64,000 bases of DNA from Macrostomum lignano. Lineage: Eukaryota. Location: positions 248,001 to 312,000 of the forward strand of contig NIVC01000459.1 of assembly GCA_002269645.1 (NCBI GenBank), in the 5' to 3' direction. Numbering within the stretch: the stretch's first letter is position 1; each line of letters opens with the position of its first letter. A program made the position numbers and the translations under genes. This document shows positions 1-64,000 of the stretch, in pieces. The notes under the pieces are model-generated. The model saw only the letters and a program-made list of their open reading frames with translations, had not been told where the DNA came from and did no database searches.

Positions 1-590
1 GTAGAATCTCACTCTAGTATAATCTCACCCTAGTAGAATCTCACCCTAGTAGAATCTCACCCTAGTAGAATCTCACCCTAGTAGAATCTAACCCTGGTAG
101 AATCTCACCCTAGTAGAATCTCACCCTAGTAGAATCTCACCCTGGTAGAATCTCACCCTAGTAGAATCTCACTCTAGTAGAATCTCACCCTAGTAGAATC
201 TAACCCTGGTAGAATCTCACCCTAGTAGAATCTCACCCTAGTAGAATCTCACCCTGGTAGAATCTCACCCTAGTAGAATCTCACTCTAGTAGAATCTCAC
301 CCTAGTAGAATCTCACTCTAGTAGAATCTCACCCTAGTAGAATCTCACTCTAGTAGAATCTCACTCTAGTAGAATCTCACCCTAGTAGAATCTCACTCTA
401 GTATAATCTCACCCTAGTAGAATCTCACCCCAGTAGAATCTCACCCTAGTAGAATCTCACCCTAGTAGAATCTCACCCTAGTAGAATCTCACCCTAGTAG
501 AATCTCACCCTAGTAGAATCTCACCCTAGTAGAATCTCACCCTAGTAGAATCTCACCCTAGTAGAATCTCACCCTAGTAGAATCTCACTC
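1..590. repeat. Minisatellite, 16-bp unit GTAGAATCTCACCCTA, in irx intron
   Basis: About 37 tandem copies visible, ending at the irx splice donor (592-591). Confidence 0.95.
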
Positions 591-592
591 AC

Positions 593-3425
593 CGCAGCTG
601 TCCGCGACGCCGCAGTAGCGGTCGTTCCTCCCTCCGACGCTTCCTCCGTCTTCGGCCTCCTCATCCTCGTCCTCGGGCTCGCGAGCCTCAGCCTGCGAGT
701 TCCTCTCACTCCAGGTCATCTTATTCTCCTTCTTCAGTCGGCGGCGAGCGTTGGCAAACCAGGTTGACACCTGAGTGAGCGTCATCTTGGTGATGATGGC
801 CAACATGATTTTCTCGCCTTTGGTCGGATAGGGATTGCTCTTGTGCTCGCCGAGCCAGGCCTTGAGCGTGGCCGTGCTCTCTCTAGTAGCATTCTTGCGT
901 CGCTGACCATTCAGATCGTGAATTGGGCTGTGGTGGGTGGCAGGTTGAACGGGATTGGCTGTTTAGCTATGCATCTTTCTACCCCTACCCTATAGCACTG
1001 AGCAGCCACCTCACGCCGGTTGGTTTTGATTGGCTAGGAGCTCTAGGCCAATGGACGGAGAGCAAAACAGCATGCAATTACAATTCTTAATCAATAAGTT
1101 TTGCAGCAATGCAGTTTAGATGAGATGAGATGAGATGAGATGAGATGAGATGAGATGAGATTAGATTAGATTAGATTAGACTAGATTAGATTAGATTAGA
1201 TTAGATTAGATTAGATTAGATTAGATTAGATTAGATTAGATTAGATTAGATTAGATTAGATTAGATTAGATTAGATTAGATTAGATCAGATTAGATTAGA
1301 TTAGATGAGCTCGAACATAAATTTGAATACGCTAGAAAAGAGACGTATTGCAAATCCTCACTTGCTGGCGTAGGCGTAGGCCGCGGCTGGGTGCCAGGCG
1401 GTCTCGTAACATCCCGGATATCCCGGGTGGCCACCGGGTCCTCCACCGCCGCCTCGCCAAGGTGCAGCTGCAGCGGCTGCGGCCGCCATGTGCCCGGCGT
1501 AGCCCTGGGTGGCAGCCGCCGCCGGCCCATAGTTGCTGCCTCCGACAACTTCCCCGCCGCCTCCGACACCGACGCCGCCGCCGCCGCTGCCCCCCTGCAG
1601 GCTGGACAGAATCCGAGACTGGGCGGCTGCCGCGTACGCCGCCGGACCGTAGAGGCTGACGAAGTGGTGGCCGCTGGCGTCCGGGTACACTGCGGGAGGC
1701 GGCGGCGGTGGCGGCAGCTGCGGCGGTTGAAGCGAGAACGGACTCTGCAAGAAGATTAAAGATTGAGTTAGTTCGCGCTTTTGAAGAATTTCAACTTTCA
1801 CTGTTACTATCAATTCTAACCTGAAATAACTTTATCTATTCAACAATTCAAGCTTTTCGAGAATTTAACATTAAAATTAAAATGTTCAACGATTCCAGCG
1901 CAGCTTTCTAAGAAGTCGTACTTTCCAGAAAGTCATATTTTCCAAGAATTCAAATGCTTTTCCGAGAATTCATACTTTCTAAGAAATCATACTGTCTAAG
2001 AAATCATACTGTCTAAGAAATCATACTGTCTAAGAAATCATACTGTCTAAGAAATCATACTGTCTAAGAAGTCATACTTTCTAAGAAATCATACTGTCTA
2101 AGAAATCATACTGTCTAAGAAATCATACTGTCTAAGAAATCATACAAGCTAAGAAATCATACTTTCTAAGAAATCATACTGTCTAAGAAATCATACTTTC
2201 TAAGAAATCATACTTTCTAAGAAATCATACTTTCTAAGAAATCATACTGTCTAAGAAATCATACTGTCTAAGAAATCATACAAGCTAAGAAATCATACTT
2301 TCTAAGAAATCATACTGTCTAAGAAATCATACAAGCTAAGAAATCATACTTTCTAAGAAATCATACTGTCTAAGAAATCATACAAGCTAAGAAATCATAC
2401 TTTCTAAGAAATCATACTGTCTAAGAAATCATACAAGCTAAGAAATCATACTGTCTAAGAAATCATACTTTCTAAGAAATCATACTGTCTAAGAAATCAT
2501 ACAAGCTAAGAAATCATACTTTCTAAGAAATCATACTGTCTAAGAAATCATACAAGCTAAGAAATCATACTTTCTAAGAAATCATACTGTCTAAGAAATC
2601 ATACAAGCTAAGAAATCATACTGTCTAAGAAATCATACTTTCTAAGAAATCATACTGTCTAAGAAATCATACAAGCTAAGAAATCATACTTTCTAAGAAA
2701 TCATACTGTCTAAGAAATCATACTGTCTAAGAAATCATACAAGCTAAGAAATCATACTGTCTAAGAAATCATACTGTCTAAGAAATCATACTTTCTAAGA
2801 AATCATACTGTCTAAGAAATCATACTGTCTAAGAAATCATACTTTCTAAGAAATCATACAAGCTAAGAAATCATACTTTCTAAGAAATCATACTGTCTAA
2901 GAAATCATACTGTCTAAGAAATCATACTGTCTAAGAAGTCATACTTTCTAAGAAATCATACTGTATAAGAAATCATATTTATCATTCACAAATCATAATC
3001 TAATCATAAATAAATCATACTTTCTAAGAAATCATAATTTCCAAAAAATGCAACTGTTCGAGAATTCCTTATACAATTCAAGAAGGTCTACGTTTCCAAA
3101 GATATTCCCTACTAATTCTATCGGGTTGGCCATTCAGATTGTAAATCACAGCAGCTTGAGGTTTAGCACTTAGCCGCTGTCTAAAAATCTGTTACAGTGA
3201 AGCAGGCTCCCACTATATCCTAGCAAAACTCAACAACAGCTTCAAGGAATCATAAAAAAGATTTTGAGCACTCATTGGTCTCACCTGGCTGCCGCCGATG
3301 CCTCCACCGCTGTCGCTGCCGCTGGTCGCCACGCCAGCAGTGCAGGGTTCTCTGTCGCCAATTCCGACATTTTCACTCAGAGAAGAACTGGGGTGAGCAA
3401 ATGACTGCAGCGGGGAGAAGGCCAT
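593..3425 (-). CDS. irx: Iroquois-class TALE homeobox transcription factor, 5' exons; 3' end lies outside the window
   Basis: Exons 3425-3285 (phase 0), 1744-1362 (phase 2) and 927-593 (phase 1), all GT-AG and phase-consistent. Exon 3 reads [70 protein letters not shown], the canonical Iroquois homeodomain, followed by an acidic stretch. Confidence 0.95.
1118..1306. repeat. Microsatellite (GATGA)n followed by (GATTA)n, in irx intron
   Basis: Pentamer runs visible directly. Confidence 0.95.
1969..2975. repeat. Minisatellite, 17-bp unit CTAAGAAATCATACT(G/T)T, in irx intron 1
   Basis: About 59 tandem copies with three recurring variants. Confidence 0.95.
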
Positions 3426-4469
3426 GCTGAGTATCAGAGGGGGGATTATCGATGATCTGCAGACTGTAAGCCTTTGAGTCGATGGGAAGGGGAACTGGGC
3501 GAGGTCCGTAGACGCTCCGCGTGGGCCCAGCTATAGGGGAAGTGAGATGGGTGGGTGGAGGGGTTGCGGCAGATGCGGCTCGAATTTCATTGGTTGGCAT
3601 TTGAGCACGAGCTCTTTGCGCTATTGGACTGGGGGAGTCTGGGAGTTCTCTCTGTTCCTCATCAATGTCGAGCTTATATCTCCGGGTTCAGTAATTTTAT
3701 CAATACAAATATATTAATGCGGCACACCCAAAATTGTTGGAATAAATCATTGTAATTTTAACTCCTTCAATTTCGAAGATTAATAATTATGAATTAATAA
3801 TTTTTATGAGACACATCTGACCGGGAGAAAACACATTCAATTAGGGCTTGCGTACTCATACAATATTTTAGCAGTGAAAGCTGATTCGTGTAGCCAGTAC
3901 AAGAACAGGTGTTGCAATGCTTTTGGGAGGTTAATTTCGCATGCGGGAGTTGAGGCAATTACACACTGTGCCATACAGAGCATTCGGGTTCTCTTGAATT
4001 CATCCATGCGGGGGTCACTGAATAATTGCTTTCAAGTTTAGGCCCGCATGTACAGAAGGGTGCTTGCATCATTTCCCTGTAGAGTCATGGGCCCCAAACA
4101 CTATCACATATTGATTGCATCATTAGCTGATGTTAAATCTCTGACTACACTTGTAATTGAGAATCTTCAATGCAGACTGGCGGTGTATAAGATTGAAAAT
4201 CAAAGGGTGGAGAATTTAAAGATGAGTTTAGCGACCTCAAATGAGGCATTTATTAACCTTTGAGCGACTCGCGTTGCAGCCCTGACTGCTTTGCTCAGGG
4301 AAGTGGAATGACATCGACGTTAGATTGCAGAAATTTTCTGACTTTAAACCTCAGAGCAAACGCTCTCTCAGATCCAGACCCCTAGCTCCTGCTTACTGTT
4401 ACTGCTGTCTAACTTCCTTGTTCAAAATTTATTTTTATCATACTCGTTTAATGCGTCATCTGGCCTCTT

Positions 4470-4760
4470 CCCACTCTCTCCCACTCTCTCCCGCTCTCCC
4501 CCGCTCTCTCGCGCTCTCTCCCGCTCTCTCCCGCTCTCCCCCGCTCTCCCCCGCTCTCTCGCGCTCTCTCCCGCTCTCTCCCGCTCTCCCCCGCTCTCCC
4601 CCGCTCTCCCCCGCTCTCTCGCGCTCTCTCCCGCTCTCTCCCGCTCTCCCCCGCTCTCCCCCGCTCTCTCGCGCTCTCTCCCGCTCTCTCCCGCTCTCCC
4701 CCGCTCTCCCCCGCTCTCCCCCGCTCTCTCCCGCTCTCTCCCGCTCTCTCCCGCTCCCAG
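4470..4760. repeat. 10-bp minisatellite CCGCTCTC(C/T)C
   Basis: Tandem decamers visible directly. Confidence 0.9.
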
Positions 4761-5312
4761 TCTCAGTCCCAGTCTCAGTCCCAGTTATCTCCCGTCTCCC
4801 ATATCATGATAGTCCAGAGGAATTCGTCAATCTGGAGTCAAATTTCAGACCTGTTCTTTGGGATAAATTTCCTCATTTTTGCCTTATAAAAGAAAGGAAA
4901 ATTGTGTTTTTTTCAGAAATGTCAACAGTGTCATTAATGTTCGCGTCGCGGCTTGAGCTTGGCTTTGTTTCCAATTGCATTTCTCCTGCTTTCGAAAATT
5001 ACCCCCACCGGCTGGTGGTGCCCTAGCAACTGACTCGCACCTGCGTGACACATATTTAGCAATGACCCATCCGAAAATTGCTAGATAGATTGCCTACTTC
5101 AGTTCATAATCGGCTGAAAGGAAAAGTCAAGGCATTATGAAAAAACTGATAGTCATCTCGAATGCATATTTATGGCATCGAGGCCGCTGATCTGATAAGC
5201 TCGTGTTGGTGAAGGGTATTGTTTGGTTGCCTTGGTGAAGTGCACCCTGCTATGCAGCAATTGTGCTGGCAATTAATGGCCACCTGGTTTGAATGATCTG
5301 CCAGCAACACTG

Positions 5313-6298
5313 CATCCTCTCCCATCCTCTCCCATCCCCTCCCACCCTCTCCCATCCTCTCCCATCCTCTCCCATCCTCTCCCATCCTCTCCCATCCCTC
5401 CCACCCTCTCTCACCCTTTCCAACCCTATCCCACCCTCTCCCACCCTCTCCCACCCTCTCCCATCCTCTCCCACCCTCTCCCACCCTCTCCCACCCTCTC
5501 CCACCCTTTCCAACCCTCTCCCATCCTCTCCCATCCTCTCCCATCCCCTCCCACCCTCTCCCACCCTTTCCAACCCTCTCCCATCCTCTCCAATCCTCTC
5601 CCATCCTCTCCCATCCTCTCCCACCCTTTCCAACCCTCTCCCATCCTCTCCAATCCTCTCCCATCCTCTCCCATCCTCTCCCACCCTCTCCCACCCTCTC
5701 CCACCCTCTCCCACCCTTTCCAACCCTCTCTCATCCTCTCCCATCCTCTCCCATCCCCTCCCACCCTCTCCCACCCTTTCCAACCCTCTCCCATCCTCTC
5801 CCATCCTCTCCCATCCCCTCCCACCCTCTCCCACCCTTTCCAACCCTCTCCCATCCTCTCCAATCCTCTCCCATCCTCTCCCATCCTCTCCCACCCTTTC
5901 CAACCCTCTCCCATCCTCTCCAATCCTCTCCCATCCTCTCCCATCCTCTCCCACCCTCTCCCACCCTCTCCCACCCTCTCCCACCCTTTCCAACCCTCTC
6001 TCATCCTCTCCCATCCTCTCCCATCCCCTCCCACCCTCTCCCACCCTTTCCAACCCTCTCCCATCCTCTCCCATCCTCTCCCATCCCCTCCCACCCTCTC
6101 CCACCCTTTCCAACCCTCTCCCATCCTCTCCAATCCTCTCCCATCCTCTCCCATCCTCTCCCACCCTTTCCAACCCTCTCCCATCCTCTCCAATCCTCTC
6201 CCATCCTCTCCCATCCTCTCCCACCCTCTCCCACCCTATCCCACCCTCTCCAACCCTCTCACACCCTCTCGCACCCTCTCCCACCCTCTCCCACCCTA
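5313..6298. repeat. 10-bp minisatellite CCA(T/C)CCTCTC with higher-order blocks
   Basis: About 98 decamers; source of the stop-free ORFs on both strands. Confidence 0.95.
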
Positions 6299-6994
6299 AC
6301 CAAATTAGACTGAGTGTGAATCCGAAATGACGAAAGGAATAAAAAATATAGAAAAATTCTGACCAGCGGGAAACGGCACGGACTGCACCGGCACCTCGAG
6401 TTCTCTGTCTGGTAATTAGCTCAGCACAGCCCTCCCTGGCTCAATAAATACAAAAAGGATTTTCTCATGACAAGTTCCGACAACGGTTTTAGTCCGGCTA
6501 ATTAACAAGATGGAAAGACGGGGTGCTCAAATTTTCTCACCTTCTCTTCTCCGAAGGATTCGAGCCCGGACCCCGCTTTGCTGCAAAATATGAGAAGATT
6601 TATCCTATTCTGCTTGACAGCTTCATCCTCTGAGTGGGGAACTGAAGGCGTCTTTAGGCTAAAGAGGCTGAGGGTCCAGCACTCTCCGCCTGTCTGTAAT
6701 CAGGAAGTCAGCAGAAAATTCTTGCCTGAATGTCTCTCTCACCTCTCTCTACCCCATCTTTCCGTTCCGGGAGACAGCTGGCCCAGCCCGCTAGCACGGA
6801 TTTATACAGATTTAATTTCTGATGCAGCCGCAGTTAAATCCGTCACCTGCCAGGGACCTTTGCGTAGCCGAACTGGACTGGAATCGGACTTCGCACTCAA
6901 CAACAAGATTTATCATTACAGGCTGCTCTGGGTTCCTTAATTCCTACAGAAATATGAAAAAGTAAGTTAAGCTTTTTCATGGATCAACAACTTG

Positions 6995-7461
6995 ACCTCC
7001 CCCATCCTCTCTTATCCTCTCCCACACTCTCCTACCCAATCCCACACTCTCCTACCCTCTCCCACACTCTCCCATCCTCTCCCATCCTCTCCCATCCTCT
7101 CTCACACTCTCCCATCCTATCCCACCCTTTCCCATAATCTCCACTCTCTCCCACCCTCTCCAAACCTCTCACACCCTCTCCCACCCTCTTTCACTCTCTC
7201 CCACCCTCTCCCACCATCTTCTACCCTCTCCAAACCTCTCACACCCTCTCCCACCCTCTTTCACTCTCTCCCACCCTCTCCCACCATCTTCTACCCTCTC
7301 CCACCCTCTCCCACCCTTTCCCACCTTCTTCCACCCTCTTCTACCCTCTTCCACCTTCCAGCCTCTACCACCCTCTCTCACCCTTTCCCTCCATCTACCA
7401 CCCTCTCACAGCATCTCACAGCATCTCACACCCTCTCCCATCTCACACCCCTCTCACACCC
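6995..7461. repeat. Degenerate CCACCCTCTC-family minisatellite
   Basis: Same core as 5313-6298 but more diverged. Confidence 0.85.
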
Positions 7462-7892
7462 TGGTGCGGGTTCCTTCTAGTCAAGGCCTTCTCAACGTCC
7501 CTGCACCTGTTTACACTGAATCTCTGTCTATTATTAAAAATCAAACCATTCTATTCCTAACGGAAACTGCAAATAGTTCAATGCACCCCACCTGCCAGAA
7601 GAGCTCACCCACACAATCCAACTTTGTTGCAGCTGCAGAGACTGCACGAGTCTCTTTCAAAAACTCAGCTTCCTCTGAGTGTCCTCTTCATCTTTTTAGG
7701 GTTGCCTGTTCTCTCAGCAGCTTCATCAAACAGCTGTGATTTAAAATTCTGATATCGGAGGATATCAGATAGGCAACTTGATAGCATTTAAAGTGCTGTG
7801 GATTGGGATCACTTGCTCAGCCACTCTGTCTGCCTATCTGTCTCCTGTCCTCACCTATGACTTCAATCATTCTCCGTAATCCTTCTGTCACT

Positions 7893-8300
7893 CTCCAATT
7901 GTCACTCTGCAATCTGTCACTCTGTATTTGCCGCCTTTCATCTGTCACTCTGTATCCGTCACTCTATATCTGTCACTCTGTATCTGTCACTCTGTATCCG
8001 TCACTCTGTACCCGTCACTCTGTATCCGTCACTCTATATCTGTCACTCTGTATCTATCACTCCGTATCTGTCACTCTGTATCCGTCACTCTGTACCCGTC
8101 ACTCTATATCCGTCACTCTGTATCTGTCACTCCGTATCTGCCACTCTGTATCCGTCACTCTGTATCTGTCACTCCGTATCTGGCACTCTGTATCTGACAC
8201 TCTGTATCTGTCATTTCGTAACTGTCACTCTGTATCTGTCACTCTGCATCCATCACTTTGCATCTGCCGCTCGTCATTTGTCACTCTGCATCTGTCACTC
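7893..8300. repeat. Degenerate 14-bp minisatellite TCTGTCACTCTGTA
   Basis: Tandem GTCACTCTGTAT units. Confidence 0.85.
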
Positions 8301-8672
8301 TCCATCTCTATACGAAAAATTTTAAAAATAACTGTAAGCAATGGATCAGCGGTTCTCCAAGTGGCTTTTCAACGCGTTTCTGTAAAGCATATAGCAACAG
8401 AATAACCTGAACACTCTACTTATAGTAGCGAATTTTAGAAGGAAATTTTTTTAAGGAAAATTTACAATAAATAACGTTATATAAGAATATAGTGCCAAAG
8501 CTGGTTGCAAAAGTACACTTGTAGACTGCAAGCAACAACCGGATGTCTGTGGCCCAAGTTCCACCCTAAGCTACCTCACCTAGACCATAACGAAGCGACT
8601 TCAGAACCTCTGAGCGTCTGAGCGGTTTTTTGTTTCAAAGCGGTGCAACGTTTTGAAGACTTGCCAAGCGAC

Positions 8673-10981
8673 ATGTACCGAGAGTACAGGTACAGAGAGG
8701 CCTACCTCGCTCCCATCAATGACAAGACCCTGCAGATGATTGGCGACTCCCGGGTTCGGGCCGCGTGCACCCAGACTGGCTGCCTGTTCTTCGTACAGAA
8801 CCGAATGTGCTCAAGAAAGATCTGCGGCCGAGTTCTGCGCTGCTGCATCTTCGAGGTGCGCGGAGTCAGTCGGTCTGTGATCGGCAGCTTCAACAAAATC
8901 CTAGAGGGCTACTTTCCCGAGTACAAGCAGCGTAAAGTGCACGACGCCAAAGGTGTCAAGGCGAGGATTTCCTTTAACGAATGGACGCCCGACAACACGA
9001 AGCTGTTCTACATGTGCCAGCGCTTCGGACTGGGCCGCGGCGCCCTGGCCGATGTTGTCCTTGACGGTCCTTGCGGCGGCCTGCTGGAGGACTGGCAGAC
9101 GTGTGAGTGAGACTGAGAGCACTTGACTCAATTGAGCAATGACTTGAGGTTCAGGGCACGAATGAGTGTCCGAATATAGCTAGTGTTAGTGTTGCTAGTG
9201 AGAGCTGCCGACCCAAGGTACAGCGCGTCTGCATGCCTATACATGCATGTGCAAGCAAGCAAGCCAACAGACAAACAGACAAACAAACAAACAAACAACA
9301 AACCAGCAAACTAACTAACCAACTAACCACATAAACAACTGACTAACGAACCAACTAATCAACAAATCAACAAACCAACAAACCAACAAACCAACAAACC
9401 AACAAACCAACAAACCAATAAACCAATAAACCAACAAATCAACAAACTAACAAACCAACAAATCAACAAACCAACAAACCAACAAACCAACAAACCAACA
9501 AACCAACAAACCAACAAACCAACAAACCAACAAACCAACAAATCAACAAACCAACAAACCAACAAACCAACAAACCAATAAACCAACAAATCAACAAACT
9601 AACAAACCAACAAATCAACAAACCAACAAACCAACAAACCAACAAACCAACAAACCAACAAATCAACAAACCAACAAACCAACAAACCAACAAATCAACA
9701 AACTAACAAATCAACAAGCAAACAAACCAAAAAACCACCTAACCAACAAACCAACAAACCAAGAAACCAACAAATCAACAAACCAACAAACCAACAAACC
9801 AACAAACCAACAAACCAAAAAACCACCTAACCAACAAACCAACAAACCAACAAACCAACAAACCAACAAACCAACAAACCAACAAACCAACAAACCACCT
9901 AACCAACAAACCAACAAACCAACAAACCAACAAACCAACAAACCAACAAATCAACAAACTAACAAATCAACAAGCTAACAAACCAAAAAACCACCTAACC
10001 AACAAACCAACAAACCAAGAAACCAACAAACCAACAAACCAACAAACCAACAAACCAACAAACCAACAAACCAACAAACCAACAAACCAACAAACCAAAA
10101 AACCACCTAACCAACAAACCAACAAACCAAGAAACCAACAAACCAACAAACCAACAAACCAACAAACCAACAAACCACCTAACCAACAAACCAACAAACC
10201 AACAAACCAACAAACCAACAAACCAACAAACCAACAAATCAACAAACTAACAAATCAACAAGCTAACAAACCAAAAAACCACCTAACCAACAAACCAACA
10301 AACCAAGAAACCAACAAACCAACAAACCAACAAACCAACAAACCAACAAACCAACAAACCAACAAACCAACAAACCACCTAACCAACAAAACAACAAACC
10401 ACCTAACCAACAAACCAACAAACCACCTAACCAACAAACCAACAAACCACCTAACCAACAAACCAACAAACCACCTAACCAACAAACCAACAAACCAACA
10501 AACCAACAAACCAACAAATCAAGAAACCAACAAAGAAACTAGCCAACGAATTAACTAATCAACAACCCAACCAACCAACCCTACAGACCACACCGGCCTC
10601 ATGGACATGATTGCGGACGTGCCAAGAAGCGCCTGGATGGCGGGCAAGCGAGAGAGCGAGGGTCTGTACACGTCATCCTTCGGCAACTGCATCAACTACC
10701 AGCCGACCCTGTTCCGCCGGGCCTGCAAGAACAAGACCTACAGAGGCCGCAAGGACTTTCAGCAGACTACGGAGCGCCTGCCGAACATGAACTACTTCAG
10801 CGATCCGGAGTACATGGACAGGCTGATCGACCCGCTGCGGGTGGAGACGCTCCGACAGAAGGAGGCGCTGCTGGAGGCGGAGCGCCACTCGCACAAGACC
10901 ATGATGCCGGGCTACAGCACAGATGACAAGCCGGCAGCTGCCGACAAAAACAAGAGCGCAGAGACGGGAGGAACCAACTAA
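8673..10981 (+). CDS. Uncharacterised protein, about 274 aa, 2 coding exons
   Basis: Exons 8673-9102 and 10587-10981. Donor T|GTGAGT at 9103 and acceptor CTACAG| at 10586 are both phase 1 and join as ...WQT-Y-HTGLMDM. Codon usage is GC3-rich like neighbouring genes. Start is uncertain: an acceptor at 8639-8640 could add an upstream exon. No family recognised. Confidence 0.75.
9262..10580. repeat. 8-bp minisatellite ACCAACAA with CCTAAC variants, filling an intron
   Basis: About 165 tandem octamers between the donor at 9103 and the acceptor at 10586. Confidence 0.95.
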
Positions 10982-11364
10982 AAACTCTCTGGTTTAAGCA
11001 GAATTTTGTCCCAATCTGAAAAACGCTCTGTTTACCATTTTTATTAACACTCTTAAAGTCCAGTTGCTTTTCCTATTGAAGACAAAAATCTGAGCACAAG
11101 GCTTCAAATAGAGATGCCGACTTGAAAAAAAGAGAATATTTTTTTCAAAGATATGAAAATTCTTTTTTTGTTAAAGGACTTGATTCTGTCATTCCTTATT
11201 TATCGGTCTCACAGGTGAATAGCGCGCTAATGAATGACATTTTGAAAAGTGGCTCAATTTATGAGGTTGCTAAAAGTTCATCATGTCCTTAATAAAGATC
11301 TGCTCCTTCCTTAGATTGCTCAGTCCTAAAACGCTATTCTAATCTAAGGCACTCCATATAAGGT

Positions 11365-11915
11365 AGAGTGCTCAATCCTCTGAGTGCTCAATCCTCTGAG
11401 TACTCAATCCCTGGAGTGCTCAATCCTCTGAGTGGTCAATCCTCTGAGTGCTCAATCCTCTGAGTGCTCAATCCCAGGAGTGCTCAATCCTCTGAGTGGT
11501 CAATCCTCTGAGTGGTCAATCCTCTGAGTGCTCAATCCCAGGAGTGCTCAATCCTCTGAGTGGTCAATCCTCTGAGTGCTCAATCCTCTGAGTGCTCAAT
11601 CCCAGGAGTGCTCAATCCCTGGAGTGCTCAATCCTCTGAGTGCTCAATCCTCTGAGTGCTTAATCCCTGGAGTGGTCAATCCTCTGAGTGCTCAATCCTC
11701 TGAGTGCTTAATCCCTGGAGTGCTCAATCCTTTAAGTGCTTAATCCTTTAAGTGCTTAATCCTTAGAGTGCTCAATTCTTTGAGTGCCCAATCATCGGAG
11801 TGCCCAATCCTTGGAGTGCTCAATCCTCAATCCTTTAGAGTACTCAATCATTGGAGTGCTCAATCCTCAATTCTTTAGAGTGCTCAATCATTGGAGTGCT
11901 CAATCCTTGGGGTGC
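11365..11915. repeat. 16-bp minisatellite GAGTGCTCAATCCTCT
   Basis: Tandem copies, degenerating towards the 3' end. Confidence 0.9.
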
Positions 11916-12308
11916 TCAGCATCTTACATAAAATGATATACAGAAAAACATAAACTGAAATCAACTGACCAGCAAAATAATGTTCAGACGATCAGTTTTG
12001 GTCATAAAAGTTAGCTACGAGTATAATAACAATCAAGCTTTTATTAAAAGAACTCCTGCTCATCTTCATGGAGTTGAGACAAAGAGTTAAAAATAGAATA
12101 CTTGGCACGCGGGCAGGTGCTGATCTGTCTGAATTCATTAGCATATGGTGCAATGACTACGTTATTCTTTGGCACGTATAAATTAGTCAACTTTATAGCA
12201 TAATAGTTATTACGTTTCTAGATTCCAATTAAATGTGAAAAATGAAGTCACATCGTGTTCGAGAAGTTGCTGATATTCATGTACATGTACTAGTTAACCC
12301 AAGCTGAG

Positions 12309-12485
12309 AGTAGTACTACCCTCAGAGAGTAGTTCTACCCCAGAGAGTAATGCTACCCCAGAGAGTAATGCTACCCCAGAGAGTAATGCTACCCCAGAGA
12401 GTAATGCTACCCCAGAGAGTAGTTCTACCCCAGAGAGTAACGCTACCCCAGAGAGTAGTTCTACCCCAGAGAGTAATTCTACCCC
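12309..12485. repeat. 18-bp minisatellite CCCCAGAGAGTAATGCTA
   Basis: About 10 tandem copies. Confidence 0.9.
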
Positions 12486-13394
12486 ACACAATTCCACTCC
12501 ATGCTACCTCGAAAAGACGGGCAAACAAGCCAAGTTGCAATTCAGCTGCCTGTGTAGAGTTTACTTTTTCTAAAAGGAACTGTCTCAAACCAGACTGTCT
12601 ATGGTAAAACTGATGGTGTTATGGTGTTATTAGTGCTAAAAAGGCAAACATAAGCTATTTCGCTAATGCATCTGTAGCGTCCTTCTCATGCAGCTGCTGT
12701 TCACGATTTTTCTCCACCCAGACGGCGACCCGAAAGTGCGCAGGTGGCGCGGTTTTCCGAGAGCAAGTCGGGGGTGGGCTGCCTTCGCATTCGCACTCTC
12801 TGTTCGGTCGATAACGCAGCAAACAAAGTGAAGAAGCCAGCACAATATGGCTTTGCCAAAAGCAACCAGCCCGAAGCAGGCAGGCTCAGGCAGCCGGGCT
12901 AAGCAAGAGCAGAGTTTGAGCTCGGGGCCCCAGCGATTTTTTAATTGCCGCGCTGCGCTTGCCGAGCTCTCCTTTCTTCTTCATCTCCTTTTTCTTTCAT
13001 TTCTTTATTGATGTTGCTGCGTAGCGAGAGAGAAAAATTCTTTAATATTAGCTAGAAATTTTTGGCCCATTGTGACCAGGGGGGTTTTGGGGTGCCGGGC
13101 CACAGAACCAGACGGACAGATAGACCGAGTGAAACAGACAGACGGTAGCTAAGAGAGGGGTGGATGTCGTGCTCAGAATCGGGCCGAGTTCGAGGCCGAC
13201 TGAAGGCAAAAATAATTTTATAAAATTGCTGCCGATTTGGGCCTCACGGTAAGCAGAAAATGTTGCAGAACTGATGGATTCTGGTGGGCTGTCTATCAGG
13301 GTTAGCGGGGTCTGACTGAATACCTTTGAAAAGGTAGTTGAGTATCTGACTGACGTGTTGTTAGGTTAAGCCCAGTTATTGATTTCTATAGATG

Positions 13395-14510
13395 GGTGAC
13401 TGCCTCTGTGTCTTAGGTGGGCGCCTCGTGTCTTAGTTGAGTGCCCCTGTGTCTTAGGTGGGCGCCCCCGTGTCTTAGGTGAGTGCCCCTGTCTCTCAGG
13501 TGAGTGCCCCTGTCTCTTAGGTGAGTGCCCCTGTGTCTTAGGTGAGTGCCCCTGTCTCTCAGGTGAGTGCCCCTGTCTCTTAGGTGAGTGCCCCTGTCTC
13601 TTAGGTGAGTTCCTCTGTGTCTTAGGTGGGCGCCTCGTGTCTTAGGTGAGTGCCCCTGTCTCTCAGGTGAGTGCCCCTGTCTCTTAGGTGAGTGCCCCTG
13701 TGTCTTAGGTGAGTGCCCCTGTGTCTCAGGTGAGTGCCCCTGTGTCTTAGGTGAGTGCCCCTGTCTCTTAGGTGAGTGCCCCTGTGTCTTAGGTGAGTGC
13801 CCCTGTGTCTTAGGTGGGCGCCCCCGTGTCTCAGGTGAGTGCCCCTGTCTCTCAGGTGAGTGCCCCTGTCTCTTAGGTGAGTGCCCCTGTGTCTTAAGTG
13901 AGTGCCCCTGTGTCTTAGGTGGGCGCCCCCGTGTCTTAGGTGAGTGCCTCTGTCTCTTAGGTGAGTGCCCCTGTGTCTTAAGTGAGTGCCCCTGTGTCTT
14001 AGGTGGGCGCCCCCGTGTCTCAGGTGAGTGCCCCTGTCTCTTAGGTGAGTGCCCCTGTGTCTCAGGTGAGTGCCCCTGTCTCTTAGGTGAGTGCCCCTGT
14101 GTCTTAGGTGAGTGCCCCTGTGTCTTAGGTGAGTGCCCCTGTCTCTTCAGGTGAGTGCCCCTGTCTCTTCAGGTGAGTGCCCCTGTGTCTTAGGTGAGTA
14201 CCCCTGTGTCTCAGGTGAGTGCCCCTGTGTCTCAGGTGAGTGCCCCTGTGTCTTAGGTGAGTACCCCTGTGTCTCAGGTGAGTGCCCCTGTGTCTCAGGT
14301 GAGTGCCCCTGTGTCTTAGGTGAGTGCCCCTGTGTCTTAGGTGAGTGCCCCTGTGTCTTAGGTGAGTACCCCTGTGTCTCAGGTGAGTGCCCCTGTGTCT
14401 CAGGTGAGTGCCCCTGTGTACTAGGTGAGTGCCCCTGTGTCTTAGGTGAGTGCCCCTGTCTCCTAGGTGAGTGCCCCTGTGTACTAGGTGAGTGCCCCTG
14501 TGTCTTAGGT
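13395..14510 (+). repeat. 21-bp minisatellite GTGAGTGCCCCTGT(G/C)TCT(T/C)AG in a putative 5'UTR intron of the ZIP gene
   Basis: About 50 tandem units between donor CG|GTAAGC (13249) and acceptor TTTTGCAG| (14523). Confidence 0.95.
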
Positions 14511-14751
14511 CTCTATTTTGCAGGCTAGATCGTAGTGAGGCAAAGAGAAAAAGTTACCTTTTGCTTTGTAGAGCCCCGACCAATAGCAGCTGCTGTTGAC
14601 AGAAAAAGGAGAGAAAGAAGAGAGCTGCTCTGCGAGCCCTAGGGTTTCGCGAGTGAGTGGATAAATATGAGTGCCGAGTCCAAAAACAGTTAAATTTCTT
14701 GTCTGCAGGCTTAGCTTCTCTACAAATATTGAAAATATTTAAATATTAAAT

Positions 14752-18713
<3,962 letters not shown>

Positions 18714-19296
18714 ACGAATCATCATTTTTATTGAACTATTTCAGCACCAAAACCAAACCATCAAAAATCTCAACTTTGATAAAAAAACTTTTAACTTACA
18801 GCGTCATGTTCGTAACAAGTGATGACCATGTCTAAATCTCGTAGACTAGACTTAAATCTTAAAATGATAAATCATAACATTTATAACAGAATTTCTAAAA
18901 TATGTATAATTATAACTAACACATTTATATTTTTTTTTAACATAATACCCAATAATTTACCACATTTTTAAGACAAAAGTCTTTATTTTAAATGAACGTT
19001 ATAACAAATCTAAACAAAAAAATTCATTGGAACTTCATTGAACTGAACTTTCATCGCGCCAGAAATAACAAACACAACACGATGGGCGCCAAAAAAACCG
19101 TAATGTTAATTAATTATTATATTCTCAGTTTTAACGCACGAGTCTCTGTTTTATTCTTTTTTTATTGGCATTTATTTAATTGATGGAGTCTTTGTGACAA
19201 GCGCTATAGCGGGATTGTTAAGGAAGCGGGCGATACCAAGGAGTTGAAGTGATGGCTGCTCTATGACAGCTTAAACAGCATTGGAGCATTGGGCTG

Positions 19297-19448
<152 letters not shown>

Positions 19449-20070
19449 TGAGAAAACAGTATTCTTGGGCACCAGCTGCAACCACCAAGACCAAGGAAAA
19501 TAAATATGTATGAATATATCGCATTATAACAAAAGCGTGTGAAAAAGGACAGCAAAATAGGCGGCACATGCGGAACATCTGTTAGAATTGTGACACGCGC
19601 GAAGGCCAAGCGGGGATTTGACATTAGCTAGGTTATTAGAAAATAATATCTAGATATGCGGTACAATGCGCACTTGAACTCCTCACACCAACGAAGCAAA
19701 ACCAGAACTAAAAGTACAAGTCACGATCGGCTCATTAACAAAATTAATTAGCTGAGTTCACATTGAAAGACGGATGCTATGCTAAATTGAAATTAAAAAA
19801 TAACCATTTTATGACGAAATAATATTACGATAAAATTAAATTTCAAACGAAAATGAGAATCAGGTAATCTTTCTAGATGTTAGTTTTCATGTCCAGAGCT
19901 AATTAGGAATTCTTCTAAATAGAATCTTTCTATGGTGAAACCAGAGCTGCACGCCAGCTACAGGCTCCCCAACAGCCTCCAAGCTCATTTCTAAGAAAGT
20001 TGGGTAATGCCCATTCCGCTGACGCCTGAGCTGGCACAGCGTCGTCAGTTAGCCGACACACCCTGTGACG

Positions 20071-20142
20071 GGGGCCGTAGCCCAGCGGTAGCGCAGCTGC
20101 TCTGGTGTGCCAGCGACCCAGGCTCGATTCCAAGTGCAGTCA
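20071..20142 (+). other. Degenerate tRNA-like sequence or tRNA-derived SINE head
   Basis: A-box-like TAGCCCAGCGG (20078) and B-box-like GGCTCGATTCC (20121) at tRNA spacing. Acceptor, anticodon and T stems pair poorly, so it is not a functional tRNA. Confidence 0.4.
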
Positions 20143-20538
20143 CATTAATTTCGGGCTGAATTGGAATCTCGGCTTGGCTCTGCTCGTGCAATTAACGGCC
20201 TTGAGAGCCAACCCCCCAAGGCGCAGTGAAGTGTACATGCCTAATAAAGTTAGGGCCGCTGTACACTCCTGTGTGAGTGTGTGCCTGCGTACGTATCCGC
20301 GCGCTTGTATGCCTGCTCAGGGGAGTCGGCGGAATGGGCAGTAATGCCTCTCGCCGGTTGTGTGCCTATGTCGCTTAAAGTGCGCCAGGGTGCACACAGC
20401 CCCCTGCCTCTAAAAAAAACACCCCCTGTGCCGTGGGGTTCAGGGCCTGATTTCATGACAACCCCCGGCGCATTATCGGGGATTTCGGAAGTGCAAAGTC
20501 CTCCTATTTGAAGCAGTGAGTTGTCTGTAAGGCGGGCA

Positions 20539-23500
20539 TTAGAAGGGCTTGTATCCTTTGCGCTTTCCTCTGCTAGTTCGCAGGGCGATGCAGGCAAACA
20601 GAACCGCCAACGCTAGCAGCAGAACGAACAGCACAATCAGGCAGATGAACAGAGGCAGTGGCACCGCCCAGATCAGGCCTTCGGTGGGACTGCTGGCCGA
20701 CTGCAGGATCATGTAGCCCAGCGGCCAGGCCAACTTGTTGTCAGTTCGGGTCTGCGGGGATTTGAGAGACATATTGGGGATTCATAAGCCTTGCAAAAAT
20801 CATAACATTATTTATCGTTCAGGTGATTACCACAGCTTTGCCTTCTGTTCGGTACGTTGGGATCTGAAAAAATTGAATGCGATGGCAATGGATTTTGAGA
20901 GAAATTAATGTTTAAGGGTCTTCCTGTCCTCAACTCTCACCTCCAGAATTTCCTCAACTCTCACCTCCACAATGTCCTCAACTCTCACCTCCACAATGTC
21001 CTCAACTCTCACCTCCACAATGTCCTCAACTCTCACCTCCACAATGTCCTCAACTCTCACCTCCACAATGTCCTCAACTCTCACCTCCACAATGTCCTCA
21101 ACTCTCACCTCCACAATGTCCTCAACTCTCACCTCCACAGTGTCCCTCAACTCTCACCTCCACAATGTCCTCAACTCTCACCTCCACAATGTCCTCAACT
21201 CTCACCTCCACAATGTCCTCAACTCTCACCTCCACAATGTCCCTCAACTCTCACCTCCACAATGTCCTCAACTCTCACCTCCACAATGTCCTCAACTCTC
21301 ACCTCCACAATGTCCTCAACTCTCACCTCCACAATGTCCTCAACTCTCACCTCCACAATGTCCTCAACTCTCACCTCCACAATGTCCTCAACTCTCACCT
21401 CCACAATGTCCTCAACTCTCACCTCCACAATGTCCTCAACTCTCACCTCCACAATGTCCTCAACTCTCACCTCCACAATGTCCTCAACTCTCACCTCAAC
21501 AATGTCATCAACTCTCACCTCCACAATGTCCTCAACTCTCACCTCCACAATGTCCTCAACTCCCACCTCAACAATGTCATCAACTCTCACCTCCAGAATG
21601 TCCTCAACTCTCACCTCCACAATGTCCTCAACTCTCACCTCCACAATGTCCTCAACTCTCACCTCCACAATGTCCTCAACTCTCACCTCCACAATGTCCT
21701 CAACTCTCACCTCAACAATGTCATCAACTCTCACCTCCACAATGTCCTCAACTCTCACCTCCACAATGTCCTCAACTCCCACCTCAACAATGTCATCAAC
21801 TCTCACCTCCAGAATGTCCTCTACTCTTTTCTTCTACGTCTTCTACGATTCCAATTTCATCAACCCCAATGTCCTTAATCAGTCCTCACCTTATCAAGAA
21901 ACTCAATATTGCTCCAGTTGGAGTCGTTGAATCCCAGTCCCCGCAGGAGGCTCTCCACGAAGATGCCATCAAAGCAGAGCCACCTCAGCCTGGCCTCGGA
22001 CACGCTGCCCGATGGTCGATACGACCGGCTGCAGAAGCTGTCCACCAGGATGGACACCTCGGTGAGGTTGGCGCTGGGCCGGCTGGCCGCCCGACGGTTT
22101 GCCGTCAAATTGAAGAAATCGGCGACGTGATAGAAGCCGGAGAAGGCGACAAATTTACCGACTGGGTCGGGCTGGTAGACATTGTTGAAGGAGCAGCTGG
22201 TTTGGTTGCACAGCGAGTTGAAGAACCTGGCGGCCAGCAGGCGGCAGCGGGAGGCGTCGCCGCTGCCGGAGACGAGGAAGCGGGCATCCACCTTTGCGGC
22301 CGGCACGGTGAACAGGCCGTCCGAGCAGGGGGGGACGAACACCTCGCTGGCGCGTACCTGCGGTGTGGGTGTGTGGCATTGGTGTGGTATTGGTGTGGTA
22401 TTGGGGTGGTATGGTGTGGCATTGGGGTAGTATGGTGTGGTATTGGTGTGGTATTGCTGTGGCATTGGGGTGGTATTGGTGTGGCATTGGGGTGGTATTG
22501 GTGTGGTATTGGTGTGGTATTGGTGTGGTATTGGTGTGGTATTGGTGTGGCATTGGGGTAGTATGGTGTGGTATTGATGTGGTATGGTGTGGCATTGGGG
22601 TGGTATGGTGTGGCATTGGGGTGGTATGGTGTGGTATTGGTGTGGCATTGGGGTGGTATTGGTGTGGCATTTGGGTGGTATTGGCGTGGCATTGGAGTGG
22701 TATGGTGTGGTATTGGTGTGGTATGGTGTGGCATTGGGGTAGTATGGCGTGGTATTGGTGTGGCATTGGGGTGGTATTGGTGTGGTATGGTGTAGCATGG
22801 TGTGGTATTGGTGTGGTATTGATGTGGTATTGGTGCGGCATTGTGTGGTATTGGTGTGGTATTGGTGTGGCATGGTGTGGTATTGGTGTGGTATTGGTGT
22901 GGTATTGGTGTGGTATTGGTGTGGTATTGATGTGGTATGGTGTGGTATGGTGTGGTATTGGTGTGGCATTGTGTGGTATTGGTGTGGTATTGGTGTGGTA
23001 TGGTGTGGTATTGGTGTGGTATTGGTGTGGTATTGGTGTGGTATTGATGTGGTATTGATGTGGCATGGTGTGGCATGGTGTGGTATTGGTGTGGTATTGA
23101 TGTGGCATGGTGTGGTATTGGTGTGGCATGGTGTGGTATTAGTGTGGTATTGGTATTGCATGGTGTGGTATTGGTGAGGCATAGGTATAGGGATGGGTTA
23201 TGAGAATACCCTGGGGACCAGGGATGGCACGGGATACCGGAGCTCCTGTCGCACCTTGTCCGAGTAACCCAGCTGCCAGCAGGGAAAATCCACAGGTTTG
23301 CCATCGTCATATCCTGCGTCGGCGATGGCCCGGCCGATGGCTCGCCGCTGGGCCGCGCCGAGTCCGTAGCAGCCGAAGCTGTGCGCGTAGACCCGCCTGG
23401 TGCGGCCATAGACAGTCAGCGGTCGCGTGTCCGGCGAGTCGGGCGGCGAGTCCGGCGGCGATTCGAAGGCGACCTGGACGCTGCCGTCGCCAAGGTCGAG

Positions 23501-25017
23501 GCTCCCGAAGGTTGCTGGCAGATCCGGCGGCGGATTGGCGGTCGAACCGGCGTTCTGCGCCGCCTCCCGCGCAGGCAGGTCGCCGAATCCGCCTTTAAGG
23601 AAGTTGACGGCCAGCCAGCCGGCGCGCGCCTCCTCGTCACCTTCAAGGATGCGCACGCCGCCGACTTCAAAGTGGAAGCCGCCGCTGCCGCCCGGCCGCA
23701 GAATTTTTCGAGCATCCGAGAGAACGGCTTCAGCTTTAGAGGCGTTCACGGATCTGAGAGCAGGGGGGGGGGGCGTTTGGGTGGCGGTGGGTGGAACTGC
23801 TGAGAACTGAGATCGATTCGGTCACACAGTTGGCAGTCGGTCACACAGCTCAGCAATCGGTCACACAGCCCAGTAATCGGTCACACAGCTCAGCAATGGG
23901 TCACAAAGCCCAGAAATCAGTCACACAACTCAGCAGTCAGACACAGCTCAGCCATCGGTCAAACAGCTCATCAGCCTCACCTGTACATCCTCATCCCGGC
24001 AGTGGCGCCCAGATACAGTTTGGTTTGCTTCTCAAGTTTCTCTGGCACCGCCGGTCTCACGGCGCTGACGGCCTCTCGCATTTGACTCAGGCCTCCGGCC
24101 ACTTGTATAGGGAGCGCTGAAAGTAAGAAAATGAATATGATAAATCAAAATGATGATGAACAAGGCAAAGTCACTTCGGCTTGAGATCAAACACTTAAGG
24201 CTCGAGATCTCTTACAAGTGTGGGCGGTGGCCTTCTGGAGCACCACTCCGTTGCCGCGGTACTTGCTTGAGCGCCAAGCGTAGATGTAGGCCTTCGTGGA
24301 GTGCGCGCCCGCGTCCACGATGACCCCGAACTGTGGGAAGACAGCGCAAGAGTCAGATACGTTTATCGCTGGCATGCCCTGCCCCAAGATGACCCTCCCA
24401 AACAGACAGATAAATCCAGAGAGTCTTACAGTCACAGCCGGCCGACTCAAGGTGAGGTGCACAACAACCAGGACGATGAGTCCAATAGCTCCGATGGCGA
24501 GCGCCAGAGCTGCCAGAATCCACCAGGTGGACAGGGCCGGCGGCGGCACCTTCGGCAGGTCCGGTGGAGGTGGCGGTGGATCTGCGAGGTGGGGATAATG
24601 GGATTTGGGAAGTCACGGTAACAGTCTGGATGTCCAGTACAGCATGTCTGCAAGCTGGGGGACTGCATGGGATCTGCACCAACTGCAGCATGTCTGCAAG
24701 CTGAGGGACTGCATCTGATCAGCACCCGACATCGCCCCAAGCAAGTCACATGGACAGCGCGACTCACTCTTATTATAGGCAAAGATGGTCTCGCCATCAG
24801 TCAAGCCGGATTCGGCGATGGTCTTCGCCAAGTCCAGCTCAGGATTAGCGGCGTTCCTGCGCAATGCAAACGTTTCCTTGCGTTTAACCCGCTTCTCAGT
24901 GCAAAACTCGTCCAACAACCAGTCCAGTGTCCGGTCCGCCGTGGTCTGCACGTGCACCCGACCGAATATCTCGTCATTGTCGAGGTCGCACTTCACCGTG
25001 ATGGTTATAATACTCAT
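20539..25017 (-). CDS. GDA1/CD39-family NTPDase (apyrase) with two TM anchors and an N-terminal ubiquitin-like domain, about 610 aa
   Basis: Exons 25017-24768, 24581-24430, 24330-24216, 24116-23981, 23753-23255, 22357-21890 and 20751-20539, all GT-AG, phase-consistent, 1833 nt. ACR1 VDAGAHST, ACR2 LGATAGMR, ACR3 GDEEARAGW, ACR4 DLGDGSVQ, ACR5 AWPLGYM. TM helices near both ends, as in CD39. Confidence 0.92.
20927..21822. repeat. 24-bp minisatellite CTCAACTCTCACCTCCACAATGTC, in last NTPDase intron
   Basis: About 37 tandem copies. Confidence 0.95.
22365..23175. repeat. Degenerate GTGTGGTATTG minisatellite, in NTPDase intron
   Basis: Tandem 10-11-bp units filling intron 22358-23254. Confidence 0.93.
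23815..23975. repeat. Short degenerate 20-bp repeat GGTCACACAGCTCAGCAATC, in NTPDase intron
   Basis: About 7-8 diverged copies. Confidence 0.7.
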
Positions 25018-26084
25018 GATTGCCGAGCGATCTCAACTTTAACGATAGCGGGTTTCAATCCAAGCCAGACGGGGGGCCATGGATCGCACTCGGACAGGAG
25101 CAGCTACGAAACAAGTGCACGCTTCGTGGATCCACCCAAGCTGTAGGGCGACTGCAGTTAAAGGCTCAGAACGAGAGCAATATTCTTTCTCGCTGCAAAC
25201 TATGCCAGATGTTTCAAACCGAAGCTCTCGACTGGGCCCACCGCATGGCTGAGGCCTTGCTGCGCCGATATCTGGCAAAAATCCACACGATTCAGAGAGG
25301 AAAAAACGATTTTTGTATGATAGCCAGGCTCGCTTTGCACAGATAACAGCGCGCTCCGAGTTAGCGCAAAAGCAGTCAAGTTATATTAATCTACACTTGA
25401 CTTCCGTCTCTCTCTCTCTTCAGCCCTCCAGGCCACTGCAGTCAGGCAGGCAGTATTTTTCAATCGATAACATTGATTGATTTCTGCGCCAAAGCGAGAG
25501 AGAGAGAGAGAGAGAAGAGGAGAGCACCACAGAGCAGCCCGCGTCATTGTCTCTCTCTCCCCTAGCAATGCCGCCCACAAAATCCACTCTCTCATGTCCG
25601 TTCACGGTGGTTCGGTCTCGGGCAAAACTGCATGGCATAGTCAATAGCTCCGTAGCAATTATTAGTAATAATTGTCCATATGGAGCAATAGAAGGCCGCA
25701 CCCAAGAGATACGCTCTGCTGCTGCTTGTAGTTAATTAAAAAATTATTTAAGTCGCCGCTGAACTGCGAGCAGTGCATGGTTACAACTTACTAATGCAAG
25801 TAGTATAGTCCAAAACTGGAATTGTAAAAAACTCTTAAGTGTATATTTTCCTTAATTTGGATAAACAACAGTTGAGACTGTAGATTCATTTTAATATCGA
25901 GTTCGCACGTTTTAGTATTCAGAAGGCATGAATTCACCAATTGAAACAAAGACATTCAGTCTGGAGCCGCATATATTTGATTCAGCAGATGTGCCAGCAC
26001 TAGAGGCAAATAAAATGCAAAACAGTTCGCGTCTCTTGAGACTAAGCAGCTGATGTAACCGCAACCTCCAGCTGAATCTGCCTC

Positions 26085-26735
26085 AGCATCCTTCATCTGA
26101 GTCTGCATTCGCATCAGCATCCTTCATCTGAGTCTGCATTCTCATCAGCATCCTTCATCTGAGTCTGCCTCATCAGCATCCTTCATCTGAATCTGCATTC
26201 TCATCAGCATCCTTCATCTGAGTCTGCATTCTCATCAGCATCCTTCATCTGATTCTGCATTCTCATCAGCATCCTTCATCTGAGTCTGCATTCTCATCAG
26301 CATCCTTCATCTGAGTCTGCATTCTCATCAGCATCCTTCATCTGAGTCTGCATTCTCATCAGCATCCTTCATCTGAATCTATATCCTCATCAGTATCCTT
26401 AATCTGCATCAGCATCCTTCATCTAAATCCGCATCAGCATCCTTCATCTAAATCTTCATCCGCATCAGCATCCTTCATCTGAATCTACATTCCCTTCAAC
26501 ATCCTTGATCTAAATCTACATTCCCTTCAACATCCTTCATCTGAATCTACATCCGCATCAACATCCTTTATCTGAATCTACATCCTCATCAGCATCCTTT
26601 ATCTGAATCTACATACTCATCACTATCCTTCATCCGCATCAGCATCCTTTATCTAAATCTACGTCCACATCAACATCCTTCATATGAATCTACATCCGCA
26701 TCAACATCCTTCATCTGAATCTACATCCGCATCAT
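26085..26735. repeat. About 31-bp minisatellite GCATCCTTCATCTGAGTCTGCATTCTCATCA, downstream of the LicD-like stop
   Basis: Tandem copies, more degenerate towards the coding end. Confidence 0.9.
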
Positions 26736-27723
26736 CATTCTTCATCTGGATCGTCTTCATCAGCATCAGCGCTCCCATTAACATCCGCAGACTCCGCATC
26801 GGCCCCAGCAGAGTCGGCCCAGCGGGCAGCCGCGCCAGGAATCTGAGTTCTCAGCTCAGGCGGAATTTTAACGTACAGTCCAGTAGACGAGTCGTACATG
26901 GCGTCGCGCCCCAGGTAGCCGTACTCGACAGTCAGGTAGGCCAGCAGGTCCCTAGGCGCAAAAGTTGGTACAGACTCAAAGGTGCAGGGCACAGCTGGGA
27001 AGAGACAGTCCGCAGGGAATCGCTTGTCCATGCAGTCGTAGATGCCAGGTACGGACCAGTTGACGCGCAACGAGCCGTTTGGATCCAGCGGATGCGGCGA
27101 CACGGTGAACACGTCCAGGTGCACCAGGCAGGGATCGAAGGGAAACCGCTTAGGCCCGCAGTTGAGACCAACGGCTGCCCAACCGGCCTCGGTGAGGCTG
27201 AACTTCACCCGCTTGCATCCCCGACCAGCGTAGGGGATCTCAACAGTCGAACCGGACTCGAACCACGGCTTACCGCTCAGACTGCAGCTGGCATCGAATG
27301 CGATATGAGCAGCGCCCGGCTCGGCCGCCGTCAACCGGTTGCCAATAGCAACCAGACGGGCAAAGTCGACCTCGCGGACAACCAGATCGATATCGGAGTC
27401 GTGCGGAATCATCCGGCCGGACTCGCGTGCACAGCCAGGGCGCTGCCGCCGTACAGGGCGTACTCAACCCCGGCCGACTCTAGCTCGGACTTGACCCTGG
27501 CGAACAGCGCCAGACGAGCCGGCCGGAACAGGCGGGCTCGCCGGACAGACTTGGCATAGTTGGCCGGCCGACAGTCGCCCCACATGTTAAGGCTGATCGA
27601 GCTGGCGGTTCGGTGCTTCCGCTGCCCGCCGCTGGCGTCGTCATCGTCGAACCACAGCGGCAGCAGCTGGCACAGACTCGCTGTTGGTGACTCGCTCTGG
27701 AGCTCCTCCTCGCCTGCGCTCAT
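26735..27723 (-). CDS. Single-exon LicD/fukutin-like nucleotidyltransferase-fold protein, about 329 aa after repairing a 1-nt frameshift at ~27427
   Basis: ORFs 27723-27409 and 27412-26735 join on adding one C (CAC-[C]GC-GAG) to give GVEYALYGGSALAVHRESGRMIPHDSDIDL, matching the LicD motif YxLxxGTLLGAVRxxxxIPWDxDIDI. Later VHLDVF and YLTVEYG segments are also LicD-like. Confidence 0.75.
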
Positions 27724-27918
27724 CTCTCTCTGTCTCTCTCACGCTGTGTCTACTCGAAAGTAGGCTGGATCGGGTTTTAAATTATAATATAATTAAATAG
27801 ATAACTAGTTGCGCCAACTGCAAACAATCATTTCTGACTGACATGTAGAATGGATTTTCTATAGGAAATTTCATAGTGTAGGGAGATTTCCGACTGAACC
27901 TCGCGTCGCTTAAACTGG

Positions 27919-30600
27919 AGTGTTAATAACACAGAAACCCCATCCCTCAGAGTGTTAATAACACAGAAACCCCATCCCTCAGTGTTAATAACACAGAAAC
28001 CCCATCCCTCAGAGTGTTAATAACACAGAAACCCCATCCCTCAGAGTGTTAATAACACAGAAACCCCATCCCTCAGAGTGTTAATAACACAGAAACCCCA
28101 TCCCTCAGAGTGTTAATAACACAGAAACCCCATCCCTCAGTGTTAATAACACAGAAACCCCATCCCTCAGAGTGTTAATAACACAGAAACCCCATCCCTT
28201 AGAGTGTTAATAACACAGAAACCCCATCCCTCAGAGTGTTAATAACACAGAAACCCCATCCCTTAGAGTGTTAATAACACAGAAACCCCATCCCTCAGAG
28301 TGTTAATAACACAGAAACACCATCCCTTAGAGTGTTAATAACACAGAAACCCCATCCCTTAGAGTGTTAATAACACAGAAACCCCATCCCTCAGAGTGTT
28401 AATAACACAGAAACCCCATCCCTCAGAGTGTTAATAACACAGAAACCCCATCCCTCAGTGTTAATAACACAGAAACCCCATCCCTCAGAGTGTTAATAAC
28501 ACAGAAACCCCATCCCTCAGTGTTAATAACACAGAAACCCCATCCCTCAGTGTTAATAACACAGAAACCCCATCCCTCAGAGTGTTAATAACACAGAAAC
28601 CCCATCCCTCAGAGTGTTAATAACACAGAAACCCCATCCCTTAGAGTGTTAATAACACAGAAACCCCATCCCTCAGAGTGTTAATAACACAGAAACCCCA
28701 TCCCTTAGAGTGTTAATAACACAGAAACCCCATCCCTCAGAGTGTTAATAACACAGAAACACCATCCCTTAGAGTGTTAATAACACAGAAACCCCATCCC
28801 TTAGAGTGTTAATAACACAGAAACCCCATCCCTCAGAGTGTTAATAACACAGAAACCCCATCCCTCAGAGTGTTAATAACACAGAAACCCCATCCCTCAG
28901 TGTTAATAACACAGAAACCCCATCCCTCAGAGTGTTAATAACACAGAAACCCCATCCCTTAGAGTGTTAATAACACAGAAACCCCATCCCTCAGAGTGTT
29001 AATAACACAGAAACCCCATCCCTCAGTGTTAATAACACAGAAACCCCATCCCTCAGTGTTAATAACACAGAAACCCCATCCCTCAGAGTGTTAATAACAC
29101 AGAAACCCCATCCCTCAGAGTGTTAATAACACAGAAACCCCATCCCTTAGAGTGTTAATAACACAGAAACCCCATCCCTCAGAGTGTTAATAACACAGAA
29201 ACCCCATCCCTTAGAGTGTTAATAACACAGAAACCCCATCCCTTAGAGTGTTAATAACACAGAAACCCCATCCCTCAGAGTGTTAATAACACAGAAACCC
29301 CACCCCTCAGTGTTAATACACAGAAACCCCATCCCTCAGAGTGTTAATAACACAGAAACCCCATCCCTCAGAGTGTTAATAACACAGAAACCCCATCCCT
29401 TAGAGTGTTAATAACACAGAAACCCCATCCCTCAGAGTGTTAATAACACAGAAACCCCATCCCTCAGTGTTAATAACACAGAAACCCCATCCCTCAGAGT
29501 GTTAATAACACAGAAACCCCATCCCTCAGAGTGTTAATAACACAGAAACCCCATCCCTCAGAGTGTTAATAACACAGAAACCCCATCCCTCAGTGTTAAT
29601 AACACAGAAACCCCATCCCTCAGTGTTAATAACACAGAAACCCCATCCCTCAGTGTTAATAACACAGAAACCCCATCCCTCAGAGTGTTAATAACACAGA
29701 AACCCCATCCCTTAGAGTGTTAATAACACAGAAACCCCATCCCTCAGAGTGTTAATAACACAGAAACCCCATCCCTCAGAGTGTTAATAACACAGAAACC
29801 CCATCCCTTAGAGTGTTAATAACACAGAAACCCCATCCCTTAGAGTGTTAATAACACAGAAACCCCATCCCTTAGAGTGTTAATAACACAGAAACCCCAT
29901 CCCTCAGTGTTAATAACACAGAAACCCCATCCCTTAGAGTGTTAATAACACAGAAACCCCATCCCTTAGAGTGTTAATAACACAGAAACCCCATCCCTTA
30001 GAGTGTTAATAACACAGAAACCCCATCCCTCAGAGTGTTAATAACACAGAAACCCCATCCCTCAGAGTGTTAATAACACAGAAACCCCATCCCTCAGTGT
30101 TAATAACACAGAAACCCCATCCCTCAGAGTGTTAATAACACAGAAACCCCACCCCTCAGTGTTAATACACAGAAACCCCATCCCTCAGAGTGTTAATAAC
30201 ACAGAAACCCCATCCCTCAGAGTGTTAATAACACAGAAACCCCATCCCTTAGAGTGTTAATAACACAGAAACCCCATCCCTCAGAGTGTTAATAACACAG
30301 AAACCCCATCCCTTAGAGTGTTAATAACACAGAAACCCCATCCCTTAGAGTGTTAATAACACAGAAACCCCATCCCTTAGAGTGTTAATAACACAGAAAC
30401 CCCATCCCTTAGAGTGTTAATAACACAGAAACCCCATCCTCTAGAATGCTAATAACACAGAAATGCCATCCTCTAGAATGCTAATAACACAGAAATGCCA
30501 TCCTCTAGAATGCTAATAACACAGAAATGCCATCCTCTAGAATGCTAATAACACAGAAATCCCATCCTCTAGAATGCTAATAACACAGAAATCCAATCGC
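27919..30600. repeat. 30-32-bp minisatellite GAGTGTTAATAACACAGAAACCCCATCCCTCA, about 2.7 kb
   Basis: About 85 contiguous copies with no unique spacers. Confidence 0.97.
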
Positions 30601-31189
30601 TTAGAATGTTATTAAAAATTCTAAAAAAGACCTAATCTGCATAACAAAATAAAACAAAGAATACAAGACAATCAATTCATTGATCACTGCATCCCATCGT
30701 GGGATGGCAGACCAGCAATTTAATTACAACAAGCCTATTATTATTATCTTATTATAATTAGATAACACATACAGATAGACAAATATTGTCGATTGAAGCA
30801 GATGACTTCATTGAAAACAGCGACAAGAAATGAAATTAAAATGACACAACAAAGGGGTTAAGCAAAACCAGAGTGGGTATAGAGATGAGTTTCTCGACCC
30901 CTGTTATAGGCGGATGCACATTATAATTGAACATTGGTTATTAAATATTATTTATACTTGAAGAAAAGCACAACGCGCCAAATTTGCTCAGCAATTCTCA
31001 GTCAACAAACGCCTGCGCAGTGAATTAATGGTATTTTTTCTGCGCAAAATATTCATTCTCTTTTTTATTGTTTCATTTTTTCAGTTGCTGTTGCTGCTTT
31101 GATTCTTCTTTTCTTGCACAATAATATTTTATTGTTTTTAACTCTTTTGTATCATTTTTTCGTTATTTTTTTTCAAGCTGAGCGACGAA

Positions 31190-34100
31190 TCAGTAGGGCG
31201 CGTACCAGTAAGGTGGTGGGCGGCGTCTGCAAGTGGTGATGAGCGTTGCAGCATACTCTAGAAATAATCAATACCTAATTGAATCTAATAAGCCAAATGC
31301 GACAAAAATGTAATAAAAAGATTCACAGCACCTGGGTAATTAAATGCAACTATTGTATAACTACTAACGTTGTAAATAAATACCGTATTGAAAATAAAAA
31401 TATGAAAGCACAATTTGGGATTGAAATCCATAATCTGATCACTGAGATCCCCAATCTGATCACTGAGATCCCCAATCTGATCACAGAGATACCCAATCTG
31501 AGCACTGAGATCCCCAATATGATCACCGAGATCGCCAATCTGATCACCTGAGATCGCCAATCTGATCACCTGGGATCCCCGATCTGATCACCGAGATCGC
31601 CAATCTGATCACCTGAGATCCCCAATCTGATCACCTGAGATTCCCAATCTGATCACCTGAGATCCCCAATCTGATCACCTGAGATCCCCAGTCAGATCAC
31701 CTGAGATCCCCAATATGATCACCGAGATCGCCAATCTGATCACCTGAGATTCCCAATCTGATCACCTGGGATCCCCAATCTGATCACCGAGATCGCCAAT
31801 CTGATCACCTGAGATCGCCAATCTGATCACCTGGGATCCCCGATCTGATCACCGAGATCGCCAATCTGATCACTGAGATCCCCAATCTGATCACCTGAGG
31901 TACCCAATCTGATCACTGAGATCCCCAATCTGATCACCTGAGATCCCCAGTCAGATCACCTGAGATCCCCAATCTGATCACTGAGATCCCCAATCTGATC
32001 ACCTGAGATCCCCAATCTGATCACCTGAGATCCCCAATCTGATCACAGAGATCCCCAATCTGATCACAGAGATACCCAATCTGATCACCTGAGATTCCCA
32101 ATCTGATCACCTGAGATTCCCAATCTGATCACCTGAGATCCCCAATCTGATCACTGAGATCCCCAATCTGATCACAGAGATACCCAATCTGATCACCTGA
32201 AATCCCCAATCTGATCACCGAGATCGCCAATCTGATCACCTGAGATTCCCAATCTGATCACCGAGATTGCCAATCTGATCACCTGAGATCCCCAATCTGA
32301 TCACCTGAGATCCCCAATCTGATCACCTGAGATCCCCAATCTGATCACCTGAGATCCCCAATCTGATCACCTGAGATCCCCAATCTGATCACCTGAGATC
32401 CCCAATCTGATCACCTGAGATCCCCAATCTGATCACTGAGATCCCAAATCTGATCACCTGAGATTCCCAATCTGATCACTGATCCCCAATCTGATCACCT
32501 GAGATCCCCAATCTGATCACCTGAGATCCCCAATCTGAGCACTGAGATCCCCAATCTGATCACCTGAGATCCCCAATCTGATCACCTGAGATCCCCAATC
32601 TGAGCACTGAGATCCCCAATCTGATCACCTGAGATCCCCAATCTGATCACCTGAGATCCCCAATCTGAGCACTGAGATCCCCAATCTGATCACCTGAGAT
32701 CCCCAATCTGAGCACTGAGATCCCCAATCTGATCACCTGAGATCCCCAATCTGAGCACTGAGATCCCTAATCTCATACCGCAATAGAGAATCGGATAGAC
32801 CCTATGATCACAATAATGGTGCACACTAATAGTACTCACTGTACTTTAGTCACAAACAGGTAATGCAAAGAATCGCAAACAAAGCCGAAGCCATCAACAT
32901 AACCGCAGAGCTCTCAGCATATTTATATACCTGAATCCGCGACCTCCCCGGGGCGCCATACCGGACCCGCCGTACATTCGGGCCATGCGACCGCGGAATC
33001 GGCCCCTCGGCGGCCGGTTAGTAACAGACATGCCGGGCGTGTTGGTTCGCTTAGCCATCACTTTGAGGGAACGATTGCGGAACAGGCTCTCGTCTAGGGC
33101 GAGGGCCGCCTCTACAGAGTCTTTCTCGGCGAATTCCACGTAGGCGAAACCTTTGGGCTGGCCTGCGACAATTGGGATTATAGTCATTTGGTGCTACTGG
33201 TTAGTAGTGTAATATTTGCAGCAGAAAATCGTCTCACAACAAGAGCTGACAGCAATTCCACCCTCAGTACGCAGGCACGCATTCATGCACACGCTCACAC
33301 AGGGTGTACACCGGCCCTGACTGTCTAATCGTCAGGCATGTACACTATGTGCCTTGGGGGCTGCATAATGTGCCACAACGATGATGTACACAATGATGAT
33401 GTACACACGTGCTTAATGTGCCACACTGATAATGTACACACGTGCTTAATGTGCCACACTGATAATGTACACACGTGCTCGATGTGCCAAACTGATGATG
33501 TACACACGTGCTTAATGTGCCAAACTGATGATGTACACACGTGCTTAATGTGCCACACTGATGATGTACACACGTGCTTAATGTGCCAAACTGATGATGT
33601 ACACACGTGCTTAATGTGCCACACTGATGATGTACACACGTGCTTAATGTGCCACACTGATAATGTACACACGTGCTTAATGTGCCACACTGATGATGTA
33701 CACGCATGCTCAATGTGCCACACTGATAAATGTACACACATGCTCAATGTGCCACACTGATAAATGTACACACATGCTCAATGTGCCACACTGATGATGT
33801 ACACACATGCTCAATGTGCCACACTGATAAATGTACACACATGCTCAATGTGCCACACTGATAATGTACACACATGCTCAATGTGCCACACTGATAATGT
33901 ACACACATGCTCAATGTGCCACACTGATACGAGCTAAATGTACACACATGCTCAATGTGCCACACTGATAATGTACACACATGCTCAATGTGCCACACTG
34001 ATAAATGTACACACATGCTCAATGTGCCACACTGATGATGTACACACATGCTCAATGTACATACGTGCTCGATTTATCAGACAATGTTCCCACACCAGAG

Positions 34101-34534
34101 GGACTCGAACCCCATGCCGCACCTGTATACTTATTGCACAGGATAGTAATCCTGTTAATAGCGCCGCAGGAATGAAAATGCGTCTCCAACTCCTCAGCCG
34201 TGGCTCCGTAATCGACGTTGCCAACGTAAACTGAGCGCGAGTCCGTATCTAAGCGCTCCTCGTCTGTTAACACGGCGGTTGGCATAGCAACAGACGAGCC
34301 GGCCATGGGCTTCTCCATGTCTGACTGCATCATGCGCAGCCGCTCCGCCTCGGCTTCCATCTCGCGCACCTTCTGCCTGATGCTCTCCAGCTCGGGGTCG
34401 TCCCGCAGCTCGGTGTCTTCATCACCGGCCGCCGCTCGTCCACCGCCGCCGCCGCTAGCTTCGTTCGAAGTCTTCTGTTGCTGCTGCTCGTCATCGAATT
34501 CGCTGGAGTTCTCCTCAAACAGGAGGTCGGCCAT
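31190..34534 (-). CDS. PABPN1: Nuclear poly(A)-binding protein PABPN1/PABP2, 226 aa
   Basis: Exons 34534-34123, 33162-32931 and 31226-31190, phase-consistent. Coiled coil [45 protein letters not shown]...[10 protein letters not shown]-rich tail and terminal WYAPY*. Confidence 0.96.
31430..32770. repeat. 21-22-bp minisatellite GAGATCCCCAATCTGATCACCT, in PABPN1 intron 2
   Basis: About 60 tandem copies. Confidence 0.95.
33365..34060. repeat. 33-bp minisatellite CACACTGATGATGTACACACGTGCTTAATGTGC, in PABPN1 intron 1
   Basis: About 20 copies in two sub-variants. Confidence 0.93.
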
Positions 34535-34619
34535 GGCATGAATGGTCGGGTTTGGGTATCGCTTCGTTGTTTTATACTACACTAAAGATAGTCCTCCGAT
34601 TAAACTAGCTTGAAGCTGT

Positions 34620-35320
34620 AACTCCCCCTGACACTGCTGGAACTCCCATCTGACACTGCTGGAACTCCCATCTGACACAGCTGGAACTCCCATCTGACAC
34701 AGCTGGAACTCCCATCTGACACAGCTGGAACTCCCATCTGACACTGCTGGAACTCCCATCTGACACAGCTGGAACTCCCATCTGACACAGCTGGAACTCC
34801 CATCTGACACAGCTGGAACTCCCATCTGACACAGCTGGAACTCCCATCTGACACAGCTGGAACTCCCATCTGACACAGCTGGAACTCCCATCTGACACTG
34901 CTGGAACTCCCATCCATCTGACACTGCTGGAACTCCCATCTGACACTGCTGGAACTCCCATCTGACACAGCTGGAACTCCCATCTGACACTGCTGGAACT
35001 CCCATCTGACACAGCTGGAACTCCCATCTGACACTGCTGGAACTCACATCTGACACTGCTGGAACTCCCATCTGACACAGCTGGAACTCCCATCTGACAC
35101 TGCTGGAACTCCCATCTGACACAGCTGGAACTCTCATCTGACACTGCTGGAACTCCCATGTGACACTGCTGGAACTCCCATCTGACACTGCTGGAACTCC
35201 CATCTGACACTGCTGGAACTCCCATCTGACACTGCTGGAACTCCCATCTGACACTGCTGGAACTCCCATCTGACACTGCTCGAACTCCCATCTGACACAG
35301 CTGGAACTCCCATCTGACAG
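34620..35320. repeat. 22-bp minisatellite GACACAGCTGGAACTCCCATCT
   Basis: About 31 copies upstream of PABPN1. Confidence 0.95.
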
Positions 35321-35923
35321 CTACAAATCTGGCCATTTACAGGAATGTCTAGAATGGATTCTTGGAACTTGGAACCCCACAAGACAAAAAACAGCAAAAA
35401 AATTGCAGCCCACCATACGAGAAAAAATTTATTAATAATCGACGTATGAATGTTTATTATGTTATTAATATGTAATATTTTGCTGATGTCCAGTTATTGG
35501 CATATTTTATGAAACAAATAATAGACAAAAAATAAAGTGCGATTTATGATATGGGGTAGCAAAGTGAATAATAAATAATAGCAAATAATAGTTGTAGCGT
35601 AAAGTACAAATGCTTTTGAATAATTTTGTTGCACATATTTCTTCACTGCAGATATATACGCGAAGAGGAGTATATATGAAAAAAGCTGATAGAATGAGCG
35701 AAAGCAAAAAAAGTCAATTAGAAATGATGAAGACGGAAACTAGCAATTGATCAATGGATAGACAGAATATGAGCTATATAAAATGCAACAGAAAATTGTA
35801 TAATAAAGAGGGGTTTCTAATTACATAATTGAGCTAAATTAATTGAGCAGGGTGATTAAAATATAAATAAACGCACTTGTTATACTGGTCATAAATCAAG
35901 TTGCACAGTGCCGCAACCAACTG

Positions 35924-36570
35924 TCACAGGATTCTATCAATGTCGAAACAGATCGCCACTCGATCCTCGTCAACATCATTGTCCAGACTGTCGCTGCTGC
36001 CCAGGCTGGACTGCCGATAGCCCTTCCGACGACGACAGCCGCTTCTAGTTGGCGACTCGTCCCAGTGATGCCCGCCAGGCGACTCTGAAGACGAGGGCGA
36101 CGGCGGCGGTACATTCTCCTTGTTGTCGGAGACCAGCGGCTGCGGCGACTGGTCGATAGTTGCCAGACGGCCGCGGAACGGCAGGCCGCCGGGACAGCCG
36201 GCGGAGCCGATGCGACCCAACAGGCGGAGCCAGTCAGCCGTGTCGGGCAGAAATTCCCACTCGTAGGGAGCCTCAAATTCGGCTGGATCTGGCGGCGGCT
36301 TCTCAACTGGAGGCGGTGGGTGAACAGCTGCAGCCGCGGCCTGATTGGCTGACGGCTTTGCAGCTGCAGCCGGGCCCGACGGCTTGGAGACGTTTGTACT
36401 GTTATTATCGTTTCGGTTGCTAAGCAACGCCAGGCCGGTGCGAGGCGTAGCCGGAGTGGCTGGCTGCTGCTCATTCTGTTGGAAGATCTTGGCCCGGGGA
36501 AGCTGGCGGTGAACGGGGTGTTCCTGACCGCACCTGGAGCCAGCTGGGTGTTCATTGTTGATTGATGGAG
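35924..36570 (-). CDS. Terminal coding exon of an uncharacterised, largely low-complexity protein
   Basis: Acceptor TTTCTGGTTCCAG| at 36571, phase 1, then 215 open codons to the stop at 35924. GC-rich island within AT-rich flanks. Upstream exons were not found. Confidence 0.6.
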
Positions 36571-36729
36571 CTGGAACCAGAAATTATTAATAAATATTAA
36601 TTTAGGCAGCTAGGTGAATTGCGCAACAAAGCCTTATGTAATTAGTTTTAAAATGAGGATATAAGATGACACATGATGGCCGTTGCTTTAGGGATACTCA
36701 AATGGTTGACGATTTCATGGACTAGTTTA

Positions 36730-37318
36730 TTGGCGATCCAATGGGTTGGTTTAAGGGCGATACAATGGGTTGGTTTATGGGCGATACAATGGGTTGGTTT
36801 ATGGGCGATACAATGGGTTGGTTTATTGGCAATCTAACGGGTTTGTTTTTGGGCAATCCAAAGGGTTTGTTTTTGGGCAATCCAAAGGGTTGGTTCAAGG
36901 GCGATCCAATGGGTTGGTTTATGGGCGATCCAATGGGTTGGTTTATTGGCAATCCAACGGGTTTGTTTTTGGGCAATCCAAAGGGTTTGTTTTTGGGCAA
37001 TCCAAAGGGTTGGTTCAAGGGCGATCCAATGGGTTGGTTTATTGGCAATCTAACGGGTTTGTTTTTGGGCAATCCAAAGGGTTTGTTTTTGGGCAATCCA
37101 AAGGGTTGGTTCAAGGGCGATCCAATGGGTTGGTTTATGGGCGATCCAATGGGTTGGTTTATTGGCAATCCAACGGGTTTGTTTTTGGGCAATCCAAAGG
37201 GTTGGTTCAAGGGCGATCCAATGGGTTGGTTTAAGGGCGATACAGTGGGTTGGTTTATTGATGATACAATGGTTGGTTTATTGGTGATACAATGGGTTGG
37301 TTTATTGGCGATCCAGTG
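36730..37318. repeat. 24-bp minisatellite with two alternating unit types (GGCGATCCAATGGGTTGGTTTAT / GGCAATCCAAAGGGTTTGTTTTTG)
   Basis: Tandem copies with a higher-order pattern. Confidence 0.9.
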
Positions 37319-37914
37319 ATCGTTTGAAAATATGTGTAACCGTTATTTTATTTTAAATAAAATAGGAGCTAGCCGAGACAAAAAAAAAAAAAACATAAAA
37401 CTGAAAGATTCCGAAGGCTTACACGTATAACCCTTGCAGAACAGATATGGTAGAGTGAATGACTAAATTAATAGCTAATGAGTCTGACACTTTTTTTAAC
37501 TTAAATTCAACGCTAACCAAAATACCAAATGAATAGCATTGACGATGTCATTTATACTGCTATCAATTACGACAAATTTCTGCACATATAAGTTCTCGTC
37601 GCTTATGTATGTACATATTTCTAGCGATTCAGCCTCCAACCCACCAACGAAACTATAATTGTCGTATACAATTGGTTGGCTGATCTGGAAGGCAAACAAA
37701 ACTTGATAAATGTACATTGCATTGTACATTTACCCTCGGATTTGGTTAGCGCAGCCACCCAGCCACCCCCGCCTATACGGGCTGAGCTAATTAAGCAATT
37801 ATTGACTATTGTAGCCTTTGATGGGCGCACTAAAATCAGGGGGGGGGTTCATATCTCCGACAAATCAGTTTAGCTAGATGTTTCGACAAGCTTGCCAGAG
37901 ATATGAAGTGTCGG

Positions 37915-39835
37915 AGAGATGGAATGTAGGAGATAAGAAATGTCGGAGCTATAAAAGAGGTGCCGTCGGAGATAAGAAATGTCGGAGCTATAAAAGAGGT
38001 CCCGTAGGAGATAAGAAATGTCGGAGCTATAAAAGAGGTGCCGTCGGAGATAAGAAATGTCGGAGCTATAGAAAGAGGTGCTGTCGCAGATAAGAAATGT
38101 CGGAGCTATAAAAGAGGTGCTGTCGGATCGATAAGAAATGTCGGAGCTATAAAAGAGGTGCTGTCGGAGATAAGAAACGTTGGAGCTATAAGAGGTGCCG
38201 TCGGATCGATAAGAAACGTCGGAGCTATGGAAAGAGGTGCTGTCAGAGATAAGAAATGTCGGAGCTATAAAAGAGGTCCTGTCGCGGATAAGAAATGTCG
38301 GAGCTATAAAAGAGGTCCCGTCGGAGATAAGAAATGTCGGAGCTATAAAAGAGGTCCTGTCGCGGATAAGAAATGTCGGAGCTATAAAAGAGGTCCCGTC
38401 GGAGATAAGAAATGTCGGAGCTATAAAAGAGGTCCTGTCGCAGATAAGAAATGTCGGAGCTATAAAAGAGGTGCTGTCGCAGATAAGAAATGTCGGAGCT
38501 ATAGAAAGAGGTGCTGTAGGATCGATAAGAAATGTCGGAGCTATAAAAAGAGGTGCTGTCGGAGATAAGAAACGTCGGAGCTATAAAAGAGGTGCTGTCG
38601 CAGATAAGAAATGTCGGAGCTATAAAAGAGGTCCCGTCGGAGATAAGAAATGTCGGAGCTATAAAAGAGGTGCTGTCGGAGATAAGAAATATCGGAGCTA
38701 TAAAAGAGGTCCTGTCGCAGATAAGAAATGTCGGAGCTATAAAAGAGGTCCCGTCGGAGATAAGAAATGTCGGAGCTATAAAAGAGGTCCTGTCGGAGAT
38801 AAGAAATGTCGGAGCTATAAAAGAGGTCCCGTCGGAGATAAGAAATGTCGGAGCTATAAAAGAGGTGCTGTCGGAGATAAGAAATGTCGGAGCTATAAAA
38901 GAGGTGCCGTCGGAGATAAGAAATGTCGGAGCTATAAAAGAGGTGCTGTCGGATCGATAAGAAATGTCGGAGCTATAAAAGAGGTGCTGTCGGATCGATA
39001 AGAAATGTCGGAGCTATAAAAAGAGGTGCCGTCGGATCGATAAGAAACGTCGGAGCTATAGAAAGAGGTGCTGTCGGATCGATAAGAAATGTCGGAGCTA
39101 TAAAAGAGGTGCTGTCGGATCGATAAGAAATGTCGGAGCTATAAAAGAGGTGCTGTCAGAGATAAGAAATGTCGGAGCTATAAAAGAGGTGCTGTCGGAT
39201 CGATAAGAAACGTCGGAGCTATAGAAAGAGGTGCTGTCGGATCGATAAGAAATGTCGGAGCTATAAAAGAGGTGCTGTCGGATCGATAAGAAATGTCGGA
39301 GCTATAAAAGAGGTGCTGTCAGAGATAAGAAATGTCGGAGCTATAAAAGAGGTGCTGTCGGATCGATAAGAAATGTCGGAGCTATAAAAAGAGGTGCCGT
39401 CGGATCGATAAGAAATGTCGGAGCTATAAAAAGAGGTGCTGTCGGATCGATAAGAAATGTCGGAGCTATAAAAGAGGTGCTGTCGGATCGATAAGAAATG
39501 TCGGAGCTATAAAAGAGGTGCTGTCAGAGATAAGAAATGTCGGAGCTATAAAAGAGGTGCTGTCGGATCGATAAGAAACGTCGGAGCTATAGAAAGAGGT
39601 GCTGTCGGATCGATAAGAAATGTCGGAGCTATAAAAGAGGTGCTGTCGGATCGATAAGAAATGTCGGAGCTATAAAAGAGGTGCTGTCAGAGATAAGAAA
39701 TGTCGGAGCTATAAAAGAGGTGCTGTCGGATCGATAAGAAATGTCGGAGCTATAAAAAGAGGTGCCGTCGGATCGATAAGAAATGTCGGAGCTATAAAAG
39801 AGGTGCTGTCAGAGATAAGAAATGTCGGAGCTATG
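37915..39835. repeat. 39-41-bp minisatellite GATAAGAAATGTCGGAGCTATAAAAGAGGTGCTGTCGGA(TC)
   Basis: About 48 tandem copies. Confidence 0.95.
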
Positions 39836-40904
39836 AAATTTTGGAGATATGAAAGCGCCTTCTAAACCATAATAAAACAAAAAAGCTTACAATCGAAAAC
39901 CTACAATTAGGATAATCTTAAACATATAAAATAAAAAACAAACGAAGATGGTTGCTTATTTGAGTCAAAACATACATTTGACAAATGATTAACTATATAA
40001 TAGATTTTTTCAAATTAAACTTCATTTTTTGTTTCTTTGATTCAGCAAATTAGGAGGTGAGGGCAATTGAAAAAGTTGTTTATTTACGTAGAGATAAGCA
40101 GTTAGAATGGCCTGTTTTAACAAGGCAAGGGGCACGCACAGAGAACACAGACACACACACGAGTACACAGAGCAAGCATTGATTGGCGCATTGAATGGGG
40201 TTGGTTAATAACTTGAAACTACTAACAGTAGGTAATTTAGGATGCAAAAAAGTAAACTGACAAAATTATTATTTTCTTGATTGCTTTTGATTCTGACGAA
40301 GCATGCAACTATTGATTAATTATGTATCAATATTACCTGGTTAGTTACTTCATAGAATTCCTATATTTAAAACAATGAGCCGACATGGATAGGCGGTTAC
40401 ATAATCAATTTGTTTTAATTTTTCTAGAAAAAACGGGAAGAAAGAATCAAAATTTAACCGGATATGAAACGAAAGCAAGCAGGCCATAAAAACAGTATAA
40501 ATAATATATTGCTAAGTAATTAATTAATTTTAAACTATTTGGAATTAGTGAATGCTGTGGAATTTGTTGAATAGCGATAGCCTGATCTTATTACTAGTAT
40601 TAGTACGATACAGTACAATAGTTAAGTAACCTTTGATGCAGATAGGATACTTTTTTGCTTAATGCTTCAAATTTAATTTATTAAAAATGTAGTATAAATA
40701 ATTAGTTATTAAACCAATTAAACAAGCGCTCGTAAACACAATGGATAAGTACAAAAATAAATACAGTTAAAATTATTAGTGTGAATGAGTACTCGTAATT
40801 AGTTTTATAATGGAGAATTATTCAATAATTACTCAACGTAGGCTTCTCGAGTAAAAATAAGAACCTTATTTGGGATTGAGCTGGATCTGGAAATCTGCGA
40901 AGGC

Positions 40905-41652
40905 GGCCCAGCAACTGAGGATCTGGGAGCCTTGCCCAGAAACTGAGGATCTGGGAGGCTGGCCCAGCAACTGAGGATCTGGGAGAGGCTGGCTCAGCAA
41001 CTGAGGATCTGGGAGGCTGGCCCAGCAACTGAGGATATGGGAGAGGCTGGCCCAGAAACTAAGGATCTGGGAGGCTGGCCCAGCAACTGAGGATCTGGGA
41101 GAGGCTGGCCCAGCAACTGAGGATCTGGGAGAGGCTGGCCCAGCAACTGAGGATCTGGGAGAGGCTGGCCCAGCAACTGAGGATCTGGGAGAGGCTGGCC
41201 CAGCAACTGAGGATCTGGGAGAGGCTGGCCCAGCAACTGAGGATCTGGGAGAGGCTGGCCCAGCAACTGAGGATCTGGGAGAGGCTGGCCCAGCAACTGA
41301 GGATCTGGGAGAGGCTGGCCCAGCAACTGAGGATCTGGGAGAGGCTGGCCCAGCAACTAAGGATCTGGGAGAGGCTGGCCCAGCAACTGAGGATCTGGGA
41401 GAGGCTGGCCCAGCAACTGAGGATCTGGGAGGCTGGCCTAGCAACTGAGGATCTGGGAGAGGCTGGCCCAGCAACTGAGGATCTGGGAGAGGCTGGCCCA
41501 GCAACTGAGGATCTGGGAGAGGCTGGCCCAGCAACTGAGGATCTGGGAGAGACTGGCCCAGCAACTGAGGATCTGGGAGAGGCTGGCCCAGCAACTGAGG
41601 ATCTGGGAGAGACTGGCCCAGCAACTGAGGATCTGGGAGAGACTGGCCCAGC
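40905..41652. repeat. 30-bp minisatellite GAGGCTGGCCCAGCAACTGAGGATCTGGGA
   Basis: About 25 copies just downstream of the cofilin stop. Confidence 0.95.
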
Positions 41653-41785
41653 CTCTACAATTGATTAAGGAATCCATCCTAACTACCTCTGCATATGAAC
41701 TTACCCAAAAACGCTAATCCCAAAGCACAAAAAGCCCCTATTTGCGTAAATTGATGACACGTAAAGCGTGCACAGTTATTAACTT

Positions 41786-42196
41786 TCAACCGGAAGCCTT
41801 GACCTTCTCTTTAATAGCGGCCTCATCAACTTCGGACATATCGTTGGCCTGAATTTCCACTACGCCTTTCAGCTCCTTTTTAATAGCATCCTTGGACGAG
41901 GCGTACAGCATCTTGTCGCGAATCCTGGCGCTGTCCGGAGCCCAGTGGATAAACAGCAGCTTCTCCCGCTTGGCGCCATCGTCCAAGGTGTATTTGTAGT
42001 CGTACACAACGTAGCGACACTCATTCGGCGGCAGAGTACCAATGAACTCTTCGTATGTGGAGTTCTCAGCCACTCGTTCGGTTTTGATTTGCGATTCGCC
42101 TTCGATTTTGAACACCATGTAGGCGTACTTGTGGCCCAGCTTAATGGCATTGAAGTCGTCCTTGAGACTGGCATCGACAGTTACACCGGAGGCCAT
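41786..42196 (-). CDS. CFL: ADF/cofilin actin-depolymerising factor, 136 aa, uninterrupted CDS
   Basis: MASGVTV N-terminus with the regulatory Ser3, ECRYVVYDY, and FIHWAPDSARIRDKMLYASSKDAIKKEL, the hallmark ADF-H motifs. Confidence 0.96.
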   Translation of the reverse strand: MASGVTVDASLKDDFNAIKLGHKYAYMVFKIEGESQIKTERVAENSTYEEFIGTLPPNECRYVVYDYKYTLDDGAKREKLLFIHWAPDSARIRDKMLYASSKDAIKKELKGVVEIQANDMSEVDEAAIKEKVKASG

Positions 42197-44147
42197 GACT
42201 TTTAAACTGAAAATGAGGAAACAATTAAACAGAATCTAGATCATTGCTGTGGGCAAAATGAGAGAGGAAGAGGGAATAGAGGAGAGAGAAGAGAGAAGAG
42301 ATGCGAGATGAAAAAGAAAATAAGAGAGGAGGCAAGGAGGAGAGGAGAGATAAAGGGAGAGAGGAGAGAACTGAAGAGAGATGAGAATATAAAAACCCTA
42401 AGCAGACCAGATTGCTATTGTGAAGTTTTAAATGACCCAAGTGCCAAATATAGAGGCTTTGTGGGGTGCATGTAACAGGGGTGTAAAGAGGGGGGACGTT
42501 GGGAGAGATGTAACCCTAAAACAGCCTAAAAGTCTTTTTTCTCCCTAGGTGTCTCTATAGTCAAGAACATAGCTTTTTTCATTAAAAATTCATGGCAAAT
42601 TCAAGCTAGGGCAGAGCCAAGTAAAGTAAGGCAAGGCAGGGTGTGGCAAGGTACAATATAGGTTAGGGCAAGGTAAAGCAAAGATAGGACAAGGACAAAT
42701 AAGGCTAGGTTAAGGCCATACTCTAGAAGGTTTCCAGTTCATTTGTCTGCTGACAGTTTATCTTCTAAGTAGAAAAAAAGCCCTTTTCTTCTAAAACTAT
42801 TCATTTGCTAGGAAATAGGGGTAGGAAAGGGAGTTGGGTGGATGGGGAATGGGGTAAAAAGCTGCTTAACAATGTCTTTGCTAATATTTTTAAAATGCTG
42901 TGGGTTCTAATATTTTAACAAACAATTTCAGAATATATATATATATAACATCTATAGAAAGAGTGATAAGTTTGATTAGAAAACAGTGGAGCTAAAACTG
43001 TTAAACATTTTTTAGAGATAAAAACAACAAATTGTTTTTCTGATTCAACAATTCTCAAATGCAAGACATGAGTCATTTCAATTCTAGAGTTGCTATATAA
43101 CATATTTTGCTTCTCTTCAAAATTGTTTTTCCTAATGGTATATCTATAACCTAATGTAGATTGTCATATTCAGAGACCAACCCTTGCAATACTAACAATA
43201 TCAACAGAGTTTGCTAGGCAGTTCCCATCTCACTCCATATTCCCACCTTCATTTCCTAGCAGATGAATGGTTTTAGAAAGAGAAAATTTTCCTCTACTCA
43301 GTAGACAAACTATTGGCAAACAAAATGATTAGCACCCCTCTAGAAAAAATCCCTTTGACAAGCTCAGTATTATATAATAATTGTTTTTCCTTCAATAATC
43401 ATTATTGTACACATTTAACAAATAACAATATTAGCTTTGATAGAATAATATAAATAGGCCTACTAGATAGTGCATGACCAAGATGGCCATAACTCTAAAT
43501 GTCTAAATAGATAACAACAAGCCTAGTTCTATATATTTAATTTATTTCCCATTGGCAGTAAGTAGTATTGGCAGTTATTGTTATGGTGACCATATATATA
43601 GCAAAATGTTTTTTTATAGTCAATGCATAAAATACTGTTTGGACTTGAGATTTTTACTTAATGTAACCATATAGTGAAACTATTATTTTTATGGTTACTG
43701 TACGCAAGAAGCAAAATGGCTATTTTTATAGTCAGGGAAGAAAGTTCAATTACATTAATAGTTAAAATTAACAATTATGTGAGTAAGCTTTAAGCTAGAA
43801 AAAGTTATCTCATTTTTTTATAATCACCAAAACAATAACAATTGCCATTAGTATTAGGTGTAGATCTTAGATCTTAAAGTCTTAGAGAGATAGATGCTAT
43901 AAATTTGTATAAAATTATACCTGTATTTAGTATATTATATTGTATTATAATCATTCTATTTGGCTTTGGCTTTAGCTTTTATTTTAACTTAACTCATAGT
44001 CACAGATACCTATCCACAAAAAAGCAAATAGCCTAGCATAAAAATAAGTGATTTGTTGCATATTTATCCCATTCTTTTGCATAGCATTACCTCTAACAAT
44101 GGGAGTGCTACCGAATTTGTTACCTTACTAAGCACTATTGACAAATT

Positions 44148-44375
44148 CAGTGGCATAGCCAGGGGGGCTGCAGCCCCCCCTCCATCTGCCTAGGAAAGGG
44201 GGTTAGGGTTGGGCATGGCGAGTACCAAAAACCATGAGGCAATTGAGTGCCTACGACACTAAAATGAATACCTGTGGCACCAAAATGAGTGCCTGCAATG
44301 CCAAAATGAGTGCCTGCAATGCAAAAAATAAGTGCCTACGGCGCTAAAATGAGTGCCTGTGGCACCAAAAGTGGC
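44148..44375 (+). mobile_element. Truncated hAT-type MITE, related to the element at 55781-56244
   Basis: Begins CAGTGGCATAGCCAGGGGGG and carries degenerate copies of the AAAATGAGTGCCTGC 21-bp unit. No matching right TIR seen. Confidence 0.5.
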
Positions 44376-46789
44376 AATAGCATAATGGTTTTTATTTGAT
44401 ATTATTTCTTATAAGCTATTTATAACACTAGCAGATTTTAAACCAATGAAATTCCAATATTAAATTAAATATTGAATTCTAATATAAAATTAAATATTGA
44501 ATTCCAATTACCTTCAAGTCATATTAAAGTATTTGGCAATATTTTGCTCATTGAATTATAGAAATTTATATTATTAAGTTAGGAAACCACTTTCATCTTT
44601 AGGAAAGTCTATCTTATTGTTGACAAATTTGATTTCTTCCAATTTCCTAAACTTTGGGTCTGCTGACAAATTAGATATTGGGCTCATTCCATATAAGCAT
44701 GGTCGTAACATGACAGGTTATTTTTACTTATAAAATGAAATCTAATAATAGAATATACTAAACCAATATTTTAAATGAAAGATTATTTTGTCTAGAATAT
44801 ATTTATAGAGTTTCATATAGATATCATCATTAGTATAGATGCTATTAAACCTTAAATGACACTTATGGTCATAACGACAGGATTTTTGACATATAGAAAC
44901 TAAAAGGTAAAAGTCTTATAACATTTTTCATTTTTGATATTTTGCAATACATTTTTAAAATTTGACTAAGAACATCTTTAGAAATCATACTCTTTTATTA
45001 GAATATATAAACTCAAAAGGCAACAAAGATACAAAAGAAAAGGCAGCCTTATGGTCGTAACATTATGGTCGTAACATATTTTTTTCTGTCAATTCAGTAA
45101 CTTTGAGGTACTAATACATTAAAAATATAATAGATTATTTGGTCACCAATGCTTTTATCTGATGATGCAAGTACTATACTTTTATCTATAGTTTGTTTCA
45201 ACCTTCAAAAGCTTTCTATTTGTTTTTAAAAGGTACAAAATCTTAATGATGTCTTTTGCTTTGAAAAATGTCCAAATTTTTACAAAAATGACTTTTTGCC
45301 AATTGATAACATACTAATCCAACATTTTACCATTCCTTTATTCTTAGATTGTATATATTGCACAATATAAACATTTGGTAAAAAAATAGGCTAATTAGGC
45401 AATGGCAAGCAAAAATATTGACTTTTTTCTATTTTCCAAATATGTCCATCTTATATGGAATGAGCCATTGGTGAATTTGGTGTAACCCAACAATGGTTTT
45501 TGATAATTGATAATAATACATTTGATAGATGTAATACTAGGCAATAAATTGGCATAAACACTGAAAAAGATTAAAGATTGTGTATAATCTCTATATATAA
45601 AAATCAAAACTCTGTCTATGTGTGTGTCTGTGTATATACAATTTTGATTGTTATGGACTCCGAAACTGCTCAATCAAATGATACCAAACTTTACACCCAC
45701 CCTAAACTTACTACGGAGAATGTCTTATGCTACCTTTTAATTTTCTAGACTCAAGTCTTCCTATCTAAAAGTACAAAAAACTGCTCAAAATGCACATTTT
45801 TCACTAAATCCTCTATAGCACCACTCCACTTTTACCAATCTTCTTCAAATTTGACACAAACAATTTTCAACTATTTTGACACAATTGTGTAATATTTTGA
45901 GTCTTAAAGTTAATCCTGAATAGCACTGTGCACTTTTAAAGTTAAGCTGCTATTTTTAGCGAGACAGCCACCCTAACCTCTGCCTACCTGCCTCTCTTTC
46001 CCAATCTGGGCCCAGATGTGTAAAGGGGTTTCAAAATTGACTAACTTCTGGCTGCCATAAGTTTGCTCCACATAAAGCAATTGACTTTAAACTTGACACA
46101 ATTCTTCATTGACTCATTCTCTGTCTAAATGTAAAGTTACAATTCTGTAACTCATTCAGAAAAGAAACTATAAGCATGTGAAGTTTGTCTGCTTTTTCTA
46201 TTGTTTGTGCCACTCACTCACTCATTCCCCCAGAGCCAGATGAAAGGTCAGGCAATAGGATTGAATATACATAGCAAATGTACAGTGCTTTGGAATAACT
46301 TTATTTATAGCCTTTTCTGCACCCCAAGAGGCTACATTTAGCTATAACAGTTTAGTGAGAAATTCTAACCATTGCCCTCTGTATTGGCAACCTCTGCAGC
46401 AGTTTAATAGTGGATGGCAATTGGCAAATTGAGGGAATCCAGCATGGTTTGTAAAAGCGAAAGATTTATGAAAAGGCGATGCGATGCAATGCAATACAAC
46501 CCAACTAAATTAGGCACATCATGGAAATTTTAGGTTTCTTTTAAAGGTACTATGTAAATTTTAAATGGCCTTCTAAGAAATGTGTATTTCCTTGGTTGTT
46601 AGACTGATGCAGACTGCAGTGGAGCTGAAGATACACAAATTCCTTTCAGGGCTGCAAATTAGCAAGAAAGATGACGTGATCAAAGCATGAGAACAACCAT
46701 GAGAGTACTACGTCCCACAAACTGGCTTTCCAAGCAGGGATGAACAGACTTTTACCTCAAAGGCCAGATAAAGAATCCAGCTCATGGCT

Positions 46790-47600
<811 letters not shown>

Positions 47601-48977
47601 ACAATAGAAATTTTAAAGGATCCAAGGGACATAGGGAGAGTCAGGAAGAGGCCAGGGTTTGCCAATATATGTTTTAAAGTCAAACAAACATTGCCTGACA
47701 TTCTGCATAGTATCCTAGCCAACAATATAAATGTTTGCCTCAAATCCTAATTTTACACGAATGTGTCTATTTTATGTCTACCTTTATCCTACTAACTATT
47801 AACAAGTAATTCTATATAGCTTTAGATTTTAGAATACATGCAAAAGTATTTCTGGGGATTGGAATTACCTGGGTTCAAAATCCACAGGTTTCAATAGCTT
47901 GTTAATTAAACATAAAAATTAATATAATGATAGTTATTAAGTTGCTAATTAATGGTAGAGAGAGAATAAGGCCTAGATATAATAAAGATTCAATGTTGTG
48001 ACTATCTTGGTCTTAGGCCTATACAATATATTTACTAGAATATTTGCCCAAACTTAAAATTTTACATGTCTAGTACAACTTAGTTTTGTCCAGATTTGAA
48101 ACTTAGTTCCTCTTGATTATGACTTAGTTCCTCCCAATTGCAACTTAGTTCCCCCCATTGCAACTTAATTTTCACTTTGTAAATGACAGGCCCTATTTCT
48201 TGCCTTTTTCTTTTTTTTTCTTTTTTTCTCTCTTCTTTCCCCTCTCTCTCTATTCCCTTTTTTCTTTTCTTTTTCTCTTCCCACTTCCTTTTCTTTCTTC
48301 TCCAAATTTTCCATTTTTTGCATTTTACCTAGGCTGGCTGGTGGCCATTTCACCTGTCCGGTTTGGATGGGTCAGACAGGTATTATGCATGTATGATATA
48401 TGCCTAGGCCCTACTAGATGCTAATTAGACTTAATATCAAGTCTCAAATTTAGTCAATAAAATCTTGATTATCTCAAAAGCATAGTCTCGAAAATCTTCA
48501 AAATGTGATATCGTCCAACCCCTACTAACAAATTTAATTAAGAGAGTAGACCTACCTAGGAATCACAAAGAAATTTTGCTGGCAAAGCCCAACTCAAGCA
48601 AAGGATACCATATGTCCATAGTCTTCTATACTCTTGGACTCTAATAAGAAAGTGTGTTCATGCAATAGTGATGCACAGACACATCCAGCATCCTGACTTT
48701 AGCTAGAATTCGAATTGTATCCTTAAATGGGAACTCGGATGCGCATTCGCATCGCACCCACTTTCTGGTAAATCTGGACCGGTATATAAGAATTTCTTGG
48801 CAATATCAACATTTTAAAGCTTGACCAAGTCTATAATGGTGAAAACAAATATTTACAAAACACAAAAATTAGTGGTTACATTTATAGAAAACATGGGTAT
48901 GGTAAAAGTAAGTCATTTAAATTTTAAGATTTATTTGTGACCGTGACTCAGGTCGGCGCCGATCTTGGATCAGTCAG

Positions 48978-51900
48978 ACGTATTCATTTCCCGATTGACA
49001 TTCAGATTCACATTCAAATTTTAACAAAGCCGCTGTAACTTTTCTTTACTTAAACGAAACGCTTTAAAATTTTACTAAAACTGTGACCCAATCAAGAAAA
49101 AAAACTACGTAAAATATCTCGGCATTTAAAAATAGACTGTACAAATTATTCACATATAAAGTTTGTTCCTATCTCCTTAGTGTATTATTATGCAACTCAA
49201 CAAAACGGCTTAAAATACACGCAGAGCTACGAAACTTTATTTTTCTCTTGACGCATGCGAGATGCGTTGGCAAGTCAAAAATCAGCACCCTAGCTTAAAG
49301 CCTGTACGAGTTATTCACCTGCAAACTGTGTTCCTATCTCTCTGTAGTGTATTTTGGGGGTCCAGCTTGACATTCGCTGACAGACACTTCTACTCAACGC
49401 AGAGCTACGAAACTTTATTTTTCTCTTGACGCATGCGAGATGCGTTGGCAAGTCAAAAATCAGCACCCTAGCTTAAAGCCTGTACGAGTTATTCACCTGC
49501 AAACTGTGTTCCTATCTCCGTAGTGTATTTTGGGGGTCCAGCTTGACATTCGCTGACAGACACTTCTACTCAACGCAGAGCTACGAAACTTTATTTTTCT
49601 CTTGACGCATGCGAGATGCGTTGGCAAGTCAAAAATCAGCACCCTAGCTTAAAGCCTGTACGAGTTATTCACCTGCAAACTGTGTTCCTATCTCTCTGTA
49701 GTGTATATTTTGGGGGTCCAGCTTGACATTCGCTGACAGACACTTCTACTCAACGCAGAGCTACGAAACTTTATTTTTCTCTTGACGCATGCGAGATGCG
49801 TTGGCAAGTCAAAAATCAGCACCCTAGCTTAAAGCCTGTACGAGTTATTCACCTGCAAACTGTGTTCCTATCTCTCTGTAGTGTATTTTGGGGGTCCAGC
49901 TTGACATTCGCTGACAGACACTTCTACTCAACGCAGAGCTACGAAACTTTATTTTTCTCTTGACGCATGCGAGATGCGTTGGCAAGTCAAAAATCAGCAC
50001 CCTAGCTTAAAGCCTGTACGAGTTATTCACCTGCAAACTGTGTTCCTATCTCCGTAGTGTATTTTGGGGGTCCAGCTTGACATTCGCTGACAGACACTTC
50101 TACTCAACGCAGAGCTACGAAACTTTATTTTTCTCTTGACGCATGCGAGATGCGTTGGCAAGTCAAAAATCAGCACCCTAGCTTAAAGCCTGTACGAGTT
50201 ATTCACCTGCAAACTGTGTTCCTATCTCTCTGTAGTGTATTTTGGGGGTCCAGCTTGACATTCGCTGACAGACACTTCTACTCAACGCAGAGCTACGAAA
50301 CTTTATTTTTCTCTTGACGCATGCGAGATGCGTTGGCAAGTCAAAAATCAGCACCCTAGCTTAAAGCCTGTACGAGTTATTCTAGTATTAGAGACTGTAC
50401 GAGATTACAGTATTTACGCTTTCCGCCTCTGTAGTCTGGACAGTGACTATAAGATTCAGGGAATCCAATGTGCGATCGGTTGTATTTGGCAATACAGTTG
50501 TCGATAATGACATCTAGCCGACTCGACAGAAAAGCGGAAAAGCGTAGCCAGCCTACTGGTATTTGACTGAATAGCAGTCAGTTTTCCGTGAAAGGGGCGA
50601 TCCTCAGCCGATACTGGATTCTTTGAGCCTTAGGTTCACATGAAATCCCTATTTTCCCCATTTATCCCATTCAGGGAGACCAAATGATAGAGAGATCGGT
50701 TTTCAACGATTCTTCTCTCATTGTCGGTCCAGTAGAGAGATCCGATAGAGAAACCAGCTCAATCGGCCACCACTTCCATTTCAGAGTCTTAAGTTCACAT
50801 GAAATCCCCATTTTCCCCATTTATCCCATGCGGAAGCGGCTGGAGTGGAAGAAAGATCAATTACACTTTTCTTGTCTATTTTGGGTCTGAATAGTGAGAA
50901 TTTCGCAGCGGTTTGGTTGCTGGACTCACGGCATCCAAATCGCGCTTAAGTTCACATCCTCTTTGACATCGCATTACCACTTCTCACATTCTCTGGCTGG
51001 TGCAGAGCTATATAATTATCAGCTACAATTTGCTGAGTTGCCGTAATGTCTGGTTGACGAACTGCCGGTTGACGAAATGCTGGTTGACAAAATGCCCGGT
51101 CACCTCTTCATCATTCACAGAAAGAGGATCCACTGTTTAAAAAGTCTTCTGCATGGCTGCATGGTGTAGCAGACTCCCAATGAGTCCCGTTTTCGACTTC
51201 CGGGCTACACCAGATGGCTCAAACAACTCCCGATCATGAGGACCCCACTAAAGCAGCGTAAAAATGATGCGATGCGTGCTCATTAAGGGATGTGTGGCAG
51301 GGGGTCCGTACAGAAATTATTTTTAAGGCTCAGGTGGGTGACCCAGCTATGACCAGAGCCGAATTTGTGAACTTTCTATCCCGTCATATGTTTCCCATTA
51401 GATGAATTCCCTGAATCTTAGTAACTGTCCAGACTACAGAGGCGGAAAGCGTAAATACTGTAATCTAGTACAGTCTCTAATACTGGAATAACTCATGCAG
51501 GCTTTAAGCTAGGGTGCTGATTTTTGACTTGCCAACGCATCTCGCGTGCGTCAAGAGAAAAATAAAGTTTCGTAGCTCTGCGTTGAGTAGAAGTGTCTGT
51601 CAGCGAATGTCAAGCTGGACCCCCAAAATACACTACAGAGAGATAGGAACACAGTTTGCAGGTGAATAACTCGTACAGGCTTTAAGCTAGGGTGCTGATT
51701 TTTGACTTGCCAACGCATCTCGCATGCGTCAAGAGAAAAATAAAGTTTCGTAGCTCTGCGTTGAGTAGAAGTGTCTGTCAGCGAATGTCAAGCTGGACCC
51801 CCAAAATACACTACAGAGAGATAGGAACACAGTTTGCAGGTGAATAACTCGTACAGGCTTTAAGCTAGGGTGCTGATTTTTGACTTGCCAACGCATCTCG

Positions 51901-52892
51901 CATGCGTCAAGAGAAAAATAAAGTTTCGTAGCTCTGCGTTGAGTAGAAGTGTCTGTCAGCGAATGTCAAGCTGGACCCCCAAAATACACTACAGAGAGAT
52001 AGGAACACAGTTTGCAGGTGAATAACTCGTACAGGCTTTAAGCTAGGGTGCTGATTTTTGACTTGCCAACGCATCTCGCATGCGTCAAGAGAAAAATAAA
52101 GTTTCGTAGCTCTGCGTTGAGTAGAAGTGTCTGTCAGCGAATGTCAAGCTGGACCCCCAAAATACACTACAGAGAGATAGGAACACAGTTTGCAGGTGAA
52201 TAACTCGTACAGGCTTTAAGCTAGGGTGCTGATTTTTGACTTGCCAACGCATCTCGCATGCGTCAAGAGAAAAATAAAGTTTCGTAGCTCTGCGTTGAGT
52301 AGAAGTGTCTGTCAGCGAATGTCAAGCTGGACCCCCAAAATACACTACAGAGAGATAGGAACACAGTTTGCAGGTGAATAACTCGTACAGGCTTTAAGCT
52401 AGGGTGCTGATTTTTGACTTGCCAACGCATCTCGCATGCGTCAAGAGAAAAATAAAGTTTCGTAGCTCTGCGTTGAGTAGAAGTGTCTGTCAGCGAATGT
52501 CAAGCTGGACCCCCAAAATACACTACAGAGAGATAGGAACACAGTTTGCAGGTGAATAACTCGTACAGGCTTTAAGCTAGGGTGCTGATTTTTGACTTGC
52601 CAACGCATCTCGCATGCATCAAGAGAAAAATAAAGTTTCGTAGCTCTGCGTGTATTTTAAGCCGTTTTGTTGAGTTGCATAATAATACACTAAGGAGATA
52701 GGAACAAACTTTATATGTGAATAATTTGTACAGTCTATTTTTAAATGCCGAGATATTTTACGTAGTTTTTTTTCTTGATTGCGTCACAGTTTTAGTAAAA
52801 TTTTAAAGCGTTTCGTTTAAGTAAAGAAAAGTTACAGCGGCTTTGTTAAAATTTGAATGTGAATCTGAATGTCAATCGGGAAATGAATACGT
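48978..52892. mobile_element. Non-autonomous foldback (MULE/FB-like) transposon, 3915 bp, ~1.49-kb TIRs built from 176-180-bp tandem units
   Basis: Arms 48978-50464 and 51406-52892 are reverse complements. A perfect 9-bp TSD ATCAGTCAG flanks it (48969-48977, 52893-52901). No transposase ORF. Confidence 0.9.
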
Positions 52893-53083
52893 ATCAGTCA
52901 GTCAGTCTCAAAATATTAAACAAAGATCAAAGTAAAACAAAACTAAAATTGTATTGATATTAAAGATAGAGGCTTTTTAAAAATACATAAAAAACTAGGA
53001 ATTTTTACATATCGATGTCTAAGAGAGAAGTTTTAATAATTAAAAATCTAAATATTGTCTTATATTGAGGATATGCAACGTGC

Positions 53084-54417
53084 CGACTTAAGTCGACTTA
53101 AGTAGAAGGACGGAAAACCTCGTTTCTTAGAAAGTTTTAGAAGGCAGGTTTTCCGGTCCATGAGAATTTCCCGCAGACAAATTGCCCGCCGAGATTTGCC
53201 CGCAGGAGATTTGCCAGTGGAGATTTGCCCGCCGAGCTTTTCCCGCGGAGATTTGCCCGCAGTGCATTTTGCCCGTGAGCGAATTGCCCGTGGAGATTTG
53301 CCCGCCGAGATTTGCCCGCAGTGCAATTTGCCCGCGAGCGAGTTGCCCGCCGAGTTTTTTCCCGCCGAGGTTTGCCCGCAATGCTTTTTTCCTGCAGCGC
53401 ATTTAGCCACGCGGCAGATTTTGTCTGCATTGCCTTCCCAATGCTTAGTAAATCTCAATAAAGAGATTTACATGATCAAAACGTTTTGATAGTAACTGCA
53501 TATCAAATGCATATTTTTTTTGGGGGGGGGCAATGCAGACAGAATCTAGCTGCCAAATGCGCTGCGGGAAAAAAGTATTGCGGGCAAACCTCGGCGGGAA
53601 AAAACTCGGCGGGCAACTCGCTCGCGGGCAAATTGCACTGCGGGCAAATCTCCGCGGGAAAAGCTCGGCGGGCAAATCTCCACGGGCAAATCTCCTGCCG
53701 GCAAATCTCGGCGGGCAATTCGTCTGCGGGCATTTCTCGTGCTCCCAGGTTTTCCCGAAAAAATACACTACCGAAAAAGGAAGTTTTCATTTTTTTAGTA
53801 CAAAAATTGTTATTGCTTTTGATAGGAGGCAGATCCAGTGTTCATCTTTTGATATGTTGTGCCTTTCTTATTGCTCTATATCGATCGTAAAGCTTTTCGT
53901 TCAAAAAATTAGTATTCTATGTAAATTTTTATTCAACGTTTTTTGCTGTACCTAAAACTCATAAAAATGCATAGCACAGCTCCATTCTATGGTTTTATGA
54001 ACCTATTTTATCATCTCTGTTACACATTTGTTACACAGTCAGCTAAGAATGATAAAATAGAATCATAAAGCCAAAGAGACGAGCCGGCCGTGCAATTTTA
54101 ATGGTTTTAGGCACAAGACACGTGCAAATGTACGTAGAATAAAAAATTAACATCTAAATATACTAAATCTCTAAGGTTTGTATGCTTAGAATCCTAATTT
54201 TTTGAACGAAAAGCTGTATGAGTATCAGAATATCAATCGAGCAATAAGAAAGGCACAACATATCAAAAGATGAACTGTCTCCTATCAAAAGCAATTAACA
54301 ATTTTTGTTGTAAAAAAATGAAAACTTCCTATCTCCATAGTGTATTTTTTCAGGAAAACCTGCCTTGTAAAATTTTCTAAGAAACGAGGTTTCCCGTCCT
54401 TCTACTCCAGTCGTCCT
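53084..54417. mobile_element. Non-autonomous TIR element (MULE-like, ~240-bp TIRs) carrying a nested insertion
   Basis: AGTAGAAGGACGG...GCAGGTTTTCC is mirrored at 54352-54406, and the left arm resumes at 53756. Flanking 10-bp direct repeat TGCAACGTGC (53074-53083, 54418-54427). Confidence 0.8.
53155..53745. mobile_element. 591-bp palindromic MULE-like MITE with (GAGATTTGCCCGC)n arms, nested in the previous element
   Basis: GG...CC termini, mirrored ~270-bp arms and a perfect 10-bp TSD CAGGTTTTCC (53145-53154, 53746-53755). Confidence 0.85.
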
Positions 54418-55481
54418 TGCAACGTGCATGCATATTTACCAATTTACCACTTCACACGTCATATCGCATCACATTGTTATCACGGACCACTATAGTACTA
54501 GCAAGGACCACTGTATACAGTGGTCTTTGAGTACACAGGCTTTACGAACATATATAATAGTTAATAAATGCATATTCTACAGGCTTCCAGACAATAAAAA
54601 TTTCCTGGCAAATGGCACAACTGCCCGATCGTAAGGGTCCATCGTGCTTTACATGCATGTACTCGTATTTCCAGATTATTTTTGTGTCTGTCAGTGTCGA
54701 AATCTTAAACAAGGATCAAAGAAAAACAAAAATTAAACTGAATACGATCGAGCTATTATACCAACTAGATAAATCCAGCTTGAGCATATTCAACCGAAAT
54801 TTCGCAGGAGGATCACCAGCAGTCACGGGATGCGGCGTCTCATATAGAGCTCGAGAAGATTCTGGAAAGCGCTGAACTATGCTCTGGATGCCGTGATAAT
54901 CCTAGAAAAAGATTGCATTATACAGTGAAGCTGCTGCTGCTGCGTATGAATTAAGAAGAAAGCAAACTCTAAATTTCTACAAAGTGCGACATGTTCGATT
55001 TGCTTTGAATTTCGTCATCGAGCAGAAGCTCAACAGCCCAGAAAATAGACCTGCACCAGCCATCTGCTTCACTCGTTTCCGAGACAACCTTGCCAAGTAC
55101 CCTAAGTACATGTACATGTATGCAAATAGAAATTCTTTTTTATTTTTGAATGGTGAGCTGATCGACAAGCAAATACCAAGCTCCAATTTCCTACCAGCTG
55201 CTGCACAGCAAGATTGTACTCTGTCATCAAGCCTCCCCCCAGAAATTGCCGGGGAATGGACGCCCAGCGCCTCTCTGTCCGGGATAGTGAAAAAATCCGT
55301 GGCGAACACCACTGCACACAGCTCACACCATCGGCCGTGAGGCCCCTGCAAGTCGCACCGTTGTGCTGAGGATCATCTGTATCCATGGCTTTTGGGATTC
55401 TGAGCTTCTGTGCCCTCAAAATACTTCCCTCAGCTTCGATGCAAAGCTGTATCCGCATACGCCAAGTCTGGAAACAGCTGA

Positions 55482-57655
55482 GGTACTAATTTGACGCGGG
55501 AAAACTCTCCGGTTACTGATCTGACCGCACGCGAGTTCTTCATTGTGAAGAAAATACAACATATTGACCCTGCAAGCAGAGGACCGTTGTGCAGAGGATC
55601 TTCTGGCTTCTGGCATTCTTGAGCTTCCTGGGCCTTCTGCTAAACACCTGTACCGTCTACATTCGACGCCTGAACAGTCCGAGCGTAAGGTCAGAGTTCC
55701 AAGCGGAAAAGGTTCCATTCGAGTTCCCGATGTCTACTTTTGCAACAGTCTCCAAGCCGCTGGCTCGTTTATCTACCGACCAGCGGCGTCGCCAACGGGG
55801 GGGGGGGGACAGGGGGGCCAATTCTTTGTCCCCCCACTCCACCCTGTGAACCGTTATGGAAATCAATAATTTTTCTGCAGGGCGACAATACATAGTGCTT
55901 GCGGCGCTAAAATGAGTGCCTGCGGCGCTAAAATGAGTGCCTGCGGCGCTAAAATGAGTGCCTGCGGCGCTAAAATGAGTGGCTGCGGCGCCAAAATGAG
56001 TAACCTGCGGCGCTAAAATGAGTGCCTGCGGCGCTAAAATGAGTGCCTGCGGCGCTAAAATGAGTGCCTGCGGCGCTAAAATGAGTGGCTGCGGCGCCAA
56101 AATGAGTAACCTGCGGCGCCAAAATGAGTGCTGACAACACCGATTCTGAAAATAATGTACATGTAAGAATTTTGTCATGTACACGTACTAGTATAATTAT
56201 TGGCTTTGTCCCCCCCCACCATAAAATCCATGGCGACGCCCCTGCTACCGACTGAACAGGTCAGAGGCGGACCAGGTGAACATACCGGTCGATGCTGCTC
56301 AGACTGCATTCGATGCCGCTCTCGGATCTCTGAATGCGTCGGAGAGTGAAAACACAACACTGCGCGAACTTCGGCCAACAAGCTTGATCCAGTCTCTGCC
56401 CTACAGAACTCTGGCGGACATTGTGGGTCAGAGAAAGCTGCAGACATTCTACGGAAACTACGGAATCTTCAGTGCAGGCTCAGATCGCAGTCTGAATTCC
56501 CCGATCGCGGTAGAGACGCTGTTCCACCCGAACCATCTGAAGTGCTTCAAGCTTGCCCTCACCGATGCTGAGTTATCTCGGATGCAGAATACGAACAACA
56601 GATTGCAGCTCGACCTGCTTCTCGATCCTTACTTCTTTGACTTCGATAAGCTTGGCCTGTTTTCAAACCATACAGACCGGCTTCCAACAATGTCTGTTGT
56701 CGTATCTGGTCATCAGATAACATTATATCCATTCGACTGGAACCTGGAGAATCCGATCGGGTTCGATAAAGGCAGCGGAATGTATCTCTACCTGACGCCC
56801 AGAGGTCACTACCCGTCTCGATTCACCTCTAATGTGATCAGCCTGGGTCCCGGTCGAGCCTACGACGTCTCCATCGCAATGCAAGATGCCCAGATGACAC
56901 CGGCGGACTTTCCCGGCCAGTGCGTTGAGAAACACGACGACCCAGTTCTGTTCTTGAACCCGTACAACGGCGCCGCAGATGCGTTCAGCTACAGCGAGGC
57001 TCACTGCTACTATTCGGAGATGGCGAGGGACAGACAGCAGAGGTACAACTGCAGCCCGACACCTGAGCCTACAACCTGGGAGTTTAGACATCTCCCTCTG
57101 TGCCTGAACCTCACAGCGGCTGAAACTGAAGAAGCAATTCATCGAAACATGAAGGCGTCCGTGAAAGCGCGTCTGGATGTCGATGGCGGCAACAGCTCCA
57201 AGTCCGACTCGTGCTCCGCGAAGCGACTGTGCAAGCGACGCGCTGACTCCGTGACGTCATCTTATGGAATGTGGCCGAACCAAGCCAAGTCTCGTTCGTC
57301 ATTTCTGAAATGCACGAGTAAATCGCAGTTCATATGAATCAAAGTTGGCGTTAAAAACACTTCAGCTCTCTGGTAAAGCACTGATACGCGTTCAATTAGA
57401 GACCGGAGTGTCGCGTTGCTTCCATCGAGAGAGTCACATTGAGAAGCAGGTAGAGGCAACTCAAAGCTCTCCGACAGCAGCAGTCTTAACTATACTATCG
57501 GCTTGGTCAGTTCGTCGCGGAAGTTGGCAGTTGCACTTGGCCTTGTATCTTGGCTTGACATCCATGCCATAATTAGCTCTGAATAAATTTACGAGTACAT
57601 GTGTATCAAGTTCTATGAAGCCTATCATCGAGGCTATATCGATGTCTGTCGCTGA
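55482..57655 (+). pseudogene. Intronless DEG/ENaC (amiloride-sensitive channel family) pseudogene
   Basis: TM1 RIFWLLAFLSFLGLLLNTCTVYI, then FEFP/DVYFCN (1-nt frameshift ~55727). Long extracellular ORF with SLGPGRAYDVSI, YSEAHC..YNC, LCLN and C...SYGMWP. TM2 YTIGQFVAEVGS/LYLGLT is split over three frames. A MITE is inserted at 55781. Confidence 0.82.
55781..56244. mobile_element. 464-bp hAT-type MITE with an internal 21-bp minisatellite
   Basis: 14-bp TIR CAG(C/G)GGCGTCGCCA (13/14 match) and 8-bp TSD CTACCGAC (55773-55780, 56245-56252). Internal (GCGGCGCTAAAATGAGTGCCT)n at 55901-56128. Confidence 0.9.
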
Positions 57656-58891
57656 TGCTATATTCATATCTATATGCGTAGGGTCGAATGGTGTAAAACT
57701 TGTGAAAAGGGTTCATTATTATCCAATTCTTAATCAATTACTGCTTATTTTACTCTATTATTGTGTATACGTTTGTGTAAGCTACATTATTGCTTTTTGT
57801 GTAGTACGAGCGTCACTATCATCAGTAAAATATGTCTTCAAATTTTTGTTAGAACAATAATCTAGCGTAGAGGCATATTGCGCAGATTTTTTTACAAAAA
57901 AACAGAAAAAACCTTGAAATTCTCCGTACCTAATAATATGTTTATTTAATTATTTTGTTATAATACTCCTAACTCAATTAGTTTCCTGCGTAATATGAGT
58001 TTCTGTTATAGTGGATTAGAAAGTGCAGCGATATTCTGTCACGGTTTCGTAAATGAAAAAGTGATAACCATGCATATAAATATACTATTCATGTAAAGCC
58101 ATTTTATTGGGAAACTCAAACTTCATCTGTCAATGTGTGTGAAGGTTGCTTCGTAAATGAAATAAATTTTGTCAAATTTTGCAGTTAAATAGAAACATTA
58201 ATCTACTAAAACATGTCATCAGAGAGAATTTACATCAGTTTTGCGTTCATTCTGTTTAATCATCCACTTACAAATTTTATGAGTCTTGTGTCTGACGTAG
58301 ACATAAATAATGGAACTGAATCTTTGTCATGAGTATGAACTTATGACTTGTCAGCACGGTAGCGATTAAGCCGTAATATAGTTAATTGTAGCTTAATTTG
58401 TTATAACGTAATTGCCACGTACTATTTTGAAGGCTCAAGCGATTGTAAGAAAATATACTAAATAAAAAATTTGTTAACTAATTACATGTTACTTTACGCT
58501 CGAATGGCTCTTGAGTTAACATTGCAATGCCAATCTGTTCTGTTTGAGAAAAAGTAACACGACTGAAAAGCCACGAGCAGTCCACAATAGCCAGAAATCT
58601 ATGCTGTATTGGTATAGTGTATAAAAGCACTGTGGACTAAAATATTCCGTAAAATGGCCGAATTCAACTGCTTAGGACTGAAGGCTTTATTGCCCTCAAT
58701 GTTGTCTGTTTTGGTTAAGAATGTATGCTGCAAACAAGGGGCCAGTGAACTGCTCGCGATTAAGATTCTAATAAAATATTATCTAAAGAATCGACAGGAT
58801 TTGCAGCCAAATCGTTAGCAAAACAGCAGCTGACCAGCGGGACAACAACATAAAATCGCTGAAGCAAAGGGAAGAGACAAGGCCGTTTGGC

Positions 58892-60768
58892 TCAGCCGGT
58901 GAGCAGGTAGAAGCACCAGTAGCACAGGTTGAACAGGACGAACAGCGACGGGAAGGCCAGCCTGGAGTACTTGTCAATCTTGTTCACATCCTTGATGCGC
59001 GGCATTCGCGCCCGGATCTGCAACGCCCGCTGTCGTAGCTGCTGCCCGATGACCGCGGCAGCCGCTCGCTGGTGCTGATGCCGCCTGTCGAAGTCGCCCC
59101 CACCAAGGCTGCCAGCGGTTACGCGACGTTGGCGAAGGTAGCTGCGACCAACGCCTGCAATGCCGCCGCCGACGCCTCCGCTGCCGCCGCTGCTGCCGCC
59201 GAGACCAGATCCACTGGCGCCCAGGTAGCAGCCCGGCCGGCTGATGTAGGGCACATGGGGACTCATCGGGTAGACGGGCACGGATGATGGAGGCGGCGGC
59301 TCCGGCTGCTGCTGCTGCTGCTGAGGGCACGACTGAATGCTGGTCTCCTCTTCTCGGCTTTCGTCTTCGCTTTGCTGCTGCTGCTGCTGCTGGTGCAGCT
59401 GCTGATTCAAGCGTCGAATTCGTAGGCCAATTATCGGCGACATGCGCTGATTGTTCAGATCAACGCCCGAGTGCTGCAGAGAGGAGTTTGATGGAGACAA
59501 TCAGAGAACAACTTAGCTGACAGGAAAAGTACTAAGGCATGCGGATGAGGTTACGTTAAGTTAAATCCTTCTTTAAAAGGTTTTAGAGCCCTAATTTTGA
59601 CACTCATGGTGTTTTGGCTACGCACTAAAAAAGCTCTGTGTTCTGAAACCAGACAGATAAAGCCATATGAACGCCGATCTGGCTATACCAATAAGAAACA
59701 CCGTTTCTAGGATCTAAAATGCTGCTTTAGGGTCAGCCAATCCGAGTCCGACTTTATTGGCTAAAAAAAGTTCTCTATACCCCATGTCAGCCAATCAGAA
59801 CCCATCTCGTTGACTCAGACCTTCTTTTCTACTCCCTGTCAGCCAATCAGAGCCCAAAGCTTTGGTTTCGAAAATTCTACTCTACCCAGAAAAGTACGCA
59901 AGCCAATTATAATCCAACTAGTTAAGCTCTCAAATACTTCTAGCTCGTAAAATACTACTAAAACTAAGCCGGTTAAACAGAGAATTTTTTATCCCTAGCA
60001 GGAGGCCTCACCGAGTTGTCAATGAAGTCTCCAGAGCAGTTGCCTCGTGTGTTATTTCCGCTGCTGGCGTCTCTCAACCGTTTGGCCTTCCGCTTGGCCC
60101 TGGCGCCCCAATAAGTGTAATTCACCATGGCGTACTCCAGCAGAGCGGCGAACACAAACACAAAACACATCACCAGGTAAATGTCTATGGCTTTTACGTA
60201 GCTGATACGAGGCAGGGAGGAACGAACGCCTGTGCTGATTGTAGTCATGGTGAGAACGGTGGTGATGCCTGTAGTAATATAGTAACGGAGAAGCAGTTTA
60301 TCGGTAAATTATAAAATGTAACGGCTGGGAACCCGAACTACGAGTAGTTTACCTTGATATGAGTGCAGCTAAATAAAACATTTCCTGATATAATAAAGAT
60401 TTTATCCGCGGTTTTTTTCTCTTACTTATTTCTGCCTAATTTCCAGGGCTATGTGCTCGATTCGAATGCAGTTTTCGACGGATACAATTTACGTATGCTT
60501 CCTATTCGATGCATTCTACAAGAAATCCAAGCAGAAAACGCCCAGAACTACCGTCTCCAATAGTGCTATACTGCTATACTACTACTGCCATGAGTAGCGA
60601 TGCACGCGTACATACCGAGTGCTACGCGAGCCGAAGTTGCCTCGTGATTAATCCAGAATGACACCCAGGACAGCATAACGATTAGAATGGACGGCAGGTA
60701 CGTTTGGAATACAAAGAAGCCAACATTTCTGCGGAGTCTAAAGATGAGCGACAGTCGCTGATAGGAGC
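58892..60768 (-). CDS. Lcch3: Cys-loop GABA receptor beta-like subunit (LCCH3/GAB-1 type), last three exons (TM1-TM4); 5' exons outside the window
   Basis: Exons 60768-60616, 60268-60012 and 59473-58892, phase-consistent. [85 protein letters not shown] and [16 protein letters not shown] closely follow insect LCCH3. Confidence 0.93.
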
Positions 60769-60851
60769 CTGTGGAAAATTGAAAATAAATTAAGTGAAAT
60801 TTCGGAAAACTAGTGTAATAACAGACCTAAAAAAATATATGTAGAGCCTTC

Positions 60852-61175
60852 AGGCTTCAGCCAATAAAATAAGCAATGCGGAGTCGCAGCCCCTTACTCC
60901 CATTTTCTCTACCTCTCCGTGAGTGGCTTCAGCCAATCAGAATTAAGGTCGGGAATGTGGAGTCGTAGCCCCTCACCCCCAAATTTTCTACCCCTCCGTG
61001 AGTGGCTTCAGCCAATCAGAATTAAGGTCGGAAATGCGGAGTCGCAGCCCCTCACCCCCAAATTTTCAACCCCTCTGTGAGTGGCTTCAGCCAATCAGAA
61101 TTAAGGTCGAGAATGCGGAGTCGTAGCCCCTCACCCCTGAATTCTCCTACCCTCGAACCAATAAAAATTTAAGGC
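60852..61175. repeat. 79-bp tandem repeat containing AGCCAATCAG, in GABA receptor intron
   Basis: About 4 copies, with anchors at 60921, 61000 and 61079. Confidence 0.88.
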
Positions 61176-62461
61176 GGATATTGAGTACACTAAGTGCATT
61201 TCAATCCAATTTAAATTAGCTCTACGTACAAAGTTAAAAAGCGATGCCTTACTTCGACTTTTTCATTAACTCGACTCTCTGCGGATGCCATTCGAAAAAA
61301 AGTTCAAACATTTACTCTTGGAAAGTTGTTTTTTGCTGATAACAGTAGCCAAAGATTTTCTAAAACTTTCTTTTATAGTTATCTGGCAGACAAGAAACGT
61401 TATCACGGCTCTGACAAATGAGCAAAGTACAGCTATTATATTTCTGCAACCTGTTTCTTCATCTGTAGGCCCCATTATTTCCTCTCTATCTTCATTTCTG
61501 AAGCACTGTTTATCGCCCTTGTTTGCCAGACGCATCAACACCGCGGGAAACTTTAATGCACTAAACAGATATGGAAACGGGAGCTGAGGCGAAACATCGG
61601 AGAGAAAAAAGAAGCTCCCCTTGGAAAGGAAGCGTGTGATTCTGTCAGGTCTACGTGTTCGCGTTGGGCCGCCCGATTCAACAATTCTCTCTTTCAGTAG
61701 ACTGACTGAAAGTGCCAAAATCCTGGGGGTGGGGGGGGAGGTCGCTCACGCGTCACTCAACAGAGGGAATTGCAAGCCGGGATGGACACAGGAAGAGGTG
61801 GAGGGGGATTTCGGCCGGCCTGCCAGAATGGACTTGGAAACCCTCCGCGCATCGGAGGCCAGCAACAAGCAATTAGCGACCAGAAGCTCGAAGCCCAAAG
61901 GAATCTTAGATCCTCATGCCAGGCCCCCGTGAACTTGATGAAGCGTCAGAAGGGAAAGAGAGAAATGAGGGTAGAAAGCGAGACTTAGGGATTTCCAAGA
62001 AAAGAAAACAAGATTTCCAGAAGCCCCATAGCTGCAATCTGTTCTTGGATTCGATTGCATTGCAAAGCTTCTTCTTTGAAAGTCAATTGGATGAGGGGAG
62101 CTTCTTGGAGAAGTCTTGAAGGGCATGCAGTTGATTGATAATTTTTCTGTTCTGTTTTTTATTGTCCAAAATCTCCGAGCGCGGCTGGGACAGTGGGTGC
62201 AAATCAATCTAAACCAATCACGCACGTAAGGCGTGCCATCGAAGAGGTTGGCACTCATGGGTGTGAATGTCACAACAACCCCGGTCTCAATTTTTCGTGC
62301 CGAGCCTCAAATTAATGGGGCTATACTCACGGAGTCGAACCAGGGGTCGAGTCAGACGCGTTTGGCGCTGAGCTGCTCTGCCTCACTGGGGTGGTTTTCA
62401 TGGCAGTTGGGATTATTGCTGCAGAATCTGGGTAACTTTTGATATGAGTTTATCGTGCTGC

Positions 62462-63045
62462 GATTATCGGGGTGAGATGATCGGGGTGAGATTATTGGAG
62501 TGAGATGATCGGGGTGGCATTATCAGGGAGAGATTGTTAGAGTGAGATAATTGGGGTAAGATTAATTGGGTGAGATTAATGTGGGAGATTATTGGGGTGG
62601 TATTATCGGGTGAGATTGTTAGGATGAGATTATTGGGGTGAGATTATTGGGGAGAGATTATTGGGGTGAGATTATTGGGTGAGATTATTGGGGTGGGATT
62701 ATTGGGGTGAGATTATCAGGGTGAGATTTTCGTGGTGAAATTATCGGTGTGGGATTATTGGAGGAGATTATCGGGGTGAGATTATCGGGGATGAGATTAT
62801 CGGGGTGTAATTATCGGGGTAAGATTATCGAGGTGAGATTAACGATTTGGGATAAATGGTGTGAAATTTTCTAGGTGAGATTATCGAGGTGAGATTATCG
62901 GGGTGAGATTGTCGGAGTGAGATTATCGGAGTGGCATTATCGGGGTGAGGTTATGGGGATGAGTTTGTCCGAGTGGGATAATTATCTTAAATTAACGCGG
63001 GTTAAATTTATTGAGGTCAGATTCTTATAGTGGGAGATTATCGAC
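62462..63045. repeat. Degenerate ~14-bp repeat GGGGTGAGATTATC
   Basis: Tandem diverged units within the long GABA receptor intron. Confidence 0.85.
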
Positions 63046-64000
63046 CGGCAAATTATTATTAATCAAAATTCTGTCGGTTGGTTCTCAGACAAATGAACAC
63101 AATGGAACTTGCTTATGTACAGACATAGGGTAAATAATTAGCAAGTGACCACATACTCTAATTGGAGCGTCTCAAGTCGGCCCCTCACCCCTCAGACCAC
63201 AGGTCACTCGCTTATCTGAGCAATTATCTACTGACTCTCCGACCTGTAGTAGCATCATATCAGTGAAAGCGAGAGATGCATGTGTGCGGCCTTAATGATA
63301 ATAGTATTTTTTAGCTTCTATCCCACTCCGCCGCCAGTCGCGGCCACCGCGCTGTTTCTCTCAGTGACGGAGGGAATCGGCACCGCAAGGACTGCGGCGG
63401 CGGTGGCGGGGTGAGAGAACAGCTAAAATGCGTCGCATTATCGGATTACAGAGCGGCGAGGACACAGGGGCCGGCTATAACATTATTGAATTGCCGTGTA
63501 GAGAGAGAGGGGGGGGGCAAGGGCGCAGCTTGTAAGAGCGGGTAGGCCAGGGCCGGGCAGATTAATATGCTTTAGTTGCCCGGAGGTGCTAGAAGTCTCG
63601 GCAGCTTCAGAAACTTTTCGGCGCAGCGGGATTTTCACTCCCTCCCCAGATATTCTTTTCCTTCAAGCCCGCTCAAGCTTTGTACTTTGAAGTGCCGAGT
63701 GTTTACACAGATATATCCCTGAGGCGGTGGTGCTGAGACATTGTGCCCTAGCTAGCCTCATCTTGTTCCGAAATTCCATCACGTGCTCCGTAGCTGATTC
63801 TGTATAGCGCAGATATTAACTGAACTATGAGAATCCACCCTTTCATCTTTGTTTTCATTTATCCTATTGATTTAATCCCAGAATTTACGTCTGACTCTAA
63901 ACCTAATTCTATTCTTGCCTATACGAGTGTATCCCAGATTCTATTCTTGATTCTATCCACGAGTCTATCCCTGAGTCTATCCCGATTCTATCCTTGATTC

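Follow-up and report, generated by a model that had tools for sequence, protein, structure and literature searches.

Results

Organization of the locus

The window, a 64,000-nucleotide stretch of the Macrostomum lignano genome, contains on its minus strand a gene of seven exons, all of which are bounded by GT-AG introns and joined in frame. The predicted product has 610 amino acids and two transmembrane helices (TM1 and TM2). A second M. lignano gene, paralogue B (PAA81568.1, PAA48824.1), encodes a protein that is 42% identical. The features of the window gene are listed below, with the helices placed by hydropathy.

Exon 1, 24768..25017 (250 nt), minus strand: residues 1-83 and the first base of codon 84, a predicted divergent ubiquitin-like (beta-grasp) domain; from translation, AlphaFold2, Foldseek and the homologous exons in L001 (paralogue B) and L002 (environmental)
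Intron 1, 24582..24767 (186 nt), minus strand: GTGAGT...GCAG, phase 1; position and phase shared with the paralogue B intron (L001 6258-6894); the L002 donor is likewise GTGAGTC
Exon 2, 24430..24581, minus strand: completes N84, then hexaproline (24579-24562), a proline-rich linker and TM1 (about 24525-24454, residues ~103-126); contains no Met codon
Exon 3, 24216..24330, minus strand: ACR1 (VIVDAGAHST, with the non-canonical A143)
Exon 4, 23981..24116, minus strand: ACR2 (LYLGATAGMR)
Exon 5, 23255..23753, minus strand: ACR3 (EGDEEARAGW) and ACR4 (DLGDGSVQ, non-canonical)
Exon 6, 21890..22357, minus strand: cysteine-rich C-terminal lobe of the ectodomain; the junction SDK/VRASEVF aligns with TAT/VRATDVF of paralogue B
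Exon 7, 20539..20751, minus strand: ACR5 (LAWPLGYMI), TM2 (residues ~572-596), a short basic tail and the stop codon

The 83 codons of exon 1 are opened by an ATG at 25017-25015 on the minus strand, 5' of which there are in-frame stops at 7 and 9 codons. Their product is MSIITITVKC...GLTDGETIFAYNK. At the junction with exon 2 the donor A/GTGAGT and the acceptor TCGCAG/AT meet in phase 1 and generate the codon AAT (N84). Exon 2 encodes PPPPPPDLPKVPPPALST followed by the hydrophobic helix, and ends ACT/GTAAGA in phase 0; exon 3 begins with FGVIVDAGAHST, which is the NTPDase ACR1. The initial annotation of this DNA had proposed the phase 1 junction, the lack of an ATG in exon 2 and the order of ubiquitin-like domain (Ubl), hexaproline linker, TM1 and CD39-type NTPDase. 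The junction is confirmed by the minus-strand sequence and by the matching intron of paralogue B, exon 2 translates without a Met, and the same order of Ubl, PPPPPP, TM1 and NTPDase is present in paralogue B.

The NTPDase and its membrane topology

Residues 133-563 match GDA1_CD39 (PF01150) over profile positions 8-416 of 423 (E 1.3e-52; score 179.4 bits, cut-off 24.9 bits). Kyte-Doolittle peaks at approximately residues 99-134 and 563-601 correspond to one TM helix at each end of the protein. Between the two helices are all six of the N-glycosylation sequons (N-x-S/T) and 8 of the 12 cysteines. In this the protein resembles the cell-surface NTPDases (CD39/ENTPD1, ENTPD2, ENTPD3, ENTPD8 and the SmATPDase1-type of schistosomes), whose glycosylated, cysteine-rich ectodomain, with ACR1-5, likewise lies between two TM helices. 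Its best matches outside Macrostomum are ENTPD2/3 and flatworm tegument-type enzymes; identity with vertebrate ENTPD2/3 and with the parasitic flatworm homologues is 29-32%. The first conserved cysteine pair of the vertebrate NTPDases is absent.

ACR2, ACR3 (E258/E259) and ACR5 are present, whereas ACR1 and ACR4 differ from those of the cell-surface NTPDases. In ACR1, which reads DAGAHST, A143 replaces the Ser of the other ten aligned sequences (canonical phosphate-binding loop DAGS[ST]x[ST]), and ACR4 is DLGDGSVQ, with D307, G308 and V310 instead of the consensus GAT (canonical DLGG[AG]S[TV]Q). Both regions are canonical in paralogue B. Because its ACR1 and ACR4 are non-canonical, the catalytic competence of the window paralogue would appear uncertain. 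The Ubl is most readily placed at a cytosolic N-terminus, since the topology of CD39 is assumed by homology and there is no signal peptide. It is tethered to TM1 by a linker of approximately 20 residues that contains the hexaproline and is conserved in paralogue B.

A predicted divergent beta-grasp domain at the N-terminus

The initial annotation assigned a beta-grasp fold to residues 1-83 and had set modelling of these residues as a check; the AlphaFold2 model and the Foldseek comparison bear the assignment out. The model was made from a two-sequence alignment and is of moderate confidence (mean pLDDT 70.4). Its elements succeed one another as expected for a ubiquitin-like fold: strand 3-12, strand 15-24, helix 31-41, strand 50-52, helix 63-70 and strand 76-82. 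The same fold elements recur in the full-length model of paralogue B, where they are followed by a low-confidence, disordered linker and then by a long TM1 helix. All of the best 50 PDB matches of the Ubl model are ubiquitin-like or beta-grasp domains. The Foldseek probability is 0.82-1.00, and at least 0.98 for 49 of these 50. The closest matches have TM-scores of 0.6-0.68, the best fifty together span 0.39-0.68, and TMq is at most 0.68. The matches include SUMO2 (8oi3_C, E 1.6e-4), archaeal ubiquitin, Rad60 SLD2 (3rcz_A), the UBL domains of Ddi2 and Get5, ISG15, UFM1 and EccD.

At the level of sequence the matches are sub-threshold. The best Pfam match of the Ubl is Rad60-SLD (PF11976), over residues 5-78 and profile positions 2-68 of 72, with an E value of 0.0015 and 18.7 bits, below the 23.8-bit gathering cut-off. 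YukD (PF08817) follows at E 0.002 and 19.3 bits, below its 27-bit cut-off. Each paralogue's Ubl, searched by itself, matches these two families over nearly its full length but below threshold. No Pfam ubiquitin-family model reaches its cut-off with the domain and PF00240 (ubiquitin) is not reported for it at all; hhalign detects no significant similarity to ubiquitin (E 0.11, 17 columns), and PDB sequence searches with the Ubl, as single sequence and as profile, returned nothing significant. The motif LDxxKTLxExGLxDGxxI, cited earlier as the signature of the fold, is thus not diagnostic, given the sub-cut-off scores of Rad60-SLD and YukD and the insignificant profile comparison with ubiquitin. 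On the predicted structure, the N-terminal domain of approximately 80 residues is a highly divergent ubiquitin fold, and the present data can hardly discriminate between beta-grasp subclasses.

The Ubl does not end in a di-Gly. Its last residues, ETIFAYNKN, run directly into PPPPPP, as do those of paralogue B (VIYAFDSD-PPPPPP). Since there is no di-Gly and the rest of the protein follows directly, the Ubl is of the integral (type-2) kind and not a cleavable or conjugatable modifier, as the initial annotation had it.

Does exon 1 belong to the NTPDase?

The sole usable ATG of the gene is in exon 1. Followed upstream into intron 1, the frame of exon 2 meets no ATG before it is closed by a stop 13 codons from the acceptor, and without exon 1 the first Met of the remaining open reading frame is in exon 4. 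The spliced leader of M. lignano ends in ATG (PMC8629364), which might be thought to provide a start if it were trans-spliced onto exon 2. Such an isoform lacking the Ubl is ruled out: joined to the exon 2 acceptor, the spliced-leader ATG is out of frame and leads to a stop inside exon 2 in both paralogues. With no Met in exon 2 and the leader ATG out of frame, no start without the Ubl is possible. The same exons are joined in two independent UniProt models of the window gene (A0A1I8HB62 and A0A1I8G7Q2).

Could the gene model nonetheless be an artefact, with the Ubl exon being a separate small gene, an upstream open reading frame or part of a LicD-like gene, and the NTPDase being made without it? 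Chimeric database models do exist. One (P0002) has LicD fused to the Ubl and the NTPDase, and an old UniProt model (P0004), with many frameshifted stretches, leaves out the Ubl exon and passes from the LicD-like gene upstream straight into exon 2. M. lignano also makes polycistronic precursors, which trans-splicing resolves (PMC5730564). The gene model at the window locus is taken from genomic sequence; the gene has no entry in the GenBank protein set of M. lignano derived from transcripts, and a search of transcript contigs for the proteins P0022 and P0003 placed them on the genome assembly only. However, an NTPDase made without exon 1 would have no start codon ahead of TM1 and ACR1, from its own sequence or from the spliced leader. 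In paralogue B the 6 kb upstream contain no LicD gene, yet its models, which derive from transcripts, include the Ubl exon with codon position and phase unchanged, the GenBank annotation of its assembly having been made from RNA-seq transcript assemblies and TransDecoder (PMC5730564). In addition, a stand-alone open reading frame in exon 1 would continue into the intron, where the sequences of the two paralogues are unrelated. An artefact of this kind is therefore highly improbable.

It is also scarcely credible that the Ubl exon is a lineage-specific neutral appendage or is decaying, with the window copy as a degenerating paralogue. The unusual ACR1 (A143) and ACR4 (D307, G308, V310) of the window paralogue would fit such decay, as would a frameshift within the Ubl exon of the environmental homologue L002 and the very narrow distribution of the domain. 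Against this, the open reading frames are intact in all M. lignano copies. The exon, its boundary and its phase are the same in L002 as in the window gene and paralogue B, and a feature shared between a 42%-identical paralogue and an environmental sequence is more than chance. Nei-Gojobori dN/dS is well below 1, at approximately 0.34 between the window gene and L001 and 0.28 between the window gene and L002, and the two copies of paralogue B have just 4 differences in exon 1, all third-position and synonymous. Beta-1 (ITVKCDL) and beta-2 (GRVH) are invariant in the three sequences, which are approximately 50% identical. Identity between the paralogues is 49% for the Ubl and 43% for the ectodomain, by which measure the Ubl is at least as well conserved as the catalytic domain. 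These comparisons indicate that the fusion predates the split of the two 42%-identical paralogue groups and has been kept under purifying selection.

Distribution and previous description

An exhaustive profile search of 1.84 billion representatives returned eight matches, among which the relatives of the Ubl are confined to M. lignano and one environmental contig. Four of the eight (P0015, P0016, P0018 and P0019) were rejected; they are long and repetitive, of PASTA-like, HA-domain-like or low-complexity type, and are not considered homologues because their scores are the sum of many weak matches to the 'GLxDGxxI' stretch. A scan of JGI metagenomes with the three-sequence Ubl alignment gave 231 pattern matches, none of which was confirmed. 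The empty result of a word-index search with the N-terminal 134 amino acids is a false negative, as the full-length query found P0001, which has an identical N-terminus.

Is the architecture new? No paper was found in the literature on an NTPDase or CD39 with a ubiquitin-like domain, on Macrostomum and NTPDase, or under the gene identifiers. To this extent the initial description of the architecture as previously undescribed holds. It has, however, already been catalogued by machine, and prior cataloguing was one of the refuting conditions set by the initial annotation: UniProt A0A1I8HB62, from the same gene, is automatically named 'Ubiquitin-like domain-containing protein' and has the PF01150 match. 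This name implies that a more permissive Ubl signature than the Pfam models was matched, perhaps the PROSITE Ubl profile. The accompanying statement that known CD39/GDA1 proteins have only short N-terminal tails is correct for the vertebrate enzymes, with approximately 10-20 residues. It does not extend to the tapeworm and schistosome homologues, in which the tail has approximately 55-110 residues with no domain match. In the window protein the tail is instead the predicted folded domain of approximately 80 residues plus the hexaproline. The Ubl-NTPDase layout seems to be unusual and confined to the M. lignano lineage.

Discussion

We put at roughly 70% the probability that the window locus is a genuine M. 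lignano gene for a cell-surface-type (NTPDase1/2/3/8-like) ecto-NTPDase with an integral N-terminal ubiquitin-fold domain, the fusion being older than the paralogue split and the domain presumably serving as a cytosolic interaction module. Ecto-NTPDases set the levels of extracellular ATP and ADP, and in parasitic flatworms the enzymes of the tegument are implicated in host interaction. The short cytosolic tails are the only handle that the cell has on these enzymes from the inside. A folded Ubl on such a tail would newly couple a purinergic ecto-enzyme to cytosolic machinery. The reach of the finding is limited by the narrow distribution of the Ubl, by the integral membrane-tethered Ubls already known in other proteins and by the visibility of the architecture in automatic UniProt annotation. 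For now the gain is practical: the gene model has been corrected, and the domain is defined and testable. M. lignano is a model tractable by transgenesis and RNAi, and coupling through the Ubl tail is therefore open to experiment.

Non-cleavable Ubls without a functional di-Gly are held at the cytosolic face of membranes by adjacent TM helices in HERPUD1 (Herp) and TMUB1/TMUB2, where they recruit partners linked to ERAD, p97 or the proteasome. The window Ubl would be comparable to these in its placement; it has no detectable sequence relationship to them, and unlike the window protein they have no lumenal or extracellular enzyme domain. The SUMO-like domains of Rad60/NIP45 (PF11976) and SUMO are the best Pfam and top structural matches, the former below cut-off. 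The Rad60 SLDs are likewise integral and non-conjugatable, but Rad60 and NIP45 are soluble nuclear proteins and not membrane NTPDases. In the EccD proteins of type VII secretion (YukD/EccD, PF08817), too, the N-terminus is a cytosolic Ubl with TM helices after it. YukD is sub-threshold for both paralogues (E 0.002 and 0.0015; 19-20 bits against 27), and Foldseek matches EccD3 (6sgz_E, 6sgw_B). This family is bacterial, unlike the flatworm Ubl, and the resemblance is most likely at the level of the fold only.

What might the Ubl do? It may be a cytosolic module for protein-protein interaction that would govern the location or lifetime of the enzyme (trafficking, anchoring, turnover), or modulate TM1 and hence activity. 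For partner recruitment the membrane-tethered Ubls of Herp and TMUB1 could serve as a model by analogy. A link to the proteasome, p97 or trafficking adaptors, as originally suggested, would be pure conjecture. A more far-reaching proposal is that the Ubl permanently imitates a ubiquitin or SUMO tag on the cytosolic tail and constitutively engages the machinery that reads such tags, for example endocytic adaptors, p97/proteasome shuttles or the ESCRT/MVB route into extracellular vesicles. In that case trafficking or turnover through the Ubl, rather than regulated ubiquitination, would set the hydrolysis of extracellular nucleotides in this flatworm, and the catalytically atypical window paralogue might be mainly a nucleotide-binding or scaffolding partner. 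We regard this as quite unlikely. It is unlikely, too, that the beta-grasp domain is no such mimic and acts as a Ras-binding/RA-like or PB1-like module for a small GTPase or kinase, or has a purely structural or oligomerising role, in which it would restrain TM1 and tune catalysis. That reading would accommodate the ELMO Ras-binding domains, PI3K, toluene monooxygenase subunit B and EccD, which are among the best 50 Foldseek matches with similar scores, and the lack of a significant sequence match to ubiquitin or SUMO. It is also in keeping with the regulation of CD39 activity by the mobility of its TM helices. The top-scoring structural and Pfam matches, however, are SUMO, Rad60 SLD and UBL domains. 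A Ubl that binds ubiquitin receptors (proteasome, UIM or UBA) would expose a hydrophobic patch of the Leu8-Ile44-Val70 type. Aligned by hand, beta-3 is ambiguous, in that F50, A51 or L52 may be the residue facing outward; L52 is invariant in the three Ubl homologues.

Gene structure of the Ubl-NTPDase

The fusion of a ubiquitin-like (Ubl) domain to a CD39-type NTPDase is real. Reading of the minus strand over 24300-25400, with translation, exactly bore out the exon 1 and exon 2 of the initial annotation. The full gene model comprises seven GT-AG exons, generating an 1833-nt CDS and a protein of 610 aa:

25017-24768, minus strand: exon 1, 83 codons from the ATG at 25017, encoding MSIITITVKCDLDNDEIFGRVHVQTTADRTLDWLLDEFCTEKRVKRKETFALRRNAANPELDLAKTIAESGLTDGETIFAYNK
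24581-24430, minus strand: exon 2, encoding PPPPPPDLPKVPPPALST then WWILAALALAIGAIGLIVLVVVHL, donor ACT/GTAAGA at 24430
24330-24216, minus strand: exon 3
24116-23981, minus strand: exon 4
23753-23255, minus strand: exon 5
22357-21890, minus strand: exon 6
20751-20539, minus strand: exon 7

In-frame stops are present 9 and 7 codons 5' of the ATG. The exon 1 donor, A/GTGAGT (24768), and the acceptor, TCGCAG/AT (24581), join in phase 1, restoring the frame and making codon N84. Pfam GDA1_CD39 spans residues 133-563 (E 1.3e-52), and hydropathy identifies two transmembrane segments, TM1 (~103-126) and TM2 (~572-596). All 6 N-glycosylation sequons and 8 of the 12 cysteines are enclosed by these segments, which is the layout of a cell-surface NTPDase.

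Introns 4 (23818-23970), 5 (22371-23176) and 6 (20925-21827) are mostly tandem arrays of 20-bp x7.8, 11-bp x75 and 24-bp x37.5, respectively. The arrays give rise to open frames of 200-500 aa on either strand, none of which is a gene.

Two apyrase conserved regions (ACR), encoded in 24330-24216 and 23753-23255, are unusual. ACR1 (residues 140-146) is DAGAHST, with A143 where the 10 other aligned NTPDases have Ser, and ACR4 (residues 304-311) is DLGDGSVQ as opposed to DLGGASTQ, with D307, G308 and V310 atypical. Both motifs are canonical in a second M. lignano Ubl-NTPDase, paralogue B (PAA48824.1, P0022). The atypical motifs suggest that the activity of the window copy may be altered or reduced.

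Database models of the gene

A full-length protein search places the gene in Macrostomum lignano. Two UniProt entries, A0A1I8HB62 (P0001; 'Ubiquitin-like domain-containing protein', PF01150 annotated) and A0A1I8G7Q2 (P0020; 'Ectonucleoside triphosphate diphosphohydrolase 1'), are the same gene; the Ubl exon is first in both, and only splice junctions differ from the present model. In A0A1I8HB62 the exon 2/3 junction is wrong, reading '...HLTLIRGHRGRGAHST', which destroys ACR1. Both entries use a different exon 5 donor, reading 'CWQLGTRQRGVRPPC', whereas the paralogue supports 'CWQLGYSDKVRASEVFVPPC'; the present exon 5/6 junction, GYSDK/VRASEVFVPP, matches the paralogue's DYTAT/VRATDVFQRP residue by residue. 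A difference in the length of a C-run in the older assembly may be the cause of this discrepancy.

The older UniProt models P0002 and P0004 are chimeras rich in frameshifted stretches, with the upstream LicD-family gene attached. P0004 omits the Ubl exon, a skipping that carries little weight. The window gene is not in the transcript-derived GenBank protein set.

The architecture had been put forward as previously undescribed. No paper on it was found in the literature, but the name of A0A1I8HB62 shows that automatic annotation in UniProt has already recorded the domain in this gene product. The protein fits best as a CD39-type NTPDase that carries an additional integral Ubl. Rather than a new principle, it offers a clean and testable fusion of domains, specific to its lineage, in a tractable model organism.

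Association of exon 1 with the NTPDase mRNA

Is the Ubl exon part of the NTPDase mRNA? The evidence that it is, although indirect, is strong. Exon 2 has no Met codon, and its frame, extended into intron 1, runs to a stop with no intervening ATG; without exon 1 there is no start codon ahead of TM1 and ACR1. The M. lignano spliced leader terminates in ATG (PMC8629364) and was considered as a substitute start on the exon 2 acceptor, yet the resulting ATG/ATC CAC... is out of frame, with a stop inside exon 2. At the exon 2 acceptor of paralogue B the leader is likewise out of frame and runs into a stop inside exon 2.

Paralogue B (PAA81568.1, P0003; PAA48824.1) is 42% identical overall to the window protein and shares its layout, from the Ubl through PPPPPP, TM1 and NTPDase to TM2. 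The GenBank annotation of its assembly was made from transcripts assembled with StringTie/TACO and ORFs called by TransDecoder (PMC5730564), so these models are transcript-derived. At its genomic locus exon 1 ends G/GTGAGG and exon 2 starts CTGCAG/AT CCG CCG, at the same codon position and in phase 1 as in the window; the second intron, in phase 0, is also placed as in the window gene. There is no LicD gene in the 6 kb upstream of paralogue B, so the conserved unit is Ubl plus NTPDase.

An AG acceptor, ttgag/ATCGCTCGGCAATC, is found 14 nt 5' of the window ATG (25018-25031). P0002 treats it as a cis-acceptor; trans-splicing of the spliced leader to this gene could instead take place there.

Fold of the N-terminal domain

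Sequence gives weak support for a ubiquitin-like fold. Rad60-SLD (E 0.0015) and YukD (E 0.002) match the window N-terminus over nearly their full length, below Pfam gathering cut-offs, and independently match the paralogue B Ubl. Sequence searches of the PDB found nothing significant, and hhalign of the Ubl profile against ubiquitin was insignificant.

Structure prediction is clearer. From a two-sequence alignment, AlphaFold2 gave a model of mean pLDDT 70.4 with strands 3-12 and 15-24, helix 31-41, strand 50-52, helix 63-70 and strand 76-82. The best 50 Foldseek matches in the PDB are without exception ubiquitin-like or beta-grasp domains, including SUMO2, archaeal ubiquitin, Rad60 SLD2, Ddi2 UBL, ISG15, UFM1, Get5 UBL, HOIL-1 UBL, ELMO RBD and EccD (probability 0.82-1.00, at least 0.98 in 49 of the 50; TM-scores up to 0.68). 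The beta-grasp proposed in the initial annotation is thus the predicted fold, and the data fit SUMO-like, ubiquitin-like, RBD-like and YukD-like subclasses alike. The full-length paralogue B model has the same Ubl elements at lower confidence, followed by a proline-rich linker that is disordered (84-100) and then by TM1 as a long helix (101-129). As initially annotated, the domain has no di-Gly, making it an integral Ubl and not a modifier.

Conservation and distribution of the Ubl

In exon 1, two paralogue B copies are distinguished by 4 sites, every one a synonymous third position. Among divergent homologues the Nei-Gojobori dN/dS of the exon is ~0.3, with dS near saturation. Between the window protein and paralogue B the Ubl is 49% identical and the ectodomain 43%, a level of sequence conservation at least equal to that of the catalytic domain. 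Together these comparisons indicate that the Ubl exon is under selection.

When 1.84 billion representatives were searched exhaustively with an HMM, the only matches apart from repeat-protein artefacts were M. lignano proteins and a single 54-aa fragment (P0017). The fragment is encoded on a 1257-bp ENA metagenome contig (L002; ERZ27264081, k141_1422588), on which 829-1079 is a whole homologous Ubl exon (MTSPNVITVTVKCDLDLDEIYGRVHL...GLGDGDLIYCNK), ~50% identical, with donor A/GTGAGTC in the same phase as in the window. A single frameshift, at CATTTATACGACG, marks it as a pseudogene unless the assembly is in error. The contig stops short of any downstream exon. A scan of JGI metagenomes for the Ubl found nothing. 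The three ~50%-identical Ubl sequences do not differ in beta-1 (ITVKCDL) or at the beginning of beta-2 (GRVH), which suggests a constrained surface around these strands.

Vertebrate NTPDases have very short N-tails, whereas those of parasitic flatworms are long but without a domain match; the window NTPDase has the Ubl and a hexaproline linker. Within the reach of these sequence searches, the module appears confined to Macrostomum-like flatworms, a statement that concerns this Ubl and not unrelated Ubls fused to NTPDases.

Possible roles of the Ubl

The Ubl, which by homology with CD39 topology is predicted to face the cytosol, is non-cleavable and is held ~20 residues from TM1 by the conserved hexaproline. 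By analogy with the membrane-tethered Ubls of Herp and TMUB1, and with the integral SUMO-like domains of Rad60, it is probably a partner-binding module that would govern trafficking, anchoring or turnover, or restrain TM1. The hexaproline could serve as a rigid spacer or bind proline-recognition domains. The initial proposal of a link to the proteasome, p97 or adaptors is speculation.

Neighbouring features

Upstream on the NTPDase strand is a LicD-family ORF (26735-27412, minus; Pfam E 5.4e-6). Between it and the Ubl exon is a 31/62/93-bp tandem array (26072-26768), which overlaps the 3' end of the ORF. Downstream, on the opposite strand, is a ZIP zinc-transporter ORF (17053-18180, plus; Pfam E 2.6e-38), with a 14-bp x48 array (16479-17150) extending into its 5' end. 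Positions 19298-19448 are an (AGAC)38 microsatellite. Very strong GC skew (-0.53 to -0.54 in 2-kb windows) at 4001-8000, and long overlapping ORFs on both strands at 5250-6330, suggest that 4001-8000 is a further repeat-rich block.
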